From Candidatus Thorarchaeota archaeon (GTDB lineage Archaea > Asgardarchaeota > Thorarchaeia > Thorarchaeales > Thorarchaeaceae): a DNA stretch of 32,000 nt. The position numbers and the translations under genes are program-made. Positions 1 through 32,000 of this stretch are shown here, piece after piece (position 1 is the first letter of the stretch; the number at the start of each line of letters is the position of its first letter). The stretch lies in the NCBI GenBank assembly GCA_003345555.1, contig PRDJ01000077.1:30001-62000 (forward strand), read 5' to 3'. Under the pieces are notes generated by a model. That model searched no databases and had not been told where the DNA came from. It saw nothing but the letters and a program-made list of their open reading frames with translations.

Positions 1-1
1 C

Positions 2-232
2 GTACCTGTGCAAGTCACCTGTGGCGCTGGAGACGCATGGAATGCTGGGAATATCTTTGGAACCCTTGTCCATTTGGAGACCAGAGACCGTCTTCTCCTG
101 TCGAACTCCGTTGCGGCTATGTATGTCTCTTCTGCTTCAGCGGTCCATCCAACCCGCGAGGCATTGATTCAGTTCCTTAAGGGGAAGCAGGCACTGTCAA
201 ACATCGGCAGTAAGCTAATTAGAGCTCTCTGA
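2..232 (+). CDS. PfkB/ribokinase-family carbohydrate kinase, C-terminal fragment (starts before the window)
   Basis: Open frame from the window edge; VTCGAGDAWNAG matches the PfkB anion-hole motif (T-x-GAGD-x-F/W-x-A-G). Confidence 0.75.
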   Translation, partial: VPVQVTCGAGDAWNAGNIFGTLVHLETRDRLLLSNSVAAMYVSSASAVHPTREALIQFLKGKQALSNIGSKLIRAL

Positions 233-277
233 CAAGACTGCTTTGGTGTTTGCAGGTCAGAGGAAGGAAGTGCTCCC

Positions 278-1210
278 TTGGCGCTTGAACATATCCTTGG
301 TAAGTTGAAGTACGACGGTTCCGTCACCGGGTTTGCACTTCTGACCAACAATGGTCAACCCTTTCTGTCGTTCTCCTTACCAGAGGAATTGCTTCCTCAG
401 ATCCATGGTGCCTTGAGAATTCACGCATCATCACTGAAACTAGTCAATGTGATGACGAAACAAGGAACTCTGATTCTGGCCCGAGTGGATCCAAACTGGA
501 TACTTGCTGTACACTTCTCAGAGGAATCACTGGGGTCGGCTCTTCAGAAGACTAAAACGGTTGTGGATATGCTCGAGCAAGTCGAGCTGCCTCCGCCACC
601 ATCCAACATTGCCACCGAGTTGCCTGTCGAGGCTGTGGAGGAAGTGCCTGAAGACCTCAGCCCCGAGATTGAGAAGATGAAGGCTGCCACGATAACAGAG
701 GGTGCAGAGGTAGGTGTACCCGAGGCAGGTCTCGTTGTTGTCAGGCATGGCTGTATCGTGCACCACGGACCAAGGTACACCGATGCCGTTACTCTCGGCT
801 CACCTCTCAATCGACTGCTCAAAGACAAATCGGCAAAGTTCGCGGTCGACGTGCTCTTGCTGGCGGATGAGAAACGGACTGTCTTCAAGATATCACAAGA
901 ACTCGGAAAATCTGTTGAAAGAGTGATTGATGTCGTGACTTGGTGTGTATCGGAGCGTATCTTGACCGTTGAATGTCCGGAAGAGCAGGAAGCCGGGGTT
1001 GCACCGATAGTTGAATACCCATTATATGAGGGCGACCTGAAAAAGGCCAAGAAAGAGCATCAGGCAGTCCTCATGTTATGCGACGGTGTTCACACTGTTC
1101 AGGACATAGCAGCGGAGCTCAACATACCATACTTCAAGGCATTGCAGAGCATCGTACCATATCGAGGAAAGACTGTCAAGTTTGTTGGCAAAGACAAAGC
1201 TGGCGAATGA
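278..1210 (+). CDS. Roadblock/LAMTOR/MglB-like domain + Pro/acidic linker + two winged-helix domains (paralogue A)
   Basis: N-terminal ~100 aa follow the Roadblock helix/strand pattern (LEHILGKLK / VTGFALLTNNGQPF / LKLVNVMT-GTLILARV-WILAVHF / LGSALQKTK); two wHTH-like units (LLLADEKRTVFKISQELG, LMLCDGVHTVQDIAAELN). Clear paralogue at 3134..4135. Confidence 0.7.
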   Translation: MALEHILGKLKYDGSVTGFALLTNNGQPFLSFSLPEELLPQIHGALRIHASSLKLVNVMTKQGTLILARVDPNWILAVHFSEESLGSALQKTKTVVDMLEQVELPPPPSNIATELPVEAVEEVPEDLSPEIEKMKAATITEGAEVGVPEAGLVVVRHGCIVHHGPRYTDAVTLGSPLNRLLKDKSAKFAVDVLLLADEKRTVFKISQELGKSVERVIDVVTWCVSERILTVECPEEQEAGVAPIVEYPLYEGDLKKAKKEHQAVLMLCDGVHTVQDIAAELNIPYFKALQSIVPYRGKTVKFVGKDKAGE

Positions 1211-1233
1211 CGAACAGAACGGAGGACTAACAA

Positions 1234-1740
1234 ATGGGCGTCAAAGGTTCATTGGCTTGGAGTTTGAAAATCCCGAAAGTATCGAAACCACTGTTTCAGG
1301 CAACTTACAGAGAACTCATGAATTACCTGATCCAGACAAGTTCAAACGTTGATGAAATCAATCAGAAACTGAAGGAGATAGGCTTCAAGGTCGGAGAATA
1401 TCTCCTTATGGACTATGCAGACAGGATAAGGAAGCATGCAGTAGCATTTCATCAATTTGCATCGACTCTTCAGCTAGCATACAAAGTGAATTCGGGACAG
1501 GAGTTTACTTCTATTTGGATCAGCGATGACCGTCGCGTGGTCAAGTTTACAGACGTAAAGTGCCCGATATGCGAAGGCGTTGAAATCAAGGACTTGCCCG
1601 GACTGCAATACTGCAATCTTGTGAGCGGCGTATTCCAAGCTGTTCTTACGCTTAGAGGTTTCAATGGCGATTCCTATCAGGAGTCTTGCAGGGCTGTTGG
1701 AGACGACGCATGCACATGGACTATCAAGTTGCTTGAGTGA
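1234..1740 (+). CDS. Bet3/TRAPPC3-like protein with V4R cysteine motifs
   Basis: LFQATY-x2-L...N-x-DEINQKLKEIGFKVG and LQYCNLVSGV resemble Bet3; CPIC, YC and QESCRAVGDDAC are V4R-type motifs; SD-like GGAGG upstream. Confidence 0.85.
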   Translation: MGVKGSLAWSLKIPKVSKPLFQATYRELMNYLIQTSSNVDEINQKLKEIGFKVGEYLLMDYADRIRKHAVAFHQFASTLQLAYKVNSGQEFTSIWISDDRRVVKFTDVKCPICEGVEIKDLPGLQYCNLVSGVFQAVLTLRGFNGDSYQESCRAVGDDACTWTIKLLE

Positions 1741-1860
1741 CGATACTGACAGTCTGCGGTCTACTATCACAGAATGCCCCCTTGCCAATAACAGCTAACA
1801 TATCTTAAAATGGACTAATCACAAGGCAGTGTATGCCACGTGCCTTAGGGTGAGTCAGGA

Positions 1861-2376
1861 TTGGGTCAGTTCATTGGTACCCTTGTGGGTCTGATTGTAG
1901 GATTTGTGCTCTCTTTCGCTATTCTTACGCTCGGGACCGTAATGCCTGAAGCGCTGATTCCTTCTAGCATAGTGGCAGATTTTCTTTCGCGTCCCGACCT
2001 AGAAGTGAGGCTGGCTATCGCAGGCACAGTGATGTATCCCTCGGCATTTGGATCCATAAGCCTTGGCGGCATGCTTCACATGGGAGCCAGTAGTGCAACA
2101 GTATTGATGTTCCTAGCATGGGGCACGGGTGGGCTTGTTGCCGGATTGCTGGCACGCGGACCAGTACAGGGAATATTCGCGGGCGTTTTTTCAGTCATAC
2201 TTGGTGCCCTTCTAATCTGGCTCTTGGTTTTCTTCATTCAGACCCCTGACTTCAGTGCAATCTTTGGTACAGGGTCTATGCTCATCTTGCAGGCCGCATT
2301 TGAAGGCACAGTCTACCCTCTCATCGGCGTTGGAGTCGGAGGTCTTTTGGGGGGCGCTATTAGTAGAGAGCGCTGA
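1861..2376 (+). CDS. Multi-pass membrane protein of unknown function
   Basis: 171 aa, about 4-5 Gly-rich hydrophobic segments; TTG start; TATA-like TCTTAAAA near 1803-1810. Confidence 0.7.
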   Translation: MGQFIGTLVGLIVGFVLSFAILTLGTVMPEALIPSSIVADFLSRPDLEVRLAIAGTVMYPSAFGSISLGGMLHMGASSATVLMFLAWGTGGLVAGLLARGPVQGIFAGVFSVILGALLIWLLVFFIQTPDFSAIFGTGSMLILQAAFEGTVYPLIGVGVGGLLGGAISRER

Positions 2377-2399
2377 CCCATTCAGTCGTGGAAAGCTGT

Positions 2400-2972
2400 C
2401 TATTGAGCGTCGGACCCCGTCAGTTGCCTTCCACACTCGGAACAAAAAACCGGCCTCGATTTGAAGACTGCACCACACTCACAGACAGTCTCAATCTTCT
2501 CTGGTGGCGTAGCCTCGCCGCTTGTTAACCACGCTGCAGACAGACTAATCGGAATGCAGCTAAGGAGAGACAGAGGTGACGCAATCAGGCTTGATGTGAA
2601 CAGAGTGATTAAGTCCATGTTTCTGCTCGGCGAATACCAAAATGATGGATTGGTGATGAGGATGGAGCCCGTCGCCAACAACGCGATAAACAGGCCGACC
2701 CATAATGCGCTTCGAAGTGCATTCCAGTTCGGTTTCGAAAACGGGGCAATTGCGAGACCTATGATAAGCCACGCTACTACGTACTGACCTGAGACTGCCC
2801 AGTCCATTAAGCCCAATAGTGTTGATTGAAGCAGAACGCTCCCTGACAAAAGGAACGATACGGTATTGAACGGTTCGGGGTAAACAGTCTGAGGTAGCGC
2901 TCGCAGCCACACTATGAAGAGGCATCCCACTACTGCTCCAACCAAACCTCCGAGCGCATTTCTCATTTCCAT
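2400..2972 (-). CDS. Membrane protein with C-terminal zinc ribbon
   Basis: About 4 hydrophobic segments then CECG-x7-FCSECG; start moved from 3011 to ATG 2972 (or 2966) because the track's N-terminal residues look non-coding. Confidence 0.75.
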   Translation of the reverse strand: MEMRNALGGLVGAVVGCLFIVWLRALPQTVYPEPFNTVSFLLSGSVLLQSTLLGLMDWAVSGQYVVAWLIIGLAIAPFSKPNWNALRSALWVGLFIALLATGSILITNPSFWYSPSRNMDLITLFTSSLIASPLSLLSCIPISLSAAWLTSGEATPPEKIETVCECGAVFKSRPVFCSECGRQLTGSDAQ

Positions 2973-3133
2973 CCCATACCGAGACGACTGGTCACGCGTC
3001 CGGCACTGCATGAGCTCTTAACACTTTTCGTCCATAAGCATATCAATCACCACAATGCTTTTCTGACCAGCCTGGGAAATATCATCGAAAACACGTGGGA
3101 CCGGCTATGCGAAGTGACTCGAGGTGTTGATTC

Positions 3134-4135
3134 ATGGCGGGAGACCTTGAACGTGCTCTCTCCAAGCTAAGAACTGACAATCAGGTGTTAGGGTATTCCC
3201 TGATGACCAAAGTGGGGCGGCCGTTTATCAGCTTCTCGTTTCCCGGTGACATATTCCCGCGTGTAAAAGATAGCATCAAGCTCTACAAGTCGGATCTTCG
3301 GCTCATGACGATTGACACCGAGAAAGGACTTGTGGTGTTGTCACCAGTGGATGCCAACTGGATTCTGACCGTGCTTTACATACACGAGCTTCAGCTGGGG
3401 GTGGCAATAGCCAAGACAAAGAATGTCCTTAGGTTGCTGGAAGGGATTGAATTGCCTCCTCCCCCTGAAGACTTCGAAGACTCTGCTGAAGCCAACCTTC
3501 AGGTACTTCAGAGCATTGCGATCAAAGCGGCGTCGACAGCCCCTGGGGCATCCGAAGCGGTGATGACATCCCCTCAGGCCAAGTCTTTGCCTTCTGTTGC
3601 ACCTGCCCCGAAGGCCGCGATTGAGAAGCAATCGCCGAGTCCAGATGATTTCTATGTTCTGCCTACCACGATTCCGAAAAAGGGCGAGACCCATTCTAAT
3701 GCTCTCTCTCTTGACTCTGTACTTTGTTCAGAGATGAAGAAGGTATACAGAAACTTCGGATTCGACGTGCTGATGTTGGTCGATGGGAGCCGCACGGTCA
3801 CACAGATAGCCGAGTCCATGTTTCAGCCAAACGAAAGAGTCGCGTCATTCCTGAAGTGGGCTGCATCAAAAGGCATCGTGGCCTTACCTGAAGCCAAGGA
3901 AAGAACTCCCGAGGAGAAGGCGAGTCCTTCGATGGGCCGCTTTGTGAAGTGTCCCCTGTTTGAGGGAGACCTGAGCAAGGTCAAGAGCGAGGATGTCCCG
4001 ATATTGAAGCTCTGTGATGGTTCAAGGACACCAGAGAAAATTGCAGAGGAGACAGGCAGTCCACAAGTGAGAGTCATTCAAGTGCTGGCGCTGTATCGTC
4101 GACTCGGGCTCAAAATGATCGGAAAGGCAGTCTAG
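3134..4135 (+). CDS. Roadblock-like domain + linker + two winged-helix domains (paralogue B)
   Basis: Collinear with 278..1210: PF(I/L)SFS, VD-x-NWIL, KTK-x-V, ELPPPP, PL(F/Y)EGDL-x-K, LCDG-x2-T; SD-like GAGGTG upstream. Confidence 0.75.
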   Translation: MAGDLERALSKLRTDNQVLGYSLMTKVGRPFISFSFPGDIFPRVKDSIKLYKSDLRLMTIDTEKGLVVLSPVDANWILTVLYIHELQLGVAIAKTKNVLRLLEGIELPPPPEDFEDSAEANLQVLQSIAIKAASTAPGASEAVMTSPQAKSLPSVAPAPKAAIEKQSPSPDDFYVLPTTIPKKGETHSNALSLDSVLCSEMKKVYRNFGFDVLMLVDGSRTVTQIAESMFQPNERVASFLKWAASKGIVALPEAKERTPEEKASPSMGRFVKCPLFEGDLSKVKSEDVPILKLCDGSRTPEKIAEETGSPQVRVIQVLALYRRLGLKMIGKAV

Positions 4136-4167
4136 ACGTTCTTAGATTGCTCAAAGAGGTTTGATAA

Positions 4168-4641
4168 TTGCCAAAGATAGAGAATCCACTTCTTCTCAGC
4201 CTCTACTCCAAGGTCGTTGACCAGGTTCTGTCAGAGACCAACAACATCGACGAAGCGAATCGACGGCTGAGAGACATAGGACGCGAGGTGGGATCCCAGA
4301 TATACCTCACGACGGACATTGTGGATAGGACCAAGGATACTATTACGACTCGTGAAGATGTTTCGAAGCTGGTTGAAATCATCTTCAGGGTGCTCTACGA
4401 CAAGAAGCCAACGTTAGTAGACATGGAGACAGCTCGTGGCTCAGTCAGAGTAACGGACGAGTCGTGTATCTGGTGTCAGGACGTTCATCTCGAAGGCATG
4501 GCCGGTTTCGGCTACTGCGAAGTTTTCAGTGGCATATTGGAGTCCCTGCTAGCTTTCAAGGGTGTCGAGGCCAAGGTCTTCCAGGAAATGTGCCGTGCAA
4601 CAGGCGCTGACAGCTGCGAATGGAATATCCGCTTGCAGTAG
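4168..4641 (+). CDS. Bet3/V4R-fold protein (paralogue of 1234..1740)
   Basis: NNIDEANRRLRDIGREVG helix, CIWC, GYCEVFSG, QEMCRATGADSCEW; TTG start with SD-like AGAGG. Confidence 0.85.
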   Translation: MPKIENPLLLSLYSKVVDQVLSETNNIDEANRRLRDIGREVGSQIYLTTDIVDRTKDTITTREDVSKLVEIIFRVLYDKKPTLVDMETARGSVRVTDESCIWCQDVHLEGMAGFGYCEVFSGILESLLAFKGVEAKVFQEMCRATGADSCEWNIRLQ

Positions 4642-4702
4642 GAAAACCATCACAAAGAACTTAACGCTGGATGAGAAACAGCCGCTGGCGAGAGAGACTC
4701 CT

Positions 4703-5251
4703 ATGTCGAAGACTCCAGAGGCTGTTCCTTGGTGGCTGGGCAAGCTAAAAGAACGCGACCTCATGAGGGCATTTTTTGCAAAGACGTGGACCAAAATCGG
4801 CAACAGAGTCGAAGTTATGTTTCCCGACAAAGTCCGCGATCTCTATTACAGCGCTGGTCGGCTCGCGGGTCTTGAGACGCAACGCGAGTATTTCAAACTG
4901 GGGAGGCAGAGGCCGCCCGGTGACTTCAAGGGCATTGTTGAGTTTATCAAGATGGCGCTCTCTATCCTGATAGTTCCATTCGGCGATGTCAAAATATCTC
5001 GCCTCTACAAGCTATTCTTGGATGAAGAGGCAGTGATAGAGATTCAAGACAACCCATATGCATCAGGCATGAAAACACCCGAGCCTTCGTGTTACTTCTT
5101 AAGAGGCTTCATCGAAGCCGTCCTCGAGTATCTGACTGATTCCAACAAGATTGTGTACGAGAAACTCGTCGTTGTAGAGGAGACATGCATGGCTTCAGGC
5201 GGCGAGGCATGCACCTTCAAGATGACACTGACCTACCCTGCCCGCGGCTGA
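4703..5251 (+). CDS. V4R/Bet3-fold protein (third, more divergent)
   Basis: QDNPYA, PSCYFLRGFIEAVL, EETCMASGGEACTF motifs; start placed at ATG 4703 (MSKTP), since the track start at 4562 overlaps the previous gene. Confidence 0.8.
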   Translation: MSKTPEAVPWWLGKLKERDLMRAFFAKTWTKIGNRVEVMFPDKVRDLYYSAGRLAGLETQREYFKLGRQRPPGDFKGIVEFIKMALSILIVPFGDVKISRLYKLFLDEEAVIEIQDNPYASGMKTPEPSCYFLRGFIEAVLEYLTDSNKIVYEKLVVVEETCMASGGEACTFKMTLTYPARG

Positions 5252-5377
5252 GCGTAGTCAGCACTTAGCAGAATGACATACGAAGACTCATGTGTCAAGG
5301 TTTATCCGCCTTGCAGTGGATGGTAGTACATCTGTACCACAAACATATCTCTTAATTGCATTAAACACAATTCCGGG

Positions 5378-6148
5378 ATGAGGCAAAGCATGAGCGGAAG
5401 TCAGGCCAGAAAAGCGTTCGTTCTGCTACCGCTCTTGCTCTTTTTCTCCGGGATGCTGAGCGTCTATCTGTTTCAACTTGGAGTCAATTCCCATGATTTA
5501 TCCTTCCAGAATTCCGACACGCATCCCGTCGCAATCCAGTTGGCGGACAGCGTAGTTCTGGTTGCTCCAATTGGCGCCGGAACATCCATTGTCCTTGGGG
5601 CCGGACTACTGCAATCCTCGAACGGTCAGTTTGTCTTAGCCGTAGCCATCGGAACAGTGATTGCTCAGGCTAGGCAACAGGAGCGTACTTCCCGACTTCG
5701 TGAGCGTATCCTCGATGAGGTCTCATCCAGCCCCGGTATACATCTGAGGGAAATGCACCGAATCCTTGGTTGTGCGATGGGCGCACTGCAGTACCACGTG
5801 AAGCAGCTCGAAGAACAAAGGTTCATCACATCTGTCAGGAGTGGCAACACAAGACACTTCTTCCCATCTGAGTTCTCATGTGATGAGCAGGTTCTGAAGC
5901 TGACAGCATTGATACGGAATCCAATCATCAGTTCAATAATCATGCAGTGCTTGGCCAGTGACCGGACGACCCAAGCGGACCTTAGCAGGCTCCTGTCAAT
6001 TGACAAGAGCTTGGTCTCATACTACGTAAGTCACCTGATAAGAGAGGATGTATTGAACACGATTCGTGTCTTTGGCCGCGAAAAGCCGCTGACGGTGACG
6101 GATTGGGCAAGGTATGCTCTTTCGACAGGGGAATCGGTGGTGCAGTAG
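5378..6148 (+). CDS. Membrane-tethered transcriptional regulator with two wHTH domains (COG3398-like)
   Basis: Two N-terminal hydrophobic stretches, then RERILDEVSSSPGIHLREMHRILGCAMGALQYHVKQL and TQADLSRLLSIDKSLVSYYV. Confidence 0.75.
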   Translation: MRQSMSGSQARKAFVLLPLLLFFSGMLSVYLFQLGVNSHDLSFQNSDTHPVAIQLADSVVLVAPIGAGTSIVLGAGLLQSSNGQFVLAVAIGTVIAQARQQERTSRLRERILDEVSSSPGIHLREMHRILGCAMGALQYHVKQLEEQRFITSVRSGNTRHFFPSEFSCDEQVLKLTALIRNPIISSIIMQCLASDRTTQADLSRLLSIDKSLVSYYVSHLIREDVLNTIRVFGREKPLTVTDWARYALSTGESVVQ

Positions 6149-6251
6149 CTCACCAACCTCTATACTTAAGGCACAATCGTTTTCAATCTAGAAACGTCAC
6201 TCGGACGAATCCTCACGTTATATCAGGATTCTACGTTCAGGAGGCGACCTG

Positions 6252-6998
6252 ATGCCGAAGGAATCTACAACGACCAAGGATGATCTGAGCGAAGTCGATA
6301 CCGAAATATCGGAAGGCGTTCAGCACGCTGTCCGTCTTGTTAACGTGTCCCGCGTCTACGCAATGGGCAACACAGAGGTAGTTGCCCTGAGTGATGTGAG
6401 TCTGGATGTGACCTCTGGCGAGCTTGTGGTTGTTTCAGGGCCATCAGGTTCTGGAAAGACAACTCTTCTCAATATGATTGGTGGTCTGGACTATCCATCT
6501 AGCGGAAGAGTCCTACTCATGGACGTCCCGATCGGCGACTATGATGAATCTTTTCGGGCCACCTTTAGACTCACCAATACTGGTTTTGTCTTTCAAAGCT
6601 ACAACCTGATTTCCACGTTAACTGCCATTGAGAACGTTATGTTTCCCATGCAGTTGTCGAACAAGGATTCCAAAGAGATACGCAAAGATGCCTCGATGCT
6701 CCTTGAGCGCGTGGGGCTGTCAGATCGGCTCAATCATCTTCCTTGGCAACTGAGTTCGGGCGAACAACAGCGGGTCGCCATGGCTCGTGCAATGGCAAAT
6801 GATCCGCCCATCGTGATTGCCGATGAGCCCACAGCTAACTTGGACTCCGAAAGCGCAGAAATGATTCGTAGTCTGCTAATCAGCCTAAACAATGCAGGAA
6901 AGACTGTATTTGTGGTGTCCCATGATGAGGATATAACTGGCCTGCCAAGCGCGCGGCATCTCAGGATGGACAAGGGAGTGCTGTCTGCCAATGCGTGA
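6252..6998 (+). CDS. ABC transporter ATP-binding protein, LolD/MacB family
   Basis: Walker A GPSGSGKT, signature LSSGEQQRV, Walker B VIADEPT, H-loop VSHD. Confidence 0.95.
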
Positions 6999-8841
6999 CC
7001 TAGACTACGCATCGACCGACTTGAAGCGCCGACCATTCAGGTCCACGACCGTGCTGCTGTCAATGACAACTGTTGTTGCGTTCACAACCTTTCTTTTCCT
7101 TTTCGCGAACACGCTCTTGGACGTTACATCTGCTGTGACATCTCTCGGACTGAGTTCTCCACTTGGAGTCCTCTATGGCGCGTTCATTTGGACAACACTG
7201 GTGCTCGTCCTCATTCTAGGAGCAGTTGTTGTATCGAGTACGGTTTCATTGGAGATGGTGAGTCGGAGGAAAGACATAGGACTCATGAAATCAATCGGTA
7301 CTCTAGTGGACACGATTTTTGACCATTTCATGGCTCAGGCCGTTACGCTATTGCTAGCCAGCGTGGTACTCGGAGTAGCATGCGGCACACTAATGTACTT
7401 GGCAGGTATGCTCTGGCTCGCATATTCCATTCCGGCTCTTCAATTCTCATTCAACTACCCCCTCTACCAAATCGGAGGGCTCGCTCTGATCTATGTCTTT
7501 GTCGGCTACTTCGCCGCCCAGAAACCTATCTACGACGCAGTACAGGAGTCACCCATCTCTGCCCTGAGTCCTGATACAACTCTGAGGGTCGGACCTGCAG
7601 GTTTCCTTAGTGGATTCGGCCTTTCTTTCAGGATTGCTGCGAAGGCTACAGGGCGCCGGGTCAAGGGATCTAGGAGAGTAGTGGTCTCTCTCTTCCTAAG
7701 CGTCTCTCTTGCTTCCGTGCTTTGGATTGGCGGAGGGGTTGTCGAGAATACAACAGACGCCTATGTTGCTAGGGCAATGGGCAACAATGTCGTTGCTGTC
7801 GGCCACCCTGATGTACTGTCCGAGTACTATAGCGCGTATTCGCTTCAAGGCGCCTCGCTAAATGAGAATGTGACTTTTCTTAACAGCTCGTACGTTGTAC
7901 CCTCTTCTCTCATTCAACTGCTTGCAAATGCCCCCGGCGTGATTCAGATCGAGTCGCGGTTTGTCGTGTCCACCAGCGTCAAGGAAGGTCCTGCCATTGT
8001 CTGGAATCCGACCTTGGCACGATACGAACGAATCGGCAACGACCGAGTCTCGCAGGCGATTTTGGTGGGCGTGAATTGGTCACACACTATATCGACTTGG
8101 TATTACGAAGGAGACCCAGTGAGTAAACCAGATGAAGTCTGGATTGGAGGAAAAATGGCGACATCGATGTACGTGGATCCTCTGGTCCAGACGCTGCAAG
8201 TCCAAGGAGCTTCTCTGAGTGTCAAAGGAATTGCATTTGACATCCTCAATGGAGGGATGGTGGCCATTATGGACCTCTCCTCAATGCTGTCTCTCTGGAA
8301 TGTCACAGGAGTGAATCTGGTCCTGGTTCAGTTGTACTCCTATGATGAGTCCTACATCTCGCAGATTCGGACTATGGCTAGTGCTTTCGGCATGGACGTG
8401 TACAGACAGCAAGATGTGCTCTTGGGCAATGAAAGAACAATAGGGGGCATCTGGCTATTGATGCAGCCTCTTCCTGTGATGGCCCTTTTCAGCGCATTCT
8501 TGAGTCTGATGTACTTCCTTCTTGTCTCCGTTTTTGGCAGATTCCGTGACTACATCATAATGCGGTCAGTCGGTGCTAAACCCTCATTTGTTGCTAAGAC
8601 CATGATTGCCGAAGGACTTGGTATTGGATTGAAGGCGGGACTGCCAGCTGCCCTCGTTGCCGCCTTGGTCAGCGTCTATGGCCTCATACCTGATGCGACA
8701 GTGCCATCACTGCTCTATCTTCCGGGCATGATATTCCTCATCATGTTGTCCTTAATTGGGACAGTCCTGCTCGCGTCCATACCCGTGTACTTGATATTCA
8801 TAGGCCGATCCGACCTGAGGGTATCAGAGTTCTCGGCTTGA
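6991..8841 (+). CDS. ABC transporter permease, FtsX/MacB family (two FtsX-like units)
   Basis: [13 protein letters not shown] and [13 protein letters not shown] FtsX-type motifs, multiple TM helices, large extracytoplasmic domain; overlaps the ATPase stop. Confidence 0.85.
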
Positions 8842-8889
8842 CGGTAATCTTCATTAGACATGGCCAACCGGAAGCGGCGGGATGTGCAG

Positions 8890-10557
8890 ATGTCAAATAT
8901 CCCTCACGAAGAGGAATACTCAATTCACTGGATTCGACAAGTTGTCGACAGCGTGTTGGAGAGAGACGTTCCGAACTACCTCATATCTACCGGAAAGAGT
9001 CCAAGCGGCAGCATTCACATCGGATCACTCCGGGAGCTGATTATAGCGGACGTGATAAAGCGTCAGCTGCAGCAACTGGGAAAGAAAGCAAAGACGATGT
9101 TCATTGTCGACGACTATGACCCTGTTCGATCGTTTCCACCCGGCATATCTCTTCCTCTCAAGGAATGGGCTGGCATGCCCTATTCGGACGTGCCGGACGA
9201 GTTCGGCTGTCACGAGAGCTTTGGATCCCATTGGGCGAATGAGTTCATTGACACGTTTTCCGAGTTCGGTCTAGCCCCGGAAATCGTTTGGACTCACGAA
9301 CTCTATGAGAAGAAAGAGATGCAGGATGCGGTTCGTATATGTTTGGAGAATACTGAGGTTATTCGAGAAATCATGATCGAGTTCGTGGCTCACGATTTCG
9401 ACGAAGAGCAGAAGAAACAGTATATTGATTCGATGAAGACATGGTTTCCAGCGTCAGTCGTATGCCCAGAATGCGGCCACCTCCAAGCCGGCGTCAAGGG
9501 CGAGATAGTCCCGAACAGGATTACTCGGTATAATAGGGACACGGAAGAGGTCACGTTTGAATGTCAAGCCTGCGGTCATACGGACACCGTCTCCAGAAGC
9601 GATCTTCGATTGAAGCTCACATGGAGAATCGACTGGCCCGCCAAATGGTACATTTTCAAAGTCACTTGTGAACCCGCAGGAAAGGACCATGCTGTCAAGG
9701 GCGGCTCATATGATACAGGGCTTGAAGTCTCGAAACGCGTGTTTGGATGGTCTGGTCCGGTGAAGGTGCCGTACGAGTGGGTACAGATAGGTGGCCACGA
9801 CATGACAACTTCCAAGGGTGTTGTTTTCAGGCCCAAGACTTGGCTATCAGTCGCCCCTCCGCAGCTCTACAGGTTTCTCATGCTAAAGACAGACCTGCAG
9901 AGGACAATCAATGTACGGCCTGAACGAATCCCTGACATGTGTGACGAATACGAGAGGTTTGAGCGGCTCTACTATCGACTTGACGATGGAGCTGACACAA
10001 AGAGGGAGCTGATCGAACTGCTCTACCCATTGAGCGAGCCGAACGGAGCTAGAGCCACTTACATTCCGAAGCTTCCATTCAAATACGCCGTCCTGATGTC
10101 TCAGCTGCAAGATATCCTCGGACGCGAAACCGTGATCGAGCGTTGTGAGGATGCCATAAAGAAACAGCACAGTATCAAGAGAATACCCAAGGGTGCTCAA
10201 TCGCTAATGACTATTCGTCTAGAACAGGCAAGAAACTGGGTTGAGCAATTTGGCTCGGCGACAGACAGGATTCGAGTGACACCTGAGGTTCCTATTGAAG
10301 TGCGTACCTCGCTGACAGCATCAGACCGAAGCTTCTTGTCAGGGATGGTCCGGGTTTTAAGCCCTCTGTCAATCAGCGATGATGAGATTCAGGCTGCGGT
10401 CTTCCAGACAGCGAGAGACTCGGGTTTGTCCGAGAAACAGGCGTTCGTTGTCCTGTATCGAGTTCTTGTCTCTCAGAAGTATGGTCCTCGGCTTGGGTCC
10501 TTCATCAATATGCTTGGCAAGGACTGGGTAGTGCACCGTATTGAGAGCGTCCTTTGA
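8890..10557 (+). CDS. lysS: Lysine--tRNA ligase, class I
   Basis: TGKSPSGSIHIG (HIGH), WRIDWPAKW, EPAGKDH, MTTSKG (KMSKS equivalent), GPRLG at the C-terminus; likely start ATG 8890. Confidence 0.97.
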   Translation: MSNIPHEEEYSIHWIRQVVDSVLERDVPNYLISTGKSPSGSIHIGSLRELIIADVIKRQLQQLGKKAKTMFIVDDYDPVRSFPPGISLPLKEWAGMPYSDVPDEFGCHESFGSHWANEFIDTFSEFGLAPEIVWTHELYEKKEMQDAVRICLENTEVIREIMIEFVAHDFDEEQKKQYIDSMKTWFPASVVCPECGHLQAGVKGEIVPNRITRYNRDTEEVTFECQACGHTDTVSRSDLRLKLTWRIDWPAKWYIFKVTCEPAGKDHAVKGGSYDTGLEVSKRVFGWSGPVKVPYEWVQIGGHDMTTSKGVVFRPKTWLSVAPPQLYRFLMLKTDLQRTINVRPERIPDMCDEYERFERLYYRLDDGADTKRELIELLYPLSEPNGARATYIPKLPFKYAVLMSQLQDILGRETVIERCEDAIKKQHSIKRIPKGAQSLMTIRLEQARNWVEQFGSATDRIRVTPEVPIEVRTSLTASDRSFLSGMVRVLSPLSISDDEIQAAVFQTARDSGLSEKQAFVVLYRVLVSQKYGPRLGSFINMLGKDWVVHRIESVL

Positions 10558-10650
10558 GCAAAGGGTGCTTCCGGGATTCATGCCTCAACACGTTTATTAG
10601 TCCACCAACTCGGGCACCGGCTGGATTCTGGTTCTAGGTGTGTGTTGTTA

Positions 10651-11382
10651 ATGCTGGGCAGACTTCGAGAACATTATCAGAGGGCCATGATGCCTTTCGG
10701 CAAGGCACTTGCGAGAACGGGCGTCACTCCTAACCGCATAACTGCCCTGTCACTCCTTGTTGCTTTTTTCAGTGCGTATTATTTCTACATAGGCGAACTG
10801 CTTCTTGGTTTAGCGATAATGTTGCTTGCAGTGTTCATGGACATGCTTGATGGCGCGGTGGCAAGAGCCGCGAACATGGCGTCCAAGTTCGGGGCGACCT
10901 TCGATCACACGCTTGATCGATATGCCGAATTCCTGTTTATCATGGGACTGGTGATGGGCCCTACCGCTCATGTCTCTATTCCTTGGTGGCCGGTTGCTGT
11001 CGGAGATACATTCGTTCCTTGGTTCTGGGGAGTTCTTGCTCTTTTTGGCATGGTTATGGCAAGCTTCACACGAGCGAAGGCCGAGTCAGTAGGTGGAATG
11101 AAGAGCTGTGCGGTAGGGATAGCAGAACGCCAAGAGAAGCTGATTTTGATGATTGCTGGCATTCTGTTGCTTGCGATACCTCAGACGAACGTGTGGCTTG
11201 ATATTCTCGGCGCGGCGCCTGCTCCGGTCTCAGATCTCTTCTTTGCGTTAGGCATCACAAACATACTGGCGCTTTGCATGGTGATAGTTGCTGTATTGTC
11301 CCATGTGACCGTCGTGCAACGGCTTGCATATGCTCGCAAAATCATAGGTGCGTCCGAACGGGAAGCACAGGCAAGCACGTAA
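10651..11382 (+). CDS. CDP-alcohol phosphatidyltransferase, probably archaetidylinositol phosphate synthase
   Basis: DMLDGAVARAANMASKFGATFDHTLDR is the family signature; TPN and SFTRAKAE, ERQE-like motifs as in inositol-type enzymes. Confidence 0.88.
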   Translation: MLGRLREHYQRAMMPFGKALARTGVTPNRITALSLLVAFFSAYYFYIGELLLGLAIMLLAVFMDMLDGAVARAANMASKFGATFDHTLDRYAEFLFIMGLVMGPTAHVSIPWWPVAVGDTFVPWFWGVLALFGMVMASFTRAKAESVGGMKSCAVGIAERQEKLILMIAGILLLAIPQTNVWLDILGAAPAPVSDLFFALGITNILALCMVIVAVLSHVTVVQRLAYARKIIGASEREAQAST

Positions 11383-11400
11383 CAGCCAGATGGTCAAGAC

Positions 11401-11760
11401 TTACGTGCTAGTCTTGTCGAATACCGTTTCAATGGTCTCATCGAGGAAACCTTTCGCGGTCACCATGGCTTTCCGGCCCTTGTCAGTTATACCATAGTAC
11501 TTTCTAGGAGAACCGCTTTCTTCCATTTCTTGAATAAGGCCGTCCTTTACCAAGCGATAGATAATCGCGTACCCGCTGACTGTCGCTGGAGAAAACCTGA
11601 ACCTCTCTGTCACCAGTTCCTTAATCTCATACCCGTAGTGTGGCCGTTCTTGCAGCAAACGGAGAATGTAGATCCATAGCATCTCCTTAGTGAGTTTGTT
11701 TACGAGTCTAGTGACTGCCTTAGGTTGAGCCGATGGCTCGGGGTCCGATACTCGCGGCAT
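11401..11760 (-). CDS. PadR-family transcriptional regulator
   Basis: ILRLL-x4-HYGYEI and RKYYGITDKG; TAATG stop/start overlap with trmY. Confidence 0.9.
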   Translation of the reverse strand: MPRVSDPEPSAQPKAVTRLVNKLTKEMLWIYILRLLQERPHYGYEIKELVTERFRFSPATVSGYAIIYRLVKDGLIQEMEESGSPRKYYGITDKGRKAMVTAKGFLDETIETVFDKTST

Positions 11761-12365
11761 TAATCATTCATCCTCTCGTATTCTGATATGACGGCTGCCA
11801 CGCAATGGCTGCCCAAGTAACTGGTCTTTCCGAATGAAACATGAGGTATCCCGTACTGGTCAGCTATTTGAAGCGTCTTCGTGTCAAAGCCTTGATGGTC
11901 TCCGAGAATAAAACTGTTCTCAGCATTCCTGCACAGGTCTGAGACCTCCGAGAAGGGTTTGCCGTCAGCTTCCAAAAGCCAGACTGAGGAATCGGCGGTG
12001 GCCCTGCTGACCTTGATGGCCTGCTCTAGGCCGGATTGTCTGACCTTCACGAAGCCAGGCGGCCTACCTGCAAGAGAATCCTTGATTACTTGGGCCCATC
12101 TCACCTCACCTAGAGGCAACAATGGGCCGGGTTCGCTGAAAGTGAGTGTGACCGAATCTTGGAGAATCGCACTTAGCTCTAGATGAGGTCTTGGCCATGA
12201 ATCCGGTGCCCAATCGAAACAAGCACTGAGGTCGCGGCACAGAATATCTATCCTCTTTCCTGAACTTGGCAAGTCTTTCATGAGGAAATCATCTTTCGTT
12301 GGAGCGTGAGGCAGAATCTGAATGAACTTCAACAGCTGAGATGGCTTTGTCATTCGGCCTACCAA
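11760..12365 (-). CDS. trmY: tRNA (pseudouridine54-N1)-methyltransferase
   Basis: GKRIDILCR, FILGDHQG, VSFGKTSYLGSHC SPOUT motifs; start could be ATG 12353. Confidence 0.88.
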   Translation of the reverse strand: MVGRMTKPSQLLKFIQILPHAPTKDDFLMKDLPSSGKRIDILCRDLSACFDWAPDSWPRPHLELSAILQDSVTLTFSEPGPLLPLGEVRWAQVIKDSLAGRPPGFVKVRQSGLEQAIKVSRATADSSVWLLEADGKPFSEVSDLCRNAENSFILGDHQGFDTKTLQIADQYGIPHVSFGKTSYLGSHCVAAVISEYERMND

Positions 12366-12432
12366 CTATCATGTTGAGCTTGACATTTCCGAAATGGCGG
12401 GTGTCCCGGAAGCTAACATCTCGATGACAATC

Positions 12433-12717
12433 TTAACGCTTGGACTCGTCTTTCCTGTCTACATGCTGCCTGATCTGGAGTTTGCCCGAGTGAATTGCAC
12501 AACTGATGCAGTAGTAGCTCGTCAGACGTCTCGTTTCTATGTAGCTGCCCTGCTGTCTAAGCTCTCGTGCTAGCTGTGGGTCCACAGAGGAGACACGCTT
12601 GGTGAACTTCTTGGCCTTATCGGCTGGCACAAGGCGTCCGCACCTAGAACACTGTACATTGTGTGACGCACCGTGACCGCCCTGATGTCGACCACCAGAC
12701 TTTCTTTTCTTTGCCAA
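12433..12717 (-). CDS. rps26e: 30S ribosomal protein S26e (eS26)
   Basis: KKRKSGGR, VQCSRCGRLVP-x-DKAKK, YYCISCAIH. Confidence 0.95.
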   Translation of the reverse strand: MAKKRKSGGRHQGGHGASHNVQCSRCGRLVPADKAKKFTKRVSSVDPQLARELRQQGSYIETRRLTSYYCISCAIHSGKLQIRQHVDRKDESKR

Positions 12718-12831
12718 AGTCTTGCCCCACCAACAAGTGGATTCTGGCCCCGCCTCCTCGAGGGTCCTTAAAACCTTGTGCCTACTGCACTGATGCTACT
12801 GGACATAGGAGTCCGACGTCGTCGCACTCCA

Positions 12832-13905
12832 CTAGGAATATGCATCTAAGGTCTCCAATACCTGCTCTATGATGCTCTCATTCGTTTCAATGACAGATTC
12901 ATTTGTCTCTCTCTCGATTTGGTCATCTAGCTTGGGCAAAGGATGTTTCGCCATGCCCGCTAGGCTCGCTTCTATGCAAGGACCAATCATCATCGGATTG
13001 TATCCTCCCTCAAGTACCCAGAATGACCCTGCACAATTGAGTCTCTCGACAAGTTTCGTCACAGTACTCCCCAAGTACCAGTACACCTTTGAGGTCACGT
13101 CCATATTGCCAACGGGATCGGCATAGTGTGAGTCATATCCAGCTGACACAGCAAGAATCTGGGGGCTGAATCTCTCAATGGCGGGGACTACCACTCTGTC
13201 AATCGCTGAGATGTAGGATGAATCAGGCGTCATGTCCACCAAGGGGATGTTGATCTTGGTGCCTATTGCTTCCCCATGACCCACTTCCATGTAGTGACCC
13301 AAGCCGAAGCTTTCGTAATCGTATTCATGTATCGAGACGATCTGCACATTTGGATCCGAATAGAATATCTCAGCAGTACCGTTTCCGAAGTGGTCATCAA
13401 AGTCGAGTATGGTGACCTTTGCTACTCCGAGGTGTTTCGTTGCATGGCGAACCGCGATGGCTACGTTGTTGAAGAAGCACAGGCCTGACGGAGTTGATGT
13501 CGATGCATGGTGTCCGGGAGGTCTCATTAGTGAGAACGCATGGAGGGCCTTTCCTTTGGCCACAAGCTCCGCTGAGCGCATAGCACCGCCAACGGCTAAT
13601 AGTGCCGTCCTGAACAGCTCCGGGCTGGCGTAAGCGCTCTCGCCGAGTTGACCCGTTCCGATCTCTGTCATCAGCTTGATAGAGTCGACTAGGTACGGGC
13701 TATGGACAAGAAGCGCAGCTCTCTCTTTGGCACGCGGAGACCTGATGCAAAGCAGGGTCTCTAGGATTCCTCTGTTTCTTAGATACGATTCAGCCATCTG
13801 CGTTCTTAACGGGCTTTCGAATGATTCGATATTGGGTCTAGGAAAAGGGGCCAGATGAGTGTTTGAGTCCGGATGGGAAATGAAGGCTATGCTGTCTCCA
13901 CGCAT
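12832..13905 (-). CDS. Histone deacetylase-family (class II-like) amidohydrolase
   Basis: RPPGHHA, GLCFFNNVAIA, LDFDDHFGNGT, SAGYD, VLEGGY. Confidence 0.93.
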   Translation of the reverse strand: MRGDSIAFISHPDSNTHLAPFPRPNIESFESPLRTQMAESYLRNRGILETLLCIRSPRAKERAALLVHSPYLVDSIKLMTEIGTGQLGESAYASPELFRTALLAVGGAMRSAELVAKGKALHAFSLMRPPGHHASTSTPSGLCFFNNVAIAVRHATKHLGVAKVTILDFDDHFGNGTAEIFYSDPNVQIVSIHEYDYESFGLGHYMEVGHGEAIGTKINIPLVDMTPDSSYISAIDRVVVPAIERFSPQILAVSAGYDSHYADPVGNMDVTSKVYWYLGSTVTKLVERLNCAGSFWVLEGGYNPMMIGPCIEASLAGMAKHPLPKLDDQIERETNESVIETNESIIEQVLETLDAYS

Positions 13906-13911
13906 GGTTAT

Positions 13912-15453
13912 TCATTGACTTGGTTTGGCATTGGCCCGCTTAAACTCTTCTTCGTTCTCAAGAGAGAACTCCGTCTCCAGTGGCATGACGTACGTGGAGA
14001 GGATGTACAGAACCCTTCTTGAGACATCGGTGAGACTACTTGAGGGTTCAAGTCCGCGCACTCTGTGCTCTTCTATAATTGCCCGTGAAAGGTCAGACGC
14101 CGAGGTCCACTGTCTTTGTTCATCAACCCACAGGTGGCCATCTTTCTCGTATGCATCGGGATGCGCATTCCTGAATTCAACGCAGGGCCCATCTAGGCTC
14201 GTGGATGGTCCTCTCCTTGGATACATCGCAGGTATCTCGGGTCTTTCTACAAGGATGCCGAGCGAAAACCTGGTTCCCTCAAAATACACTTCCGTAAGCA
14301 CCTTTCCAAACCGTCTCTCACCGTTCTTCTCTCTCTCAAGTTCCGATTCGATTTTCGCAGCGATTCTGTAGAGCTTGTCTCTCAGAACCGTGTAGTGTAC
14401 ACTCTCATCAGACACGAACTCAAAAGCAAGAGCATGTGACGCTGCCCGCTCGGGCAGTGGCTCCACAGGGATCGGTCTTTCGATGAAGAACTCCATCAAA
14501 TCGCGTTTGCCGCCTTGGGCTTTCTCAATTAGCTCGTTGATACGTCGTGACAGCCACAAGCAAGAACGTCGCGTGAAACTGGAGGCAACGTTCCTTCGCA
14601 TGTCGGTCGGATCAATGATGAAAACATAATCGTCTTTGAACTGAGCTATTGCATGAAGCGTGTCAATGGATCTTTGCATTGGATCAAGGGGTGCTTCATT
14701 GAGGTCTCTGATGGCTGCAATCGCTGAATCCAGTCCGCCAGTCATGATGACGGCCAGCTCGAGGGAATAACCCGTGAAGCCCATCTTGCCAAGCGCCGCA
14801 ATATCCCCATAGGCATGGCTTGTTCTCACAAAGGATTTCAGAATCCTGACGTCCTCGCGCATTCTATCGTTCAAGTTTGCGACAATGTATCGCGTGTGAT
14901 GGACAGTTCTGTCGACAGCGGTTACGGGTCCAGTGTTGGCCAGCTCATTTGCGGGGATATCGAAGCACCCTATGATGTCAACATCGAGTCCCTTCATGAC
15001 AAGTGACAGGAACGGATGCTGTGAGTATGTCTTGCGCACATTAGTTGCACGAAGATCTTTCGCGGCTGGGGTGAACCAAGTCTCGACGAGCCGGTTCAAG
15101 AGGTCGTCCAAGGACTGATGTCTTTCTTTCGTTTGCAGTGCAAGTATGTCCGAATAGTCACCGGGCCTTAAACCAACGAACAGGTCAATGTCTGCTGCCC
15201 CACGCAGCTGGGTCTGTTTTCTTCCCGTAGAACCTTGAGGCTCAATAAAAGAATACTGTAGGCCCATAGCCTTGGCGCGCCGACCAAGCGCTTCGACCAG
15301 ACTACTGGTGACCTGGTTCTGTCTACCAATCTCCTCGCGAGTGGGCACTATTCGCGCAAGGATTTTCTGTCGTAGAACGGGACTCAGGAGCTCATCCAAG
15401 GCTCTAACCCAGTCAGCGAAAGGAGCGGTCGCGCTAAGAACCTTCGCCTCCAA
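13912..15453 (-). CDS. cca: Archaeal-type (class I) CCA-adding tRNA nucleotidyltransferase, divergent
   Basis: QGS-x3-K-x-T-x-L-x-G-x2-DIDLF, SQHPF, VDRTVHHTRY, VRILKSF, GFTGYSLEL, DPTD-x-RRNVASS. Confidence 0.85.
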   Translation of the reverse strand: MEAKVLSATAPFADWVRALDELLSPVLRQKILARIVPTREEIGRQNQVTSSLVEALGRRAKAMGLQYSFIEPQGSTGRKQTQLRGAADIDLFVGLRPGDYSDILALQTKERHQSLDDLLNRLVETWFTPAAKDLRATNVRKTYSQHPFLSLVMKGLDVDIIGCFDIPANELANTGPVTAVDRTVHHTRYIVANLNDRMREDVRILKSFVRTSHAYGDIAALGKMGFTGYSLELAVIMTGGLDSAIAAIRDLNEAPLDPMQRSIDTLHAIAQFKDDYVFIIDPTDMRRNVASSFTRRSCLWLSRRINELIEKAQGGKRDLMEFFIERPIPVEPLPERAASHALAFEFVSDESVHYTVLRDKLYRIAAKIESELEREKNGERRFGKVLTEVYFEGTRFSLGILVERPEIPAMYPRRGPSTSLDGPCVEFRNAHPDAYEKDGHLWVDEQRQWTSASDLSRAIIEEHRVRGLEPSSSLTDVSRRVLYILSTYVMPLETEFSLENEEEFKRANAKPSQ

Positions 15454-15503
15454 AGTCTACGACATACGTGTGACCGTACAAAGAGCATGCTCTCGAAGGT
15501 CCA

Positions 15504-15513
15504 CATCTTTAAA
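15504..15513. promoter_or_regulatory. Candidate bidirectional TATA box between divergent cca and NUDIX genes
   Basis: Self-complementary TCTTTAAAGA about 50-75 nt from both start codons; palindrome AGAGCATGCTCT at 15482-15493. Confidence 0.4.
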
Positions 15514-15578
15514 GAGAGCTCCTCAGCCTCTTCCAATCATTACTATACTCGAAGGAACCTCTCTGGGAGTGGCGTGAA

Positions 15579-16070
15579 GTGACTCAGATACTGCCCATAG
15601 CAATCACGATCCTTGAATGTGACAATCGATATCTCTTCATTAGGCGACAGAAAGAGCCGTACGCCGGTTTATGGGGTCTTGTTGGGGGCAAGGTGCATTC
15701 AGGGGAGCATATACGGGCCGCTGCTGTACGAGAGGTTATGGAGGAGACCGGCGCTCCGGAAGTGATGGACTACACTTTCAAAGGCACGATTTCGGAGCGT
15801 CTGGTCGGACCGACTGGTGAGCTGTTGTCGCATTTCCTTATTTTCGTGAGTCGAGCTAGGATTGACGAATATCAGCCCCACCATCGGGAAGGCGATCTTT
15901 CGCTGTTTGGGAAAGATGATATCGAATCAGAGCGTTATAGGTTTCTGCCTTCGGACCGCCGGATGTTCGAATGTTTTGAGGTCCAATGCTCATCGGCTGG
16001 AGTCTATGAGGTTGAGATGGTTCAAGAGAATGGGTATAGGCTGAGCTACTACAGGAAGTCTGAAACGTGA
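15579..16070 (+). CDS. NUDIX hydrolase
   Basis: Nudix box GGKVHSGEHIRAAAVREVMEETG. Confidence 0.92.
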   Translation: MTQILPIAITILECDNRYLFIRRQKEPYAGLWGLVGGKVHSGEHIRAAAVREVMEETGAPEVMDYTFKGTISERLVGPTGELLSHFLIFVSRARIDEYQPHHREGDLSLFGKDDIESERYRFLPSDRRMFECFEVQCSSAGVYEVEMVQENGYRLSYYRKSET

Positions 16071-17044
16071 TTGTCGGCGATATTGAGGTAGAGCCACTTG
16101 CAGCCGAGAGCATGGGACTGAGATCGATGTGCACGAAAGTGACGACCCCAGACTTGACCATAATCCTCGATCCATCAGCGGCATTGTCTGCAAGGTATGG
16201 TCTCGAGCCGCATCCTCAGGAGTACAGGCAACTTGAGCAATCGCTTCAGACCATCTTTGTTGCAGCGAGAAGTGCTGATGCCATTTCCATCAGTCATTAC
16301 CACTATGATCATGTCCGGCCAGGCTTCACCAACTACCGGTACAATTTCAGCTCACACGAGGAACTGCAACGCATGTTCGAGGGCAAGATGGTACTGGCAA
16401 AGGACAATCGCGAGAATATCAATGCGTCCCAAAGACGTCGGGGTTTCTATTTTGAACGAGACATAAGGGAGGTCACTAAAGATATCAGATGGGCTGACGG
16501 TCAAAGCTATACCTTTGGGACCACGACAGTCAACTACTCTCCTCCTTTGCCGCACGGACCGAATGCCTCAGAACTGGGTTTCGTTCTCGCAACTGCCGTT
16601 TCCTGCCAAGGCAAACGGTTGCTCTTCGTCCCGGATGTGCAAGGTCCCGTGGACCGCGACTCACTGTCTTATTGCCTGTCTTTGACACCAGATGTAGCTA
16701 TAGTAGGTGGGCCGCCCATATACTTGGGTCAATTCCGAGAATCGCATCGTCAGACCGCTCTCTACTCTCTTGTCAGATTGGCTTCCACGGTTCCGGTCTT
16801 GGCAATTGATCACCATCTGATACGATCCCCCGACTGGGAGACGTGGATTGCCCCTGTGAAAGAGGCAGCAGCACAAGCTGGCAACCGGGTGATGACAATG
16901 GCTGAGCTGGCGGGAACAGATACAAACTGCTTGGAAGCACATAGAAAGGAACTCTACTCAGATCTTCCGCCCAGCGAGCAGTTCGTGCATTGGACCGAAT
17001 CAGACGATGAGTATAAGGAGCAGAACCGTCCTCCTATCGACTAG
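16067..17044 (+). CDS. Metallo-beta-lactamase-fold hydrolase, UPF0282-like
   Basis: PLAAESMGLRSM, ISHYHYDH, LPHG, DVQGP, IDHHLIR; GTGA overlap with the NUDIX stop. Confidence 0.85.
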   Translation: MIVGDIEVEPLAAESMGLRSMCTKVTTPDLTIILDPSAALSARYGLEPHPQEYRQLEQSLQTIFVAARSADAISISHYHYDHVRPGFTNYRYNFSSHEELQRMFEGKMVLAKDNRENINASQRRRGFYFERDIREVTKDIRWADGQSYTFGTTTVNYSPPLPHGPNASELGFVLATAVSCQGKRLLFVPDVQGPVDRDSLSYCLSLTPDVAIVGGPPIYLGQFRESHRQTALYSLVRLASTVPVLAIDHHLIRSPDWETWIAPVKEAAAQAGNRVMTMAELAGTDTNCLEAHRKELYSDLPPSEQFVHWTESDDEYKEQNRPPID

Positions 17045-17155
17045 GGCGCGGGCATTTCCCATCTGGACGCTTGTTCCTGATTGTGGGCGAGCCGAGCAAT
17101 GTTCAAGAGTCTTTCACACTTCAAAAAGCCACTCTCATCACAGGTTTGAACGTAA

Positions 17156-17761
17156 TTGGTCGACAATATGACAAATGGTGAAAGCGTGACTGGCGACGAA
17201 GAACCTTTGGTTTCCGAAAGCGAGGGTGAGTCCACAAGGTCGATTCTTGAAAGGTACCAGAGATCGACCAAGGAGGCTGACCTGTCACTCTATAGTGGGG
17301 AGTACCAGCAGGCGATGGCCCACTACTATGATGCCAGTCAGTCAGCCGATGACATGTGTGAGCGATTCCTGGCACTATTAATCAAGACATCGGCAAGTGC
17401 TGCTCAGAAGACGCTGTTAGTGGAGGTCTTGAGCTGGCGTCTCCGTTATTACACTTCACAATATGACTATCACTTGGCTGTGGCCCAGACTCTCGCTGGT
17501 CTTCCTCGTGAGGAGTGGCTTGCGCGGCTTGAAACAATCCTCGTTCTCTCGCAGACTCTTGTTACGAAGCTCACACCCATCCTCAAGTCGACCAAAGACT
17601 TGGGCATCAGAAGCAGGATTGAGAGCGTATTGGGTGATTGGGTCTTGGGCATTCGGAATCTGGTCTCTAACTTGAGGAGTTGGGGAATGGCTAGCGCTCA
17701 GGCCTCAAGAGTTCTTGAATGGGCTCTCGACAACGACCTTGATTTTCACACTCGTGATTAG
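17156..17761 (+). CDS. Hypothetical all-helical protein
   Basis: 201-aa ORF with acidic N-terminus and amphipathic helices, fills the gap between genes; no family recognised. Confidence 0.65.
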   Translation: MVDNMTNGESVTGDEEPLVSESEGESTRSILERYQRSTKEADLSLYSGEYQQAMAHYYDASQSADDMCERFLALLIKTSASAAQKTLLVEVLSWRLRYYTSQYDYHLAVAQTLAGLPREEWLARLETILVLSQTLVTKLTPILKSTKDLGIRSRIESVLGDWVLGIRNLVSNLRSWGMASAQASRVLEWALDNDLDFHTRD

Positions 17762-17808
17762 TAGCTGAACGGCAACCTACGTCCTCTCGGAAGCGTGATG
17801 CATAGAGC

Positions 17809-18024
17809 TTACTCTTTTGCTTTGGCTTCAATGAATGCCGAAGCAATCTCAGTATCCGCGACTTGGTAATGACTGTCGACATAACAGACAACGTAATGGT
17901 CCTCATGTTTTATGATGACGGGGGTCGGGAATCGCTTGACATTCTTTAGGACCTTCTCCGGAACCTTCCAATAGACTGTCTCTTTGCAGATTGGGCATTG
18001 CAGCCACTTGAGCCCGTCAGTCAT
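17809..18024 (-). CDS. Small putative zinc-binding protein
   Basis: CPIC plus KHEDH; probable start ATG 18024 (MTDGL), 71 aa. Confidence 0.65.
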   Translation of the reverse strand: MTDGLKWLQCPICKETVYWKVPEKVLKNVKRFPTPVIIKHEDHYVVCYVDSHYQVADTEIASAFIEAKAKE

Positions 18025-18156
18025 TGATACCACCAGTAGTCCACAGAGCCGAGTCAACGGCATCAAACAACAATCGGACTAAAAACGTTTCCCGTCAATT
18101 AGTCCGGCCCAGCTAGGCGGTCTTCAACAATAGGTAAGCCTGACCCACGGGCAGCA

Positions 18157-18987
18157 TTACTCATCTAGGTCGGCGTCCCATGCTCCTGGGTCCTTGAGGT
18201 CTCTGCTAAGTATGGGTCCTTTCCTGAGCGTCAAGCTTTCTGGGTCATACCTGCTTGCGTCTATGACGACTTCCTCCGTTTCCTCATCAAATGAAGCGGG
18301 TATAAGCCCCTCATCTATGCCCTTCTTGACTAATTCTCTCAGTCTGGTTTGATCTAGTCCAGTGCTCACTGCTAGACTGGCGATGGTGATTGCCGCCTCC
18401 GACTCGAGTGATGCACGCACGAACTCCGATAGGATGAGGAAGAAGTCTCTTTTGACCTTGCTGAGCTCGTCCTGCTCTAGGAGACCTGCAAGTACAGACT
18501 CAATGTAGGTGTCTGCTTTGCCAAAGTCATACTCGCTAAGCATTAGTGCGAGATCAACAAGCTCCTTTCCCTTTCCTCTGGTTGTCTCTAATGCTCCATG
18601 GATAAGTTTCCTAGCCATGTCGAGATTTCCTCCGAGGATGGAGGAGAACGCGGCGTCCACGAGAGGCAGTGGGTCCTTTTCTTCATCGGCTGCTGCCATG
18701 TATGCATCGGATGCGATTTGGCAGTCAAGTCCGTACTTGTCATGTTCACCCTGTCTTGCCCATGCCCAAGCCGCTTTCATTATGGTTTCGGCTGCCGCCT
18801 TGTATTGATGGCACAACATGCCATGTTCATATGCCCTTTCATAGCACATCGCGGTCTTGGAGAATGATTCCCATCTGCTCCAGCATTCGGCCGCCTGTAG
18901 GAATCCGTACATGGCCTCTTCGTTCAACCCATTCTCGGCCATTGCCTCAGCCAAGCTTTCGGACTCTTGGCATTCTTTGCTGGGCAT
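18157..18987 (-). CDS. Helical-repeat (alpha-SNAP/TPR-like) protein with C-terminal PCI-type winged helix
   Basis: Ala/Tyr-rich helix pairs (FLQAAECW, AMCYERAY, IMKAAWAW) then ITIASLAVSTGL...LVKKGIDEGLIPASFDEETEEV. Confidence 0.65.
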   Translation of the reverse strand: MPSKECQESESLAEAMAENGLNEEAMYGFLQAAECWSRWESFSKTAMCYERAYEHGMLCHQYKAAAETIMKAAWAWARQGEHDKYGLDCQIASDAYMAAADEEKDPLPLVDAAFSSILGGNLDMARKLIHGALETTRGKGKELVDLALMLSEYDFGKADTYIESVLAGLLEQDELSKVKRDFFLILSEFVRASLESEAAITIASLAVSTGLDQTRLRELVKKGIDEGLIPASFDEETEEVVIDASRYDPESLTLRKGPILSRDLKDPGAWDADLDE

Positions 18988-19072
18988 TTCCGCTCAATCT
19001 CCGGGAACAGCCGGGTCATCTGCTTCATCCCGGGGAACTAGGCAGCTCGAGGTCGCCCGCGACCGCGGCTGG

Positions 19073-19774
19073 TCATTCCTGACGGCTCTTACTTTCCCCG
19101 ACGATGGCTCCGTCTTTCATTCGCAGAATGCGTTTGGCATACTTCACTAGTTCCTCATTGTGAGTCACAAGCACGACTGTCATTTTCCTATCCTTGTTCA
19201 GGCTTGCGATGATCTTCATGACAGTCTCGCCTGTCTTGGAGTCGAGGTTGCCTGTAGGTTCGTCGCAGAAGAGGATTGGAGGATTGTTCACGAGCGCCCT
19301 TGCTATGGCGACTCTCTGTTGTTCTCCACCGCTCATCTGCCTTGGGAAATGGTCCTTCCTTTCAAGCATGTCGACCTCACGTAGGACCTCGAGCGCCATC
19401 GCTTCCTCCTTTTCCTTCTTTAGCTCAAGACTGGGCCAGAGCACTGCCTCGATATTCTCGAATGCGGTTAGGTCTTCTATGAGCAAGAACGCCTGAAAGA
19501 CAAAACCAATCTTCTGGGCTCGTACTTTAGGCATGTCTCGCTCACTGATGAGTGTCACATCGACTCCGTCGAGGAGTATCCTTCCAGAGGTCGGTGCTTC
19601 AAGTCCTGCCATGACATGAAGAAGCGTCGACTTGCCGCAACCGGATGGGCCCACTACGGCGACGAACTCTCCGGGCATTATCTCTATGTTGATGTCTTTC
19701 AGTGCGGCGACTGTCTTCTTTCCCCTGCCGTACTCTTTGTTGACACCCTGAACTTGGATTATTGGGTTCGCCAT
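19073..19774 (-). CDS. ABC transporter ATP-binding protein, LolD/MacB family
   Basis: [31 protein letters not shown]; start reassigned to ATG 19774 (MANPII), with SD-like GGAGG upstream. Confidence 0.95.
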
Positions 19775-19776
19775 CT

Positions 19777-20301
19777 CTATTCCTCCCTTATCGCCATCAT
19801 TGGCGGAATGTGGTTTGCTCTGAATTGCGCTAGTATTAGTCCAGGTATCTGAAGAACTACTATGAGGAACAGGGTGATGAACATGGGTCCGGCGCTGATT
19901 GTTATGTAATTCGTAAGCCATGTGACCAGCGGCGTGCTCGTGGTACCGACGAAATACTGTGTCACGCCTAGGACCTCAACAGTCAGCTGGAACACGACAA
20001 GGAATGCAGAGATCGAGACAACCACGACCTCGCCAATAAGGAGCAACATGACGTCCGGATTGCTCCAAGAGACGCATTTCAGGATTGCAATGTCTCTTCT
20101 TCTAAACTGACTAATCAGAATTGCGTACACCGTTGCCACCGAGAAGGCCACTATAGGCCAGAGCCACCAATCCGGACCCGGTGCCTCCAGGCCCTTGCCA
20201 ACCATTATGTACAGTACGGCGTATATTATGATGAACGCAAATATGCGTCGGCGTGACCGAAACGCGAATCTCATACTCTTGAAGAAGATCCTAAGGTTCA
20301 A
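19777..20301 (-). CDS. Minimal FtsX-like ABC permease
   Basis: FRRRDIAILKCVSW and C-terminal PMMAIREE motifs; about 4 TM helices; ends 2 nt before the ATPase start. Confidence 0.8.
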   Translation of the reverse strand: MNLRIFFKSMRFAFRSRRRIFAFIIIYAVLYIMVGKGLEAPGPDWWLWPIVAFSVATVYAILISQFRRRDIAILKCVSWSNPDVMLLLIGEVVVVSISAFLVVFQLTVEVLGVTQYFVGTTSTPLVTWLTNYITISAGPMFITLFLIVVLQIPGLILAQFRANHIPPMMAIREE

Positions 20302-20460
20302 GCTTCTCTTGCTCCTACGGACTATCGGATGGTTGGCTGATGCACGTTTGAATCCTTAAAGTGTCTTCCGCGTATCTAGACACGGACTCTCCGGTCTGTA
20401 AGAATATATGTCCTTATCGCGGAATCGTTCGTCTTACGATTTGTCCGATCTGCGCATTGG

Positions 20461-20646
20461 CTATCCTTCGGCTCTTGCATCAGATTGCTTTGAGACGGGC
20501 ACACCATCAATCCAGAGTTCCTTCATGAGCAGGTCTCTTATCGCGACTCTAATCGCTTCACTCCGTGATGGGTACATCCCGCGTTCGACGAGCTTATCGA
20601 GTGCGCTCACGTATATGTCGCTCATTTTGACGGTGACGAGCTGCAA
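20461..20646 (-). CDS. Ribbon-helix-helix transcription regulator (CopG/Arc/MetJ; CdrS/aCcr1-like)
   Basis: MQLVTVKM...LDKLVERGMYPSRSEAIRVAIRDLL; SD-like GGAGG upstream. Confidence 0.88.
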   Translation of the reverse strand: MQLVTVKMSDIYVSALDKLVERGMYPSRSEAIRVAIRDLLMKELWIDGVPVSKQSDARAEG

Positions 20647-20926
20647 TTTCGTTTCCTCCCGGCTAGCGCTACCCGCCAGCTAAGTCGAATATAACACCTT
20701 CTGATGTCGAAGACTGGGCACCGGACCATGCTTTGTTCATTGAATGGACAGTCAAATCCACACATCCTCGGGACTGGCAGATTGAAGAAAAGCTGAGGTC
20801 CCATCCTAGAAAGTCTAAATAGCGTAGGATGGAATCTCTTCGTGGTCCCCGTATTGCCCGGAGAACAAGCATAGGGGACCAGGCAAAGGCAAGAAAGCAG
20901 GGACCGTTACGTCACAAGCGAAGACG

Positions 20927-21469
20927 ATGGTGTCAGTGTCTACGAACTTCGACTTCATGAGGAAAGTCGTTATGATTGGCGCGGGCGGAAGTGGGAAGAC
21001 CGCACTCGTCAATCGCTTTCTCACTCAGAAGTTCTCGGAGCAGTACATTGTAACCATAGGGTCCCAGTTTGCAGTCAAGACAGTCACTGTGGAGAATTTC
21101 AACGGGCACAGCGTGATTGTAAAGCTCCTTGTTTGGGATTTGGCGGGTCAAGAGCGTTTCGATTTCATTCGCAGTAGTTACTACAAAGGATCCAAAGGAG
21201 CGCTATTGGTTTACGATACGACTCGAAGGAACACTTGGGCTGAGTTGCCCAAATGGATTGAAGAGACTGACAACGCGCTCGGACAGCGAATACCGATTAT
21301 ACTCCTTGCAAACAAGGTTGACTTGGCGAACGAGCGCGTCATTACTCCTGAGATGGGAAAAGCATTCGTCCAAGAGCACGGTCTTGTTGGTTATCTGGAA
21401 ACGAGTGCACTTAACGGACAAAACGTAGAAGAAGCATTTACGCTCCTAGCGAGGTCAAGCATTTCCTAG
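20927..21469 (+). CDS. Rab-like small GTPase
   Basis: G1 GAGGSGKT, G2 YIVTIG, G3 WDLAGQE, G4 NKVD, G5 ETSA; RabF-like segments present. Confidence 0.93.
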   Translation: MVSVSTNFDFMRKVVMIGAGGSGKTALVNRFLTQKFSEQYIVTIGSQFAVKTVTVENFNGHSVIVKLLVWDLAGQERFDFIRSSYYKGSKGALLVYDTTRRNTWAELPKWIEETDNALGQRIPIILLANKVDLANERVITPEMGKAFVQEHGLVGYLETSALNGQNVEEAFTLLARSSIS

Positions 21470-21569
21470 TACGCATGTTGTTTCTTCTGCATGTGCCCCT
21501 ACTTGCTAAGCATGACGTAGACGAAGTCGTTGTGAAGTCCGTGTCAATGAGATGCTGCTCAACTGGTCC

Positions 21570-22667
21570 CTAACGTTCTCTCTTGCCTTCGATGAATTGA
21601 TCCACGCGCTTGCGTCCTTCGAAGTCATCTATCTGGTAGCGAGGGTGCTTGAAGCTGTAGGAACTTATGCTTGAGAGTTCTCCTCCGATTCCCCTGTCCA
21701 AGGCTATCTTGACTGCCCTTGCTACATCGATAATAACGCCAGCACTGTTTGTCGAGTCCTGGACTGAGAGCTTCAGAAAGAGGTCTATTTGCTGGTCACC
21801 GAAGGACTTCGCTCTCATTGTGATATAGCAGACCTTGTTGTTTTCTAGGAATGGAACATAGTCGCTTGGTCCAATCTTGGTCGGCAGCTCATAGTCGACG
21901 CAACTTGTCACAGCTGCAGTTTTGCTAATCCTTTTTGACTTCAATCTGGCTTCGACTTGCATATTCTCGAAGTCCGTATCTCCGCCTATGTTCAACTGGT
22001 ATGTGTTCAGTACAACCAGTCCTCTCTGGTCAAAAAGCTGTGTAAGCACACGATGGAGAATGGTGGCTCCAAGCTGGCTCTTCACGTCGTCCCCAGCACA
22101 AGGGAGTCCCTTTCTCAGAAACTCCTTCTCATGAGGGCTATTCGGATCTGACACAATGAACTCGGGCATCGCATTGATGAACCCTATTCCAGCATCCAAC
22201 GCGGCTTGCGCGTACATTCGTGCACCTGCCTCGCTTCCGACTGGAAGGTAGTTGATGAGGAGATCAGCCTTTGCCTTTCTTAGTTCTTCAGTCACATCCA
22301 CCGGCTGGATTTCGCTCTCGTCGTAAGTGAAGAACGAATCCCTCATATGGGGTGCCACGCCATCCAAAATGGGACCCGGCATAACCTCAACCCCCGTCCT
22401 TGGAACATCAGGGGCGAAGATCGGGGCACAGTTAGGCTTCACCCACATTGCCTCAGCAATGTCATGCCCTATCTTGTTCCTGTTGACTTCGAATGCCGCA
22501 ACGAACTTCAGGTCTCTAGGGAAATATCCCCCGAAATCAACATGCATGAGACCTGGAACATCCTCATCGGCTCTTGCGTTGCGATAGTAGTGCACTCCTT
22601 GGATAAGTGCTGATGCGCAGTTGCCCAGCCCAGCTAGTGCGACACGAATCTCACCCATTATGGTCAT
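21570..22667 (-). CDS. ino1: Myo-inositol-1-phosphate synthase
   Basis: GLGNCASALIQG, NYLPVGS, GDDVKSQLGAT, YQLNIGGDTDF, DSTNSAG. Confidence 0.96.
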   Translation of the reverse strand: MTIMGEIRVALAGLGNCASALIQGVHYYRNARADEDVPGLMHVDFGGYFPRDLKFVAAFEVNRNKIGHDIAEAMWVKPNCAPIFAPDVPRTGVEVMPGPILDGVAPHMRDSFFTYDESEIQPVDVTEELRKAKADLLINYLPVGSEAGARMYAQAALDAGIGFINAMPEFIVSDPNSPHEKEFLRKGLPCAGDDVKSQLGATILHRVLTQLFDQRGLVVLNTYQLNIGGDTDFENMQVEARLKSKRISKTAAVTSCVDYELPTKIGPSDYVPFLENNKVCYITMRAKSFGDQQIDLFLKLSVQDSTNSAGVIIDVARAVKIALDRGIGGELSSISSYSFKHPRYQIDDFEGRKRVDQFIEGKRER

Positions 22668-22722
22668 CTCTACGGAAGTATTCTTTAGCCATAGAATAGT
22701 CTCATCTTTTAAAACTATCGAG

Positions 22723-23574
22723 CTAGGACAACTCTGCCGTATCGTTTCTCTTGGCTTCGGACTCTACTACCTTGTCTTCTGGGGATGCATCTGAGTAGTC
22801 TGAGAATAGGACCTTTCGAGCTGATGCCATTGTCTTTGGTCCTATGCCCGAGACCGCAATCCACTCGTCCGTCCTACTGATGACCTCGATTGGTGAGCGA
22901 AAATGCTTGAGGAGGCTTCTTGCCCGCACGACGTTTATTCCCGGGAGGCCGGCGACAAAGAACTCTTGTTCGTTGCTGAGGGTCTCCAGACCTTTCCGTG
23001 TCCGAATCACTGGAAGCCTGCTTGTCTGCTCGTCATGTGTTTCTTCCTTTGCCATCAATAGTCCGTAAAGAAGTCCAGCTGAATGCAGCGAGTTGAAGCC
23101 CTCCAGCAAGTGTATACCTCTTTCACTGATGCTCTCAAGCAGGGCGTCCAATGCCTTGGGATGGATGTAGCTCACTCTCTCCATTGTTACCACGTAGGGT
23201 TTGCCCTTTGTCTGTCTGGTCTTGAATGGAATATAGATGCAGCCTTTCACAGGGTCTCTTCTGATTGCGAGTATGTCCTCAACCAGCAGGTGAGGTCTCT
23301 CGTACTTCATGAGTCCGTCAAGCTGTCTGTTGAGACGAGGAACTCCAAGATTGCCGCCTCTGAGAGTGTTTACTAAGTCACTTACTGTCTTCCTCTCTAT
23401 CGCGATGCCATCTGATCCGAGCACATCACCAATTGGTATCTCCTGAACAGCATAGAGTATGCCTTCCTTCTGTAGCATTGACATCAGGTGCTTAGTAGCA
23501 TTCATGCCCTTGCCTGTTGTTTCATGGACGTCCACGATAACCTGTGGAACATTTCCGAACACGTCTGTCTGCAT
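22723..23574 (-). CDS. xpf: ERCC4/XPF-family structure-specific endonuclease (short form: nuclease + tandem HhH)
   Basis: VIVDVHE, IGD, IERKTVSDL, HhH motifs LPGIN and VSGIGPKT. Confidence 0.85.
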   Translation of the reverse strand: MQTDVFGNVPQVIVDVHETTGKGMNATKHLMSMLQKEGILYAVQEIPIGDVLGSDGIAIERKTVSDLVNTLRGGNLGVPRLNRQLDGLMKYERPHLLVEDILAIRRDPVKGCIYIPFKTRQTKGKPYVVTMERVSYIHPKALDALLESISERGIHLLEGFNSLHSAGLLYGLLMAKEETHDEQTSRLPVIRTRKGLETLSNEQEFFVAGLPGINVVRARSLLKHFRSPIEVISRTDEWIAVSGIGPKTMASARKVLFSDYSDASPEDKVVESEAKRNDTAELS

Positions 23575-23576
23575 GG

Positions 23577-24215
23577 CTATTCCACTTCGAAGAGGGTAAT
23601 GACGGCTGCCATCGAGACTTCTCTGGCTAGGTTGGAGTCTACGGCTGATCCGATGACGATTGCATCGCCATCTTCGGGCTTCACGCTATCTATCACTAGC
23701 GCAACCTCATCTCCATACTCGGAGAGTATGTCGAAGTTGCCCGGAGGCATTGTCAACACGCCTTCTCTGTACTTGAGGGTCGTGGCACCTGCTTTGCCAT
23801 AGCCTCCTTGGATGATTGCCTCATCTCTTTGTCTGATCCCGTCGCTTACGTTCTGTGCTCTGTCCTTCACGATATTCGCGTATGCATAGTCATACATGAC
23901 GAGTCTCGGAACATCTAGAAACAAGCCCAAAGGAATGTCTCGTGTAATCTGGTCGAAGAGCGCGAGTCCTTTGCGCGTTAGCTTCTGACCTTGCTTCCCA
24001 TCCGCGGTTGTGTATTCAGCTACTGTCAGCCTCTTGAGAAGAGTCCTTGCGCTGCCTTCACCGATTGACAGGTTATCACACAGTTCGTAGCGGCCCAAAG
24101 GCTGCTGTCTGCCAATCATGATCACTGCAACAGCTGCGTGGTGCGCCTTGAAGGCGTGCGGGACGCGCCCATCAGCGGGTTCAGCAAGCCGAATGAGTTC
24201 TTTTTTCCAGCTCAA
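23577..24215 (-). CDS. wHTH + DUF4443-like putative transcriptional regulator
   Basis: LGRYELCDNLSIGEGSARTLLKRL wHTH; GIRQRDEAI...GATTL. Confidence 0.7.
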   Translation of the reverse strand: MSWKKELIRLAEPADGRVPHAFKAHHAAVAVIMIGRQQPLGRYELCDNLSIGEGSARTLLKRLTVAEYTTADGKQGQKLTRKGLALFDQITRDIPLGLFLDVPRLVMYDYAYANIVKDRAQNVSDGIRQRDEAIIQGGYGKAGATTLKYREGVLTMPPGNFDILSEYGDEVALVIDSVKPEDGDAIVIGSAVDSNLAREVSMAAVITLFEVE

Positions 24216-24253
24216 TCCAACATACTCTCCAGTGTCTAGACTATAGTTCTCTT

Positions 24254-24880
24254 TTATTCTTCACCCAGTGAAACAGGATGTTCAATGACATTACGCCAAA
24301 TTGCCGCCCCGAATGACCTATCGATTAGGCGACTAATCACCGGCACAACGACAAGGAAGATGAAGAAGTTCGAGGTAACGTGCACCATCATGTAAGGGAG
24401 TCCATAAGCGACCACGCCGAAGTACGGAAGGTCGAATGCCCATGAGAATCCTAGGTTAGTAATGAGATCAAAGAACAATGTTGTGACGGCACCCAAGACC
24501 CCGAATTCTATCGGGCTGGTCTGGCTAGTTGGCGCCGTCCCGCGGTTCCTGCCTTCGATTGCTCCGGCCGCAACTACTACAAACCATCCTGCAAGTTGAC
24601 AGAGATATATCTGGGGCAAGAGAGCGCCCCACGGATTGAACATGCCGAAGATTATCGACATGATCAGAGTACACCAAATCGCCATATGAAATCCAAATAC
24701 ATAGGCGGTGACGAAGAGAATGCTTGAGCCCATTTCCACGTTTGGCACGCCCACCAATGCATAGTTGCCAAGGAGAGCAAGACCACTCATGATTCCTGTC
24801 AGGGCTACCCACTGACTTCGCCTAATTTCCTGGCCTTCACGTTCGTGGACGGTCTGGTTCTCCATCATCTTTTGATTCAT
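24254..24880 (-). CDS. ECF transporter S component, CbrT (cobalamin)-like
   Basis: About 6 TM helices, VPNVE motif after TM1; start at ATG 24880 gives an ATGA overlap with the upstream gene. Confidence 0.75.
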   Translation of the reverse strand: MNQKMMENQTVHEREGQEIRRSQWVALTGIMSGLALLGNYALVGVPNVEMGSSILFVTAYVFGFHMAIWCTLIMSIIFGMFNPWGALLPQIYLCQLAGWFVVVAAGAIEGRNRGTAPTSQTSPIEFGVLGAVTTLFFDLITNLGFSWAFDLPYFGVVAYGLPYMMVHVTSNFFIFLVVVPVISRLIDRSFGAAIWRNVIEHPVSLGEE

Positions 24881-25620
24881 CTCCGCTTGATGACACATAC
24901 CAGAAGAACGATGACCACCCCTACTGAGAACACGACTGTGACCGTGAGTATGACCGAAGCGGGGGTATAAACCGACGACAATTCAATCGAGAGCCTGTAG
25001 GGGGTACCGAACGAGTAAGTGGTGTTTCCTCTCACGAGCAGGCCTGTTCCAGTGTCATAGGCTAGATACGTCCTCTGGGGTTCGCCGTAGGAAGTCTCGT
25101 CCTGTTCATAGTCGAAGACCAAGCAGTTGTAGGCAACTCCGCTTACTTCTACAACACCGCGGTGGGACGACATCGTACCATTCAGGTAGTTTCCCGCCAG
25201 TCTTTGGGCTGACTCGAAAGCCGTTTCATTCAGGTCATTGAGGTCTCCTTCTCCTGTCTTGACTATTAGTCCTGGAAGCCATGCCGTTAGACCCCATACC
25301 CCAAGGGCCAAGTCCTTTGCAAGATCTGTATCATTGGCGCGCCAAGTCCGGTTGCCCAGCGTTATGATGCCTTCAATGTCTTGCCCCACTGCAAGAACAG
25401 TCAATGTCATCCTGCTGTCAGGCTGAGCAAGCCAGTAACCATTGCCAGACCAGTACAGGCTGAAGGGAGCACTGGGACAATCAGCAACTCTCCAGGTGAT
25501 CTCTGTATTTCCCCATATGTTTGGGATGAGTATGGCGCCGTAGTCATTACTGATGAACGTCCCTCCGCCATGAATGATAGTTGCCAAGATGAATGCTGCT
25601 AACAGACATTTCTCCTTCAT
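24877..25620 (-). CDS. Secreted protein with C-terminal membrane anchor, unknown function
   Basis: Signal peptide, beta-rich ectodomain with several N-x-S/T sequons, TM helix ending KRR. Confidence 0.75.
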   Translation of the reverse strand: MKEKCLLAAFILATIIHGGGTFISNDYGAILIPNIWGNTEITWRVADCPSAPFSLYWSGNGYWLAQPDSRMTLTVLAVGQDIEGIITLGNRTWRANDTDLAKDLALGVWGLTAWLPGLIVKTGEGDLNDLNETAFESAQRLAGNYLNGTMSSHRGVVEVSGVAYNCLVFDYEQDETSYGEPQRTYLAYDTGTGLLVRGNTTYSFGTPYRLSIELSSVYTPASVILTVTVVFSVGVVIVLLVCVIKRR

Positions 25621-25624
25621 TTTC

Positions 25625-26134
25625 TCACTGGCCTCTCATTTTTCTCCTATAGAGTATACCCAAGAACACCAGAGTAAGCACCCCTAGTGTACTCGCCCCA
25701 AACAAGACGGAGTAATTGAACTGGCCTTCCTCGTTTGCATTGAAATGAGAGAGATCTCTTCGCCACTGAATAGAGTCGTTGTCTTCAAGCTCATACTTGT
25801 TCGCGGCCACAGGCCCCAGTTGTCCATTTACCCAATACTGCCACCACAGTCCCGCGGTGGGATCATTCGAGACACCGTCAATTGCTATCACAAATGCGAA
25901 ATCGCCGTACCAGCTCAGTTCTACCTGCGCTATTGACTGCGTCGCATTCAGCACATTGGCTGCGTTGATACCAGCGTAACTCGCGTTCGTATAATTGCCG
26001 AAATCGATACTGATGGTTATTCCTGAAGATTGCTGAGAATGCTCGTGGATATGTGTCACGACAGCGGAGGCCGGCGACAGGCACTGAGCAAAGAGAACAA
26101 GCAACAATGATGTATACAGAGCGACAATCCGCAT
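25625..26134 (-). CDS. DUF4430 / transcobalamin-C-terminal-like surface protein
   Basis: Signal peptide; FVIAIDGV, WWQYWVNG, A-x-KYEL-x-DND-x-IQW; C-terminal TM + RRK. Confidence 0.85.
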   Translation of the reverse strand: MRIVALYTSLLLVLFAQCLSPASAVVTHIHEHSQQSSGITISIDFGNYTNASYAGINAANVLNATQSIAQVELSWYGDFAFVIAIDGVSNDPTAGLWWQYWVNGQLGPVAANKYELEDNDSIQWRRDLSHFNANEEGQFNYSVLFGASTLGVLTLVFLGILYRRKMRGQ

Positions 26135-26143
26135 TCCGGTTCC

Positions 26144-26165
26144 TAGGATAGGATATCCTATCCTA
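26144..26165. promoter_or_regulatory. Perfect 22-bp palindrome, candidate operator
   Basis: TAGGATAGGATATCCTATCCTA equals its own reverse complement; 10-31 nt upstream of the 26134 start and just downstream of TATA-like CTTAAAT (26171-26177, minus strand). Confidence 0.7.
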
Positions 26166-26378
26166 TTCTGATTTAAGCATTGTCATCGAAATCAGTCCTT
26201 CCGGCCAGTCATAGGATTCGTGGAGGACTGCCCTCACGTCTAATTCAAGACTCGTGGTGCCATGAGATGAAAAGGTTCGTTCATCCAGAAATCATCTCCT
26301 GGATCTATTACATCGTCAAACCATCCCATACATTGAAAACGAGGAGGCCTTAACCACCCGTCGAAGGCAGTCAGCCAA

Positions 26379-27032
26379 ATGAAGAATCGGAGAAGCCGCA
26401 AGGGCCTGCTCTTTGTACTAGAAGGCATCGACGGTTCTGGTAAGACTGCTGTAGCTGAGCTGGTTGTCACGCGTCTGACGGAAGAGGGGTATGATGCTGT
26501 CAAGCTTCATGAGCCCACGAGTGAGAGTGAATGGGGGCGTCAAATAAGGGATCGGTCCCCGAGAGGCGGATTAAGCCCGGCCGAGGAACTTGAGCTCTTC
26601 GTTCGCGATAGAGAATGGCACGTCCGAAATCGCATTCGCCCCGCTCTCAACGCAGGCAAGATAATTGTGTTGGACCGATATTTCTTCGCCAATGGAGCAT
26701 ACCAGAGCGCCAGTACTGGAATCCACTGGAGGGAAATCCTTCGAAGGAATAGGGAGGGAATTCACCCACCAGAGCCTGATCTGGTTTTCGTACTTGATGT
26801 CCCAGTAGAAACAGGTCTCGCAAGAGTGCTAGGTAGAGAGTACCAGAGTAACGAGCAATTCGAGAAGATTGAGCGGCTTGTCAAGGTGCGTCAGGCCTAC
26901 TTGGAAATGGCACATGAGGATGCTGGCCTTTTCGAAATCGTTGATGCTACTCAGACATTAGAGCAAGTCGCGGACCAAGTGCACAGGAGAATACTAGAGT
27001 TCTTAGGACGGAAGGGCCGGAAAACGGGTTAG
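26379..27032 (+). CDS. tmk: Thymidylate kinase
   Basis: LEGIDGSGKT, HEP, LDRY, PDLVFVLDV. Confidence 0.95.
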   Translation: MKNRRSRKGLLFVLEGIDGSGKTAVAELVVTRLTEEGYDAVKLHEPTSESEWGRQIRDRSPRGGLSPAEELELFVRDREWHVRNRIRPALNAGKIIVLDRYFFANGAYQSASTGIHWREILRRNREGIHPPEPDLVFVLDVPVETGLARVLGREYQSNEQFEKIERLVKVRQAYLEMAHEDAGLFEIVDATQTLEQVADQVHRRILEFLGRKGRKTG

Positions 27033-27187
27033 GAACTCGCTGGCCAGCGGCTCAGGAACGAGAATCGACGCTTGCAGTGGAATCAATATGACGGTTTTGT
27101 CACAAGCTTTTTTAATGCGGCGCCACGCAGCCATAAAAAAGACAAGCTCCTCGCACACTGGCGAGCAAGGGACCGGAGTAGAAGATC

Positions 27188-28327
27188 ATGCCCGTAGCAA
27201 TGCTTCTGATTGACTGGGACAGCAAGATAGGGGCCGTGTTGAAAGCAAAGGTCCCCAATGATTTCGCTGACTACTACAAAGAAGACTTGAACACCGAAAT
27301 CATGCGTATCTTTACGTCGCACGCTATGGGTGATGCCACAGCCGGTTTCTCATCTCTTAGTGTTCGAATTGGCGGCGAGGAGTATAGCGTTGCATCATAC
27401 TACACAGGCATTCTCCGTGAAGAGGAGCAATACTGTGTGTCACTGTTATTGACACCATCTGAAGATCCAAAGATGTACGAGGCAGCAATAACGTCTGTTG
27501 TTTCTCCGCTAACCAATGCGGTTGTATCGATGACAGATTCCGAGTTCCAAACAGAACTCGAGAACACCTACCGCAGAATAATCAGACTTGCTGGCATGAC
27601 AGACGAGTCGCGCTTGGCCCGCCTGTTTGCTGACGAAGTCTCAAGGGCTGTTTTTCCGAAACTCTGGAAGGGAGGAATATCCAAGGAGGACCTTGAGGAA
27701 TGGCTCAAGATGGTCACAGGTCTTCCGAGCGTAAGCGTGGATTCAATACTAGCGCCGTTCGAGGAGCTAGGTATCATCAAGAGCGACTGGGTAGACGAAA
27801 TAGGCAGAACCTGTGTCTTTATGATAAAGGATCTTGAGGTCTTCCGTGCTCCACCTCTCCAAGCTATGGAGTCTGCAAGTACTATGGTGGATCCCGAGCT
27901 CGCAGCAGAATACAAGGGCGAGGTGCTGGAATTTCTGACAGAATGGCAGAAGACACCGGACGATACAGTTGCCGTCGCTCAAGTTCTTGCAGACCCTGAC
28001 TGCTACGATATGCTGAACGAGCTGAGGCGTAGGCCAGCAAACATGTCCGAGCTAGAGGCCACACTGGGCATTCCCCCCAAGGAACTGAAAGAAGCAGTCC
28101 AGACTCTGAAGAAGTACAGAATTGTCTCCGAGAAACGGAGAAAGGGGTCCTCTGGCGAATTTGACAAGTGGCTGTTTCTTCTCAACGACATTCGGGTGCG
28201 GTTGTTCTTCCCCGAATACTTCCTTCAATCTCTAATCGCTGATCTTGAAAAGACGCCTGACGATCCAAAAGCACGCGAAATGGTGCATCATCACTTGCGG
28301 CTGTTGCGAGACAATTTCCCACGCTGA
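27188..28327 (+). CDS. Longin/uDENN-like domain + winged-helix domains (NPRL2-like architecture)
   Basis: IDWDSKIGAVLKAKVP opening hairpin, VASYY and YCVSLLL strands; wHTH-like ISKEDLEEWL...ILAPFEELGII and NMSELEATLG...AVQTLKKYRIV. Confidence 0.6.
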   Translation: MPVAMLLIDWDSKIGAVLKAKVPNDFADYYKEDLNTEIMRIFTSHAMGDATAGFSSLSVRIGGEEYSVASYYTGILREEEQYCVSLLLTPSEDPKMYEAAITSVVSPLTNAVVSMTDSEFQTELENTYRRIIRLAGMTDESRLARLFADEVSRAVFPKLWKGGISKEDLEEWLKMVTGLPSVSVDSILAPFEELGIIKSDWVDEIGRTCVFMIKDLEVFRAPPLQAMESASTMVDPELAAEYKGEVLEFLTEWQKTPDDTVAVAQVLADPDCYDMLNELRRRPANMSELEATLGIPPKELKEAVQTLKKYRIVSEKRRKGSSGEFDKWLFLLNDIRVRLFFPEYFLQSLIADLEKTPDDPKAREMVHHHLRLLRDNFPR

Positions 28328-28762
28328 GGGTCTTTCACACAGTGGGGAAACGGCCGATCTGTAGTGACGGACACAATCCTAGACAAGACCGCCCAGTTCG
28401 GTCAAGGAATTAATCTGCCATCGAACAATGATCCAGCAGACGCTCTCATGTCTATCAACTGGATGGCTGATGAAGAGCAGGGTCTGCAGTCTGCCGGCAC
28501 GTTCTCTCCACACTATTTAATCCCCTTTCTTGATGGCCTCCATGAATGATAGTCTTTGTCTTCTTAATTGATACCGCGCGTAGAAGACTGTCAATCTGAA
28601 GATTGTGGGTGAATAGCTGGAGTAATTCTCGGTGAATAACCAAAATGAACACTGAGACACGTCCTGTTGTACCACCCGATGGGCCATGGTAAATCCCTGA
28701 ATGAAGCCAACTTCATCCAGCGAGCAACCAGGGCAAACCAAACTTTGGCTAGTCTAAAGCCC

Positions 28763-28792
28763 GGTGCCGGTTCCGGGATTGGGACCGGCGCC
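28763..28792 (+). other. 12-bp GC-rich hairpin
   Basis: GGTGCCGGTTCC / loop GGGATT / GGGACCGGCGCC, with two G-U pairs that work only on the + strand. Confidence 0.5.
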
Positions 28793-29273
28793 CAAATCTC
28801 TTTTCAGATCCATATCTATGCCCGGCCGACTCTTTGACACGCGGGCATCCTGGCTGCCTCCCGGTCTGGTCGAGTCTATACGGAGGGTTGCGAAGAAACC
28901 GAACTCCGGCATGACGAACCTCCGCTGCGCAATTGCTACCATACTGGAGTAGCTCGTCGTGAGTTTGGAAAGCCATACCTGATCATTAAGTCTCCCTGCT
29001 TCGCTTAATGGCGAATTGCTGTTTCATTTTACGTTTCGAAGACTAGATAGGTTCATATGCCTAGTCTGCCCAAGATTCTTGGTTGATTCCGGTTCCGGCC
29101 AGAGTCAATTCCGATGAGTGGTTTATGTCGAGGAGCACGGTCCCCCGTCTAGGAACTCGCATTCGCAACACGGTCCCAAATCTCCGAGTTTCTAAATTGG
29201 TCCCCCTTGCCATTGCAAGTACTTGCGCATTACCGGTTTTTGCCGTGCGACGCGACAATCGAGCTCAACGGAA

Positions 29274-29318
29274 GCGGGAGGTTCGCACGATGCGGGCTTC
29301 GGCCCGGCGAGCTCCCGC
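29274..29318 (+). other. 17-bp interrupted hairpin capped by a C(UUCG)G tetraloop
   Basis: GCGGGAG/CTCCCGC, TTCGC/GCGAG, CGGGC-TTCG-GCCCG. Confidence 0.55.
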
Positions 29319-29337
29319 CCAACCCTATGCACGTAGT

Positions 29338-30282
29338 TCAGGTCAGCTTGCATTCGTACCAGATTCGTTTGTACCGCTCCCGGTAACAGGCGGCCTTGTA
29401 CATCATCGATGCAGGGAAGTCAACAGTGTCGACAATCAGCTCCGACCGCTTAACGCCCATAGAAGCCGCGCGGACCAGAATCTCATTGAGTATCGAACTG
29501 CCAAAGCCATGGCGTCGAAAATGAGGGGTCACTCCGATGCCATCTATCACCAAGCGCCTTTCACCAACCTGACTGCCCATCGGACCCAACAGAGTTCCGA
29601 TGCAGTACGCTATTGTATGCCCCTCGCATAGGCCGAAAAGGGCCAAGTCCCTGCAAAACGTGTCTGCCTGGGTTTTCCTGACGTAGTCTTCAGGGGTGAC
29701 TTCTCTGTAGTTGAACGAACCCTTGAACAGACTGTTCTGGAGAGAAGCCCATTTACCGGCGTCTCGGTCTTCTATAGTTCGATAGGTCAACTTGGTCGAG
29801 CCCGTCTGACCATGAATATTGCCGATATCAGTATGAACAAGCTTGGCCCATTCCCGTATGGGCCTGAAGCCTCGCTTCTCCAAGAAAGATATTGCAGCTG
29901 GCCTGAAGCTTGGTACATTACAGGTGACCTTGCTAGCTCCCTTGTCTTGTGCACCTGCAATAAGATTGCCTAGCAGCTGGCTTCCTATGCCTGCTTGTCT
30001 GAACGCAGGGTGCACATACATCGTCAAGAGCGAGCTTGGGTAAGCCCGCCCCATGACAGGTAGGATCGCGCCGAAAGCCACTGCCCGTCCAATCTTGTTT
30101 CGTACAAGCATTACATCCCGCGTGATATCGACGTCAGGGATAGAATAGCTCTGTTTGAAATAGTCGCCATCTAGGTCCGTATGGTCTGGATTGTCGAGGC
30201 CGTTGGCTGCATTATAGACTGCAGCAATCTCTTCAAAAGCAGATGAATCGGCCGCATGGTGAACCGACATTTCTCTGTTCAT
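29338..30282 (-). CDS. Tandem GNAT acetyltransferase (MshD-like architecture)
   Basis: Two acetyl-CoA motifs: VHPAFRQAGIGSQLL and VTPHFRRHGFGSSIL. Confidence 0.9.
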   Translation of the reverse strand: MNREMSVHHAADSSAFEEIAAVYNAANGLDNPDHTDLDGDYFKQSYSIPDVDITRDVMLVRNKIGRAVAFGAILPVMGRAYPSSLLTMYVHPAFRQAGIGSQLLGNLIAGAQDKGASKVTCNVPSFRPAAISFLEKRGFRPIREWAKLVHTDIGNIHGQTGSTKLTYRTIEDRDAGKWASLQNSLFKGSFNYREVTPEDYVRKTQADTFCRDLALFGLCEGHTIAYCIGTLLGPMGSQVGERRLVIDGIGVTPHFRRHGFGSSILNEILVRAASMGVKRSELIVDTVDFPASMMYKAACYRERYKRIWYECKLT

Positions 30283-30460
30283 GTTGTCTTGATGTCTCCA
30301 AGCAGTAGCTGGTCTTAGATAGATTAAAGCACCACAGCATCGAGACCCAATCGCGATTTTCGGGCATAAATCACGTGAAGCTTTAACTTATGTCAAACCC
30401 AAGAAGCACATGCTAGGATTGACCTGCCGGCTTCGGCACAATCTAATGCTGGTGTACTGA

Positions 30461-32000
30461 ATGATTCACAATACTTTCCTTGTCTATGGGCGAAAGATCC
30501 TCGCCTCATCTCAGTACTGGCCAACTACGGTGACTCCTGATGAAATCAACGAGTTCATCACAACGAGGGCGGACCTTCTCGCAGAGCATGGGGGTTTCAT
30601 GGATCTTCCGCTTATTGTTGGAGACAAGAAATTCCTTGCCCGGTCTGTCGAATCTGACATGCTGCTCATCTTTGTCAGTGACACGGGAGAAGATGAGCAT
30701 GTCATCTCCGAGAGACTAGACTCTGCAGCCAAGGAGCTAGGAAAGAAAATCAGAGCAAGCGGAGTTCGTGGTGTCGCGAAGCAGTACGCGTCACTCATTG
30801 AACCCATGATTACGACTCGACTCAAGATTGCCCTCGTGGGAGAGGGCGGAGTCGGAAAGACCACAACTCTGCAACTCCTCTTAGGCAACAGTCCTCCCCT
30901 ATCATACGTGCCGACGATTGCGCTGAACCTTGAAACGGTCGAGAATATTCGCTTCGGCAGCTATTCTCTTGTCCTCTGGGACTTCGCCGGTCAAGAGCGT
31001 TTCCGGACTCTGTGGAAGTTCTACTTTCATGGCGCTGATGTAATATTCTTGGTGTGTGATTCTACCTTGCGCAACGTGATTATCAGCAAGGACATACTGA
31101 AACTAATCAGACGCGACGCGCCCAAGGTACCTGTCTTTGCATTGGCGAACAAACAAGACAAGCCTAATGCAATGAAGCCCGAAGTCATTCAGAAGATTCT
31201 CGGCGTTCCCACATATCCTATGGTGGCAATCGACAGAGAGCGCAGAGATGAAATGCTCAAGATACTCTTGACGGCTGCTGCTCAGTACGTCGGTGTAACG
31301 TTACCTGACGTACCCACATCAGAGCTATTCAGATTCAGTGACCAAGCTGTAAAGGGTGCGGTGAAGGGCAAGGCCGCTGCTCGCGAACACAAAGAGCCGG
31401 AAGAAGCGCCGCCGGAGGAAGTCGTAGAGGAAGTCCTGATTGACGAGCAGGGAAATGTGGTTGAGGCTTCAGAGGAATATGAGGTAGTCGATGAAGTAGT
31501 AGAGGTCCTCGATGAGCCGTCGGAGACTGCGCATGTTCCAAGCCCAGCATCTGTAGAGCAGGCGCCTCGGGAAGAGGGCGAGGCAGCGGAGGCTGGCTTT
31601 GACATCGCAACCAGCGGCGCGGAATCCTTGGCAGAGGAAACAGGGCCAATGGTTAGCATGGATGCTGAAGAGCGACGCGAGGACTTGTTCTCGGCCTCTG
31701 AGAGAATCAGCGGTTCTTCCGACACGATGTCGGCGACAGTTGCTAAACAGCTGATTTCCGATGCCCTCGATGCAGACGATATAGTTGCCGCAGAGATAGA
31801 TCGTATTCCTCGTGAACATCTGGGTGCAGCAGTCGACGCCATCCGGTGCGATGAGACTGTCTCATCAGAACCTGAGAAGGAAAGCGTGCACGCCGTAGGC
31901 GCAAAAGCTATGCGCGATTTAGACAAAGTCTTAGGTCCCTCCGCAAGCAAGGAAACGAGTTCTCCAGAAGTCCGCAAGGTGTCTGAGAGCCCGATGGACG
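30461..32000 (+). CDS. Longin-like domain + Arf-like small GTPase + long acidic disordered region (3' end outside window; absent from ORF track)
   Basis: Hand translation from ATG 30461 is open to the window end (513 codons): MIHNTFLVYGRKILASSQYW..., GEGGVGKT (30839), YVPTI, WDFAGQERFRTLWKFYF, NKQD (31148), then Glu/Asp/Ala/Ser-rich sequence. Confidence 0.9.
   Translation, partial: MIHNTFLVYGRKILASSQYWPTTVTPDEINEFITTRADLLAEHGGFMDLPLIVGDKKFLARSVESDMLLIFVSDTGEDEHVISERLDSAAKELGKKIRASGVRGVAKQYASLIEPMITTRLKIALVGEGGVGKTTTLQLLLGNSPPLSYVPTIALNLETVENIRFGSYSLVLWDFAGQERFRTLWKFYFHGADVIFLVCDSTLRNVIISKDILKLIRRDAPKVPVFALANKQDKPNAMKPEVIQKILGVPTYPMVAIDRERRDEMLKILLTAAAQYVGVTLPDVPTSELFRFSDQAVKGAVKGKAAAREHKEPEEAPPEEVVEEVLIDEQGNVVEASEEYEVVDEVVEVLDEPSETAHVPSPASVEQAPREEGEAAEAGFDIATSGAESLAEETGPMVSMDAEERREDLFSASERISGSSDTMSATVAKQLISDALDADDIVAAEIDRIPREHLGAAVDAIRCDETVSSEPEKESVHAVGAKAMRDLDKVLGPSASKETSSPEVRKVSESPMD

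Follow-up and report, generated by a model that had tools for sequence, protein, structure and literature searches.

A duplicated Roadblock–winged-helix and Bet3/TRAPPC3-like gene pair in Thorarchaeia encodes a candidate archaeal complex for GTPase regulation or sensing

Most of the Asgard proteins homologous to trafficking and nutrient-signalling components are orphan parts. Published surveys stress that they are rarely found in operons, and that their partners are therefore not guessable (10.1101/2020.10.19.343400; PMC10933270). In the Thorarchaeota contig PRDJ01000077.1, genes for Bet3/TRAPPC3-like proteins are each preceded directly by a gene for a multidomain protein. This raises the question of whether the upstream gene encodes a partner of the Bet3-like protein, and what the two would do together.

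Gene layout and the Bet3/TRAPPC3-like and V4R proteins

The window (the whole stretch of 32,000 nucleotides that was analysed) carries seven genes in the order A1-B1-TM1-TM2-A2-B2-C, all seven ORFs of which were confirmed (Table 1). The first-pass annotation had described an A-B pair present twice in the same order, with two membrane genes between the copies and a third V4R-type gene behind them. This layout was borne out, with 34% identity between A1 and A2 over their full length (E = 1e-56) and 29% between B1 and B2 (E = 1e-33). The short spacers with SD-like motifs were also found: 23 nt separate the A1 stop from the B1 ATG, with GGAGG about 10 nt upstream, and 32 nt separate the A2 stop from the B2 TTG, with AGAGG upstream. 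In the alignment, the A1 start position was common to the orthologues. For C, start context and orthologue matches make ATG 4704 a likelier start than GTG 4562, which gives a B2-C gap of 62 nt.

Table 1. Genes of the module and its 3′ neighbours (window positions)
Gene	Position	Strand	Product and remarks
A1	278..1210	+	310 aa, TTG start; Roadblock aa 1-103, ELPPPP, linker, WH1, WH2
B1	1234..1740	+	168 aa, ATG start; Bet3/TRAPPC3-like, Pfam TRAPP
TM1	1861..2376	+	Multi-pass membrane protein, glycine-rich
TM2	2400..3011	-	Membrane protein, zinc ribbon at C-terminus; start probably 2966
A2	3134..4135	+	333 aa; A1 paralogue, plan Roadblock-linker-WH1-WH2
B2	4168..4641	+	157 aa, TTG start; Bet3/TRAPPC3-like, Pfam TRAPP
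C	4704..5251	+	V4R-domain protein, 182 aa from ATG 4704
HVO_0163/MarR-type HTH regulator	5378-6148	+	Context, outside core; Pfam
ABC ATPase	6252-6998	+	Context, outside core; Pfam
FtsX-type permease	6991-8841	+	Context, outside core; Pfam

B1 and B2, the only PF04051 genes in the genome, exceeded the gathering score of 27 for Pfam TRAPP (PF04051), at 34.2 and 34.3 bits. They matched the Thor-TRAPPC3 structures 7YH3/7YH2 with E values of 5.9e-23 (7YH3) and 1.9e-21, and eukaryotic TRAPPC3 with E values of 1e-7 to 1e-5. Judged by sequence, B1 and B2 are Bet3/TRAPPC3 homologues, as first annotated. Thor-TRAPPC3 was crystallised as Zn-bound homodimers from SMTZ1-45 (PDB 7YH3) and AB25 (7YH2), and the protein alone is a homodimer for which ligand binding was proposed (Tran et al. 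2024, PMC10933270). B1 and B2 equal it in length and in their zinc-binding cysteines, which were retained in both in the alignment. B1 has a conserved MGxKG..W N-terminal extension and conserved cysteines (CxxC 110/113, C127, C160). The crystallised protein and B2 appear to be of one orthologue type, because the two share the N-terminus and lack the extension of B1; the alignment with 7YH3 was that of B1, and B2 has the same start as 7YH3. C scored 40.9 bits against Pfam V4R (PF02830; threshold 31), the match covering residues 158-221 of its longer ORF, and gave a weak match to MJ1460.

Fold of the A proteins

A1 consists of an N-terminal domain, an invariant ELPPPP segment (aa 103-108), a disordered acidic linker (aa 112-149), and two winged helices, WH1 (aa ~155-233) and WH2 (aa ~243-306). 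The AF2 model of A1 had a mean pLDDT of 85, exceeding 90 across residues 1-100, and its N-terminal domain of about 100 residues is ordered helix-strand-strand-helix-strand-strand-strand-helix. This domain aligned with LAMTOR2 (1sko_B) at Z 12.9 (rmsd 2.2, 101 aligned) and with Asgard Roadblocks, MglB and MglC at Z 11-12.7; the Foldseek E value for the Roadblock domain was 1.4e-6. As modelled, the N-terminal domain of the A proteins is a Roadblock fold. Pfam Robl_LC7 (PF03259) gave no match to A1 or A2 at E up to 1, nor to any of 32 A-family members at E up to 0.01; in JGI, some A orthologues carry the COG-type label 'Roadblock/LC7/MglB family'. The initial reading of A as a Roadblock domain with a double winged helix is thus upheld by the agreement of the AF2 model with the fold searches, without support from Pfam. 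All Pfam matches of A1 and A2 to HTH_47 and DUF742 were sub-threshold; DUF742 (PF05331) reached 19.7 bits on A1 (cut-off 27) in the WH2 region and matched only 6 of the 32 A-family members at E up to 0.01.

When the whole A1 chain was searched, NPRL2 and NPRL3 gave the best matches; NPRL2 was the top match in PDB (9o5a_H, E = 2.8e-6) and ranked 1-4 among Swiss-Prot models (Q8WTW4, E = 9.2e-7, residues 15-302). With the C-terminal half alone, the ten best Foldseek matches were all NPRL2, NPRL3 or Npr2 chains. Using an exhaustive aligner, WH1 matched residues 164-236 of NPRL2 (8fw5_B) at Z 10.3 (rmsd 2.1, 73 aligned) and Npr2 (8adl_S) at Z 9.5, whereas ordinary DNA-binding winged helices did not exceed 7.6. 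Among the named AFDB clusters, NPR2/NPRL3 predominated, with ArsR and MarR entries also present. At the sequence level, neither Pfam searches for NPR2/NPR3 (A1, A2 and the A family) nor PDB sequence searches gave a match, and identity in the structural alignments with NPRL2/NPRL3 was only 7-13%.

NPRL2 and NPRL3 (Npr2 and Npr3 in yeast) are subunits of GATOR1/SEACIT, the GAP for RagA/Gtr1. The A proteins resemble them in placing a longin/Roadblock-class platform domain before winged helices and in forming two paralogues. Among A1 orthologues Arg69, with which strand 4 ends, is invariant, and A2 has Pro in its place; both A1 and A2 have GxPF ahead of strand 2. The platform domain of NPRL2 has an Arg finger and a GP motif (PMC12290439). 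The proteins differ in that the longin N-domain starts with a strand and has two C-terminal helices, whereas that of A1 has Roadblock topology, with a helix first (residues 2-11) and a single helix at its C-terminal end (85-100); NPRL2 alignments of A1 start only at residue 14-15. Also unlike GATOR1, no DEPDC5-like partner is evident for the A proteins. A separate NPRL2-like longin protein, unrelated to A in sequence, is encoded elsewhere in the window (27188-28327).

In joining Roadblock and DUF742-type modules, here in a single chain, A also recalls the actinobacterial conservons (CvnA-D; MfpB-E). One mycobacterial GTPase has the Roadblock protein MfpD as a GAP and MfpC, a DUF742 winged-helix protein, as a GEF (PMC9769811, PMC11343762). 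The DUF742 matches of A are below cut-off, however, GTPase and sensor-kinase genes are not linked to A, and conservons have no Bet3/V4R partner.

Conservation and co-duplication of the pair

The distribution of the module was surveyed in 400 Asgard genomes, in which it was patchy, occurring in Thorarchaeial, Freyarchaeial, probable Hermodarchaeial (f14) and Borrarchaeum lineages. In the family of this genome (f1), TRAPP matches were present in 78 of 85 genomes and A matches in 82, nearly always as two A and two B genes with A directly upstream of B. The order A1-B1-TM-TM-A2-B2-C was kept in 15 genera of this family (15 loci), with C after B2 at every locus. TM1 and TM2 were conserved between the pairs in f1 and missing outside it, and the HTH-ABC-FtsX genes 3′ of the module were likewise present in f1 and not in other lineages. 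The sister family (f2) has one A-B-C set, with C after the single B. In the trees, f2 A joined A2 (100/100) and f2 B joined B2 (89/86). This congruence between the two trees indicates that A and B were duplicated together, and the two copies of the pair are ancient sister copies.

The pairing was strongly conserved in relatives and extended beyond the class. In 5 of 6 Freyarchaeial genomes, B and the gene of a Roadblock-WH2 protein overlap by 4 nt; in the sixth, G117, the latter gene ends 8 nt before B, and a second, unlinked pair is also present. A small WH2 protein was paired with B at 16 of 16 f14 loci, and the Borrarchaeum order has the arrangement B-B′-WH2-like protein; in these two lineages the pairing occurs without a Roadblock domain. 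The neighbour of the Bet3-like gene that is constant in four lineages is the C-terminal WH2, not the Roadblock domain, which weakens the earlier picture of Roadblock domains standing in for the TRAPP longins. A Rosetta-stone search, which is weak evidence, found no fused A-B or WH2-B protein.

No description of the A-B gene pairing was found in the literature searched, in line with the first-pass annotation, and the Thor-TRAPPC3 paper covers the protein alone, with no mention of an upstream Roadblock-WH gene, a paralogue pair or a V4R neighbour (PMC10933270). With its conservation in several Asgard lineages, and with no description found, the pairing offers a testable candidate complex. The crystallised Thor-TRAPPC3 gains a neighbour of GTPase-platform fold that is deeply conserved, co-duplicated and at some loci coupled to it in translation, so that concrete candidate partners can be named for it. 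The pair could show whether the combination of the Bet3 fold with Roadblock/longin-class platforms is pre-eukaryotic, or whether Bet3-fold proteins were at that stage still ligand sensors with a winged-helix output.

Possible output of the module

The A-B module is very probably a functional unit, and A and B more likely than not bind each other in a putative complex. In the explanation that we prefer, A, with its NPRL2-like plan, would cooperate with the zinc-binding, Bet3/TRAPPC3-like B, and C would join as a third member in copy 2. B, or B and C, would form Bet3-type dimers with a ligand cavity, and these may dock onto WH2 of A. The Roadblock domains may dimerise, possibly as an A1/A2 heterodimer, and the resulting platform would regulate or recruit a Ras-superfamily GTPase encoded elsewhere, with small-molecule, lipid or redox input brought by the Bet3/V4R subunits. 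We advance GTPase regulation as the putative output only tentatively, and the explanation as a whole is tentative to the same degree. Counting against it are the homodimeric state of Thor-TRAPPC3 by itself and its proposed ligand binding (PMC10933270), the lack of any match in sequence to Roadblock, to NPR2 or, above threshold, to DUF742, the lack of fused proteins, the pairings without a Roadblock domain in f14 and Borrarchaeum, the classical role of V4R domains as ligand sensors coupled to HTH outputs (PMC2253512) and the mild basicity of WH2.

Roadblock and longin fold classes are GTPase platforms. The evidence linking the module to a GTPase is circumstantial and consists of hints: besides the invariant Arg69 of A1 and the sub-threshold DUF742 matches with their mycobacterial GAP and GEF parallel, f2 has a small GTPase gene adjoining A in divergent orientation, and one genome of a further family (f15) has such a gene downstream of B. 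The link to a GTPase regulator drawn at first lost ground, as GTPase genes were adjacent only in these two cases and none lay within the flanks fetched for f1, Freyarchaeia, f14 and Borrarchaeum loci, so that no GTPase gene is a conserved neighbour there. No kinase gene is present beside the module.

A bolder reading, which we consider unlikely, is a hetero-oligomer built on a Roadblock heterodimer of A1 and A2 that resembles NPRL2/NPRL3, has the catalytic-type Arg in A1 only, and holds Bet3-type B1, B2 and C dimers via WH2. If true, this would be one Asgard ligand- or lipid-responsive platform uniting GATOR1 and TRAPP building blocks, near the root shared by the GAP and GEF machines that are based on longin or Roadblock domains.

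The constancy of WH2 beside B in four lineages also fits the main rival explanation, a one-component regulator split between proteins, which is somewhat less likely than the preferred one. Here WH2 of A, perhaps together with WH1, would bind DNA, the Roadblock domain would only dimerise, and B and C would be trans-acting sensors that switch A upon sensing a hydrophobic ligand or, through the Zn-Cys site, redox state. The module itself would be targeted, and in f1 the neighbouring membrane and HTH-ABC-FtsX genes as well; their conservation alongside the module in that family is consistent with this. V4R domains are usually fused or coupled to HTH or signalling outputs (PMC2253512), and one-component regulators such as MsvR and XylR/DmpR/PoxR combine a Cys-zinc V4R domain with an HTH output in ligand or redox sensing (PMC2253512, PMC10933270). 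The JGI label of B homologues, 'predicted hydrocarbon binding protein', points the same way, as do weak V4R matches to MsvR and BchJ, but the MsvR model (NF053755) scored only 15.7-20.4 bits (cut-off 220), over the V4R C-terminus only. In contrast to these regulators, the module has its V4R/Bet3-like domain and its winged helix in separate proteins, and the winged-helix protein also bears an NPRL2-like WH1 and a Roadblock domain; no fused HTH-V4R form of the module was found, which is weak evidence. WH2 is mildly basic (median pI 9.2) and gave weak ArsR/TrmB/MarR-type matches, in keeping with the ArsR and MarR entries among the AFDB clusters. Against DNA binding, WH2 has, in the alignment of every lineage, a putative recognition helix that is largely hydrophobic, WH1 is neutral or acidic, as is the Freyarchaeial WH2, and WH1 fits the protein-protein winged helix of NPRL2 clearly better than DNA-binding ones. 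In addition, inverted repeats were absent from the three promoter-side spacers, and the membrane and ABC neighbours are missing outside f1.

The proto-TRAPP-like system initially proposed would comprise B1, B2 and C with Roadblock subunits replacing longins in a rod like the TRAPP core, acting as a GEF for a Rab-like GTPase and ancestral to eukaryotic TRAPP. B1 and B2 are the prokaryotic proteins nearest to TRAPPC3 by Pfam and crystal structure (PMC10933270), three Bet3/V4R paralogues with two Roadblock proteins echo the TRAPP core inventory, Rab-like GTPases are encoded in the genome (window 20927-21469), and a longin-TRAPPC3 fusion was described in a Heimdall sequence (Tran et al., PMC10933270). 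Of this proposal, the Roadblock and Bet3 parts stood, but A has the plan of NPRL2/3 rather than that of a TRAPP subunit (Bet5, Trs23 or Trs20), none of these longin subunits is encoded in the cluster, and the lineage-invariant partner WH2 has no counterpart in TRAPP. With no linked GTPase and a patchy distribution of the module as well, it seems distinctly unlikely.

Mere co-regulation, in which B and C would carry or chaperone a hydrophobic ligand or lipid for membrane proteins and A would be an unrelated scaffold kept by operon inertia, accords with the membrane genes within the f1 cluster and with the internal cavities of Thor-TRAPPC3, for which ligand transport was suggested (Tran et al., PMC10933270), but is very unlikely given that the membrane genes are confined to f1, that the pair was co-duplicated with congruent trees, and that adjacency, with 4-nt overlaps, survived very deep divergence and independent rearrangements on the A side. 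Of the two membrane proteins, TM1 matched Asgard hypothetical-protein clusters only, and TM2 gave weak Pfam zinc-ribbon matches, with its Atlas record beginning at residue 16.

Gene content of the duplicated module

Seven genes were identified between positions 278 and 5251, consisting of two copies of a gene pair, two membrane genes between the copies (TM1 and TM2) and a gene for a V4R protein (C). The first gene of each pair encodes a protein composed of a Roadblock domain, a linker and two winged helices, termed WH1 and WH2 (A1 and A2), and the second encodes a Bet3/TRAPPC3-like protein (B1 and B2). A1 and A2 are paralogues over their full length (34% identity, E 1e-56), and so are B1 and B2 (29% identity, E 1e-33). 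The gaps are 23 nt for A1-B1, 32 nt for A2-B2 and 62 nt for B2-C, and a purine-rich stretch lies ahead of the start codon in all three spacers. The duplicated pair with its spacers, the third V4R gene and the intervening membrane genes, all described in the first-pass annotation, were confirmed as written. In Atlas, TM1 and TM2 matched only clusters of Asgard hypothetical proteins, plus a zinc ribbon in the case of TM2.

Genes of the module and related features (window positions unless a locus is named)
Feature	Position	Strand	Product
A1	278-1210	+	310 aa
B1	1234-1740	+	168 aa
TM1	1861-2376	+	membrane protein
TM2	2400-3011	-	membrane protein, zinc ribbon at C-terminus
A2	3134-4135	+	333 aa
B2	4168-4641	+	157 aa
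C	4704-5251 (most likely start)	+	182 aa
NPRL2-like longin protein	27188-28327	+	379 aa, without Pfam match
WH2 protein of family f14	L089:3153-3635 (and 15 further f14 loci, L092-L106)	-	

A PfkB-family sugar kinase gene (positions 1-232, plus strand) ends 45 nt upstream of A1, a neighbourhood kept in at least two genera (L052:9124-10233 and L034:1213-2286). With so little space left for a promoter of A1, the PfkB gene and A1-B1 may share a transcript.

Folds of the A, B and C proteins

B1 (34.2 bits) and B2 (34.3 bits) both pass the Pfam TRAPP/Bet3 gathering score of 27, and they are the only PF04051 genes in the 2.28-Mb assembly. Their closest solved relatives are the Thorarchaeota TRAPPC3 crystals 7YH3 (E 5.9e-23) and 7YH2 (E 1.9e-21), with eukaryotic TRAPPC3 next (E 1e-7 to 1e-5). 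The crystallized proteins are homodimers with one Zn ion each at a four-cysteine site and with internal cavities, and ligand binding has been proposed for them (Tran et al. 2024, PMC10933270). In the B alignment, the CxxC at 110/113 and C160 are invariant, and C127 is nearly so. The C product carries a V4R domain (40.9 bits, Pfam cut-off 31); Bet3 is thought to descend from the prokaryotic V4R family (PMC2253512). Among the longer relatives of B or WH2, word-limited searches, which are weak evidence, yielded no fused A-B or WH2-B protein.

The A proteins generated no Roadblock match in Pfam, and their HTH matches in Pfam and NCBIfam were all below threshold; sub-threshold matches in the A family were to HTH_47 (24/32 members) and DUF742 (6/32). 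No sequence match to PDB was obtained with phmmer, and a phmmer search of 1.84 billion cluster representatives returned only 22 relatives, all within a single narrow family. An AF2 model built from 32 sequences had a mean pLDDT of 85, exceeding 90 within domains. It predicts a helix-strand-strand-helix-strand-strand-strand-helix domain at residues 1-103, an acidic disordered linker at 112-149, WH1 at about 155-233 and WH2 at about 243-306. The first domain aligned with LAMTOR2 (Z 12.9, rmsd 2.2, 101 aligned) and with Asgard Roadblock crystals, MglB and MglC (Z 11-12.7), and in this model it is a Roadblock fold. Both assignments of the first-pass annotation, Roadblock for the N-terminal domain of A and Bet3 family for B, are thus upheld.

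Structure searches with the whole A chain found NPRL2 as the best match in PDB (9o5a_H, E 2.8e-6) and at ranks 1-4 among 550,000 Swiss-Prot models (aligned residues 15-302). When the C-terminal half was modelled separately, the top ten matches were NPRL2, NPRL3 and Npr2 chains only. When structures were scanned exhaustively, Z was 10.3 for NPRL2 residues 164-236 and 9.5 for yeast Npr2, whereas ordinary DNA-binding winged helices reached at most 7.6. Among the named AFDB clusters, NPR2/NPRL3 entries predominated as well. The whole-chain and C-terminal-half matches therefore give the modelled A protein an NPRL2-like plan, from which it differs in having Roadblock rather than longin topology and in lacking detectable sequence homology. 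The window also encodes an NPRL2-like longin protein, which shows no sequence similarity to A1 and probably represents the NPRL2-like family that Liu et al. 2020 (10.1101/2020.10.19.343400) found in Thorarchaeota.

Several short motifs were noted in the A proteins. GxPF precedes strand 2 in both A1 and A2. ELPPPP (positions 584-601, A1 aa 103-108) directly follows the Roadblock domain and is invariant in A1, A2 and the A protein of f2, a sister family with a single A-B-C; its Freyarchaeial counterpart is ELPAP, and linkers rich in proline are likewise present in the WH2 proteins of f14. ELPPPP may act as a hinge or as a proline-motif ligand. Arg69 of A1 (positions 482-484), at the end of strand 4 in LARVD, is invariant among A1 orthologues, and the aligned Pro71 of A2 (positions 3344-3346) is Pro in all A2 and f2 sequences (LSPVD). 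By analogy, this asymmetry may recall that between NPRL2, with its Arg finger, and NPRL3.

Conservation and linkage in Asgard archaea

Conservation was surveyed in 400 genomes of the phylum. In the family of the window (f1), PF04051 was found in 78 of 85 genomes, nearly always as two matches about 2.9 kb apart, and A1-like matches in 82 of 85, two per genome and each immediately upstream of a TRAPP match. Fifteen loci from 15 genera showed the identical order A1-B1-TM1-TM2(opposite strand)-A2-B2-C-HTH-ABC-FtsX, with A1 broken in one of them. The HTH, ABC and FtsX genes were set aside as parts of the module core because they are confined to f1. In genome G323 (L038:1538-2435), the A1 orthologue lies in two frames and the B1 match contains an in-frame TAG, reflecting either decay of copy 1 or an assembly error. 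Family f2 has one A-B-C only, and in maximum-likelihood trees its A groups with A2 (100/100) and its B with B2 (89/86), which indicates that the A-B pair was duplicated and inherited as a unit.

Linkage extends beyond Thorarchaeia. In Freyarchaeia, all six genomes of the family carry a 252-aa Roadblock-WH2 protein (A') gene directly upstream of a B gene, with a 4-nt overlap in five and an 8-nt spacer in G117 (CP147778.1, Ca. Freyarchaeota), which has a second, unlinked pair. In f14, which is probably Hermodarchaeia to judge by how one cluster member is labelled, a 160-aa protein that joins a small CxxC domain to WH2 through a proline-rich linker is encoded immediately upstream of the gene for a 169-aa B homologue (E about 1e-43 against the B profile) at 16/16 loci. 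A separate gene for a Roadblock-WH1 protein of about 270 aa adjoins GluRS elsewhere in the f14 genome (L053-L058), and the A architecture looks split there. In Borrarchaeum, two tandem B genes precede a gene whose product, 224-244 aa long, contains a WH2-like stretch, and f15, another Asgard family, has tandem B genes without an A neighbour. As the WH2 segments of all four lineages align on an invariant P...L.LC(D/N)G...I core, it is WH2 that accompanies the Bet3-like gene invariantly across these lineages, and the Roadblock domain is a frequent, non-obligatory module on the WH2 chain.

Thorarchaeota TRAPPC3 and Asgard Roadblock proteins (PMC10933270, with structures), NPRL2-like proteins in Thorarchaeota (10.1101/2020.10.19.343400) and the V4R-Bet3 relationship (PMC2253512) have been published. 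In the searchable literature, which leaves subscription-only papers outside, no mention was found of a Roadblock-WH neighbour of Thorarchaeota TRAPPC3, of the duplicated pair or of WH2-Bet3 linkage across lineages. The first-pass annotation had presented the pairing as not known to be described and had made its conservation in relatives decisive; the literature search agrees with the former, and the order shared by 15 genera together with the linkage in Freyarchaeia, f14 and Borrarchaeum bears out the latter. The deeply conserved pairing of known parts is real and apparently undescribed, and the module is a variation on kinds already known and does not found a category of its own. Its interest is moderate to high, since a pre-eukaryotic Bet3-platform partnership becomes directly testable.

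The same Freyarchaeial genomes also encode KaiC-like ATPases of about 415-420 aa with a C-terminal V4R domain (L087:3851-5101, L088:2498-3760, L091:3001-4248), in which V4R has a separate role of the classic sensor type. Genes of the histone-deacetylase family occur both immediately upstream of the Freyarchaeial A'-B-B cluster (L049:7240-8016) and in the window, 8 kb downstream of the module (positions 12832-13905); this may be coincidence.

Proposed mechanism and the GTPase question

Building on the observed folds, homologies, deep linkage and co-duplication, we propose that A and B would bind each other, probably via WH2, that the Roadblock domains would dimerise, and that the output would be regulation of a small GTPase. 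Prediction of the A1+B1 complex (own alignments, two runs, without controls) scored 0.00, which is no verdict and counts neither way on binding. Platforms of the Roadblock and NPRL2 types regulate GTPases. For one mycobacterial GTPase, a Roadblock protein acts as GAP and a DUF742 winged-helix protein as GEF (PMC9769811, PMC11343762). Among all fetched loci, a GTPase gene next to the module was seen only in f2 and in a single f15 genome. These platform folds, the mycobacterial pair, the f2 and f15 neighbours and the Arg69 asymmetry are among the indirect supports of the GTPase step.

Weighing against the GTPase step are the lack of a GTPase as a conserved neighbour of the module in all fetched loci, the classic role of V4R domains as ligand sensors with HTH outputs (PMC2253512) and the mildly basic WH2. 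The same three points make a serious, if rather doubtful, rival of a split regulator, in which HTH output and V4R ligand sensing would reside in separate proteins. However, WH1 resembles the NPRL2 winged helix and not the DNA-binding type, WH2 has a putative recognition helix of hydrophobic character, operator-like inverted repeats are absent from the spacers ahead of A1, A2 and the HTH gene, and the membrane and ABC neighbours are found in f1 only. The strict proto-TRAPP of the first-pass annotation, with Roadblock in place of longins, is quite improbable.

The f2 GTPase (genome G311, L048:6004-6714, plus strand) is small and Ras/Arf/SRPRB-like, and is divergent from A-B-C at a distance of 375 bp; it is followed by a TPR protein gene (L048:6802-7800, plus strand) whose product also passes the Pfam SNAP model. 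Two candidate clients are encoded in the window, both over 15 kb away from the module: a Ras/Rab-family small GTPase (positions 20927-21469, plus strand), which scores 163.6 bits with Pfam Ras, and a longer protein that runs off the window (positions 30461-31999, plus strand) and has an Arf-like GTPase domain at aa 119-251.
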